Source: Mytilus trossulus
Lineage: Eukaryota
Length of the DNA stretch: 64,000 nucleotides
Assembly (NCBI RefSeq): GCF_036588685.1
Contig: NC_086373.1
Location: 7,378,001 to 7,442,000, forward strand
Direction: 5' to 3'
A program made the translations under genes and the position numbers. The notes beneath the pieces are model-generated. The model was not told the DNA's origin. It did not search any database and worked only from the letters and a program-made list of their open reading frames with translations. The first letter of the stretch is position 1; each line of letters starts with the position of its first letter. Shown piece by piece: positions 1 through 64,000 of this stretch.

Positions 1-424
1 TGAAAACAGAAAAAGAAGATTGTGAGAATAACATTTTTCATGGAGACTTTCAAACTTCAAACTGTTAGAAGCAAAATCAACTTTCAATATGAAAAAATAT
101 TGAAATTTGGTCAAAATGACATTCATTCTATGGACATATACATGTTCTAACAAATGTAGGAGACAAATACAAAAATAGTCATATTGAAAAGTTACCCTGG
201 GTGGATTAAATGTAGTTTATAGTGAACAGAATAAAAAGGCAATAGAAATTGATTTAAAAATAAGAAATAACATGTATGTCAAACTTCAAGGTCATTTCCA
301 TATTCTCATATTAAGTTAACTGACATTGTCAGTAATACACAGCCAGCTATAAAAAATTAACATATACTACATCTTCTGTTTATTTGCTTTATTTGGTTAT
401 CAATTATATTCAATTGAACTCTGA

Positions 425-1447
425 GGCCACGTTTTTTTAATTTGTTGGTTTACGGATTTTTCGCATTAAAAAGTCGGGTCGGTCGGTCGGAAAAAAAAAA
501 AAAAAAAATATCTTTCATAACAGAAAATATATGCAAAATAAATATATATTTCACCTTACTAACAAAATGTTTGTCTTATCTGCTGTTTTGTCATCATTTC
601 TTAGCATTAAGTTCGATGAAATATTATTGATCAGTGATCGTGAACATCGCATGACATCGTTTAATAATTTCCTGTAAAAAAGGGGGGTTGCACGGACAAA
701 GACGAAATTAAATCGTCATTTCACAAACAAGAAAAACAGATTCGCGTAGCTCTCAATCAATTCCAGAAAACTTGGTGAATAATGATCTTCAAGCACAAAA
801 ACTGATAAAGAAAAAAAATATAAAAACGTCGTACAAAAATAGTTTCAACACATGTGTCGAAAAACGTAATAGACTCGTCCACTGGAAAAAACGACAATAT
901 CGGGTTAATCAGTTGTCATGCAATCCGGTTTTTATCCCAATGATCGATTTTTTTTTGTTATCTATGAAACAAGAAAATTTCAAATGATTTGTTAATATTC
1001 AGTACTTTAATTGATGTATTCCACCTGTCCACATTTGGACAAGTCTATTTCTCTGAGATGATGCATCTTACGGACTGATGACAAATAAGGGAAACGAACT
1101 TATTTTGTAATTGGTTTTAAACACAGATTTCGTTCCGCAAAATTATTTGTGCAATAGACATTTCAAGCCTTTTAATTTCAAGGTCAGTTATAATTGATTT
1201 GTCTATTTTTAGAAACGTAAATTGGAAGTTTTATTTTTCACAACAGAAAGTGTTATCAACTTAATTTGTTAATGATTAATGCATTTTATTTCATAATAAA
1301 AGAAAATTTTAATTATTTTTCAGGGATAATGCATTTATAAGGGTCGGCGGGAATAAAAAACATGAAAAGTCAATTTTATTTTTATTTTGAAAATCAGCAA
1401 AATCGGGTCGGCGAATCCGTAAACCAACAAATAAAAAAACTGTGGCC
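425..1447. mobile_element. Non-autonomous DNA transposon (PIF/Harbinger- or Zator-like)
   Basis: TIR GGCCACGTTTTTTTAATTTGTTGGTTTACGGATT / AATCCGTAAACCAACAAATAAAAAAACTGTGGCC with 3-bp TSD TGA on both sides; no transposase ORF. Confidence 0.8.
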
Positions 1448-1514
1448 TGATGGAGACTAGTCTCATTGGCAATCATACCACATCTTCTTATTTTTATAAG
1501 CTAAAAAAACATAC

Positions 1515-4500
1515 TGAGACAATGTCTGCAATGCATCGACTGGTATTTCCTTTGTCATCTTTAATTGTGATTGGTCGATCTTCTTTTATCCTTTCTAGTG
1601 CTGCAGGACAGTCGAGCTAAAAAATTATAGAAATAAGATTTTACAACTTTTTCATTTTATTTAAAAGCTTCAATTGTAGTACATTGTATTCAACAATATT
1701 TTCTTTAAATGTTGGGTTTACTACTTTACTTAGCAATATGCAATTTATTTTATCCTACAAAATACAGGAAATTAGTGAAAGCTACTGTATGATCCAAATT
1801 CCATAAACTACATTTCAGTGTGTGTTATTGGAAACTGAGGGCCTACTTTTCTGACATATTTACATTGAATTGAACAAGTTTACTTTGAAATATTATGATA
1901 AAAAAAGAAGAATATCTAGTTATAAACTCAACTGAAACTAATTTATTTGTTTTAAATTGTTTAAAGACTTTATCTTACCCTGTATTTTTTCATGAATTCT
2001 TCCACTGTTTTGAATTCACTCTGTACTTGTTTAAAAGCTATTTTATACTGTACCAGCAGTTTGGAACAGGCAGCTGTGTATCTGTAATATAAATATTTAT
2101 ATTACATATTCGTTCAGTCATCTCCACTTTTATATACATTTTCAGTTTTGCATAATGGACACAGAACTATGTGTCTCGTCTCTTTATAATGTTAAAAGTT
2201 CATATAATGCTTATGTTGAAATCTAAATTGACTACATAAATAACTAATGGAATACATAGTAGCACACAAAGCTTAAAATAACATTTTGAATAAACCAATA
2301 CTATAACATACTAAAATCTAGTGTGTTCAACTTGACGTGTTTAACTGCAACAACTCAAGTTTTTGTCCTGCACCTTAAAGCATCCCAGGAAGCCAAACAA
2401 ATGTTCCTTTATTTTATACTGTATGTAAGTGTATGAAAAGGTGATAAACAATCATTTCAATTAAAAAAACTCATACCATTTGTTTGAGATGTATGTTTTT
2501 CATTTAACTATTGTCCAAAAATAAAGTATAAGCAGTGAGTCTCATGATATTGTAAAAAGTAAAAAATTCTTCAATATAAAATCAGAGTTTCACTTACTCT
2601 TTAGCCTGGATAGCATCTTTGATGTAAGCTTTCTCTATACTTTGAAGTGTGTTGATCACAGCATATAAATCAGCCATATTGTCATACCTGTAAAGTAAAT
2701 ATATTATAAAAAAGCCTTACCTCCTCAAAATTGAAAAAGACAATCTTTTAATACTGTTTCATATCATTTAATTTACACTACTTGCATTTCATTTCCAAGT
2801 TACTTCATTTATAAACTCCCAAAAATACATTTATCTTAGTCCAAAACTTTAAATTGTCCTTTAATCTGACAAATGTAAAAGAAAAACAGTTTTACAATAG
2901 TAAAAGCATACATGTAAGAAATAGATTAGTATACACTCTGTCTTTAATACACTCACCAGGAAACATAATAGAATTTCAATTAAAACTTTTTTGTATGGGA
3001 GGATAATGTTTCTAATCATTTCAATATGCACTATTTCCATTCTCAATTTTATAACCAAACAAAGTATGAGTGACACTGACAGATATACTATAAAATGAAC
3101 CATTGAGGAAACAGATAAATTCCAAAATGTCTTAAAATAATTAACATAAAATGTGTTATAACTTAATGTTTTAATGAACTTACTTTTCTCTATCCCTTGC
3201 TGTTCTGTATAACTTGACCTCCTATAATATTCAATTAATATGACATTCATGTATTAATATGATCGTTAACGTTAATTTTTGTAACTATTTTATTTACATC
3301 AAAAGTTAAAAATAATTAAGGACAAACAATATTTCCATAAATACACATTGTAAAAAAAAGTAAATTTGAATTTTCATAAAGCCTGATAATGGTAACTGTA
3401 TATACAAACATACTCTGCTACATTTAAAAATACAAATGTATAAATATTTTTCGATACAATTCATAAAATTATGTAGTTTTTTTAATAAAACATGCTTTTC
3501 CTAAAGATGTTCTATTTCACCACTGTCCCCAGTTAAGGTAGGGTTAAGTAACTTCCTAACATGTTAACAATTATTTGGTCTCTGGTGGATAGTTGTACAT
3601 GTGTACACTGGCAACCATACCACATCTTTTTCAGATATTAATTTATAAAGTACAAAAATTTACCTCATATAGAGCTGAGTTGTTTGATGATGCTACAATA
3701 TAAAATAATAATTTTACATTCATATTTCAAACAACTTGGGGTAATCATGCATATGGTTATGACAAAAACAATTAGATCATTGTTTATCAACATTTTTGAA
3801 CATGTCAAAAGGAAATACGTGTTTGATTAACTGATTCAATTGAAAACAGAGATATAAATGTACATTCTTATGATCTGTTAATCAACATAAAAGGCTCATA
3901 TTTTATATAATATTACATTTCATTTTTTGTGGACATTTGTTATGTTATTTTACTTTTCATGGACATTAACAATTGTCTTACTGTCAATACACATGTATTT
4001 GAGTTTTCTTTCATGTGAATACCACTGTCACTCTCATTTAATTATTGTTAGTTTATTTAGGCCCGTTCTGCAATAAGGTTTCAGACAAATCTTGTCATGT
4101 GACTTCCATCAACATGTTTTTTTCAACACATGTTGAGCAAAGGGATGAAAACGTTTGATTTTATATTGTACAGAATGTTTGGGAGATCAAAATCTATTAA
4201 GATGGTCACACTCCCTCAGTCATATCGGGATCAAGATAACTTACTTGCGGAACATAAATTATTTCGATACTATATCGTTTACTTTTCAACATTGGAGGTA
4301 TAGGGGGAGGGTTGAGATCTCATAAACATGTTTAACCCCGCCGCATTTTGCGCCTGTCCAAAGTCAGGTGCCTCTGGCCTTTGTTAGTCTTGTATTATTT
4401 TTAATTTTAGTTTCTTGTGTACAATTTGGAAATAAGTATGGCGTTCATTATCACTGAACTAGTATATATTTGTTTAGGGGCCAGCTGAAGAAAGCTACCG

Positions 4501-7500
4501 GGTGCGGGAATTTCTCGCTACATTGAAGACCTGTTGGTGACCTTCTACTGTTGTCTTTTACATGGTCAGGTTATTGTCTCTTTGACACATTCCCCCATTT
4601 CCATTCACAATTTTATGAGTGAGTATCCTACAGAATGAGGATTATAAAAGTGCTGGAAACTTTTAATAGAGTAGGGATACTTTCTTTTCTGGTAAAAGAC
4701 ATGATTCCAGAAGTGACGTATTACTGTATGCACTATAACCATATAATGTTAATGTGTTTGTGCACATGATTATGACTATGGTCTGCTGTATGTCCATTAT
4801 TTATCGGTATTATTGGTGAAATTTTAAACTTCAATAGTTTTTGAAGTATGCTAGGCAAATGACTCTGAGTTAAATTTTCAGAGTTCTTTTATTGATGCAA
4901 ACAAAGCAATAATACACCTTATTGCTAATCCCGGCTGACCTGGTCGCTTGAACTTTTTACACATACAACAATCACTTTTCCATTGTGGCGTCAGATATTT
5001 TGCTTAATGACGTCAAAATTTTACGGGAACCTGTGTGATATCCAGTAATGGCGGACAAATAGCGATAAGGTGTAATAACACATGTAAAAAAAACATTCGC
5101 ATGATCTGGATATATCGACTGCGACAACATCAAACGAGATATAGAAATGCAGGGATGATTCCAGTTGTTTTCAAATGGGTCCCTTGACCATCAAAATTGG
5201 GAATTTTCTTAAAATTGGGATTTTTTTTTCCGCATAAAATCTATGATGAAATAATATCATTTTCCTGTAAAAACGGAAATTGTATCAAGTTTCACCTGTT
5301 TCATAGTGTGTGGGTATCCTTTTTCATCATAAATGATCTGTCGTGTATTTTCAAAAATGTGCAGACAGTTGTTTTTTTATTTGAGAGCCAGGCAGAACCT
5401 TTACGCAATCAGCGCCTATTGAATTTTGATAATTTATAAGTTTTTCTCCCTGTCGAGGTCTGCTTTTTATATGTGACCCATTTTGACAAAAAGCATCTAT
5501 TATCTATATGCTTTTACGAAATCAAATACTCCCATAGCATTTTCTTCAATTTAATTGAAGAAAATGCTATGGGTGTATTTGATCTAGTAAAAGCATATTT
5601 CATTTAAAGGTCTGCTTTTACGAGAACTAAGCTATTGAGAAACGTCTCAGAAAAACACATTATAACAAAATGATATCATATCTTATCTTAACAATCTTTC
5701 GTTTACCGGTACATCATTCTTATTCGGATCTTAAAACAGTTTGAAGACAAATGGGGAAAATTGTAATTGCCTTAATCGGTGCGGGAAACATTTCCGGAAA
5801 AATCAATTTTAAAATATTTTTTTCTGAATTGGGAATTTATTTTCACACAATTTTTTGGGGCCGCTCGAGGAATTGAGGGCCGCTAAGCGGCCCTAAACTA
5901 TAGAGTGGAATCATCCCTGAAATGTCAAATCAGGTAACAGCTCTGAACCTTAAGTACTTGTTTCTGTACAAAGAGAAGTAAAATTTAATTTTAACAGTTT
6001 AAGGGAGATGGGTGTTTCTTTTTTTTTACAGAAAAAGAGCACAAGAGCAAGTGACTGCTTTTTAAAATACCACTAAGTATCAGTACTGAATCCGGGTCCG
6101 TCCGCCCTGATTTCGGTTCGCCCTAGTTACTGTTCGCCCTAGTTCCGTTTCGCCCTGAGACCGTTCGCCCTGATACCTGTTCGCCCTGGGTATGTTCGCC
6201 CTGATTTTTATTTTTTATTACAGTACGTGTTGTGTTGTGTGTATTTAATTGAATATGTTGAAGTCAGTCTACAATTTCGCCAAATATTTACGATGTATTG
6301 TGTTGTATACAGCTAGCTGCTACTAGGTTATAAGTTCTTGACATATTAAAGAGCACTAAAACATACAAAGCCACTATCACACATCCTTTTACTTTACATT
6401 TACACACATGATTTAATCAATAAAAGTTATACATAAGAAGCACTAAAGTTATACATAAAAGTGTTCAAAGTTCTAAGTGTTGTTCTAAAATTCTTTACTG
6501 CAGCGGCTGTACGTTGTCTAGTGGTAAAAAAAGTAATTTTAAAATAAAGTGTAACAATGCAGCAGCCAACACGAATTTTATTTAATTATCATCGTGTAAT
6601 GTGTTTTCGTACTAATAACAATTTTCACTGCTTACAGTTTTCACTGTTGAGTTTTTATTCCGGTGTTTACTCAAATTTAAAAAGCATGTCCTGTAGATTG
6701 ATTTAAGGTATCTAGATTTTTTTTCAATGCTTACTACGATTTTTTACTGTTTCCGATTACTTTGCTATTTTTGTATGTCAAAAAAACAGCGTCATATGTT
6801 TTCGTATGAAATAAAAATTGGATCAGTACACGGACAGGAAATGACTACACAATCCGGAAATTAATATTTTCTAAAGTCGTGGTTCTTATGATCGCTTGAA
6901 TCATAAAAAAAGTAAATAAATACTTTTCAGTACTAAAAATTACTTGTAAATAGTTTTAGGTTGGTAAATTGTGTGCTGAAATTTTAAGATTTTGATTGAT
7001 TTCAGATTGGCACCTGGTTTGTACAAAATACATTATTTTTTCTAAAATAAAATGCAGTTTTCAAAATTTAGGATTAAATATAAAAAGTCAAGACTGTTTC
7101 ATCTTCATGAATCAAGGATGTATACAAAAAAATTATAAATGAAATATTGAATAATTAGATTTTGAACAACCATTTTATATAAGAACCCTACTAATTTTAA
7201 CTCGCTGGTTTGTAATTAAAACGGCCCAAAAAACACATGACAGTCATATGTCTTGAAGATCCGGTATCTGACTTGCAAAAAACATATCTGGACTTTATTT
7301 TAACCCTTCAGAATTTTTTTCTATAGCTATTCTAGTGATGCATATTTTTGACATTAAATAAAAATGGCTAAATAGATCAGTTTTATTTAATTTGTTCTAA
7401 CGTCTTTAAAAAGCGACGTTGAATATGTTTAAAATATGTCAAGTTGTAGTGGTGTTGTTGTTCTAAATATAGAAACCGAAAAACACGCCACAATGTACGC

Positions 7501-7875
7501 GTATGCAGCCGAAACCGACGAAATGTGGTTGATACGAAAACATATGACATACGAAAACATATGACACGACGATAATATTCTGTATTCAGCTTTTAATAGA
7601 TAAACATAAATTTTAATATAAATATGCATTTCTTTCATTAAAGTAACATATACATATCATTAATGAGAATAGGGCGAACGAACTCAGGGCGAACGGAACA
7701 CCAGGGCGAACAAACTCAGTGCGAACGAACCTAGGGCGAACATGTAATCAGGGCGAACAATCCCGATACCATCAGTACTAGTAGTACTAGGCCCGTAGAC
7801 TAGGGTTCTACTCCTTCTTGAAGAAAAAGTCAAAACTGTTTTACCTTGGTGATTAGGTGGAACTTGTGCAAACAT
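1515..7875 (-). CDS. VPS28: Vacuolar protein sorting-associated protein 28 (ESCRT-I subunit), 5' part; 3' exons lie beyond the left edge of the window
   Basis: Coding exons 7875-7845, 3692-3664, 3221-3184, 2687-2598, 2081-1979, 1616-1515, all GT-AG with consistent phase. Translation [131 protein letters not shown] closely matches the VPS28 N-terminal domain. Confidence 0.96.
4285..4616 (+). repeat. Dispersed repeat family ending TTGTCTCTTTGACACATTCCCCATTTCCATT (other copies at about 20388-21680 split, 38890-38995 rev, 53525-53680 rev, 57050-57108)
   Basis: The same 3' motif recurs at five places in the window in both orientations. Confidence 0.75.
4913..5074. mobile_element. MITE
   Basis: TIR TACACCTTATTGCTA / TAGCGATAAGGTGTA, about 160 bp. 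Confidence 0.7.
5150..5919. mobile_element. Non-autonomous hAT-like DNA transposon with 5-bp TSD
   Basis: TIR CAGGGATGATTCCA / TGGAATCATCCCTG flanked by AAATG on both sides; contains an internal near-perfect hairpin at 5520-5584. Confidence 0.8.
6088..7770. mobile_element. Mutator/Foldback-like non-autonomous element with subterminal tandem repeats
   Basis: 9-bp TSD ATCAGTACT (6079-6087, 7771-7779). Termini GAATCCGGG / CCCGATACC, with arrays of TTCGCCCT at the left and AGGGCGAA at the right. An internal inverted pair (ATTATCATCGTGTAATGTGTTTTCGTA at about 6586 / TACGAAAACATATGACACGACGATAAT at about 7575) suggests a nested element. Confidence 0.82.
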
Positions 7876-8279
7876 TGCCTTTCTTTTTTAGTTTATCCCC
7901 TCAAATATTTCTATCAGTCAGATCCTTTCTATAATATGACGTTTTGTTTTGGTTCTGATCATGAGTCATGTCCCTTTCCCTTTGTAATAACAATTTATTT
8001 ACAAAACGAATTTTGTTTGATTGACGTCTGGGCTTTTTTTATCTGCCCCAAAAATATAAAAAATACAAATTCAAAAACTTATAATTGAGATCGATATTTT
8101 AGATTTAAACAATTATTATCATGAAATGATGTAAATCAAATGTGACAATTTGTTGTTTTGTACTTTCGTTTTGTTTGCAATTCGAAAATTTAGATTTACC
8201 ACAACAAGGAACCAAGGAAAACAACAATCACCTGTCAAGTTGGGCTGTGAATTTTATATTATTTTAACATAAAGAAAGC
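7876..8279. promoter_or_regulatory. Putative bidirectional promoter between VPS28 and CIB
   Basis: Divergent start codons at 7875 (-) and 8280 (+), 404 bp apart, with no transposon between them. TSSs are not determined. Confidence 0.65.
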
Positions 8280-11200
8280 ATGGGAAGCTCTCAAAGCGTG
8301 TTTTCAGAACAAGAATTAAACGATTATCAGGTAAACTTGATTTAAAGTTTAATGTATTCTAATGAAAAATGAAAAAATAGCCTAAACTCAACCGTCACGA
8401 TTTTGTCTATTTTTATACAGATCATCAGATGTCAAAATATAGGATGACATGTTAAAATGCTTGCAAAATTAGTTAGTTACATTTTGTGACATTTTTCTTT
8501 TTGCAGAGAAACAAACACTCTATTGAAAACTCTTGTCACGAATAGCATTGTAAACAGTACATATTGAATTTTACTATCACTCCTTTACTAAGAACCAACA
8601 AAAATAAGAATCTGGGTTCGGTTTAGTTTAAACAATATTTTATTTCAAGAAGTGCACAAAATATAATTATACAATATGAAATACAGGGATTCGGAAACAA
8701 GAAAAACTTATATAAATCCCTTTTTCATTTTCATACCCTACACACTCCCAAAGTCTGTTCGGGTCTAACAAGTTCGTGCCCTTTTTAATGGTTTTGTGTT
8801 ATAATTTGTAATCTGGTTTTGGTGGGACCATATCGCTATAATTATATTTGTTTCATTAATTCATAAGAGATATTCTGACAATGTTTTTTTTGTGTTGAAT
8901 AGATCTTAATCATGTTTTAGTTAGTGTATTTGTATTGCTGTAAAAAAATTAATCTTATTGTTTCTTTATTGGTTGAATTGTCAGCTACATTTATACAATG
9001 TATAATTACCAAGCATTTATTTCCATGAAATTAAAGAAGAATGAAGTTGCCAACTTATGATATGTTTAATTGGTGTTGCATACCAGCTAATAGTTGCTTT
9101 ACATGACATTTATTTCCGTATGAAAAGAATTTTGAAAGTACACAATACATGTATTAGACCCTTGGTTTCCCGTTTGAAGGGTTTTACACTAGTAATTTTG
9201 GGGCCCTTTATACATGTAACTTGTTGTTTAGTGTGAGCCAAGTATCCGTGTTGAAGGCTGTACATTGACCTAAAATGGTTTACTTTTTTAAATTGTTATT
9301 TGGATGGAGAGTTGTCTCATTGGCACTCACACCACATCTTCCTATATCTATGAGGGTAAAGAAGGATTTATTTTTAAGTCATCCTGATATCTTACATTCC
9401 AAGAATTATTCAAAACAAATATTATAAATATTTAAAATTTATTACAGTACTGAAACTTTAGTTCAGGAAAATATCAAGATTTTGGTATACAATGTATATA
9501 CTTATTCAACAGGATTTGAATAAAAATTCAGTGCAGTGTGAAGGGTGCGAACTGACCTGTTGGGTGATAGTGCAGGGTGCCAAAGTGTATGGGGTGCAAA
9601 CAGACCTGATACTGCAAAATAACAAATTCACAACATTGCCTATGTTGGTAAAAATGCCATTTCTGTAGAAATATCAAATGATATTTTGCTGGCTTGAAAT
9701 AAGATATTTTAATCAGAGCGGGTAAAATAGCATATATTTTCAATTTGCTGATGCTGGAAAAATAGCAACTGTCTATAATAAAAGAAGTTAAATATAACAG
9801 TCATTGATAGTGCTTAATTCTACTTTTTTCTTTCTTCAAATAAAAAAAATTAAAAAGCATATTTGTTGATATAAGTTCATAACATGTTACATATTTTCTT
9901 TCAGGATTTGACGTATTTCACTAAGAAAGAGATCCTACAGTAAGTTATCTTTAAGCATTTTAAAATACACTGTTTAGATAGAAGTCAAATAATGATCTTA
10001 AATGATAATGATTTTTTCCTCCTTTATTAGCTCACCTGGCCCATCACTTGGCGTCCGGCGTCGAAGTCCGTCGACATTTAACTTTTACAAAAATCTTCTC
10101 CTCTGAAACTACTGGGCCAAGTTAATTATAGATAGAGATAATTGTAAGCAGCTAGAATGCTCAGTAAATTAAGATGTACAAACACATCACCATCACCAAA
10201 ACACTATTTTGTCATGAATCCATCTGCGTCCTTTGTTTGATATTCACATAGACCAAGGTGAGCAACACAGGCTCTTTAGAGCCTCTAGTTTGTATTTGGC
10301 AACTCACTTGTAAACTACATGTATATTGAATAGATAGAGAGAACACAGCAAAATTGTCCAGCTAGATTGTTTTAAGATCTACAAATAAGCAATAATACAT
10401 GTTGTACCTGATTTCAATATGCCTGCTGTTTCCATTGGGGGAGGGGGCTTTTAATGATTTGTTTTAGTTTGTTATATTTTGTATGCAATTGTACAAACAA
10501 ATGATTAATTAGCATTGGCACACATCATTTAAAAATCTTAATAATAAAACTTAGAAAAAGGGTAGGTAGGAAGGATTTTTTTTTAATTTTACCTTTTTTT
10601 ATTACATTGAATTTATGGGAGGGACATCCTAACTTTAACAGTGCTTATTGAATAATGAAAAAAAACTTTAGGGTAGGCTATTTTTAAGCTTGAAAAATAG
10701 GGTGGATACTGTAAAAGGAATGACACATTTTTTTTCTATTTTCCCTGAGGTAAATAAGACATCAGATACATTTTTCATTAATTCTATTCATAAGTTTTAT
10801 TCTTTTTTGTTTCCTAGTGTTTTTAAGAGATACAAGGATTTATATGAGGACAGTGCTGATGAAAACAATAAAAAGACATCAAGTCTGGATAAAGACAAGA
10901 TTTTAAAACTACCAGAATTAAAGGTAACAGTAAAAGTCTACAGAATGACAACAAGAAATTCAGTGCTGTTCATACATACAGCTTTTGATGTGCATTAATA
11001 GATTTGACCCTGAAAATTGGTATTGAACTTCATCATAAATTTTAATTTAGTATTTTTGGCAAATATGGATTCTTGCTGAAAGTAATTCCTCAACAGATAA
11101 TTAAACATTGAAAACCTTCTAGGACCATGTGCCAACAAATGGAGTAAGTTTAGACATATATTTGATGTGTTGTAGTGATACATGTAAGTATCTTCTTTTG

Positions 11201-14163
11201 AAAGACAAAGAAATAATCTATCAATTTGCACAAGACGGATTGGTAGAGAATTACTAACTGTGTTGTTGAGTGATTTACCAAAAAAAGTTGAACAATTTCT
11301 GTCAGATGATTTTTTGTTAGTGATTTTTTTTATACAATATACATCATCAAGTTTGCTCAGGATAAATACTATGAATGCAATCATTGTCTATATACATTTT
11401 GTGTACATGTATAACCATTGAATGGCAGTGTTCCCCCTTCAACTTTCAAGTAGCATCCTGGATAACATGTAAAAAGGGAATGATTTTAAATAACATCTTG
11501 TTTCTAAAATTTTAGCTTCACACTAATAAAAAAATCTACAAGAAAACTATTTTGGATATTATCAGATATCCTACTAATAAACCAACCATCACAATACCAA
11601 GATGCTAAAAAGCCATTGGGAGAACACTGAATGATGTTTGTGAAAAATTCTTTAATGAATAATAATGACTGATGGATAATCCGATTGTAACAATATGTTT
11701 AATAAAAACACTAATAGATTTTTTTTATTCTGTGTAGTGTTATATATGTTTGTTAAACAGCTATAGCTCCTATTATTCATCAGTCAATATCATTTTAGGT
11801 AAACCCTTTCAGTGACAGAATTGTAAAAGTGTTCTCCTCGAGTGGAGATGGTAACATGACGTTTGAAGATTTCCTCGACATGATGTCTGTATTCAGTGAT
11901 GGTGCACCCAAGAATGTAAAGGTGGAATATGCATTCAGAATTTATGGTATGACAACAATACATTTATATCTTCCTGTATACATTGTATGTTAATAATCTA
12001 ATACATATATTTCAGTGTAATATTAAACACACTTAACAAAATGGTGTTGTGGTTGATTTCAAGGCCCCTATGCATAATGAATTAATTACATTTAAATCTG
12101 AATGCCTGCTATAATCAAACATACATTATATGATGGTGAAAGTAAAATATGTGTGAAAATCAAATAGTCTATTATGTATACTAGGTATTTTGTTCATGTG
12201 TAAAATAGCATGTAACAGTATATTTATGACATAAAAAGATAATTGGTGCTAACTTTGAATTGTCTGACTTTTACAGATTTTGATGAAGATGACATGATTT
12301 CGGATCAAGACCTGAAAGAAGTAGTAGACAGATTGACAGGGGAGCAAAACCTCAGTAAAGATGAAATGCAGCAGCTTATTGATAATGTAGGTATATTGTG
12401 TAAACCTCAGTAAAGATGAAATGCAACAGCTTATTGATAATGTAGGTATATTGTGTAAACCTCAGTAAAGATGAAATGCAACAACTTATTGATAATGTAG
12501 GTATATTGTGTAAACCTCAGTAAAGATGAAATGCAACAACTTATTGATAATGTAGGTATATTGTGTAAAACAGGGGAGCAAAACCTCAGTAAAGATGAAA
12601 TGCAACAACTTATTGATAATGTAGGTATATTGTGTAAAACAGGGGAGCAAAACCTCAGTAAAGATGAAATGCAACAGCTTATTGATAATGTAGGTATACT
12701 GTGTAAAACAGGGGAGCAAAACCTCAGTAAAGATGAAATGCAACAGCTTATTGATAATGTAGGTATATTGTGTAAACCTCAGTAAAGATGAAATGCAACA
12801 ACTTATTGATAATGTAGGTATATTGTGTAAAATTAAAACCAAAAATTGTCAGAAAAAATAGTGTTATACACTAACTGTTTTAAATTATTAAAATGAATAT
12901 AAATAAATTATTTGCATTCAAAGTACTTTTCAGGAATTATCTTCATCAGGAACATTCAAAGCCAAGGATGTATTAGTACTTTAAACAGGAGAACTATTAA
13001 AGGACAAATTAAGCATAGCTAAATCCATCTACAGTCAAGTTTGCTTGAGGGAGTTGACCCGAGGAGTTGAAACCTTTGTTTCTTAATAATGCCAAAATTT
13101 GAGAATGGATATTAACTCTTTCTTAATTAAAAACCTATCAAAACTGAATTGTATATCAAAATTAAAACCAGATTATAAGGAATCAAAGCAATCCCTTTCT
13201 AGGAAATTACTTATATAGGATTTATATACAATGTTGTCAATTCATAACAGAAATAGCCAAAAAATCATGTCTTTATCACTGTTACATTATATTTTTACTC
13301 TTTGGACACTTCATAATAAATGGCTCATATTAAATAAAGTTGTACATTTCTACAGATTCTAGAAGAGGCTGATTTGGATGACGATGATTCCCTGTCATTT
13401 GCTGAGTTTGAACATGTTATATCAAAGGCACCAGATTTTATCAAGTGAGTTTATAGGATTTTAGTTGAAACTTTTTTTACTGTCAATATGTGTAACCTTT
13501 TAAATATTACTTACTATGACTTATAAATATCATATATTTGGCTGTGATCATGCAGAATTCATTTCTTATAAATGCATATGAAATGAATATATATAAATGT
13601 AAGGGTCAATGATTGATTGATTGAGTATTGTTTACTTAATGTCCAGTGGCAAATGTTTCATGAATTTTCAGCAAGAAATATATATGTCAGTTAGATGACA
13701 AATTAATGACAATTACTGAAGGCAACACATAGCCTTTAGAAATTAACAGGTCTATAGTAGTGCATGCTAAATGGTCTCATGTTAAAACCAAGAAGTGAAT
13801 ACATTAAACAGAAATTGAAACATCTGCCAATAACACAAACCTTTTAGTTATGCAATAAAACAACCACTGAATATGTATATCTTATCTCTGACTAAATCAC
13901 TGAATATGTATATCTTATTTTTGACTAAACCACTGAATATGTTTTTTTTTTTTTTTACTAAACCACTGAATATGTATCTTATATCTGACTAAACCACTGA
14001 ATATGTATATCTTATCTCTTACTTAAATAAACTCATTTAGATTGGCTTAGATTTGGTTTAACAGTATGGGCTGGCTTGTTGTGGAAGTTAAAAATGTTGT
14101 TGTCACAAATAACATATCAATAAAATTATTCTTCATTTCAGCTCCTTTAGAATTCGGCTGTAG
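8280..14163 (+). CDS. CIB1: Calcium- and integrin-binding family EF-hand protein (CIB1/CIB4-type), 186 aa, 7 exons
   Basis: Exons 8280-8330, 9905-9939, 10818-10923, 11799-11946, 12277-12386, 13356-13444, 14142-14163 (561 nt, in frame). [29 protein letters not shown]...[38 protein letters not shown]...YAFRIYDFDEDD...[36 protein letters not shown]. Has an N-myristoylation-type MG start and CIB family motifs. Paralog assignment is less certain than the family. Confidence 0.92.
9155..9350 (+). repeat. Highly abundant dispersed repeat (core GAGTTGTCTCATTGGCAATCATACCACATCTTC)
   Basis: Near-identical copy at 40690-40880. The core also occurs at about 1450-1497, 3575-3630, 16510-16665 (rev), 23370-23560 (rev), 31030-31180, 31280-31312 (rev), 57665-57700 (rev) and 63200-63235 (rev). 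Confidence 0.8.
10025..10290 (+). mobile_element. Short Helentron-associated (HINE/DINE-like) element
   Basis: TTATTAGCTCACC start, GCGTC-rich tract, GGTGAGC subterminal inverted repeat and 3' hairpin AGGCTCTTTAGAGCCT; inserted in a T-run. A longer relative lies at 25737-26745. Confidence 0.75.
12346..12828 (+). repeat. Tandem array (55- and 69-bp units) duplicating the CIB exon 5 3' end and its splice donor
   Basis: Original plus units 12402-12456, 12457-12511, 12512-12566 (55 bp), 12567-12635, 12636-12704, 12705-12773 (69 bp) and 12774-12828 (55 bp). Each contains GATAAT|GTAGGT. Confidence 0.95.
13858..14025. repeat. Minisatellite, about 33-bp unit AAACCACTGAATATGTATATCTTATCTCTGACT, about 5 copies
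   Basis: Direct reading of CIB intron 6. Confidence 0.85.
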
Positions 14164-16910
14164 AATGGATTAATGAAACAGAAAAAGATCTGTGATAGAC
14201 GTGACGATCAACCAGACAACTGTTATAGTTTTCTCTCTGTCTAGACTCAGTAGCATAATAGTTATACATTGTCATCTTTTTTAGTACTTTCCGAAATTTT
14301 AAATATACAATATTTTTGTACAAACTTGTCTATTACATTCATTATCTTAATATGTTTATCTTTACAGTTAACCATCTAAAAAATAGCTAGTAATCAGGTT
14401 TTTTGTGTTGTTTTTTTTAATTAGAAAATGCATCTTCATAATTTGGAATTTTCATTTATGTATTCTCATCTTAAAAATATATTAAATTTTTATCTTTAGA
14501 AAGTAGCTTCTGGGATAGGTCACTTTAATCTACATTCCATTAAGATTTCTTCATTCAGTCAGAAAATCTTTGTTGTAGAGGGTATCTTTATCTTATAGAC
14601 ACAATATATTATAATATCTGTTTTTCTAGCAAAGTTACAATTAAATTCATAAAATAGATTCATTCATTTAAGCATTCATTATATGTATATACTCTATGCA
14701 ATTGTTTGTGTGTTCTCAGGTTTGTCCTGGATTTGTTTCTTTACATATTTGTGTATAGATCTAGATTTTATATTGTGACAGTAATAGTCACAAAAAAATA
14801 ATAAAAAGCATTCTTTACAATTTTTCTCTTGATATATTTTATTATGACAATTGTGTTTGTTCTCTGTATTAATTATTTGATTTTATGACAGTTTAGTGGA
14901 TTATTGACACATCAGAGTAGGTTTTCTTTAATCGTTGAAGGATTTTAGCACCATGGAACCTTGATATTTTAATTCCTAAGGTTGGTCTCTCTCGAATGAT
15001 TTTCACTCAAGTAATCATTTTGGAGAGACCCATCTTAAGAAATAAAGGATAGCAAATCAAATTAGTTTGAAGGGAAAACACTATTTTACATTTTTAAAGT
15101 ATTTAAAAGTGCACTTCTACTTTGAAAACACAAAAAAACTGTTACTAAATAGGTTTCAGAGTTTTATGATATGTATAACATTTTTGTTACAACGGATTTA
15201 CATTTGAAAACAATGCTAAAAAAGAAAAAAAAAACAATTTTTAGACTTGGGCTTTATTTTATAATACATTTAAATTTGAGCAATTGTTTGTTTTCAATTT
15301 TATCAGAAGTGAGTATTTTACAATTCTATAGTCAAAAATTGAGTAAATGAATATTCCTAAGGTGTGTTAAAGGGCATTTTACCATTTTACATTGAAAACT
15401 GAGGATTTGTGATGGAAACCTTTCATTTGGTTTAAAACATTGAGAATGTAATGGATCCTGCGATTGCAAGTAAATGCCAATTTGTTTTCAAATAAATTAT
15501 ACAATGTGTTCCATTGTGCTTCTTTTACAGATGAACTATAGATATAAATGTTTTACAATATAATTTTAGCATTGTATTTGGTCATATTTTTCATCATTTT
15601 ACTTTTAAGTAAATTTGGTTTATATGTTACCAATTGTTATTTGTTGAATTCCATATGTTCTATGTTTAATTTTAATGTATGTTACATTTATATAAAATGT
15701 ATATTTTATTCTATAGCCACAAGGTTGTGAATAATGATAAGATATTATAACCCTTATTGTTTATAATTTGGTACAGAATGTTAATGCAAGAGCAAACCAT
15801 GCTCACTTCACATTTGAAGACATTGGAATTCTGCTTTAAAATCTTTATTAAAAAAAAAAAGCAGATTCTATGGATTTATTAATTTTCATAGATACTTATT
15901 TCTTTGGATTAAGAACAAATTCTGTTTTTGTGGATATTTGATTTTGACAGATTATCCATACAAGTCTATATGGAAATACATATTTTGTTTATCACAAAAA
16001 TTGATGGATTGCCTATACCAACAATGTATTCCAAAAGATCACATAAATTTGATTCTCCTATTTCAATTACAGAGGACTAGTATAGGCACCGCTAAATTTA
16101 AGTTGAATAGCCTTTATCAGACATAACATGTCTTTAACAACAACTGAAAGACTGCCGAGGAAGTTTTTCTTCATGTGAATTTTTGTATAATATTTTTATT
16201 CAATATGTACTTTATTCATCATACTTTTTTCATCATACTATTTTCTTATAAGTTAGAAGCAATAAACAATCATTTGTTTTTATATTTCATTATTTTATCC
16301 AATTAATTGGAAAGCCTATACGATGTCCAAACCATTCCTTACAGTATCAGGAAGCATTATTTGATCTTGTGTTTTTGTTCTCTGTAATGTCTGAATTATG
16401 GAGTGAAGGAAGCCCTTAATGATATTCACTCTTACAAACAGTAAATATTGATATTAAGATAACTGTGTTTTATCACTTTAAATGATTGCAAGATACACAT
16501 ATATCAAATAGGTAGATGTGGACTGATTGTCAATAAGACAACTCTCCACAAGAGACCAAATGATACATAAAATATTAACTATAGGTCACTTAAACTATGA
16601 GCAAAGACCATTCTGCATAGTCAGCTATAAAAGGCTTCAAAATGACAAATGTAAAACAATTCAAATATCATAAACAAGCATGTCCATTTGAGGGGTTGAT
16701 CTGACCTTGACCTTGTTGTTTAGATTCCATAAGAAACAATTCAACTAGATTTGGTGTATAAAATATTTGTAAGGTGAACATTTCTGCTGACCTTAATCCT
16801 CTGATTTTGACCATGATTTGGTGATCAAGGTTATCTTTTTGTGGTTTAGGTGTTAAATATATTAAGGGCAATTTAAAATATGTCAATTAAAGACACCATC
16901 ATGGTCAAAA

Positions 16911-17262
16911 GAGAGCCGTGGTGTAGTGGTTAGTGCATCGGACTACTAACACAAAGGTTCCTGGTTCGATTTCCGTTTGGGATGGAAATTTCAGGAACTC
17001 AATTTTCGGCTCTCCCTTGACACCATCTGCGAGTATGGTCTTGAGGAAACGATGATAGTCCGTCGGAAAGGGACGATAAATGGCTGACCCGTGTTAAGAG
17101 AGAGCCACATCTCTTGCATGTTAAAGACACCCTTGTAGATTTCGAAAAAGAGTAGGCTAATGCCGCTACAAGGCAGCACTCGCACCCGCAAAGTGGAAAA
17201 GGATTAATATAAGTTGCAAAACTTGTTTCCCAATCCACTATAAATAAATATGTTTAAACTAA
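16911..17262 (+). mobile_element. tRNA-derived SINE with Nin/Deu-like central domain, full length
   Basis: Pol III A box TGGTGTAGTGG and B box GGTTCGATTTCC in a tRNA-like head. Central GATAGTCCGTCGGAAAGGGACGATAAATGGCTGACCCGTGT...GCATGTTAAAGACACCC; AT-rich tail ending GTTTAAACT. A second copy is at 39850-40103. Confidence 0.85.
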
Positions 17263-17759
17263 AAGATTAAGACTGACACTGAAAATAAAAATGTATTCTA
17301 GCTGCAACAAAAGTTTTCTTGTGTCTTTTTAGAAGCAAAATTGTCTGCTGACAATTGAATAGTATTAAACTGACAACAAGGATAGAATCAGCAATATATT
17401 ATTATCAGTCTGAAGGTAAGAACTGTTCATATGATTTAGTGGCATTTTTGATAGAAAACCATAAGGGACATAATGCTCCAAGTGTCTTATTTTGTCACCT
17501 TGATTTTGCAGCAGGTCTTGTCATACTGATCAGTTTTTGCTGTCTACATTTATTTCTATTATAGGTTTTAACAGAAATCCCTTAAATCTTCATAGCTGAC
17601 CCATAATTTGCTGCTAAAATTCTTCAACCACTATTACGTAAATATGAGAATGAAAAATAATATGCGATGATTGGGCTAAAAGGCATAATGGGAAAGTTAG
17701 TCATGTAGGGAGCTCTTAATCGCTGCAACACCTGGCAAGGTATTAACCACCCATTTTGA

Positions 17760-17935
17760 TAATTCAAGGTAAAATCGTGGCCAAAATATTTATCGACGAA
17801 TAATTAACACAATTGGTCAATAGCTAGATGAGGAGCAAGCAGAATTTCGCAAATATTTGCTTTATGTTACATCATCGAACAATGTCATGGTGCAGAATGG
17901 CAAAGACAGCTTTGTATCAACTTTGTGGATCTCTC
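17760..17935 (+). pseudogene. Degenerate RTE-clade LINE reverse transcriptase fragment
   Basis: Frameshifted pieces read LDEEQAEFRK...IIEQC...EWQRQLCINFVD, resembling the RTE RT motif LREEQAGFR...IIEQ..EWQ..LYINFVDF. Confidence 0.6.
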
Positions 17936-18939
17936 AATATCTAGACTGCTTTTCGTAATGAACATCAACACACATTTAATTATCAATATTCACAGCATCT
18001 GTGTCCAACAGATAAGACAGAGACATTGTGTTCTCTTTTCAATTATTTGCACTGTCTACTACTTTTCTAACTCCTATTTGAGTGTCGTTATAACATCGAA
18101 GAGACAGATTGTAGGTTGTTTCAATTCAATTAATTTATTATGAGGTTGTTATTCTGGTGTTTAAAGTTGGAGTTTGTTTTTCTTTTGTCATAGGCATTAA
18201 TTTTAGATGGTGTATTGTTTTACATTTGCTTTTTGCAATATCAGGAATAATACATGATAAATTTGTTTCTAACTCCAAGACAAGATAATAAAACAATTGG
18301 TGTTGTATCGAACTATTATACTTTTAGAACGTTAGTATAATAGTCCCAGATGTTGTACAAGTTAAGGATGTAATTTTCTGGCGTCTGATCTTTTTCAGGA
18401 ATTCTTTCCAAAATTTGATGTGATTCAAGTGGATAATATCGATGAATTCACAAAGTATTATATTTAAACTTCTGTAAAAAATATGTGAATTGACAATGAG
18501 CAGGTTTTTTTTATTATTATGAAAATGTCAAAACCAATCAAGTCAGTCTCTTTAGACAAAATGTTGAGAAAATGATTGAGGGGTATACAAAATTATTTTA
18601 CCAAAATCATGTTAATCATAGTACATCCCATGTCAACTTTTTGTTTTCTAATTTCTTATAAATCCTTTTTTTCAATCATTTATAACATAGAAGTTGAAAT
18701 ATTAAAGAAAGAGAAAAATCAAAAATTGACAGCAAAGGAAATTTAACAGGAAATAGCAAAAAAAAAAATATATAAACTAGCTGTCTTCTATTAACACCTA
18801 CCTATAGTTTTTTTTAGATTATTTTTATTCAGATTTGTCCACTTTATCTTTAGTGAAAGTATAAAAACTATTTTTATTGTGAAACTGTATGTGTGTAAAA
18901 ATTGATGAAAAATGGTAAAATCATTGATTGTATACTAGC

Positions 18940-19362
18940 TTTAAAAAAAAAAATTGCATCAATATATGATTTTTTTTTTCTTTACCCAATTATTTTTTTA
19001 TATTCATATTAACCTACAAATCAGGATAAGTAAAAAAAATCTAGAAAATTGTACATCAATAAGCAGATTCGCTTCTTAGTTTCAAAATAGATGGAAACTT
19101 AATTAATAGATAAACTAAAACAGCTGGGGAAAAATGTTGGTCAGTGTGCTTGTTTTTGAGATAAAGGCCATTAAAAATTTTGCGGTTTATATTAACAGTT
19201 TTCTCTAGACTTTTCTCTTATTTAACATTGGTCACGATCTTAAAAAAAACAATGACAAAAATGGCTCATTAAAAAAATTAGAGGCACTTTGATGATGGAT
19301 AAAAACAGAAGATTCCGAAAATCTGACAAATTATCAAAAAAAATAGTAGCAAACTATCTTTT
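18940..19362 (-). mobile_element. Degenerate copy of the TTAA-target MITE family seen at 20994-21382
   Basis: Shares in reverse orientation the blocks TTGTCAGATTTTCG and TATCTCAAAAACAAGCACA(T/C)TGACCA. Confidence 0.55.
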
Positions 19363-19824
19363 AAAAAGAGACTCAACTTCTAGGAGAAACAAGTCTCTTG
19401 AATTCAACTACATCAAGCAGTTTTCGTGTAGTTGACACTTATTCCGTATATAATTGAAGTACGTTATTGTGTATGAAAACGTTTGGGTATTTAGCAAATT
19501 GTTTAGAAGTAATCTCCCTTGTGCAGATAGGAAAACAGCTGATTCGACAATCAATGTTGTTATTAGCGACGAAGAAAGTAGTTCATAATTTGTAACGGAT
19601 GAATATATGATATAAATGAATGTATTAGGTTTTAAAATTGACTATTATTAATTAAGAATATTGTTTAGAATAAAAATATTGCTATTAAATAACCCCTTAA
19701 ATGAATTTCACATTATAATCGGAACATGAAAATGCACTACTTTACCCGCGTAATATTAGCACGTGTCAGTACATCGGCATGTAAACAACTTGCACATTGT
19801 AATTTCGCTATCTAAAAAGTCATC

Positions 19825-22800
19825 ATGTCGAGGGCGGCTGGTACACTGATTACAACAAACAATGCAACCTTTATTCCCCCAAGGTTCATGCCTGGGTAAG
19901 CAAACATTCAGATATTCCTTTCTTTTACTGTTTGAGTTTTAAAATACAGTTGAAAGATGATTAACATCCTCATCAAGGCCAAGGGATCAATCTGATTTGT
20001 AGTCAGTACAACTTCAGTACAACACCTTTATAGTTTATGATGTGTTTATGTTAAACTATACTGACTCTAATTAAATTGTAATACAGAAGATGGTTAGTCT
20101 GCATTTGAAATGCAATATTAAGGCCAAAAATAAAAAAAGAGTTCAGCTGTATTTTTTTTTTATTATAGGGTTGACAAAATTTTATAGCTGTTGTTATGTT
20201 ACATTTGACGTTATGAGTTTAAATAACAGCCACACTGTATACGTTCTAATCAGATTTTAAGTAAGGATTAGAATTAAGTAAAGGGATATGTGACTTCTAA
20301 AGTATAAAAAGAAGGCCACAAATTGGTAGTGTAGAAATTTTAAAATAGTGACAATTGTAGGCGAGGAAAAAATACACTTATTGTCTGCTCTTTGGTCTGG
20401 TTGTTGTCTCTTTGACACTTTCCCCACTCGGGGGGGCCACTTCCTATGTAATGACTGGTAGGGATGAGCCGCTGGAATAGGTCACTATTTTATGCTTCAT
20501 GATATATGAAAAGGGTGAGAAAATCAGATTAAATATATCAATAGGTTGATATTATCACTTGCTGGATTATATCATAAGTATCTGAAACTAATCAAATGTT
20601 CGTATTTATTTTTGATGCGGTTAAACCACAGTCGTAAATGCATCAGCTATTTGTCAACCCAATTAAACTCTATTTATACAATGTGGTATTTCCACTGAGG
20701 TTAGTTATAGATGCAATAAATCCAATCATTTTGACATTTCCACCTAATTAACATTGAAAAGTTTGTATACATGAAACATTTAAAGAAATTCCATAATATA
20801 GTGTCAGCGTCCTTCAAGAGGGAACGGCAAATGTGACTTTTTATCAGTTTTTAAGTAATGTTAATCTCAGTAAAAGTGATACTATGTGAAGTGCTACTAC
20901 GTTTATCTGACAAAACATATTTTATTGTCTTTTGAAATTGAAAATTCTTCTTAATAAAAGATAAAAAAGGGGCAAATAGAGGAAAGTGTTTAAGGATGTT
21001 TCTTGTCATGTTTTGGAGTTGTTGTCAGATTTTCGAAATCCTCTGGTTTTATCCATTTCAATGCCTTACAATAATTTGCCCATGAACCCCCATATTTCTT
21101 TTTATAATTGTTTTCCATGTATAATTATAAGCAATTTGTAAAAGTTTTATCAATTTTTATTTATTTTTTGATAGTTTTTCAGAACTTTAACTGGTCAATA
21201 ATAAAGCTATGAAAAGTCAAGAGAGAACACTTTCCCGCCAAAATTGCAATGGCTAATATCTCAAAAACAAGCACATTGACCACTATTTTTTTTTTGCTTT
21301 TTTGCTTCTTCATATAATCCCCTATCAATATATACTAGTTTTATGGAAAGTTATTTATTATGAAACTGAGCAGCAGACTTCCTTAAGATGTAACGAATTC
21401 ATTGGAAAAGCAAGGTGTGATTATTGTGACTGCGTTGCTTCTAAACAAGAACGTAAAATGAGCGGGACCTAAAAATTTATGCATATACTAATGTACAAGA
21501 AGATGAAAAATATCCAAATATGTGTATAGGTCTGTTTTTTGTTCATTAATATATGATAAGGTATATATTTTTGATAAACAAAATATATGAAAAGGGTGGG
21601 GTACTTGATGTCTCAGCTGCTCACCCCTACCAACAAAAGTTTGAAGTGGCCCCCCCGAGTTTCCCCATTTATAATTTTATTGTATTGCTATCTGTAGGTC
21701 CAAGACCACAATTATTTCGTAGTGCATTTCTTTGAGACAATAAATGCAAATTAAAAAAATTCCACCTGCGCTTTCTCAATAATTTTTTTACAGTGGTTTG
21801 TACTACTTTTGGGACAAATTATATCAAAATTAAAAAAAAATTCATTGGCTCTACCTCAAAATATGGACAATTTATGTTATTAAAGGGGGTCTTGGGTCTT
21901 GAAATCTTTTGACAGCCTCCCATGTGCTAATTTTTAACCTTTTTCAACAGGACCAAATCACTTCTTTACCTTAAATTTCATTACCCAAATTTTTTGACAG
22001 TGTTATTTCATCCCTTGACTTACTATTTGAGGCACAAAAGATGGAAAAATACATTTGGAAGGGGTATATAACAAATTGGCAAGTAAGTTGAAGTAACACA
22101 CTGTCCACACTAGGGACTAAATTTCTTGGACAACGAAAATCAAGGGACGACAATTGTATTCTCGGACCAACAGCACTAAGATTTCTGAATATAAAAAAAA
22201 TGTCTAAAGCTACAGTGAATTGTTGAATGATGTGACAGATGCCTAAATAACGATCAGGTCTTTTAACATATTGTTTGACACATAAAATTGGTTGTGTTGG
22301 TCAAGCATAACATTATTTTACATGGACATTGTATTTTTGTGGCCATCATATATAAATGGATTATAACCAAAATTAAGAAAGCACTGTTAAATTATTAAAT
22401 ATAATAAATAGTATAAAGAGTTTATGTCTTTGAGATAGAAACCCAAGTCACAGAAATACCCGAAATACTGTTACATTAATGTAATCTGGTCTAGATAATA
22501 TTTTAGTTTTTGACTCACTGTGTAGATCTATTCTTTTGTTAAGGGTATGTCCAATGATATGACTTTCCATGAATGTTTTAGGATAATAAAAAAGAACAAG
22601 AGTTCAGGTTGAATAATCTAAAGTCATTTCTGGTATAGATGAAAAGTTTTTTTGTGTTTGTAAATTTAAAAAAAAATTATACTTTTTTCAACTTATTTAT
22701 TTAACAATGTAATACAAATGTCTTATTATGGCAAAATTACACAAACAAAGTAAAGTACAATATATATATAACTGGCCCGTAGTCAGGAATTTCCAAAGGG

Positions 22801-25800
22801 AAAAATCAACTTTAACAGTCACAATTCGAACAGTTCATTTTAACATTGCTTATTTGTTTTCAAGGGGGGTTCGTCCGAGTATGTATGTATGTATGTATAA
22901 GTTTAACTAGGGAGGAATTTGTTAGGTTGAGTTGGACATTGAATTCATTGATGTCTTTGACCCAGATGTTAAACATACAGAGTCAAATATACAAAATAAA
23001 CCTGATATGGTTTCACTCTGATATTGTTTAAACTGTTGTTTTATTTTTACAGGTACCAAGGCCACTGTCCAACAACAAAATATGATTATGGTGAAACATA
23101 TGGAGAAGCAACATCAAAGCATTTCCAAGATTACCGTTCCAGAGTTTTAAGTGCATCAGCTGACCCTTACTGTCGCGGTGGTGAATTTCCAACATACTAC
23201 ACACACAGACCAGAAACAGTCATTAGCAATAGAGCAAGAAATAGGGACAGATGGCTATTAACACCAAAATATTCATTAACAAATGTAGATTTTGATAGAA
23301 AAGAAGAATTAAAATCATATGACAGGGTAAATTTTTTATTGAATACAATGTTATATATTAAAAAAACACAATGGGGTATGATTGCCAATGACACAACTCT
23401 CCACAAAAGACCAAAATGACTCAGAAATTAACAACTATAGGTCACATACGGCCTTCAACAACGAGCAAAGCCCATATCTCATACATGTAGTAAACTTTAA
23501 ATGGCCACAAAATGACAATGTAAAACAATTCAAATGAGAAAACTAACGGCCTTATTTATGATATAAAAGTTATAATTTTCTTAATTTAAAAAAATATGCA
23601 TTAAAATTCACCATTATACTAAAAATGAATGCAAAAAGATCCATGTAGGTTGTTAAATAACTTTTTTGGGATAACAATTTATCCTCTAAATTAAGTAAGG
23701 ACAGATCTTTATTAATAATTTAAAAGTATTCGATGTATAAAGTTACAGTTGTAATATCAGAACTGGACAAACATGAATATTACTTTATGGCAAAAAATAT
23801 TATTTAGCAAATAGCCTTGAAGTTTATCTTTGTTTTTTCAGCTTGCACAGAGACATAGAGAACATTACGTTGACAAATCAGGAACAGTTAAAAGAACTGC
23901 ACACTTTGATATACCTAGTGATGCTGAAGATCAATTACGTAGAAATGTTAAGTTGTAAGTTATGGGTGTACAATCTGCTTGTCTTTGTTTTATATATGTA
24001 TGCTTATTAACTGCACAAAGCTTTAGCTTTATATTGATCACATAATAACTTTTAACCAGCATGGTTTCTTTCTTCTTGTGTTTATATTTAATTTCCAATG
24101 GGATTCAAAAATATTATTTATCAGTTGATGTATGTGTAAAAAAAATTACAAAACTGTTGGATATGGACTATTACAATGATGAATTATAACAGTTATGAGA
24201 AATTTCTATGTATGACTGTCAGATGCTTTCTTTATGATAAATATGTTTTATAATTAAGATCTTTTCAGAAAATGAAAGACACATACATACATACCATATG
24301 TATACTAAATGTTTACTCTTATTCAATGCAAAAAATGTTGGTTTATTGGAGTGTGTATCGCCCTACACAACAACTGTATGCTCTAAGTCTGACAGTAATT
24401 CAAGTAGTTAAGTGTTGCTAATGTTTTATTAATATATAGTAGTTTGTTATTGTTTTGTTCGCTTAAGTTCTACTTAGTCTTTTTTCTTCGTTGTTGACAT
24501 TTTTGCTGAGTCTGGTGCAATCATTTGTTAAGTTTTCTAGAGTTTATATGTGTTTTCTATTATGTTTAGCCTAAGTACTAGTAGTCTGTACTTTGTAGCT
24601 TTTTCCCACTCTTAAAATCAAATTTGACCAATATGCAAAAATACTGCTAAATTCTCTTTAAATATTACTAATAACAGGATGATTTAGTTTTCTTAACATA
24701 TTAGACTCTTTTATAATAGGAAAAACTTACTTTTCTTGTAATATTCAAAAAACTGTCTTGTAAAAGAAAAAAAATAATATAATATTCTTGTGCCTGCTTA
24801 GATAATAATTTAGCAAAAATCACTTTTAAGTAGAGTAGAGTATTAGGATGATTTGGTAATATATATATATAATCTACATGTACATGTATGCATGTCTAGC
24901 TTATAGATGTAGTAGATTAATGTAGAATAGTCAAATGTACACCCATACAATAAATAAAAAAACTTGTTGTAAACATTTTTCATTTAAGTCTGAATTTAAG
25001 GATTTAAAAATAGCTATTAAAACATGTATCTTTATAATAAGTGGGAAATAACTTTATATTAGAATGTCAAACAAATTTAGCTTTTTTTTCAAAATATTTC
25101 ATTTGTGGCACAATTTTAGCATGAGCATTTGAAATGCAATGAACTTTGATTATGAAATCACATTGTGTGTGGCATTGCAGAAGCACTTTTGAAAGAACTT
25201 TTAATTTATAAAACACGAAGTGTAATATGTTTTTTGCTAACCATCTGTGTGTTTGAGTTTGCACGCTGATCGTGTGGTGTGTGGTAATGGTCTAAAGAGA
25301 TGACAGTTATGGTGAGTACAATGGTTATGTCTGACACAGATTTCTTATTCTTCTACTCTATCTTCTTCCATTAAAATAAAATATAGTAACAATCATGTCA
25401 CAAGTTTGTCTTCAAACTAAACCAGGTGCTCCGCAGTGCACAGCTTTATACGACCATAGAGGTTGACCCCTAAACAGTTGGGGCAAGTATGGACACATTA
25501 TTCAAGCTTGATACAGCTCTGAATTTGGATTGTGATCAAATTCTTTACATTATATGAGTTTCTGACACTAAATAAAGTCATGATCTTACAAATCTATTAT
25601 GCAATATTGTGCAATTAAAGATTTCAACTTCAAACTGTAAAAAATTTGGAGTTGAAGAAATTTGGAAAAAAAAATTGAAAACTACTACCACCCCCCTTTT
25701 TTTAAAATAAGTCCAAAACCTGACATTTCTTTATACATTATTAGCTCACCTTTCCTAAAAGGAAATGTGAGCTTTTCTCATTACTTGGCGTCCGTCGTCG

Positions 25801-28512
25801 TCTCTGTCTGTCGACGTTAACAATTTTTCAAACATCTTTTCTGAAACTACTGAATGGATTTGGATGATACTTAGCATGATTGTTCCTTAGATTATCCTGC
25901 ACAAAGTTTGTGCTTCGATTTTTGATCCGTCAAAAAACATGGCCGCCGTTACTTAAAATAGAACATAGGGGTCAAACAACATTTTTATGCAAATATTTCA
26001 AATATCATTAGGATAAGGCTAATTCTGTTAGGTTGAAAGTGTTGAGCATGATAAGAGCTGCCTGTGTGCAGATTTTTGTGAAAATCTGTCCACCTTTTTA
26101 TGAGTTAATGCCCTTTTTTACATTTTTGGCTATTTTTATGTTATTATTTCAAAAATCTTCTTCTCTGAAACGACTATTCAAAATTAAATGAAACTTGGGA
26201 AGATTGTACCTTAGGATATCTTGCAAAAATTTTATGCTTGGATTTTTGATTGGTTGAAAAACTTGTCCGCCGTGACTAAAAATAGAACATAGGGGGCAAA
26301 ATGCTGTTTTTTGCTATTTTTTCCTGAATCATAGAAAGAAAATGAAGATGAAGGCTACTTTGAAGTTAAACATGTTATCCTGGGTTTAATGGTGTTGATG
26401 AAAATTTGTTTTGGGTTGCCATTTTTAAAATAGCTGCCATTTCACGACCAATTTTTACATTTGCTTGGATTTCAATGATATTTGGTTTATGTAGTAAACA
26501 TGGTATGGTGAGTTGGATGGTGAAATATTTTGATTCTGAATTTTGAGAAAATAAATAATTTGGCCAGCAAGGGGACAATGCCCATTTCTTTCCAGAGGTT
26601 CCTAAGAGGCTTTAAAAGGTACTTCCAGGATAGTACATGGCCTTTGTTACTCTGTTTAATTTACAACAAACATTAATTTATTAATTTAGTTAATAAGGCA
26701 TTGTTTTACAGGTGAGCGATTCAGGCTCTTGAGAGCCTCTTGTTTACAAGTAGTGTAAGGAAAGTAAATCTGCACAAACAAAATATTGTATGTTAACTGT
26801 TTATGTTTTACCTCCATTACACTGCTTTTGAATTGTCTTAATTGTTCATTGACCAGAAAAACCTAAGTTTCCCCCTTTTTTTGCTCCTAATTCCAAAACA
26901 TTTTAAGAACCCCCAAAGTTATAACTAACCATCCCTTATTGGTATGGAAACTTGTGGTATTATTTCAGAGAGATTCATCCACTTAACACAAGTTATTGTT
27001 TGAAAACTACAAAAATGCTTATTTTAAACCTCCTTTTTGGCCCCTAAATCCTAAACTGTGAGGACCATAACCCCCAAAATCAATCCAAACTTTCATTTAG
27101 TGGTATTGAACCTTCTGGTAAAAATTAATAGAGATCCAATAAGTAAATCTAAAGTTAGTCTGGAAAATCTTGTTTATCCTATTTTTTTGCCCCTAATCTC
27201 ACCTTTTTTAGCCCCTAATTCCAAAACATTTAGATTCATAACCCCCCAAAGTCATTTATTACCATCCCTTCATGGTATGGAAATGTGTGGTATAATTTCA
27301 GAGAGATACATACACTTAAACACAAGTTATTGTTTTAAAACTACAAAAATGCTTATTTTGGGGCCCCCTTTTTGGCCCCAGATTCCTAAACTATTGGGAC
27401 CATAACCCCCAAAAATTAATCCCAACCTTCTTTTAGTGGTATTAAACCTTCTGGTAAAAATTTAAAGATATCCATTCACTTAATCTAAAGCTATTGTCTT
27501 GAAACTGAATGTGTCTTTGGACTACAACGACATGATACCATTATACAATGCAAATTTTTTTTTGGCGGTTGTTTAAAAACTATCTGCTTGAATAATTTCA
27601 CCAATTATATACATGTCCTGATTTTCAAAGCTAAAGTTATCAAATTGCGGTGTCCATTGATTTTAAAGTATAGATGAAGAATAAATATAAAATATCATCA
27701 ATTACAATATATCCGAACTAATCTGAGTATATATTATTTTGATACTGAGTCAACCCAATACCATTGTTTTACTTTTGATAACTCATTACTTCCAGCACTT
27801 AAAATGAGCACTGCAGAAAACCACAGGAATGTCGACTTATTTTTCAGTGTTTGGTATTGATAATTTCATATCATTCATATCATACATGTATAATTTGTTT
27901 TTCATTACATCTATTTTTTTAAGAACTTGATTTGTTCAGAGTTTCACATTATATTGAACAGAAACTGGTCACAAATAAGATGGTATATAGTCTTTACTCT
28001 ATAAGCACATTTATAAGGTCACCTTTTATAGATGTTCCACAGAAAATGGAAATCCTCAAACAGTTGAGTGCCATATCATTTGTTTATGAAAGAGCATTTC
28101 AAACTTTTCTTAAAAATATATCACCTTGATCATTGATGCAATATATGTGAGCTGAAATATTACACTTAAGTAAATTGCTTCTTACATAATTTTATATTTT
28201 CTTCATTATTTTCGCAAATTTAATAAAACTGTATAGCTATGAAGCAGACATTGGAATAACACATTAAAACTCATGGTGTGGTCCTTGTATAAAGCATATT
28301 CTAAGTTTACTTAATGCATTTATTTTTTAATACTAAATTAATCTTTTTTTTTTATTCCTAACAGTGTTATAATGTCTACCCGACATTCAGATAACATCAA
28401 TCTGCCATACCTAGATCATGAGGCAAGAAGATCACCTCTTATACGAAGATTTGCTGACAGAAGTTCCCAACGAGACAGAGAAATGAGGGATGTTATTTTT
28501 GAAAAGCGATAA
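19825..28512 (+). CDS. CIMIP2C: Ciliary microtubule inner protein 2C (FAM166C/C2orf70 ortholog), 201 aa, 4 exons
   Basis: Exons 19825-19895, 23053-23326, 23842-23954, 28365-28512 (606 nt). [41 protein letters not shown]...HFQDYR...GGEFPT...RNRDRWL...HREHYVDKSGTV...RDVIFEKR* has the PGYxGHxP (FAM166) motif and matches C2orf70 end to end. Confidence 0.92.
20427..21659. mobile_element. Non-autonomous DNA transposon with 8-bp TSD
   Basis: Perfect TIR CTCGGGGGGGCCACTTC / GAAGTGGCCCCCCCGAG, TSD TTTCCCCA (20419-20426, 21660-21667). It splits a copy of the TTGACACATTCCCCATTT repeat. Confidence 0.88.
20994..21382. mobile_element. TTAA-target MITE (Kolobok/piggyBac-like) nested in the 8-bp-TSD element
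   Basis: TTAA|GGATGT ... ACTTCC|TTAA; related copy at about 18940-19362. Confidence 0.65.
21697..22168. mobile_element. MITE
   Basis: Imperfect TIR GGTCCAAGACCACAATT / AATTGTATTCTCGGACC. Confidence 0.6.
25419..27579 (-). mobile_element. Helentron/HINE-like element with internal tandem repeats of about 150 bp (family A), carrying a nested HINE
   Basis: End AACCAGGTGCTCCGCAG..GCAGCTTTATACGACC and opposite end GCGGTTGTTTAAAAA; repeats of CCTAAACTGTTGGGACCATAACCCCCAAAATCAAT. Homologous to 34460-35975, 41790-42828, 47329-49325 and 50578-51000. Confidence 0.75.
25737..26745 (+). mobile_element. HINE-like element nested in the family A copy
   Basis: TTATTAGCTCACC...GTGAGCT, GCGTCCGTCGTC tract, two internal repeats (TCTGAAAC.ACT...AAAATAGAACATAGGGG) and 3' CAGGTGAGCGATTCAGGCTCTTGAGAGCCTCTTGTT. 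Confidence 0.8.
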
Positions 28513-29512
28513 TAGGATAGACAAATTAGTTATGTTGTTTTGATGTCCACACTTTATGTATTTGCTTCATTTCTATAAAAAAATCCATAAAGAGATTTGA
28601 ACTGAAGGCAAAAATTAAGAAAAGCAAGAAACATTTCATATTTATCAGCTTTGTAATCTTACTGCAAGCTTCAGTAGTCAAATTTCTATATATGATCATT
28701 AATTGATGAAAATTACAATCTGAAAACAGATCCCCAAAAAAGTGTATGCTAACTTGTACATGTAATAAATTATAGAAGAGAAGCCTTTAAATGAAAATTA
28801 TTTATTGTTTAAAGTATTTGTTTCTTTTGTTTTTTAAAGAATTTACTATTGTTGAAATGTGATAATAATTTTTACTATTTTTTATAAATTATATCTTTAC
28901 AATGAGTTTACAATTTTTTCATAATATATGTTATACAATCTATCCTATTCATGTTAATGAGAATTTTACAGTTCAACTGGTGGTAGTTCTGAATGTCTCA
29001 AAAAGGATAATTTGGAGTAATTGCACATTTTATATACTGTTTATAGTAGATTTGTAATAGTTTTATTGTTCTGCTGTTTTGTTGTTTTGATTTTAAAGGG
29101 ATATAATTCACTTAAGAAATCTTGTCAAACAAACTTTTCGACTTATAATTTTCGATATTTGACCAAATAATTACTAGAAGAACATTATATAAGATAAGAT
29201 AAAAAAAAAAATGTGAATAAGCAAAATTGTCAGTCATTTACATTGTGCATAATTCTGTGATAATTACCTGTTATATTATAATAAATTTTAAGTGTCTGTA
29301 TTCAATTGTATTTTCAATAAACTTCTTTCAATACACAAAAAGAATAACTGGAATAGACAAAAATATTGGACAGTAACAGCAAACCACATAAAACACAAAA
29401 TACCTTGAAAATATACACCTTAAAACCACAACACATGGTCAAGATAGCCTCACAGAGTATAGCGTTTGGTCGGGGAAACCATTTTATGTACACAAAACTC
29501 ATGTGCCTTAAT

Positions 29513-29977
29513 ATTATACCCCCGCTTTAAAAAAGGGGGGGTATACTGTTTTACCTTTGTCTGTCCTTCCGTCAGTCCGTCCGTCCCATGAATATTTTTC
29601 ATCGCATTTTTCTCAGGAACTACAATACAAGGATTTCTGAAATTTGGTTTCAGGGTTTATCTAAGTCAGCTATACTGTGTGATGCGTTTTCAGATTGATC
29701 ATTCGACAACTTCCTGTTTACCGAACACTTGTATGATTTTACACATGATAGCCAAGTTGAAAATTTTCGTAACATTTTTCTCAGGAACTACAATACAAGG
29801 ATTTCTGAAATTTGGTTTCAGGATTTATATAAGTCAGCTATACCGTGTGATGCGCTCTCAGATTCATCACTCGACAACTTCCTGTTTACCGAACACTTGC
29901 ATATTTTTACACTATTAATATTATCCACTTGCGGCGCGGGTATCATCAGTGAGCAGTAGCTTGCAGTTTCACTTGTT
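29513..29977 (+). mobile_element. DINE-1/Helentron-like HINE with two 168-bp core repeats
   Basis: TTATACCCCCGC..GGGGGGTATA 5' hairpin, (GTCC)n microsatellite, tandem cores starting at 29606 and 29774, 3' GCGGGTAT and hairpin AGTGAGC..GTTTCACTTGTT. Confidence 0.82.
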
Positions 29978-30654
29978 ATCTTAGCCATATTTCATATTAT
30001 TCCAGAATTCACCCAAAAAAAAGTACTATGGAATATGGATGATGGTTAATACTAGGGATGTCAACTCGGATAATAATTTCAAATCAAGTACTTGTTGTTT
30101 CTATTACGTGATACTTGAGTACTTCCTCAGGAATATAAATACAACATGGAAACACAAAAATATGTACTTTACATTCTGGTTTGTTCACTTTTTTGCTCAA
30201 CATTAATATAGCTCAAAACCAGCATACTGTTTACAAAAAAGAGTGAGGATTAGAGGTTGAACTTTTCACTAAGGGTAACGAGAGGATGCAACAAATTATT
30301 TTGTTTGGATCATTTTCTTGTCAACTATTGTTTGAATAATAAAAATTGGTCTTGCAGATGAAAATATTTGCTCTGACGGTAGTGGTGCATGTGACAGAAT
30401 GGTAAAGCCATTCTATGTTAAGTGCTCGCCTAGGTATAACTCACAAATTACTCGGGCATTTTGAATAACAATTAAGCACAAGCATTGAAAACAAAATGTT
30501 TAATTTTGAGTGTTATTTACTAGTATTCAATTTCCCCCTATTTTGGTTGGTTACATAGGGAATCACTAAGTGTTAGAGTAGCAATCACTCTCGTAAGCAG
30601 CCAGTGATTCCCCACCTATGGTAATTTCTGGATCCTGTTTCACAACTGAGGTGA

Positions 30655-31003
30655 ATATGTCTGTCTGGCAGGTATCATCTGACCTTTATCTCATTTTCAT
30701 GGTTCAATAGTCAATGTTAAGTTTTCATAGTTAAGTTTGTCTCTTAGATACTATTAGCAATAAGTCAAATATATTTAATGCATAGATTGACAGTACATGT
30801 CATTCTGGCATGGTTTATTGGTCAATGTTAAGTTTTCCTGTTTATGACTGTTTTTTTGAAACTTTATTGAATGATTGTAAGTTGAACATGTATTTATCAA
30901 GTTTATATGTTACTTGTAGTAAAGCTTTATATTTAGTATTTTATATACATAAATTCAATGATTAGTAAAGAAGGTGAGACATTTCAGGGAGTGCATTCTT
31001 GTC
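30655..31003 (+). mobile_element. Degenerate HINE-like fragment related to 38575-39720
   Basis: Shares TCATCTGACCT..CTCATTTTCATGGTT repeats and the GTAAAGAAGG.GAGACATTT end. Confidence 0.55.
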
Positions 31004-32336
31004 TTGTTCAATTGTTTTTTATTGGTTATTTCTGAGCCTTTGTATAGCAGACAATACAGTATGGCTTTTACTCATTGTTGAAGTCCATACAGTGACCTAT
31101 AAGTGTTAATCTTCTGTGTCATTTGGTCACTTGTGTAGAGTTGTCTCATTGGCAATCATACCAAATCTTCTTATTTTTATAATTAACTTACCTGAAGATT
31201 TGTCTGTTTTCCTACTATCAAGATCACATCTATGTCTAATGATATTTCTATCGTGTCATATATGTTATATTTTAAAAAAGGATATGGTATGATTGTCAAT
31301 GAGACAACTCTCCTACAGTTAATTTTGTTGCTGTAATATACCTAGTCAAATCAGAGATGCTGCCAAGCACACTATATTTAGTAATGGGAGGAATGGTAGG
31401 ATGATTGGAGTCAACATAATGTGTCTTGGTATGATAACTTGTCTTCCTGCATTATGTTACTGAGATAATACATTTCCTAAATATGCTTTGTCAAGGGTAT
31501 AACAAGAATCACTATAAATACTAGGCAGTACATCAGACTGCATCTACCACTAAAATTCCGAAAAAATACAGAAAAACACACAGGGTCCAGATAATCTTAC
31601 TTGGTAAAAGCACATGTAATATACATTTGTATTATTTAATTGCCACTGAAACCATCTAATAATCAATATGCTTAATTTAGAAATTCTTTGTAGGAAGCTG
31701 AACCACAAATTTGATTATTTTCTGCACTGATAAGGGACATAACTCAGGATTTTACAAATGTTAAATGCCCTCTTAATTTTTAACTTGATTTTGCCTTAAA
31801 ATTTCTAATGAATCACTCAAAGCATGCAATGGTCAATTCTATTATGAAATATACAACAAACAGACTGATATCAAAATATATTTATTCCTATTTCATAATC
31901 AATAAATTAATGGTTGAATTTATTTTAGAACAAATCCCTCTAATATAATATATAAAGGTTGTTTTTTTAACCAGTACAAAATGATTTGTGATAAACAAAT
32001 AAAAAATAACATATATATTTGAAAAGAACTACATTTATCAATAAAATGTTACATCTCAACTTGATGCATCAAGATTTAACCTAGGCAAACGCATTGACGA
32101 ATATTGAATATAATACAACGCCATATCACTTGCTTGTCTGCTAAAATTAAAATCTACTTGATGTTTAACTTAAAAAATATATAAGCCATTTCAATATGCC
32201 ACAAAATTTAACAAAGTTAACAGTTTAAAAAAGCATCAAATAAAATCTTCTGACGATTTAACATACAAGAATAACCCTTGTAAAAAGGTGAAACAAAATA
32301 TGATAATTTAAATGTTTATATATAAAAGAACAATTT

Positions 32337-35300
32337 TTACGATCCTCTAATTTCTTCACTTTGTAATTTTATTTTACTCTTCAGAGATAAAATTAGTTCT
32401 TTTCTATCTTTAGGAAGAGTGGCGAAATATTGTTTTTGGTCTTCAGAATATTTTTCAATGGTTTCTGTTAGATCTCTGTAAGTCCAGTCTTGCCAACAAT
32501 AATTAAACTTTTCCAAAAGTTCTATTCTCTTTTCACGAGTTGAAATGATATCTATTGGGTTTTCTTGTATGAGACTTGGACATTCAATGTTTTTAAATAT
32601 AAGAACTCCTCGTAGGGCAAACCAGCCTCCATATTGTGGATGAATACAGACGCCACACATCTTCTGTAACAAAATAAATAGTTGGTTAAAAAATCAATCT
32701 AGACAAAAAGCATGCCATGTAAAAGAATAAGACCACTTTCGAGTTTGTCCTTCATGGGAAAAAAATCATTAATAATGCCTGCACCTTTATGACGTCATTT
32801 ACCAAATATAGGGGATCGCCTGTATCCCTGCACTAATGACTTTCATCAAGTGTCTTAGTGATCGTCATCGTGCAGGATAAACTAGAAATAATGATTATTC
32901 TGTAGGTACTTAATTCCCTAATGACAGCAGTGCTGATTGTCAATTATGAGAATTAGATTTCCAGAATTATTTTGTAAAATATAGCATCATAGTTTTCCAA
33001 CCACTCGCTCAACATGAGAACAGAAGTGACAACAGCCCTACACCCACAAATGATGTTCATTTAAGCTTTTGACGGAAATGCATCGAACTCGAGAGTTGTC
33101 TACAATTCCCTGTAATGAATATACACTATTGTCACATGACATTGCACAACCAATTGAATTCTCAAGTATAAATAGAAGGTAGGATATAAAAGAATAACTA
33201 CCTTTTTTGTGTCCCAAGGATCTTCAGAAACATCTGATCTTTGATAAAAATAAGCCGCCCCAGAGACATGGGCTACAGTCTGCACCAAAACTTTGGGTCT
33301 GTGGTTTGGATGAAGCTCATAGTCGTGTATTGATTCTATGTCGAAATTGGGAAATTTCTGTAAAAGAAAATAAAACAAATATAATTTAAATATGATAAAT
33401 ATACATGTTAAGTTATAAAATAAACATAGTGATTTAACATACATGTATAATTTATTGACATAAAATTGAATTGAATTTAATTGATATTGCTTGTAGCATG
33501 CCTAGAATAACCTTTAAAATGTTGAATGAGGTCTTACAATGAGAGCCACAAATAACTAAATTAATAATAATATTTTTTTGTGAGCTTTTTTCTTTCTGTC
33601 TCATCAATGTTCATCCATTACAGAACGAAACTATTTTTTCTTTGTACAAATTGCTAAATTGTTTAAAAAATGTATTTAGAGATGCAGATGTTAAACAGTT
33701 TGCCAAATGTTTCAACTGAAATCTTTGATACTATAACAGTTTATATCAATGACAGAAGGGGACACATATAATTATAAACCAGAGACATAGATATTTAGCA
33801 GACTGTATCAACTTTTTTACAGTGCAAATTTTAAAACTAAAGGTATACAAAGACAGTAGAACAACAAGAACAACCCCAACATTATATGTACACAAACTTA
33901 AGATTTTTGACAACTGGTAATATATTTGCAGTGATCATGGATTTTATTCATGCTGATTGTTCATATTGTTGTAATGCAACATTTATAGAGTATAATGTAA
34001 ATATCACTCACCTGTTTAATCTGTTGGAAATAATGAGCCACACACTGATCTAATGGATCTTTGACACCAGTACATTCTTGTCTGCTGATAAATGGTAAGA
34101 AAGCATTCTCAAACATAGAAGGGGTACTAATGATCAAATATCCAATTGTATCATAGGTCTCTGGCAGTATAAATCTTTTATCCACTTTATCATTATACCA
34201 TCCAATCTGAAAATATAGTAAACAAAGAGACTATGTCACATTCTGAGACAAAGGCAATATAAAGTACCAAACACATATTTTTCTTAGTGTTAGTGATTAC
34301 CTTGAGAAATTCTATTGAATGTTGCAATGTCAGAAAAAAACAACCAAGCTTTGATCTATAATTTTTAACTTTTTACAAATTGTGATTTTGGATGTTGAGC
34401 TGACTCTATAGGCACTCATTATATCCACACCTCTAAGTAATCTTATTTATATCAAGTTACTTTTTATCCATCTGCAAAAAATTTTGGGGTCGTATACTGG
34501 TATCACATCGTTGTCAGCGCAATCTTTGGCAGCATTGTTCGAAAACTGATGGTTTCTTGATAATAACTTTAGTACTAGTATAAGGAAACAGAAAAAAATT
34601 TAGCAATGTTTATAACCACAATAGGAAGGTTGGGATTGATTTTGGGGGTTATGGTCCCATTGGTTTAGGAATTAGGGGCCCATAAGGGTCCAAAATATAC
34701 ATTTATCTAGTTTCAGGACAATAAGTTGTGTATAAGCATTTCAATTACTCTGAAATTGTACCACAATGTTCATACCATTAAGTAGAAGGTTGGTTTTTAT
34801 TTTAAGGGGTATGGGGCAAACAGTCTAGGAATTAAGGGCCCAAAAGGGGCCAAAAACAAGCCTTTTTTTAAAGTTTCAGGACAATAACCTATTTTTAACT
34901 CTGACATTGTACCACAAGTTTCCATATAATGAAGGGAAGGCTAAGTGTAAGTTTGAGGTTAATATCCCTGAACGACAGAACATTGAGGAAAAAGAGGCCA
35001 AAAAGAAGCATTTTTCTAGTTTACAGACAATATCTTGTGTTTAAGTGTATGGATCTCTATGAAATTATACTACAAGGTTTCTTACTACAAAGAAAAGGCT
35101 CGAATTGAGTTTTTGGGTACATGCTGCAAGGGGGGTTTCAAGAAGTGAAGGGACAAAAAAGGGGCCTTTTGCAGTTTTCATTCAATTACTTGTGTTTAAG
35201 AGTATAAATCTCTCTGAAATTATACAATTTTCTATACTACAATGGGATGGTTATAGGGGGTTATGAATTAAATCATTAAGCAATTAGGGGCAAAAAGGGG

Positions 35301-38186
35301 GGGGGGGGGGGGTGACAGGGGTTTTTCTAGTTAAAGGACAATTCAGCCAATTTAAAAGCAGTTTATATGTAAGGGAGGTAATACAATTCCAATTAAAATT
35401 TAAAGAATACTGCAGTATATGTTAAATTACTTGATTACCTCCCTTACACTGCCTGAAAATTATGTTAAGGGAAGTGACAATTGTCTTGAGATGTGTAGTT
35501 GTAAATTTTAAGTTACTGTTAATTAATATTGATTTTAATCATGACTGAAAGTAATTTTATATTTTAATACATTATAATGTATTTAAATGAGTAATTATTG
35601 TTGCCAACTTAAATTAGAAACTTGAATTGAGATTATTTTTGGAATAAGGGATTGGGGAGGTGAAAAAAATTGGGAGGGTGGGGGTTAAATTTTTCTCATT
35701 TCAGATTTCAGAAATGAAAAAGAATTTTCTTCAATTTTTTTTTTTGAGGGGATTTACATTCAACAGCATAGTGCATGTAGTGTATTGCTCAAAAGCAAAA
35801 AGTTCTTTATACCACATTCATTCTGTGTCAGAAACCTTTGCTGTGTCAACTATTTAATTACAATCCAAATTCAGAGCTGTATCAAGCTTGAATGTTGCAT
35901 CCATACCTGCCCCAACTTTACAGGGTCCAACCTCTGCGGTTGTATAGAGATGCACCCTGCGGAGCATCTGGTATAACTCAGTTTTAGTCAGAATGTATTA
36001 AAGTGGATCATTGGTTTATTTAGAAAAAATCTGTATTTTTTTTTACATAGAATAAATGTTAAACCATCTACTATACATCAGGTTTTAAAAAAAAAATCTG
36101 TGTTGCTCCATAAGGTTTTTCTGAAGTCTTAACTAAATGGAAATTCAAACAATAACGTGACATGTTCACTAATGCAGATCTCTGGGATATACTTTCACCC
36201 TTAGAGTACAAATTAAGTGAGAAGGTACATCAAATTAGATGTTATGCTTATACAAGACATAAAATATTTAAATACAGAAAGTGGTAACTTTAAAGTAACT
36301 TTAAACTCATTATAGAAATCTAGAGTTATCTCCCATGGTCATTCAGATTTTTTTTTAAATACATTTGTGCAAAAGTAAGAATGTCAAATTTTATTCTGAT
36401 TATAAAGTGTTTGGTTGTATTCCTATAACTTATATGTTTATTCTATTCATGGAAGTATATGTTATAAAAGAAATCAGTCTATTTACAGGCCTTTAATTAT
36501 ACATAACTTAATGTTTAGAAAGTATTGGTATTTATTGAAGATCTTGCAAAGTTCCCAAAAATGTATGAGAAGTTTGTTTAGATCTGACCTAAAAATGTTT
36601 CAGAAATTTTTTACTTTAAAAAAGAACTCTTTAAATTTCAGGCCTGGATTATATTAAAATTTAAGATACTAGCATACATTTAATGAATTTATTGAAGAAA
36701 CAGGAGCGATGAGTATTTAAACCTTGCAAAGATAATATGAATTTGACAAATTTACTTATTCAACATGTTCAAGTACTAGTACATGTATTAGACAAACTAA
36801 AGATTGACAAAGTGACATACAGAGTGTGGCCATAAGTATTCGTCACTTGAGATTTTTCACTATATATTGTATAGAGCATAGGATCAGATTCCCCTAAAAA
36901 AATATTTTGGGGTAATTTTTGGTTTGAATTTAAGCAACTTGGTTCCAATAGAGGCAAAATTGTCACAGGTTTATTTGTTTATTTGGTTATATTTTTTTGT
37001 GGATCATTTTCATTTTTTCACAAAATAAACACAAATATTTTTTTTTTGTTCAGAAATTCGCTATATATTCAACCAAATTAAATTACTAAAAAATAGTGTA
37101 TGTGTTCACATATAGAGAGAAAAGAAAAACACCTGAAGATAAAACTATTACCAAATAAACAAACATTCTTTAGCCAATAATACGTCTTTAAAGGCCTTGT
37201 TGTTCAAAATCCAACCATAAATGGGATCATTAAATGCCCTCAAAATATTTTTTTGGAAAAAAATGTTTTTATATGAATATATAGCAAAAATATGCAGGTA
37301 CTGTATCTTATATAACAAATACAAATACAAATATTTTATTGGCACAAACACAATTACAATAATTGGCAAAGGCCCATATTACAGTGCATTACAACAATGA
37401 ATACAGCATACATTTACTAGTATTTAAATATGTTATAAATGAGAAGCTAAAATCTCGTTTCTATACATCAGACATTTATGTATATAAGAACTAGTCACTT
37501 TCAGGACTTTTAAAGAATTACTATTAATACAACTATTAATATTTAGCTGATTTTCACTACAACATGTAGGAAGTATATTTAATATCTTATTTTTAAAGTT
37601 AAATCTATAGTTTGAAAAAAATTCACATTTCAGTAAAAAGTGATTTTCATCTTCTACCTCACCTGATTTACATACATTACAAACTCGTTCGTCGGTGGCT
37701 AAACCTAGATATCGCCCCTTTTCAATAGCAAGATTGTGTGCACTCAATCTAATTTTACACAGAGATGACCTTTCTAATCTATTACTTAGAACATCAACAT
37801 AAGAACTACGCTGCTTTGAATTATGAAATTGTTGGTAAAATTTTAGTTTTGATGAATCATGAATTTTTGATGATTGATCCTGTGTGCACTGATCAATCAC
37901 TCGTTGTTAACAGACACTTGTATAATATGCAAAAACACTAGGAGCTATTATTTTTAAATGGGAAATTCATCACGTTCTTAAGAAAAACAATTCCTGATAG
38001 TTGATTTTAATTTTCAAACGATCAGTTTCTATGAAAATTATTCTATGAAAGTATTTAAAATGCTGTATATTTTTTGTATATAATTTTGGTACGTGGCATT
38101 ACCTTGAAGGGTTTAACTTCGAATCCTGTGCATTCAAGTTCTTTTGAAATAGATCTTGTTAATATATTCAGCTCAGAAATGTCCAT
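32337..38186 (-). CDS. MMACHC: Cyanocobalamin reductase / alkylcobalamin dealkylase (cblC protein), 253 aa, 4 exons
   Basis: Exons 38186-38103, 34206-34012, 33357-33202, 32663-32337 (762 nt). Motifs [81 protein letters not shown] are diagnostic of MMACHC. Confidence 0.97.
32730..33101. mobile_element. MITE in MMACHC intron 3
   Basis: TIR AGACCACTTTCGAGTT / AACTCGAGAGTTGTCT. Confidence 0.65.
34460..35975 (+). mobile_element. Helentron/HINE-like family A copy
   Basis: Starts TTTTTAT..GCAAAAAATTTTGGGGTCGTATA, has internal GGAATTAGGGGCC tandem units and ends CTCTGCGGTTGTATAGAGATGCACCCTGCGGAGCATCTGGT. Confidence 0.75.
37316..37915 (-). mobile_element. 5'-truncated non-LTR retrotransposon (CR1/L2-group) 3' end with an intact ORF2 C-terminus
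   Basis: ORF 37900-37433 SKLKFYQQF...KIRLSAHNLAIEKGRY...RVCNVCKSGEVEDENHFLLKC (C-terminal CCHC region typical of LINE ORF2), followed by a short 3' UTR, AATAAA and a (TATTTG)n tail. Possible TSD CTT(A/G)TATAA. Confidence 0.82.
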
Positions 38187-38519
38187 GATTTTGTTTTTAC
38201 CGGTCATACTACTTTAACTGAGATTGTCAGTTTAATTTTTAAGACTGACAGCAGGAAATCCTGAACAAGATTATTTGGTAATAGACTGGATTAAATGTCG
38301 TAAATCTAACTAATACCAACATAACAATATAGACAACGACGGTCAGTGATTGTTTGTAAATCTTTCTTTTTTTTGCACAGTAAGCGAAACTACATTTATG
38401 TCTGATCTGTTTATAGACTGAATAAAATACCCCTTGCCCCCTCCCATTTTTTTTTAAATCATAAAAAAATATTAATAATAAAAAAATGTTATGTTAATTG
38501 GAAGAAAAAGTCCGTTTAT

Positions 38520-39720
38520 ACACTTAAATGTCTCGCCTACTTTACTAATCATTGATGATCATTGATATAATGTGATATTCCTAAATATGAAGCTTTATTA
38601 CAACTGTCACATAAACTTAACATTAACCAAGAAAACTAAACATTGACTAATGAACCATGAAAATAAGGTGAAGGTCAGATGAACCATGCCAGGCGGGAAT
38701 GTACAGCTAACAATTCTTTCATACAACAAATAGAGTTGACCTATTGCTTAAAATTTAAGTAAAACAGACCAAAAACACTAACACTTAACACTGAGCAATG
38801 AACCGTGAAAATGAGGCAAAAGTCAAATAAAACACGCGGTACTGACATATAGATCATAAAATATTTCCATACACCAAATATATAATCAAGAAAGGAAATG
38901 GGGAATGTGTCAAAGAGACAAGAACCCGACCACAGAGCAGACAACAGCCGAAGGCCACCCATGGGTATTCAATGTAGCGAGAATTCCCGCAACCGTACGT
39001 AGGTATAGTTGACCTATTGCATATAGTATTAGAAAAAATACCAAAACTCAAATCCTTACTTTGACCACTGAAGCATGAAAATGAGGTCACGGTCAGATGA
39101 CACCTAACAGTACGTCCATAAACCAAATTTAGTAAACCTATTGCATACAGTATAAGAAAAACAGATCAAAACACTAAAACTTAAATATAACCACTGAACC
39201 ATGAAAATGAGGTCAAGGTCAGATGACACCTGACAGTTAGACATGTACAAAACTTCAGAGGCGGATTTAGGGGGGGGCCCGGGCCCCCCCCCCTTTTTGG
39301 AAAAAAATTTGGTTGCTTATATAGGGAATCACTGTTCAAAGCGTGACTGGAGCGGGCCCCCACTTATGAAAAATCCTGGATCCGCCACTGAACTTAACCT
39401 TGTTCACTGATCTATGCAATGAGGTCGAGGTCAAGTGAAAACTGTCTGACGGACATGAGAACCTTGCAAGGTACGCACTTACCAAATATAATTATCCTAT
39501 TACTTATAATAAGAGAGAATTTAACATTACAAAAAATCTAAAGCTGACAGAAACTTCGCAACATGAGGCATCCATATACAAAGTAGAAAGCATCCAGGTC
39601 TTCCACCTTCTAAAATATAAAGCTTTAAAGAAGTTAGCTTACGCCGCCGCAGTAGCTGTAGCCGCCGCCGCTGATTCCTATGTCGACCTTTCTGCAACAA
39701 CAGTTACAGGCTCGACAATA
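38520..39720 (-). mobile_element. HINE-like element with AACCATGAAAATGAGGTCAAGGTCAGATGA tandem units, with two nested insertions
   Basis: Repeated unit at about 38652, 38800, 39070 and 39197; GCCGCC tract and TGTCGAC..TCGACA subterminal repeat at 39650-39720. Confidence 0.65.
39256..39390. mobile_element. Short GC-rich hAT-like MITE with 5-bp TSD
   Basis: TIR CAGAGGCGGATTTAGG / CCTGGATCCGCCACTG, TSD AACTT both sides. Confidence 0.82.
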
Positions 39721-39849
39721 CGGAAAAAGAGTAAATACATTATTTCAAAATTTCCTTCTGGATACTATCTTATAACCACAAACAAGATTCTGTCCAAGTT
39801 TGGTAGAGTTCCAGGATAGTTTAAAGAAAGTTATTAAAATTTCAAAAAC

Positions 39850-40103
39850 ATTTTCGGCTCTCCATTTGCGAGAATGGTTTTGAAGAAACGATGATCGATA
39901 GTCCGTCGGAAGGGGACAATAAATGGCTGACCCGTATTAACAGAGCCACATATCTTGCACGTAAAAGACACCCTTGTAGATTTCGAAAAAGAGCAGGCTA
40001 ATGCTGCTACAAGGCAGCACTCGCACCCGCAAAGTGGAAAGGGATAAATATAAGTTGCAATAACTTGTTTCCCAATCCACTATGAATAATATGTTTAAAC
40101 TAA
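39850..40103 (+). mobile_element. 5'-truncated copy of the Nin/Deu-like SINE
   Basis: High identity to 17000-17262; lacks the tRNA head. Confidence 0.85.
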
Positions 40104-41789
40104 TAACTTTAGCCACAAAGTGAATCTAGTGTTAACTGGCAGAAAACATCAGTCCATTTAATATTAGTAAAATACCTATTGATAGAAACAGATTAAAGTC
40201 ATAAGAAATCTCAAATTAAAAAAAATTATGCAAATGTTTTTTATAACTAAATGGATAGTTTTCATTATACAACTTATGTACATATACTTTTTTCTGAGGA
40301 AAATTCTTTAATTTGTCCACATTTAGGAGAAGTTTACTTATATTTAATTGCTTGCTTGCTAAACAAATATCTGATTATACACGTTAAACACGTCCTCAAT
40401 ACCCATGCTTTTTGTGATTTGTTTACTATAAGGTAACAATCGGTAAAACTCGGCTTCAAAACACGGCATTTAATGAGCAGCCATATTTGTTAAATCATAA
40501 CAAACAGAGAGAAAAAAAAATTGACGATTATATGATATATTTGTGAAAATAATGATAAAATCGTGCACAGAGGACTAAGTTTATGATGTATACATGCATT
40601 GGTTCAAGAATTGGACAAACATTATTTTTCACCACTCACTCGTTTCATATGACTTTAAAAAAAAATTATATCTGGATACTATTTTATGAATTAGACCGTT
40701 GGTTTCCCCGTTTGAATGGTTTTACACTAGTAATGTTGGGGCCATTTATAGCTTGTTGTTCGGTGTGAGCCAAGGCTCCGTGTTGAAGGCCGTACATTGA
40801 CATATAATGGTTTACTTTTTTTTTAAATTGTTATTTGGATGGAGAGTTTTCTCATTGGCACTCACACCACATCTTCCTATTTGTGGACGCCACAGCCGCC
40901 GACGACGACGACGGAATTTTGGATCGCTGTCTCGCTTTTGTGCTAAAAATCGCACTGGCTCGACAAAAATGGAGATACATTTTTTATAATGAGTATATTA
41001 TGAGTTATTTCAAATGATTTTGTTTGCTATTTCGTCGACTAGATTTTGTGTATAGTGATGGGTGCAAAATGAAATATTGGTTTGAAGTCTCTTATTTCAT
41101 ATGGAACGTTACTTTAATATGTACACGTTTGCATAAAGTTAAATTTGATATCCACTCTAAAATGGAACTATGGACGATAGGAGCAGTCTCAATACTTCAA
41201 CATGTCACTTTACATCCTATCCTTAATGGTAATATTTGTCCTTCAAGTCTATTGTTTAAATAAGTAAAATAACTAAACACAGGTTATATTTATACTAAAG
41301 TTCTGTAGCATATACAAATCGGTCAGTCCGTTCATGTCCAAAACAAATGGTTTCCTGATGATAACCAGAGAACCTCTTGCTTGATTGAAAAAAAATAAAG
41401 ATTATATAAGAAAGGGGATCAAACTTATTGATGTAGAGTAAAATTTACCTGAGCAACAGGATCTGCGTACCCTTCTGGAATACCTGTAACCAACCCCTGT
41501 TTTAGGAGGGGTTCGTTTTGCTCAGTCTTTGTTTAGTTTTCTTTTTTTATGTTTTGCTTACTTTAATTTTTCTTTTGCTCGTGTTTTTCTTATACCATAG
41601 AATTGTAAGTTTTTCGTCGATTTAATAATTGTTTTCCCAGGAACATATACATAGTGATATACTGTTCCAAGGTTTTCCAGTTTCTCGTTTGGCTTGGAAT
41701 GAAGCTTTTACAGATGGGAGATATAAGAAAACAGCAACAGCCTCCCGTTTTTTGGGTCAATGTCAAAGGTCAAGGTGACTTGTAAAACA

Positions 41790-42828
41790 GATTTTTGTTT
41801 TGCTTCTGTGCTGTTGAATATAAATCCCCTCCAAAAAAATAATTGAATAAAAAATTCTGTTTGATTTCTGAAATCTGAAATGAGAAAAATAATAAGGGAG
41901 GTAATCAAGTATTCAAAAATATATATGACAGAATTCTTTAAATTGTTTATTGGATTACCTCCCTTACACTGCTTAAATTGTCTTTTAACCAGAAAAAAAC
42001 CCTTGTTTTCCCTCCTTTTTAGCCCCTAATTGGTTTATGATTTGAGCCATAACCCCATAGCCATCCCTTTGTAGTATGGAAACTTGTGGTATAATTTCAG
42101 AGAGATTTATTCACTTCAACACAAGTTATTGACTGAAAACTACAAAAAATGCTTTTTTGGTCCCCCCTTTTGACCCCTTACTTATTGACCCCCCTTTTAG
42201 AACCAAAACTCAATTCCAGCCTTTCCTTTGTAGTAAGAAAGCTTGTAGTATAATTTCAGAGAGATCCATACACTTAAACACAAGCTATTGTCTGTAAACT
42301 TGAAAAATACCTCTTTTTAGGCCCCTTATTCCTAAATGTTCAGGGATATTAACTCCACACTGAATCCAAGCCTTCCCTTCGTTTTATTGAATCTTGTGGT
42401 ACAATGTCAGAGAGATCCATATAGTTATACATAAGTTATTAGCCCAAAACTATAAAAAAATATTTTTTGGCCCTTAATTCCTAGGCTGTTTGCCCCATAA
42501 CCCTTAACCTTCTACTTAATGATATAAACATTATGGTGCAATATCAGAGCAATTGAAATACTTTTATACAACTTATTGTCCTGCGGCTAGATAAATACTT
42601 GTTTTGGGCCTATAATTTCTAAATTGTTGGGACCATAACCCCCAAAATCAATTCCAACCCTTCTTTTGTGGTTATAAACATTGTGTTAAAATTTTATTGA
42701 TTTCTATTTACTTGTACTAAATTCATTATCCTGAAACCATCTGTCTTCTGACGATGCTGACGACGACACAGACAATGTGATACCAATATACAACAATTTT
42801 TTTTAAAACTTTTGCAGTCGTATAAAAA
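41790..42828 (-). mobile_element. Helentron/HINE-like family A copy (partial)
   Basis: Tandem TAATTTCAGAGAGATCCATACACTTAAACACAAG units, GACGAC tract and terminal TTTGCAGTCGTATAAAAA. Confidence 0.72.
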
Positions 42829-43856
42829 TAGCATTAACAGTACACTACATGTTTTTTTCTCTCCAATTATTTATGTATTGTTAACCCATCAAAAATTAAA
42901 ATTAATATATGTGCAATTCCATAAACATCAGTTGCCATCTTTTCAATTATTTAAATCTTGAAATCAGCTATAAACAGTAATAGCATCAATTTGACGGCAC
43001 CAAAGGTGCATTTCAACAATTAACATCTCTACAGCAATACAGGCTAAATATTTCAACATCCAAAACTGAATAAAATAGTTTTAAAGTAAAAAACCCATAA
43101 GGACCAAAAAAGCAGAACAAAACGCCCCAAATGTTGGTGTAAATTTTGATATGCCAGTTTCACTTTTCTAAAATCTAAAATGCTATGGTTCCTTTTCTGA
43201 TATCAGTTTCTTTCAATGAATTTACCAATGCCACTGAATTTTTTAGCTGTTTGGTATGTCAAAGTATTGCTGTTCTTGTTCTAACTGCCCATCACTCGAA
43301 GTAATCTTTGATTTTGTAATGTACATATTAAACTTATTTCTATAATGCAGCGAGTTATTGAATTGTTTTACTGTTCTCCCAACTAAAAGGGTTGACTAGG
43401 GTATAACACAAATGTTGTCCAGCAGTTAAACCCATGCTAAATGGGTGACCATGTGTCTGTGTGGGAAATATAAATTCTCAGTCACACTCTGTTGATGGCT
43501 TGTACAGGGAGAACTTCTAGCTCATGGCATATCAATCTTTGTTACAGCAAATGGTATTCTTAATTTGCGTTTCCACTTAGCAAAATGTCCACCCCTATCG
43601 AGCACACCTTCCTTTCCCAATGGTAATTCAATATTCCATCTTTTTATCTTAGTTTACCCATTTTGCAAAATTTGCTGAGTGAAATAATTTTTAATTTGTT
43701 CTACTCCTGAACATGCATTAATTATGGAACACTGGATGTGAAGCATACAAATGTCAATTGTTTTTTTCATTCACTGGTTGAGAGCTCAAAAACAGTTTTA
43801 ACCAAGCAACATGTGTTAGCCATTTCTAATTCACAAATACTGGCACTGGTTGTCAC

Positions 43857-44017
43857 CAGAGACGGATTTAGGAGGGGCATGGGGTCCAGCCCCCCCCCCT
43901 TTTTGGGAAAAAATTTGGTTGCTTACATAGGGAATCACTGAAGCGTGACTGGAGCGGGCCCCCTCTTAGGTCAGTAAGTGGGCCCCCACTTATGAAATTT
44001 CCTGGATTCCGCCACTG
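43857..44017. mobile_element. Second copy of the GC-rich hAT-like MITE
   Basis: CAGAGACGGATTTAGG...GGATTCCGCCACTG; flanks GTCAC/GTCAA. A fragment of the same family lies at about 30540-30635. Confidence 0.8.
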
Positions 44018-46178
44018 GTCAAAGTGCATATGATGACATTTCTCTTTTATTTCTAGCATTAATAGTTTGCTGTCTCACAGATGTTTACCCTTAAGTATGA
44101 GTATATAATACATTGATTAAAGCACATGTATTAAAACATGAATTACCTCTCTCGATATAAACCTTTAATATGAGTTTTAAAAGAAAAAAACAAAATATAG
44201 ATCTGAATTTTATTTTGGACATTTCCCATTGCACACAAACAGGTTTGTTGAATGACAAAACATAAATTAACATATGGAACAATATAATACATAAGTTTGT
44301 GTGCCAATTTCATCAGAAAGCCTCTATTATATCTAATTTATGTTCACACATTTCAAACGTGAACAATTCCTCCAATTAAATACACAATAGAACTTATGTG
44401 TACAAATTTAGATTTTGACTTTTGACACTCAATCACTCAGCTTTTTAGAAGAGATAGTGTATTTATATCTAGTATCTTTTTTCTTGTTGATTCCTATTTT
44501 AAAATTAGGTCTTTCCTGTCTGTTGTATTATTTCATCAAGTAGAATAATACATCCTGTTTGTGTTGTTTTTTTGTTCAGGCAATGAGTTGATGAACATGA
44601 TAAATGGCCACATATATTAGTATCTGAGACCAAGTGATTGAGTTGTTAATGTTCCTGAACATATAAATCTTCACTAAAAAGATTCACAAGTTTTATGACA
44701 ATGGTATCTCATCAATTGCTTTCTTTGAGCTAATTTATGTTAAAAGCAATCATAATTGAAAAAAATATAAACAATTATAACATCATAAATTCCTTTTGTA
44801 ATACATTCATTCATGTCAATTAATTTTCAAGTTAATACATGTATATATATATATCCTCCATAAGTTTAGAAACTCTTTTCAATTGGTCTCAATTCACCAC
44901 CAATCAAATTGTGTGTAGTAGATGAAAGACACACCGGTGGTCTAATGATACTCTAACCTTTGATGACTCACTGAGAGTACTACAGCACAATGCAACTTTC
45001 TTATTTTTGTTTTGTTTAAAATAAGCAGGTGTAATTTTTTTATTTGTTTTCTTAAATTTGAAGCTTAAAGAGAACAAAAGGAAGCACACATAAATATGCA
45101 AATTATAGATGAAGACATATAGCACTATGCCAAGTTCATCTGGGCATAAAAACATTTTTTTGGAAGAATACTTTTAACTATCTTACACAGTAGAAATATC
45201 ATGGTATATGATTACCGGTAGTTAAAATGATATACAATCTAAAAGTATCAGAGAGTTTGGAAATTTTCAGATCTGCAAGGAAATAAATCATCAAATAAAG
45301 TAATACCCAAAAGCCTGTATTTGATCCATAAATTATTAACATTTTTGGCAAGTATTAAGATCAGGGAGAATTTCTATTTTGTTTGAGGAATGTTAGAAGT
45401 TGAGAGTCTTTGTTTGTTGAGAAATGAAATATTTACCACGGCCATATATTTAATAAAAAGAATCTTGGTATATAAGCTTTTTCAATGTCTTCACTGTAGT
45501 GAACCAGGTTATCAGCAAGGTAAATAATTTGCATTAAATAATATTTTTTTAGTCCCAATTTAGTTTTTCAGAAAATGCAAATATCAATGAATTTCAATGA
45601 GAATCTGTTTATGTATGATAAATGTACACATTTTGACTATCAACATTTTCACATAATATTTACATGTTATACAGGGTGGGTTAATGATCACAGCCTCGAC
45701 GCCTTAAACATATAACCTATGTTATAATAAGGCAAATAGATCTTATAACTAATCTACGCTGGGCTGACAGTGGCAGTAAACTTTTTATAGAAACTTCAAA
45801 TGAGTAAATTAATAAGAATTCTATCAGTCTAGTACCTGCTCATTTTTTTCTCTCTCTCTCTTGATTTTGACTGATGAAATAAAATAATATTTCATTAAGA
45901 ATAATCAGAACATTATAAAATATCCTGGTACCAATGAAGTTGTTGCACATAACCTTTAATCAGTTTTCATTAGAAAAAAATTGTCAAATCTTGTTGAAAT
46001 AAACATAAAACTGTATACAAATATTTACATTCAGCAATTTTTATGGTTTCACTTTGATGTGAAATAAGTTTATGTGTTTGTAATTTTTTTTACAATTTTA
46101 TGGTTCATCACATGGTATATGTAATTTTGTTTGCACCAAAAGATAAAAGCACTAATAAATAATGGTGGCTGATTGTTA

Positions 46179-49100
46179 TCAGTGATGATGTCGACCTTGA
46201 ACTTGAGATTTTAAAAATTCTTCATAAGCTGCCTCCATTTCATCATCCATACCTGAATAGCCATCATCATAATGTTCTATCCTATAATAAAGAAAACACA
46301 AATTTTATTAAAATATGAAAGTTAAAAATAATAAGATGATGATCTAGTCATCACAAATAACCTGACTTGCAGATATGCCTTACATTTTGGATTCTTTCCA
46401 ATCCCAGATATCATTGTTTAGTTAAATTTAAACAGTATTTTATTGAAAAAAATTTGAATTGGATTGGGAAACAGGCAATGCTTATGTAAGCCCTCTCCAT
46501 AAGAGAAATCAGAGTAATAATATACAGACAGTATTTGGTAAATTAAAGTTTTCATTCAACAATTAACTTACTGTTGATAATCATAATTTTCAGGATATGC
46601 TGACCAGGATGGATAAAATTGACCATCATCTAATTCTCCAGCCTCCCATCTGGCGTACTCCTCAGCTGCCTCCTCCTCTGCCATCAGATAACTATTATAG
46701 TCGTTAAAACCTGCCTCTTCTCTCGTGATTGGCTGTCCCTTACTGTTATAAAATATTGGCTCATTCTACAAAAATATATCATTAAAGATCAATTTTATAT
46801 AACTACTTAAGGAGGCTCGCCGGTTTAAGATTTTCAGAAAAAAATAAAACTTTTTTCAAATTTTATTAATTACATTTAGTAGTTATTTTATCTTAGGGTA
46901 CAAAAATCATTCCAAAAAATCTTTTCGTGTTGGCCACAGGTGACTTTTAAAATGAAGTTATCATTGGAAAAGCTCCAAATTATCTCCCTTTGGTGCAAAA
47001 ATGCCATTTTTAGCATAAAAATTGAAATATCTTTTTTAACTCATTGGTGACCTATATTTTTTAAGGTTGTTTTCAAATAAGCTGAACATAAACTAAATAA
47101 TTGTAAAATTTATGCGATTTCTGTAATTAGCTTCTTTTTTATTTCGATATTACCGATTTTTCTCCTATAAGTTCAACAGAAAAACAGAACATTAACAAAA
47201 ATGTATGCTTCTTTCGAAGGCAGATTGTGAGCGTAAATGAACGGTGATCCCATTTTTTTATTTCATTTTTCTATTAAGTATAAGATAAAGTTCATTTATA
47301 GAAAAATAAGGCAAAGTCCTGTATTAAATAACCAGATGCTTCGCAGGGCGTAGCTTTATACGACCGCAGAGGTTGAACCCTGAACGGTTGGGGCAAGTAT
47401 GGACACAACATTCAAGCTGGATTCAGCTCTAAATTTGGATTGTGATTAAATAGTTGACACAGCATAGGTTTCTGACACAGAATGAATGTGTTCTAATGAA
47501 CTTAAAAATTTTGTTTTCTCTTAGAGCAATTCACTATGCTGTTCAATATTAATCCTCTCAAAAAAATGTTTGGAGAAATTTTCTTTTTATTTATGAAATT
47601 TCAAATGAGAAAAATAAAACCCAATTTTTTAATCACATCCCCCTTTCCCTTATTCCAAAACTAATCTCAATTATAATATTCTAATGGAGTTTGCAACAAT
47701 AACTACTCATTTAAATACATCATAAAATATTAAGATGTTAAAAAACTGCTTGTTATCACTGAATGGTAAAGATTATTTAAATTTATCAGTTGGTAGTAAA
47801 AAGTGAATATACATTGTATATTTATCAGTTGGTAGTAAAAAGTGAATATACATTGTATATTGTATATAACAAAGATTTAAGTTGATTCTGGACAAAGAAA
47901 GATAACTCCAATTAAAAAAAATTCTTGCAATAAGATATTTCTTGCTTACTATTTTGGACAAAGAAAGATAACTCTAATTTAAAAAAAATTTGCTATTTCA
48001 CAATATTGTGAAATTATATATTTCTTGCCATTGCACAATACTGTGCAATTGAAAAGACTTGCTATTGCACAATACTTAATATAATAATTTTAGATCCTGA
48101 TTTGGACCAACTTGAAAACTGGGCCCATAATCAAAAATCTAAGTACATGTTTAGATTCAGCATATCAAAGAGGCCCAAGAATTTAATTTTTGTTAAAATC
48201 AAACTTAGTTTAATTTTTGACCCTTTGGACCTTAATGTAGGCCAATTTGAAAACGGGACCAAAAATGAAGAATCTACATACACAGTTAGATTTGTCATAT
48301 CAAAGAACCCCATTTATTCAATTTTTGATGAAATCAAACAAGTTTAATTTTGGACCCAGATTTGGACCAACTTGAAAACTGGGCCAATAATCAAGAATCT
48401 AAGTACATTTTTAGATTCAACATATCAAAGAACCCAACCGATTAATTTTTTGTCAAAATCAAACTAAGTTTAATTTTGGACCCTTTGGACCTTAATGTAG
48501 ACCTATTTGAAAACATGACCAAAAGTTAAGAATCTACATACACAGTTAGATTCGGCATATCAAAGAACCCCAATTATTCAATTTTGATGAAATCAAACAA
48601 AGTTTAATTTTGGACCCTTTGGGCCCCTTTTTCCTACTGTTGGGACCAAAACTCCCAAAATCAATATCAACCTTCCTTTTATGGTCATTAACCTTGTGTT
48701 TAAATTTCATAGATTTCTATTTACTTATACTAACGTTATGGTGTGAAAACCAAGAAAAATGCTTATTTGGGTCCCTTTTTGGCCCCTAATTCCTAAACTG
48801 TTGGGACCTAAACTCCCAAAATCAATATTAATCTTCCTTTCGTGGTCATAAACATTATGTTTAAATTTCATTGATTTCTATTTACTTAAACTAAAGTTAT
48901 TGTGCGAAAACCAATAATAATGTATTTGGGCCCTTTTTTGGCCCCTAATTCCTAAACTGTTGGAACCAAAACTCCCAAAACAATCCCAACCTTTCTTTTG
49001 TGGTCATCAACCTTGTGTCAAAATTTCATAGATTTCTATTAACTTAAACTAAAGTTATAGTGCGAAAACCAAGAAAATGCTTATTTGGGCCCATTTTGGC

Positions 49101-52100
49101 CCCTAATTCCTAAAATATTGGGACAAAAACTCCCAAAATCAATACCAACCTTCCTTTTATGGTCATAAACCTTGTGTTAAAATTTAATAGATTTCTATTC
49201 ACTTTTACTAAAGTTAGAGTGCGAAAACTAAAAGTATTCGGACGACGACGACACAGACGACGACGCCAACGTGATAGCAATATACGACGAAAATTTTTTC
49301 AAAATTTGCGGTCGTATAAAAAAAATGATTTAGACCCACGAGCCCCCTTAAGGTGGTATGGGAGTCTAAAATAAAAATGATAGAATTTGTTCATACTTTG
49401 TCAAAATGTAGTATCTATTGATACATGTTCAAAAATATCATAAAAATGATAGGTCACCGCGCATTTTCTCAAGCTACAGGTTGTGACAAAATGACAAATT
49501 TTGTAATGGATTATACAGGAAAAAACAACATTTTGTGAATAGAAACTAAACAAAATGATAGAATTGTAAAATAAATTAGGAAAAGATTGCTGTCAGACAA
49601 TGCTTTGAGAATATCAAAAGAAAAGATAGGGTCACCATACGTTTTTTTCTGCTGAAAGACAAAATAGGAAAATTTCATGTAGAGTCCTTCAGAAAATGCA
49701 CTGTTTTATAGTTAACTCCCCTTAAATTGACAATTTGAAAATATTAAAAAAAATATAAAAAATAATCTACACTTGTAAAAATATTAATATTTTTAAATTA
49801 TATTCTTATAAATTGGTTCTTATAAATGAAAATTCACATTAAATATCTGCATTCCTGCATCAAATTTTACTAACTTGATAGAAAATATGGACCTTAGATT
49901 CTCTGTTTTTTTACAATCCAAGATGGCGAAATACACCCATACCACCTTAAGTACACAAAGATATGTCTATCTGATTTAAATTTTCTTTTAAGATATTTTT
50001 TTTAAAGCTTCATTATTTACTTGTCCACTTTGCATTTTTGTTCTGTATATATAAAATTTAGTTAATAAAATTGCGGTTCCTTAAGTAATTTTTTTCTCTA
50101 AAATCCCAAATAAAACTGTCTAATTTAAGTGGTAGTTCAAGTGAACAGATGAATATATCCACCTACCAAGTTCTTCTGAGTCATCAAATACTTTATAAGA
50201 CATGTCCAGAATATGTGTTCTGACATTATTTTTAATATAAACATCCAATGGATGATTGTGATGGTCCAGATTGGGCCAATTATTCAAACAAGTAAAGACT
50301 CAACAACATGAACCCAATCATCATGCATGGAAGTGATATCAGGTGCTCCACAGCAAGAACTTACCAGATCATATTCCTGTTGGTTCTGAAAAGACATGTT
50401 TGGCTGAGAGGATGCTGAATCTCTTCGTCCCCAGTTACTGGACTTAAGACTTAAAACTGATGCTATCAAACATTGACTTGTCCTGAAATAACAACAACAT
50501 AATCGGACTTAATGATAAAAAAGAATGTGTTGTCTTTGTGTTTGAACTTAATTAATAAGGTAATAAATTAAATTAAATACTGCATGGACGCAGCTTGATA
50601 GGACCACAGAGGTCAAAACCCATATTAGTTGGGGCAAGAATGGACACTACATTCAAGCTAGATACAGCCCTTATTTAGATTGTGATTTAACATTTATCCA
50701 AGCAAAGGTTTCTGATACAGAATGAATGTGGTCAATGAACTTAAAATTTGAAATTAGATATTCACCGATTATTGCCCAATATCAAAATATAAATACATGA
50801 TAAGGATCAGCATATCAAAGGAACCCAAAATTCTATTTTTGATGAAATTATGAAATCATACAAAGTTTATTTTTGACCTCAATGTGGACCAATCTGATAA
50901 CCTGGCTCAAAATCAAATACCTGAATACAGTTACAGATACAGAAGAACATCAAACCCCATATTGAAAATAAACAAAGTTGAACCATATTAAAAACAGGGA
51001 CTAAAAAAAACAACATAATTACTATTTTAGTTTTACTTACTTATTTAAATGCTGATTTGCCTGTAACTGACCAAGACGTGTAAATATTTCACTATAGTTG
51101 CCTTCTTCAGGTTTATTTAAATGTCCTGTATCTTCAATTGCAGCTCCTGCCATCTATCAAATTTAAAATTAAATTGAAAACACTATCAAAACACCAATAT
51201 TATTAGTGTTCATACCACAAGTAAATATCAATAGAACTGTTCACTAATACTCCTTTGCCATTTTGTTCATTCATTTATTTCAATATCAGTATAGATTGAA
51301 AATAAACACACATTCTGTGAGTATTGCATAGCAATACATAGTTTATTACCAGTTAAAAGTTCATTCTATTGAAACAAAACTGTAAATTGATCTGTAACTT
51401 GTCATGGTGTAAACTTTATTATAAATACCAAGTAGTTATCTTCAAACATGACGAAAAAAAGTGTTGAAAACCGATTATTTAAGTGAATTTTCTATGTCCA
51501 AGGACCAAACTCTGCACACAATTATCCTATCAAAACAAAAATCAACCATGATCTGTAACTTATCCTGATAAAACTAATACGAATTAACTAATCAAAATCT
51601 TCAAGAATGACAAAATGAATTGGGCAAAATTTAGTATTTTAGGTAATTTTCTAGGTTTAAGGACATTAACTCATAAAATCACCAGACATGAACAAAATTC
51701 AAACTTGATCTGTACCTTGTCATGATAAAACTATATACCACTACATGTGATAACATCAATATATTCAAGAATATAAATTGCGCAAAAATCATTATTTTAG
51801 TAAATTTTCGAAGTCAAAGGAGCTCGACCGAAACTCTGCACAATTTTTTTCAGACTGGAACAAACTTTGAACTGATCTGTAACTTAGTCATGATAAAGCA
51901 ATTCACCGAATATCAAATCAAATTCTTCAGGCATGAAGAAAATAAGTGTGGAAAATTGATTTGCCAGACAGAATGCACAGAGTACAACCCTAAGGTCATC
52001 TCCATACACCAATCCCAGGACTTAAGAGATTGTCTTGCCTGTACATAATTTTGTTGAAATGTTAAAATTATATTGGTAATACTTTTAACATGTAAAACAT

Positions 52101-55100
52101 GCAAAACAATAAAAGTCACTGAATCATTACTGAATGTGCAGGGCCATATTACCTCTATGGAAATGAGATGTGCCAATGCTTATAAATTTGCATACCAAAT
52201 ATGATTGACTTATCATAAGTGGTTTCCCTTAAACAAACATAATTACAAACAATAACATGTATATGCAAAAGTTTTTAAAGTCAATAAGTCAGGAGTCAGA
52301 AAGCAGGGTCAAATAATAATCTTAGAAATAAGATGTGCCAATACTAATACAGTAGAAAGTATCCTTGACCTATCTTCTTGGTATGACAACAACTGAAATA
52401 TAGTTATGTTCATAACTAAAAGAAAACATTCAATATAAGTTCCAATAGTTTGTTACTTACTTTTAATAACTGTGTGGCAGATTTGACTGTTTCATCTGTA
52501 GAATGTTCCAGTAATACCAGCAGTAAATCTCTAATAACAAATCTAATAACAGCTATTTTTTGTTTAACACCTTGTGCATTCTCTACCTATAATATTTCAG
52601 TCAAATGTTAGTTGTTTTTGGTTAACATTTCTTTTAATAATATTCATAAAGCCTACCTTTCAGGTAAATAACAGTTATAGATAAAGAAAAGAATGGACAC
52701 ACAAAATGTCTTCGATTGTTTGTGTTAAATAGTACCATTTACAGCAAAAATTAGGTATAACCTAGGTGCTAATTTTTTTGGTGGATGAAGCCAGGATGTC
52801 TAGAGACCAAAACAACCTTTCAATCATAGTAAAATAAGATCAGTGTTAAAGGTACCTGCCACTAGTAAATTAAAAAAAATATAGCTGGTTATTTTCGCTG
52901 GGTTGTAATTTTTAGCTTATTTTTGCTGATAGAAACAAAATCGGTAAAATAAATTCTGCCAATTAAAAAGTGCACATGCAAAGGAATAGATAAAAATTTT
53001 GAATCCGCCAATATAATAACTGCCAGATATTTCGTATACATTATTCAATGAAAATTGTGAAATTTTACACCTTCAAAGTTAACCCGCTGTACAGTACTTA
53101 GACCACTCAGTATGAATATTAAAAGTGGTTAAAATATTTTTTTAAGGTTGTTCTTGAAAAAGAAATAGACAAGTTGATATTTTCTTTTCAAGCCCCACTG
53201 ATGAAACTTTTATCAAATGATGGGTTTCTGTTGTATGGAATTAAAACTCTCCTATTATTGATGAGTTTGTAAGTAAACATGGCATAGAATATATTTCGTA
53301 CTTCTACATTCAAAAATAGTTCTCCCATAAACATTGTAAATCCACATAATCTGGAAACTGATTCTGGATGTGATATTAATTCTTCCTTTTTCAAATATTC
53401 TTCTTTGCATCTGTAAAAAACAAACAAAATATATTCATTTTTCAAAGTATATTGTATTTACCTAAATATTTTATATGTTCCTTGTTTCTCATCTATCCCA
53501 CCTAGGATATTATTACTGTCTATAAAATAGAGAATGATAATGGGGAATGTGTCTTTATATGTTCCTTGTTTCTTATCTATCCCACCTAGAATACTATTAC
53601 TGTCTATAAAATAGATATTGGTAATGGGGAACGTGAGACAACAACCTGACCAAGGGGCAAATAACTATTGAAGGCCACCAATATAAATGTATAAAGTTAA
53701 ACATGTAAATGTGTAAACATAAAATGGAGATTATAGTGACATATTTTTAACAATCAAGCTCAATGATGCATTTACCCAAAATCATTTTAATATAGGAAAT
53801 TGGAATGCAAACTGAAAATTATATAACCTTTAGTTTTTGCAATATTTTTGTAAAAATAGAAAATGTACCACTAATAATAATTGATTAACAAATCAACTGA
53901 TTTAATAAGTCTTTAATAAGTCGAGCACAAATTAACACAACACAAAACTACAACTGATAATACTAACCGTGTAAGGAAAAGGTTTCTAAAGTTGGAAAAG
54001 GCTGCATTTCCTTTAAGTTGATTAGATAAATACTGCACTACCTTCGCACCAGTATATCGAAAATTTGGTTCTATTATACTCTGAAAACATTATCAAAATT
54101 GTAAAACAATTCTAGAGGAGTTAAAACTTACATGTAGTTAATTCCATAAATTTGTCCATCCTTAAAACTGTAGAATTTCATAATTGTTTATTAGTTTTTT
54201 CCACAATAATTTATAGGACGTTAATCTGTATATTTGTCCATGTTTTCACTAGAATTTTGAAGCATGTTAAGTAAGGGAACATAGTTTTGTTTACATTATT
54301 TTAAATAAAGTCCAATCCACAGTACAAATGCATACCATCTGCAGTTCTTTTCTTAAATAAATTATCGAATGTTTTAATCTACTTTATCATTGAAATATTG
54401 GTTTGTCGTGTATGTTTGTCTTGCAGCAATACTGTGAAAGTACTTTTATTCGTGGAGTACCAATTTTCGTGGATGACTTTTTCCACGAATTTAAGTCCAA
54501 GGAAATAAAACAACCATTGTCCAAATCAAGACATGGTAAGATCCCCATAGGTAGGTTTGACTAGTGATATGATCTAAAGAATATATTGAATAATGCAAAT
54601 TCTGAGAATACTTTAATAGCAGTCACAGAACTACAACCGCATGTAGGATTATACCCATGTAATCTTTAATAACCTAAATTTTAAAACATTTGATCCAAGT
54701 TTAATTCTCATAAAAAAATATTTTCAAATAGCAATAAAAGGAAATATGTCCAAGGGACACAGATGCTTTCATTAAATGTTATAAACGGACAAAACTAGAG
54801 AGACATATATGGATGCCGCCCAAATTCAAACATGATCTGTGTTTTATGATAATTATGTACAAGTTTCATAGCAATTGATTAAGGCAAACTAAAGTTAGAG
54901 AACAGCTACTTATATTTGGATGTATGTTCGGATGAAGGACTAACAATGGTAACACATCATGCCCTCTCCCCTGCCGCTTGAGCATAAAAAAGTACCTGTT
55001 CGAACAAGCTTTCTACAATATTATTAATAGCTTGGTCATCGGAGCAGTTCTGCAGCAAATCTACAAAAGGTTTTAATGAATCTTCAACACTACCAGGTTG

Positions 55101-58100
55101 TATTGTCATTTCATATAGTATACTATTGAAGGCATCAATGATCTTCTCTACTGATGGAGATGGTCCAGATTGATTTATATCCTGGGGACCAATATTTACT
55201 AAGCGTTGAAAATCTTCAAATAAATTATTCTGAAAATTATAAATAAAATACAAATGTTATTAAGAGTAGCACTTTACTATGAAATATTGGAATAATAAAA
55301 TAAACACATTACACAAGATCTTATTTTCTATTATAGGTGTATATAACAACTTGTAAGGTGTCAAAGCAAAACAATACATGTAATAGCCTTTCCAGAGGTC
55401 ATAATTATTTAGACTAAAATGGTACCAATATTTCTGCACCAGATGGACATTTCGACAATCAATATCTCTTCTTGTATATCTGCACAAAGCCTTACTTATC
55501 ATCATCTCAAAAACAAAACAGAAATGTCTAGTTTAAATATTCATTTCACCTTGAGTAAGCATTTACATTTAAAATGACAAATCCGAACATTTGTTTAAGA
55601 AGCAATATGTTTAATCTAATTCAAAATCTATTAGTTTATACTTAAAAACACACAGCAATATATATTGGACTCTTGTTGTTTAGAAACCATTGGGAAAGTG
55701 ATAAAATGTCAACCTAATTTCGACCCAAAGGGAGCACAACTCTGATTTGCAAGGGATTGTTTAAACACACCATGCTCTATACTGTCACAAGTGTAACATT
55801 ACCTCTCATTGTACGATAATTAGGACAATCACTTTCACACTTACGGAAGATATTGTTGTCACTACAAAGTTACAAACATTAATTTATCTTCACACAAAAA
55901 ACACTCATTTCAGCTCCTGCAGGCAAACATTTATTTCCATAGAGAATGGATGCAAACTGATGAGATTAACTAATACTAGCCCTTAGTGCTAGGTGTGGTT
56001 ATTACAGTATATAATAATAAGTGTATGTGCTACCTGATTAGCATAAGCTGGAAATGGTGACTGTCTGGGTACAAACTCAGCAGCAGCTACAGAAAGATTG
56101 GAAGCCTAGAATAGAAAGCATTAAGTAAAGAAAGAACTCTAAGCTTTGACTGTTAGAAATGTAAATGGATGCAATTCTGAGAAGGAAAAAACCTAAAGCG
56201 TGTTAAGTTTATTCACTTACAGCTGGTTTCATTGAGTGTGAAGCCAAAGTTAATATCTTTGGTAAGCTTGCTTGTTAACTGAACCGTGAAGTCATTGTTA
56301 GCCTAGGTCAGGTAAACTACCCTCCTTTAAGAGTAGACTAGTTCAGCAGATAACCAATCTATCTGTCTGTTTGACCAGGCTAATTCGAAAGGAGGGTAGT
56401 ATATCTGACCTTCACAGTTCAGCTAACAAGCAAGCTAACCAGATATATTATCTTCAGCTACACACTCAATGAAACCAGCTGTTAATTAAATTTGGTTATG
56501 ATTGTTCATTGGGTTTCAAGATTACATCTCTTTATTATTCATATTATCAATTTCAAAACAGCATTTGACATATTTATGAAATATTTATAGTACTATTGTT
56601 ACATTGACATAAAATTAGGGTAGGAAGGCAAATTTGGAGAGATTTGTACATGTGAATAGATTTTTTCTGGTAAGAGCATGTTCAATTGAGGAACCAACAA
56701 TAAATTTCAAATCCTGATCATTAAAATGAGAAAAATACCATTATATTAGTACTCTGATGTACATGTGGCAATTAGCCTTGATCTGTCACATGTAACAGCT
56801 TATATGTCCCATGTAACAATGTTAAACTCCCATATGGTTCAATGTTAAACTATGAACGTAATTAAGATTTTCTAATTGACATATTAATTTGATTACCGTA
56901 GTTATACACAGTACACCCCTTAGAAATTGTTCTTACTTCTTACCTTTATTTTATTTTGATTGAATAAAACAAAAGTTGAAACTAGAATGCAAAGTTGTGA
57001 CATGTTATCTTATCCATCACAACTTTCAAAGTGACCTTCAGTTGTTTAACTCTTTTGTCAGGTTGTTGTCTCTTTGACACATTCCCAATTTCCTTTCCCT
57101 ATTTTATTTCAAAGTCAATGAATTCTAACCATACTTGAAAGGTTGGGTATACGTACAAATCATTATAATGGAAATGAGATATACAAATGCTTATACAATT
57201 ACATATCTTTGACTTACTCAGTAGTTCCCCTGAACTGACTAAGTTACAAACTGCTGCATATAGACCAGATACTGATAAACTAATAATCTTCCTTTTCTTG
57301 CACCAAATTTGTCAGTAAAAAGCATTCACAAAAGCATTATGTACTATCATATATATAAATGATGGGATGTGTATGGCAAGTCATTTTACTATCTATTCTA
57401 ACTTGAAGATATTTCATTTAATATTATAAGATACAGTATCTCATATAAAATGTAAGATTTCTTATATCCTTTATCATGTTTATAGGATATCGTAAAAACT
57501 TTATTAGATATTGAATATAATATATAAGATATATCTCAAATAATATTAAAGATACCTTATATAATCTTGTTTTAATAATATATCTTCATAATAAACATTA
57601 CACTTACAAATTCTTTTTATATAAGATATCTTGAAGTTAGAGTAAATAGTAAAATGATTTGCCAAAGGTGTGGTATGGTTGCCAATGTGACAACTATCCA
57701 ACTACCAAAGTTTAAGTGAAGTGAATGTAAGCATAAAGGCATTATATGTACAATTCTACTGTCTGTCTTCAGTATACATTTGTACTTACTGCTTTGGGAA
57801 CAAATTCTTTAGCTGTAGCTGATAAGGTTGTCTTCTTTGCAGGACTTAATGATGCATCTCTAGAACCTAAAATGTCAGATAAAAACAAATTTACAAATAG
57901 GGGATTTCTTAAGTAACACAGAGAATAGAACAATTAATGTAACTCTTAATTTGGGAGTTACAGGTTTAAAATCTCAAGTATATATTATGCAATATGCATC
58001 TATATTTCCTTTTAAAACAAGTCTTAAGCATTGTTAAGTTAACTGTAAAATTCTAAAATATAATACAATTTAGTATCCACTTTGATTATATAGTCTGTGT

Positions 58101-59889
58101 GAATGATTTAGCTCTTTCTAACAAGCACATTAGCAGCTTAGCTAGATGTGAGTTACAAGATATGAAAAATTTCTTCTTCTCACTATTAGATACGTCAAGC
58201 AGAGCTCCAGATAAGAATTCACAAATTGGGGTTTTTACCCCTCCATTTTTTATTTAATTGAGTGAAATAGTTTTTCAATTGCATAATTAATTCCAGTCCA
58301 CCCCTCAAACAAATATCAAATTGGGTTTTTCACCACCAAGCTCCTTAATGTATTGGGTTTTTTATTAACACGATATTGAATGTGTGTGTTAACTCACCAA
58401 CTAAAATGAAATAAATATATACTCTTGAACTATAAATAAACAATTTTTTTGTCTAACTTTATTTACATAAATCTGGATTTACTTGTCCTTTAACAGAACT
58501 TTTGGTTTCCGAAGTAATTTAAGCAGGCAAACACGCCTGGATTCGCCATTGAATGACCCCGTGCATTCAAGCGACACTTCCTAACAACACTAGCTTAGTC
58601 TTGTTATCATCATAATCCTCTCAAAAAGAAACTCAAACATGCTTAAAAAGCTTCTATTCAATATTTTTAGGCCACAATTAAAAATATTTTGGTTTGCCCA
58701 AACCCTACCCAAAGGTTGAGACAGTGGGTAGGTAGGTAGGCATTTTCTTCTTTTTTTTTCAAAAAGAGAAATTGAAGTTTATTAGTCTTCATGCCTATCT
58801 GATAAAAAAAACCTTCTTCAAATCAGGACAATAAAAGAATTTGAGCAGGCAGCTTTTTTCTGGGTAGGTATAGTGTTTGGGCAAACAAACCTATTCTTTT
58901 TTATGGCCTTACCAGAAATTTACTTTTGTTTTTAATTTATTGCTATTAAACTGTTATGTTCAATCCCGAGAAGTATGAATCGAATTATGACGCAATGGCT
59001 AACGATCATTGGATAAAGACAGAGAAGATCGAAATGTTTTCATCACCACGTGTACCTTTAACATCGCTCTATTTTTAGAACAAAAAGACATTTCCGATTT
59101 TCAATATTACATAAATAGATTTACGCGACGACTATGTAATAGATAAGGGTGAATAACGCATACCATAGCGACTTAAAGCGTTAAGAACTCATAGTTTTGA
59201 CAAATTATTGGTTTTTCCTTTGCATGAATTGGGTTTTAGAACGCAGCAATGAACACTTGCATTGGGTTTTCAATTATTTTTATTGCGTAATCACGCAAAT
59301 ACGCAGCTTATCTGGAGCTCTGTCCAAGGCCATAAAGAATAATTAAACCCCTGTATTCACTTTCAAAAATCTTAGACCCTGTTTGGATTTGTATCTAGAG
59401 TTCTTATCAAATTTTTAATTTCAGTCTGTTTTATTTTAAACTATAGAAGAGTGTTGCATCATCGACACATGCAGGAAACAATTGGTAAAAATACCTTAAT
59501 TCAAAGTATTCATTATATTAATATTCCATAATCATTGATAGGGTTGGTTTGAAATTGAATAGATTTACTTGGACAAATACATATTTTTTGTACCTGATAG
59601 CAATAACAGATTTATATTTCAAGGAAACTGAAACATGTGATGTGTCAAAACTTTTGCATTAACCAGACTAAAGAATGAAATCCTGTATCATATAAACATA
59701 TACTCCTATCAAATGAAACTCCATACACACAATAGCAGTATAGAAACACAACAAACCTGGACCATATGATAACCTTGCTTGTGTTGATTCGTGTGGTTTT
59801 CTCAATTCTTTCTTAGGGCTCGTTCGATTATCTGAAGAACGATCGGGATTAGACATAATGTTCATATCACCGTTTATGTTGTTAGACAT
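46179..59889 (-). CDS. PAIP1: Polyadenylate-binding protein-interacting protein 1 (PAM2 motifs, MIF4G domain, acidic PAM1 tail), about 463 aa, 11 exons
   Basis: Exons 59889-59757, 57866-57790, 56105-56034, 55229-54996, 54080-53968, 53410-53302, 52586-52461, 51153-51041, 50482-50365, 46765-46572, 46281-46179 (1392 nt, in frame). Motifs LSATAKEFVP, LSVAAAEFVP, PNFRYTGAKVVQYLS, FMGELFLNVE, LKSSNWGR, NEPIFYNSKG, MDDEMEAAYEEF match PAIP1. Confidence 0.94.
46811..49347. mobile_element. TTAA-target non-autonomous DNA transposon (Kolobok-like) containing a nested HINE
   Basis: TTAA|GGAGGCTCG ... CGAGCCCCC|TTAA. Confidence 0.75.
47329..49325 (-). mobile_element. Helentron/HINE-like family A, best-preserved copy with two internal tandem arrays
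   Basis: ACCAGATGCTTCGCAGGGCGTAGCTTTATACGACCGCAG ... GACGACG ... TTTGCGGTCGTATAAAAA (TATACGACCGCA subTIR). Units of about 130 bp at 48095-48620 and about 155 bp at 48620-49235. Confidence 0.85.
49352..49946. mobile_element. TTAA-target MITE (Kolobok-like)
   Basis: TTAA|GGTGGTATGGG ... CCCATACCACC|TTAA; shares its left TTAA with the previous element. Confidence 0.82.
50578..51000 (-). mobile_element. Degenerate family A fragment
   Basis: Homologous to 47340-47500 and 48100-48350 (GTTGGGGCAAG..TGGACAC..CATTCAAGCT; CAGCATATCAAAG). Confidence 0.65.
51310..52020. mobile_element. Degenerate HINE-like element with AAACTTGATCTGTAACTTGTCATGATAAA tandem units
   Basis: The unit recurs at about 51385, 51548, 51700 and 51870. 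Confidence 0.55.
53470..53635. repeat. Local tandem duplication (2 x about 83 bp)
   Basis: TTATATGTTCCTTGTTTCT.ATCTAT.CCCACCTAG.ATA.TATTACTGTCTATAAAATAGA..AATGGGGAA occurs twice. Confidence 0.8.
56220..56481. mobile_element. Almost fully palindromic MITE, TSD TTA
   Basis: CAGCTGGTTTCATTGAGTGTG / CACACTCAATGAAACCAGCTG, with pairing continuing inward (AGCTTGCTTGTTA/TAACAAGCAAGCT, ACTACCCTCCTTT/AAAGGAGGGTAGT). Confidence 0.85.
57375..57663. mobile_element. MITE with internal AAGATAT repeats
   Basis: TIR GGCAAGTCATTTTACTAT / ATAGTAAAATGATTTGCC. Confidence 0.72.
58200..59322. mobile_element. hAT-like non-autonomous element in PAIP1 intron 1
   Basis: Perfect TIR CAGAGCTCCAGATAAG / CTTATCTGGAGCTCTG; TSD imperfect (GTCAAG/TCCAAG). 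Confidence 0.78.
58670..58908. mobile_element. PIF/Harbinger- or Zator-like MITE nested in the previous element
   Basis: TTA|GGCCA...TTTGCCCAAAC / GTTTGGGCAAA...TGGCC|TTA. Confidence 0.78.
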
Positions 59890-60348
59890 GTCTTTTCTGT
59901 GTCTATCTAAAATATTGGTATGTTACACTCTAATCTAAGGTGAGTTTTACGAAATCATTGCGAAACTTCATGTAAACAGATGCTCGAAATCATAATTTGG
60001 TGCGGGATTAACTAGCTGATGTTTTCAGTATAAACAAAATTTTATTTTGATAATATAAAAATTGAATACTATAATATATATTTTTTTATCAATAAATATG
60101 TTCATAAATCAATATTCGTTATTCAAAAATATTATTTATTGAAAAAATAAAATAATTAATACGGATACATTATGAATTAAAATCTTATATTTAATATTTT
60201 GAAGACAAAGTTCTTTTTATCGAATCAATTATTGTCAAAATATTTAAAATAATGTATAATTAAAGAAAATTGATCACTCAATAATAAAGTATTAACATAT
60301 TTAATAAAATATTATAGCACTTTTACGGAGCAAATCACAAATGTAAAC
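59890..60348. promoter_or_regulatory. Putative bidirectional promoter between PAIP1 and BRIX1
   Basis: Divergent ATGs at 59889 (-) and 60349 (+), with a very AT-rich core at about 60030-60320. Confidence 0.65.
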
Positions 60349-63300
60349 ATGGCGAAGAAAAAGCGAACACGTGCTGATGTTGAAAAGGAAGAAAAGGCTT
60401 CTCAGAAAGAAAATGATGTGCACTTACCCACCACAATATCTTCAGACGAACCACTGAAAAAAATTGTAATTTATTAGAAATTTCAAGTGTATTTGTTATG
60501 ATTTTTTTTACAAAAACATGATAGGCAATAATTTAATAATTTGAAACCATAAACATAGTATTTATGACTTCATGAGGGATAACCATTCAAATGAATGATT
60601 GTCAAATTCTGTATCTGTATTTCTCACTTCTAATTATTAGGATGGGTACATCACAGATTCCTTTTGGTTATTGTGTGACGCGTTCAAGTGGTCTGCGCAC
60701 AAGTTAGTTGAGTTTGCTTGGGACTTCCAATTAAATGCATCGGTTTTATTGATGAATCACATCGGTTTTAGTGATGTACACTATTGAGTTTGAATCTGGG
60801 TCCATTTGCGCCCATTCAAGTTGGCTCTTATTCATGTTCGCCCCCTCTCACTTTTGCACCCTACAGTCTTTAAAGTCAATCATATATGTACCTTGCACCA
60901 ATCCCATACACCTTTATAAGCCCATTTTTTATTGGTTTTGTGTTTGATAATTTGTAATCAAGTTTTGGTAAGTGTATTGGTACATACATATGTATATATA
61001 TTTTTTATCGTGGTTTAGAAACCACGATAAAAAATATATATATATGTAGCAATACACTTACCAAAACTTGATTATAAATTTAAAATGAAGTGAGATTCTG
61101 ACAAGGTTTTTTTTGGTGTCATGGTAAGTGTATTGCTATAAACATTTTTGGTATATACTTTAAAAAATATCTAATAATTCAACTGAAATTCAAATAAAAA
61201 TTTGGTGTGAATGTGAGAGAAAAAGGCCCCCATATATTGATATATGTAAATTCAAAACTGACCAATCAGTTTTCAGTAAATTTAAACTAAGTGCTCATTC
61301 CCTAGCAATTGAAAGAGGGCGTTATACCAACATTGAAAGAAGTAAACCCATTGGCTTATCCTGTAACAGACAAGAAATTAAGGATGAATACAATTTCTTC
61401 TCAATCTGTCCATGCTATACATTTTGTACATCTTTGAGAGATATACAAAATATTAATAAAAATCTTAGGCCTAAAAAAAAAAATGTTGTGTTTCCAGTCA
61501 CCCGACCGACCGTCCTTCAGATCCCTGACTCTAAGTTTTTACAGCTGATGTGGGAAAAAAAATAATTTGTATCCCTACCGACCGTTTTTTCTGAAAGAAA
61601 ATAAAAAATTCTAAGTCCCTCGATCTTTTTATCGCCCAAAAAGAAAACAACGCTAATTTTAAACTCGAGGCTTATTTTTAGAATGTACTGGAAAGTATAA
61701 TCTTCGTAGCTAATTATATATGCGGGAGCATGCGCAGTAGTTATTTTCGTTTGTCAGTGTTTGAACATGGCAACGCGTCCTATTCAATGTTCAACGGGAA
61801 AGTGTGACTATTTCGCGGATAAACAAATATTTCTAAATTTTACAGAAAGTAAAACCTTTTTTGACATAAGCAATGAAATTCATCCAATGTCTTACACACA
61901 AACCCGTAAACTCATTCAAGTAAGACAATACACCTGCACAATGTGACCTTTCACCTGGAAATATACTAGTTTCGTATACAAAAATTCCACTTCTTTCAGG
62001 TTTACACTTTCAGTATTAATGGTTACAATTTACAATTAAAAAATGTTAGGCTAGGTCTTGATTTATTTACGTTGATAAGTTAAGAGTGAAACACAAAAAG
62101 TCTGAATATGAAAATTTTTATACTTTTTAATCACACATATTCAAAATGGCACATCGTGGTTTACTTGTACTGTACACACGTGAATAACATTAAACGAAAT
62201 CGATCTTGGGAAGATTTCACTAGGTTTCTACTTTCATTGATATTCAGGATTCAGGTACACTGTTAAGATGCAATGACACAAATTTTACCAAATCCGAAAC
62301 AAAGCAGACATTGGATCACAGGCTGATTTTTATGCACATTACTAAGTCAACACTAGATTGTTTATTTTATTTAAAAATAATAACAAAGAGTAGTCAAGAA
62401 TACTTTTATTTCTAAATAATACAAAAAGTTGTCAAGAATACATTATAACATTGACAACACATGATGTTTCTGTTTACTTGGCCAAACCTCGTTCAACATC
62501 GTATCCCAACTCTGGAAAAAAAATGTTATGAAATCCTACAGTACTGCATAGTCTGCACCCCTTCCATCAATTTCATTCCCTGGGTAAAAAACTGCTGACT
62601 ACACACCCCTTTCTATGGTATACAGTAGAAACATGAAATATTCTTGAAAATTGTCAAATGGTCTTAAGCAATGAACAAAGTGTCCATGGAACCGAGGCAG
62701 CAAATTATGAAGCATAATATTATAAAAAAAAAAAAAAAAAAAAAAAAATCCCTATCTACCGTCCCTTCAAAATTTCAAGGGGGTGATCGGAAACACAACA
62801 TTATTTTTTTTAGGCCTTAATTTCAATTTTATTAAATTGCAGTCCACTATAACACTGAAGCTTTTGAATGCACTTTTAAATAGCAGTCTACCAGTCATTA
62901 TAAAAATCACCATAAAGTATATTAATGATTGTTTTTTATTGAGAACATCTGTATAACTTGTATTTCTTTTAATATGCAACCTAATTTTTGTTTGTGTTCT
63001 TTTTTTAATTGTTCATGAACATGAATAATGTATTGATATTTATAGTCTTTTTCTTCTTCGCTGTGAATATCACTGTCACTCTAATATAATTATAATGAAT
63101 TTAACTATTGTAAGTTTATTGTCTTAATTTTGTATGCCATAACCATTAAATGTAAATGTGTTTGTGCTAATAAAATATTGTCTATTGTCTATAAAATTAT
63201 GAAGATGTGGTACGATTTCCAATGAGATAACTCTGGCTGTTCAAATAAACCTATCTCTTTATAAACAAGATTTTGAAATTCATGTCAATTTTATCATCAT

Positions 63301-63588
63301 TTACCAATTATGATAACAGAATCATCATAATCTGGAGCTGTCAATTGCAGATTTCTGATGTTCAATCTTTTTCTTTTTTATATTCAAAATTTACCAATCG
63401 TTAAAGTCTGAAACCATAAAGCCACCATAACAGACCCATTGACAATTAGTAGATTATGATTTTTTCTTTCTTGCAGAAAAAATGGATCAACAAAGAGCGG
63501 GTTCTTGTATTTTCTTCTAGAGGTGTATCTTACAGAGCCAGACATTTGATGAAGGATTTGAGAACTTTAATGCCACACTCAAAAGCAG
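60349..63588 (+). CDS. BRIX1: Ribosome biogenesis protein BRX1 homolog, first two coding exons; continues beyond the right edge
   Basis: Exon 60349-60465 (MAKKKRTRADVEKEEKASQKENDVHLPTTISSDEPLKKI) and exon 63477-63588 (KKWINKERVLVFSSRGVSYRARHLMKDLRTLMPHSKA), the start of the Brix domain of BRX1. Confidence 0.93.
60949..61080. repeat. Long near-perfect inverted repeat (about 63-bp arms, 2-nt loop)
   Basis: AATTTGTAATCAAGTTTTGGTAAGTGTATTG...TTTTTATCGTGGTTT-AG-AAACCACGATAAAAA...CAATACACTTACCAAAACTTGATTATAAATT. Confidence 0.9.
61468..62816. mobile_element. Non-autonomous PIF/Harbinger- or Zator-like DNA transposon in BRIX1 intron 1
   Basis: TTA|GGCCTAAAAAAAAAAAATGTTGTGTTTCC ... GGAAACACAACATTATTTTTTTTAGGCC|TTA. 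Confidence 0.85.
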
Positions 63589-64000
63589 GTATTGTACACT
63601 TGTCTGTTATTTTAATACCTTTGTCATTGATGAACTTCTTATGCTATACTGTTTTGTTGTGTATCCAGCTATCGTGATTATTTTGTGCTCTAACACATTT
63701 TGTGAGCTTTGCTCCCAGTACCTTTAGATTTTAAGAATTTTGAAAAAAATAATTATTTTTGTTGACCAGCAAATCACCATTTTAGGTTTCCATTCGTAGA
63801 GAATGTACTATACAGATTATATATAATTTATCATGTGATAGAAGGTTATTTTTCTCAATGTAACATTTTTAATAGAAAGAATATAAATACTCAAATTAGT
63901 ATTTGCCATTTCACAGCACCCAGAGTAAAAGTAATCATTACAATCAATTTTTTCAAACATAATATGAAAAGAAGTAAAAAATTGTTGAAACCAAACTAAA

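Follow-up and report, generated by a model that had tools for sequence, protein, structure and literature searches.

The end of exon 5 and the beginning of intron 5 of a seven-exon EF-hand gene are repeated in tandem in the 64,000-nucleotide stretch of mussel DNA analysed here (the window). The array is a genuine minisatellite, the length of which appears to vary greatly, and we consider it probable that the first of its eight identical splice donors is the one spliced and that the other copies are silent look-alike sites within the intron. The window was compared with six of 24 listed sequencing runs, all examined as assembled contigs placed on two stretches that each hold one repeat unit. 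Three of the runs (X1, X2 and X3) are of DNA type; the other three (X7, X8 and X11, from three studies and with two organism labels) are only guessed to be of RNA type and are called RNA-type runs below. We found no study of this locus in the literature.

A donor repeated across the exon 5/intron 5 boundary

The host genome is a 1.30-Gb, AT-rich animal genome, and related runs carry a mollusc label. The gene occupies 8280–14163 on the + strand and encodes an intact protein of 186 residues, with GT..AG ends at all introns. Coding exon 1 (8280–8330, 51 nt) begins with the ATG and ends at a GT donor, from which the frame is unbroken to exon 7. Exons 2 (9905–9939, 35 nt) and 3 (10818–10923, 106 nt) follow from the gene model, as does exon 4 (11799–11946, 148 nt), whose 3' end is also read, in X7 and X8, as the loose sequence preceding exon 5. 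Exon 5 (12277–12386, 110 nt), the last 40–51 nt of which form the exonic portion of the repeat unit, is spanned from 12276 to 12386 by contigs of the same two runs. The acceptor of exon 6 (13356–13444, 89 nt) is supported by a GT..AG joint to 13356 in X7 and X11, and the coding part of exon 7 (14142–14163), which runs to the TAG stop, by a loose end behind 13444 in X11. Read by eye, the translation has a size of about 190 aa, an N-terminal MG motif and two acidic EF-hand loops in its C-terminal half, encoded in seven coding exons. We refer to the gene as a putative CIB (calcium- and integrin-binding) gene, a name used in a preliminary description of this DNA and in agreement with the protein and exon sizes; the coding exon sizes of 51, 35, 106, 148, 110, 89 and 22 nt resemble those of human CIB1.

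Tandem Repeats Finder (TRF) and the unit and donor positions place the minisatellite at 12347–12828 on the + strand, with eight units spaced 55, 55, 55, 69, 69, 69 and 55 bp and unit starts running from 12347 to 12774. As in other boundary minisatellites, the first unit (12347–12401) straddles the exon/intron junction, here at 12386/12387, and the donor is repeated unchanged, being the same from −3 to +8 in all eight units. The donor GTs begin at 12387, 12442, 12497, 12552, 12621, 12690, 12759 and 12814, each in the context AAT followed by GTAGGTAT. These positions confirm the eight identical donors and the 3x55, 3x69, 1x55 arrangement of the preliminary description, although the first donor had been placed at 12386, which is the last base of the exon. 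Donor 1 (12387–12394, + strand) is the one in use, as contigs of X7 and X8 pass from 12386 directly into exon 6; from their positions and the contigs, donors 2–8 (12442–12821, + strand) are identical pseudo-sites for which no use is seen.

The 55-bp unit consists of 40 exon and 15 intron bases and the 69-bp unit of 51 exon and 18 intron bases, so that the earlier account of the repeated part (the last 40–50 nt of the exon and the first 15 nt of the intron) is right for the shorter unit but not for the longer one. The units vary at three positions only (25, 28 and 50), two of which are silent third positions of Gln-Gln codons; the ATACTG variant, previously assigned to unit 5, is actually in the sixth unit. 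The longest exact repeat is 113 nt, compared with a mean of 10.2 and a maximum of 15 in 100 dinucleotide shuffles, and the array is found at a single locus in its own genome (seven matches, all within the array).

An in-frame TAA in unit 2 (12411–12413, + strand) ends any message spliced from donors 2–8, and each of these donors leads to a product of 158 residues rather than the 186 obtained through donor 1, which bears out the truncation predicted earlier. In the donor 2 message 117 nt separate the stop from the last junction, and the distance is at least that for donors 2–8 as a group, making these messages eligible for NMD by the 50–55 nt rule, again as had been proposed. Three 69-bp (23-codon) junction units (12570–12776, + strand) are open in the frame of the exon, in agreement with the earlier statement that the 69-bp unit is in frame; in this allele they lie only behind the TAA.

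Other repeats are present in and around the gene. An element of about 1.68 kb (6088–7770), 500 bp upstream of exon 1, lies between exact 9-bp direct repeats (6079–6087 and 7771–7779) and carries facing subterminal arrays of a 15–16-bp unit at 6098–6207 and 7671–7758. It has the appearance of a non-autonomous, Mutator-like DNA transposon that duplicated 9 bp of its target. Intron 6 holds a second minisatellite (13862–14023; 33-bp unit, five copies, 83% matches), whose end lies some 120 bp upstream of the exon 7 acceptor. Introns 5 and 6 also contain short fragments of interspersed repeats of very high copy number (12920–12960, 13060–13100 and 13610–13670), with contig depths in X1 from thousands to more than 100,000, and a dispersed family of 135–160-bp tandem units is present at three places in the window (48085–49228, 42016–42647 and 26874–27513).

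Donor use in the RNA-type runs

X7 is the most telling run, because it carries the array and yet its spliced contig equals exon 5 of the window letter for letter. This contig (1025 letters, depth 15.7) runs from exon 4 through exon 5 to exon 6 with no other letters over 12276–12386. The array is represented by an 85-letter contig, the length expected of a 55-bp loop, which loops back from 12401 to 12347 at a depth of 48.1; this is 8–10 times the depth of the intron 5 contigs (4.6–6.2), as unspliced RNA or DNA would give. X8 yields a single contig (664 letters, depth 190) with the same exon order and nothing beyond donor 1. In X11, for which no array contig is listed, a contig of 533 letters (depth 27.5) has one unit joined to exon 6 and then exon 7, and we infer that its 140 upstream letters are exons 5 and 4. 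A spliced contig with one unit joined to exon 6 is present, then, in all three RNA-type runs, these being steady-state contigs with carriage of the array shown only for X7. The mRNA uses the most upstream donor in each, as in known boundary minisatellites. Together with the 186-aa frame that is intact through donor 1, these contigs uphold the earlier claim that only donor 1 is productive.

A joint from a downstream donor was looked for in the contigs of the three RNA-type runs and none was found, although contigs miss rare or NMD-destroyed forms. Nor is any loose end listed in X7 by which the repeat contig would continue into exon 6, though the array and an unbroken spliced contig are both present there. 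For donors 2–8, 'not used' and 'used and destroyed' by NMD are inseparable in steady-state contigs of this kind. An apparent joint from 12813 to 13356 was rejected as a sign of donor 8 use: the stretch used for that placement contained a single unit, unit 8, onto which every spliced exon end maps, and the other placement puts the joint at donor 1.

Intron 5 (12814–13273) lies under contigs in two RNA-type runs, X7 (at the depths given above) and X11 (depth 2). For this cover, and for the exact coincidence of one end of the X7 intron contig with the last donor's GT (12814), unspliced RNA, DNA carry-over or chance are possible explanations; the contig end was discarded as evidence for donor 8, as contigs cannot show starts. 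The absence of cover over introns 4 and 6 in the RNA-type runs was likewise not used as a sign of intron 5 retention.

Letters at the spliced exon end differ among the runs. In X11 they are those of units 3, 4, 5 and 8 (no other letters relative to unit 8), and the spliced contig of X8 has two other letters relative to unit 1, at sites that are unlisted. These differences are most simply explained by alleles of exon 5 that vary at silent sites, although a graph chimera is a possible source, as exon 5 and the 69-bp units have 35 nt in common. In X7 a second piece of the repeat contig has no other letters relative to unit 1 and misfits a perfect one-variant loop, so that a difference in letters between array and message is only partly shown in that run. 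The preliminary description had suggested that unit SNPs be used to assign donors; because the real exon ends of X11 and X8 appear to vary at those very letters, such an assignment is unsafe unless DNA of the same animal is at hand.

An alternative is a constant leak, in which a small fraction of splicing goes through donors 2 and 3 and their products, stopping at 12411–12413, are destroyed by NMD, with a loss of output that is independent of array length. There is precedent for this in the Introduction of PMC1557585, according to which human 6-16 (IFI6) and CBS intron 13 constitutively use the first donor plus the next two copies, and the distance of 117 nt between the donor 2 stop and the last junction suits it; moreover, the repeat and intron 5 contigs of X7 and the shallow intron 5 contig of X11 could be slowly spliced RNA. 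However, no joint from donor 2 or 3 appears in any of the three RNA-type runs, one of them at a depth of 190, and the depth ratio of repeat to intron in X7 fits an unspliced template or DNA carry-over. We regard such a leak as unlikely, and favour use of donor 1 with the later copies silent.

Array length among runs and its possible effects

Repeat junctions or multi-copy unit contigs are present in all three DNA-type runs and in one of the three RNA-type runs (X7), and the four array-bearing runs stem from three studies. In X1 the intron haplotypes have depths of 21.2 and 18.4 and the 69-bp junction 44.3; two 58-letter unit contigs at depths of 115.7 and 120, compared with about 20 per haplotype, point to some 12 units over the two haplotypes together. 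X1 is possibly the sample from which the window itself derives, its second allele being shorter, and it is not independent of the window. In X2, which differs from X1 in organism label and in study, the 69-bp junction is found on a 99-letter contig whose depth is that of a single copy (about 1x flank); a 69-bp loop would be expected to give 99 letters, and the only unit contig listed for this run is of the in-frame 69-bp type. In X3, which shares its study with X2, the unit contigs reach depths of 456, 195 and 122 over a flank of 6.71, which gives about 58–115 copies by depth, according to whether the flank represents one allele or both. The X3 contigs have zero, one and two differences from unit 1, break at position 50 as the variants of the window predict, and none of them extends into unlike sequence.

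Copy estimates across the runs range from about 2 to more than 50, these being contig depths relative to flank, which are rough and not true copy numbers. On this rough measure copy number differs between alleles or individuals, as in known boundary minisatellites; the array appears to be a VNTR, and wide variation in its length between animals is likely.

The preliminary description proposed that copy number tunes productive splicing, as a rheostat or hypomorphic allele, or that alleles with a 69-bp unit first encode repeat-expanded proteins. Developed fully, alleles with about 2 to about 100 identical donors would form a series in which longer arrays make more use of distant donors, giving hypomorphs where a 55-bp unit comes first and an expanded CIB where a 69-bp unit does. 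If true, the former would be tunable and the latter would add copies of a 23-residue linker before the last EF-hand, amounting to a heritable splicing dial between decay and protein expansion that is switched by a 14-bp deletion. The copy range from about 2 to more than 50 would give such a dial its range, the sole unit contig listed for X2 is of the type required, and the number of repeats in human F7 has been associated with FVII levels, according to the available part of a review (PMC7849579), so that a small quantitative effect is possible. However, the size of a leak to the nearest copies would be independent of how long the array is, and a dial therefore requires distant donors to be in use, whereas the leak of 6-16 and CBS reaches the next two copies only, as far as the Introduction of PMC1557585 goes. 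In the portion of the same paper dealing with F7, pseudo-sites stay unused even when distant, when strengthened (consensus value up to 91, failing to compete) or when in frame. No contig from a downstream donor is seen in the three RNA-type runs, each of which has one unit joined to exon 6, and none of 7996 candidates scored as a longer protein with a repeated 23-residue unit, although this was a weak search. The tolerance of very long arrays would itself argue for neutrality. The proposal finds no support in these data, and we think it improbable, more so than the leak.

That an assembler multiplied a single exon end is scarcely credible: nothing speaks for it except that none of the contigs listed spans the whole array, whereas the units differ at three distinct positions, contigs with the repeat junction or with multi-copy units are present in four runs of three studies (X1, X2, X3 and X7), and the lengths (58 and 33 letters) and depths of the X1 contigs match a simulation of the window's allele, so that the artefact considered in the preliminary description can be set aside.

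Choice of donor 1 and comparison with known boundary minisatellites

The donor is not weak, because it has 8 of 11 matches to the U1 consensus, equal to the best in a gene whose donors range from 5 to 8. RNA structure favouring donor 1 was considered and rejected, as its predicted unpaired probability is 0.001, compared with 0.002–0.089 at the others, making it the least open of the eight. Local folding thus does not single out donor 1, and position rather than structure remains as the reason. Every donor contains AG/GT at +3 to +6 (12389–12392 and the equivalent bases of each unit), for which no use is seen. Recursive-splicing or proto-splice sites have this motif, and they have been invoked to explain how tandem duplication can create introns. 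Recursive splicing through this motif (AG at +3/+4) was rejected, the pyrimidine tract and the regenerated donor being weak and such a step not being needed.

Removal of 14 bases lying between AAA microhomologies turns the 69-bp unit exactly into the 55-bp unit, which suggests that the in-frame 69-bp duplication came first. In this scheme a 69-bp tandem duplication across the exon 5/intron 5 boundary would have been followed by loss of 14 bp between the two microhomologies, generating the 55-bp unit, after which slippage or unequal exchange may have altered the copy number. By analogy with F7 and the lancelet genes, the acceptor at 12276 and the earliest adequate donor, 110 nt downstream, probably define exon 5 between them, and donor 1 is probably chosen while later copies are still being transcribed. 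The identical downstream copies, predicted to be no less accessible, would not outcompete it and would leave with the intron. The array would then drift almost neutrally, with rare messages spliced further down being cleared by NMD, and it is most likely harmless.

As it stands, the finding is of modest value, being one more boundary-spanning minisatellite. Its two unit types and apparently very wide copy range nevertheless offer a natural test, in an invertebrate, of 'first donor wins' against later donors that are used but whose messages are destroyed by NMD. In addition, the array provides an intron-length marker of high variability, and it is liable to mislead gene prediction.

The closest parallel is the 37-bp VNTR of human F7 intron 7, in which the most upstream of 5–9 identical donors alone is used (Borensztajn et al. 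2006, PMC1557585, in the text available; restated in the accessible part of PMC6627357). This contradicts the expectation, voiced in the preliminary description, that identical competing donors favour the intron-proximal copy. The F7 work comprised 50 constructs, and the next donor takes over upon mutation of the first, as the same available text reports; it was in mammalian cells, and not in molluscs, that the scanning model of donor choice was tested. According to the Introduction of that paper, the boundary minisatellites of LMNB2 and PDGF also use the first donor only. The available part of PMC10078293 contains nothing on repeated donors. In lancelets, the 'mirages' of Adh3 and the globins BflGb6 and BflGb9 vary in length with splicing undisturbed, as the available text of PMC3087553 describes.

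Each of the four features of the F7/mirage type that can be checked here is seen in the mussel array. With F7 intron 7, as far as it is described in the text at hand, it shares a first unit across the boundary, identical donors down the intron, a polymorphic copy number and use of the most upstream donor. Unlike those of F7, however, the mussel units are longer and mostly exonic (40–51 of 55–69 nt) and are of two lengths, of which one keeps the frame and the other does not; their number seems to rise far above the 5–9 copies of F7, the host is a mollusc and not a mammal, and F7 was tested by minigenes whereas the mussel array is known from contigs. With the lancelet mirages, on the same partial account, it has in common a tandem duplication at an invertebrate exon boundary, varying unit lengths, haplotypes that differ in copy number and the maintenance of normal splicing, although the genes and the phylum are different and somatic instability is shown for lancelet Adh3. 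It resembles 6-16, CBS, LMNB2 and PDGF, as summarized in that Introduction, in that the authentic donor is repeated in an intronic minisatellite, but use of the next two copies, as in 6-16 and CBS, is not seen in the mussel contigs, which could miss it. Human and lancelet genes have already provided examples of this kind of repeat; the peculiarity of the mussel array lies in the pairing of an in-frame unit with a stop-carrying one, together with an apparently large range of copy number.
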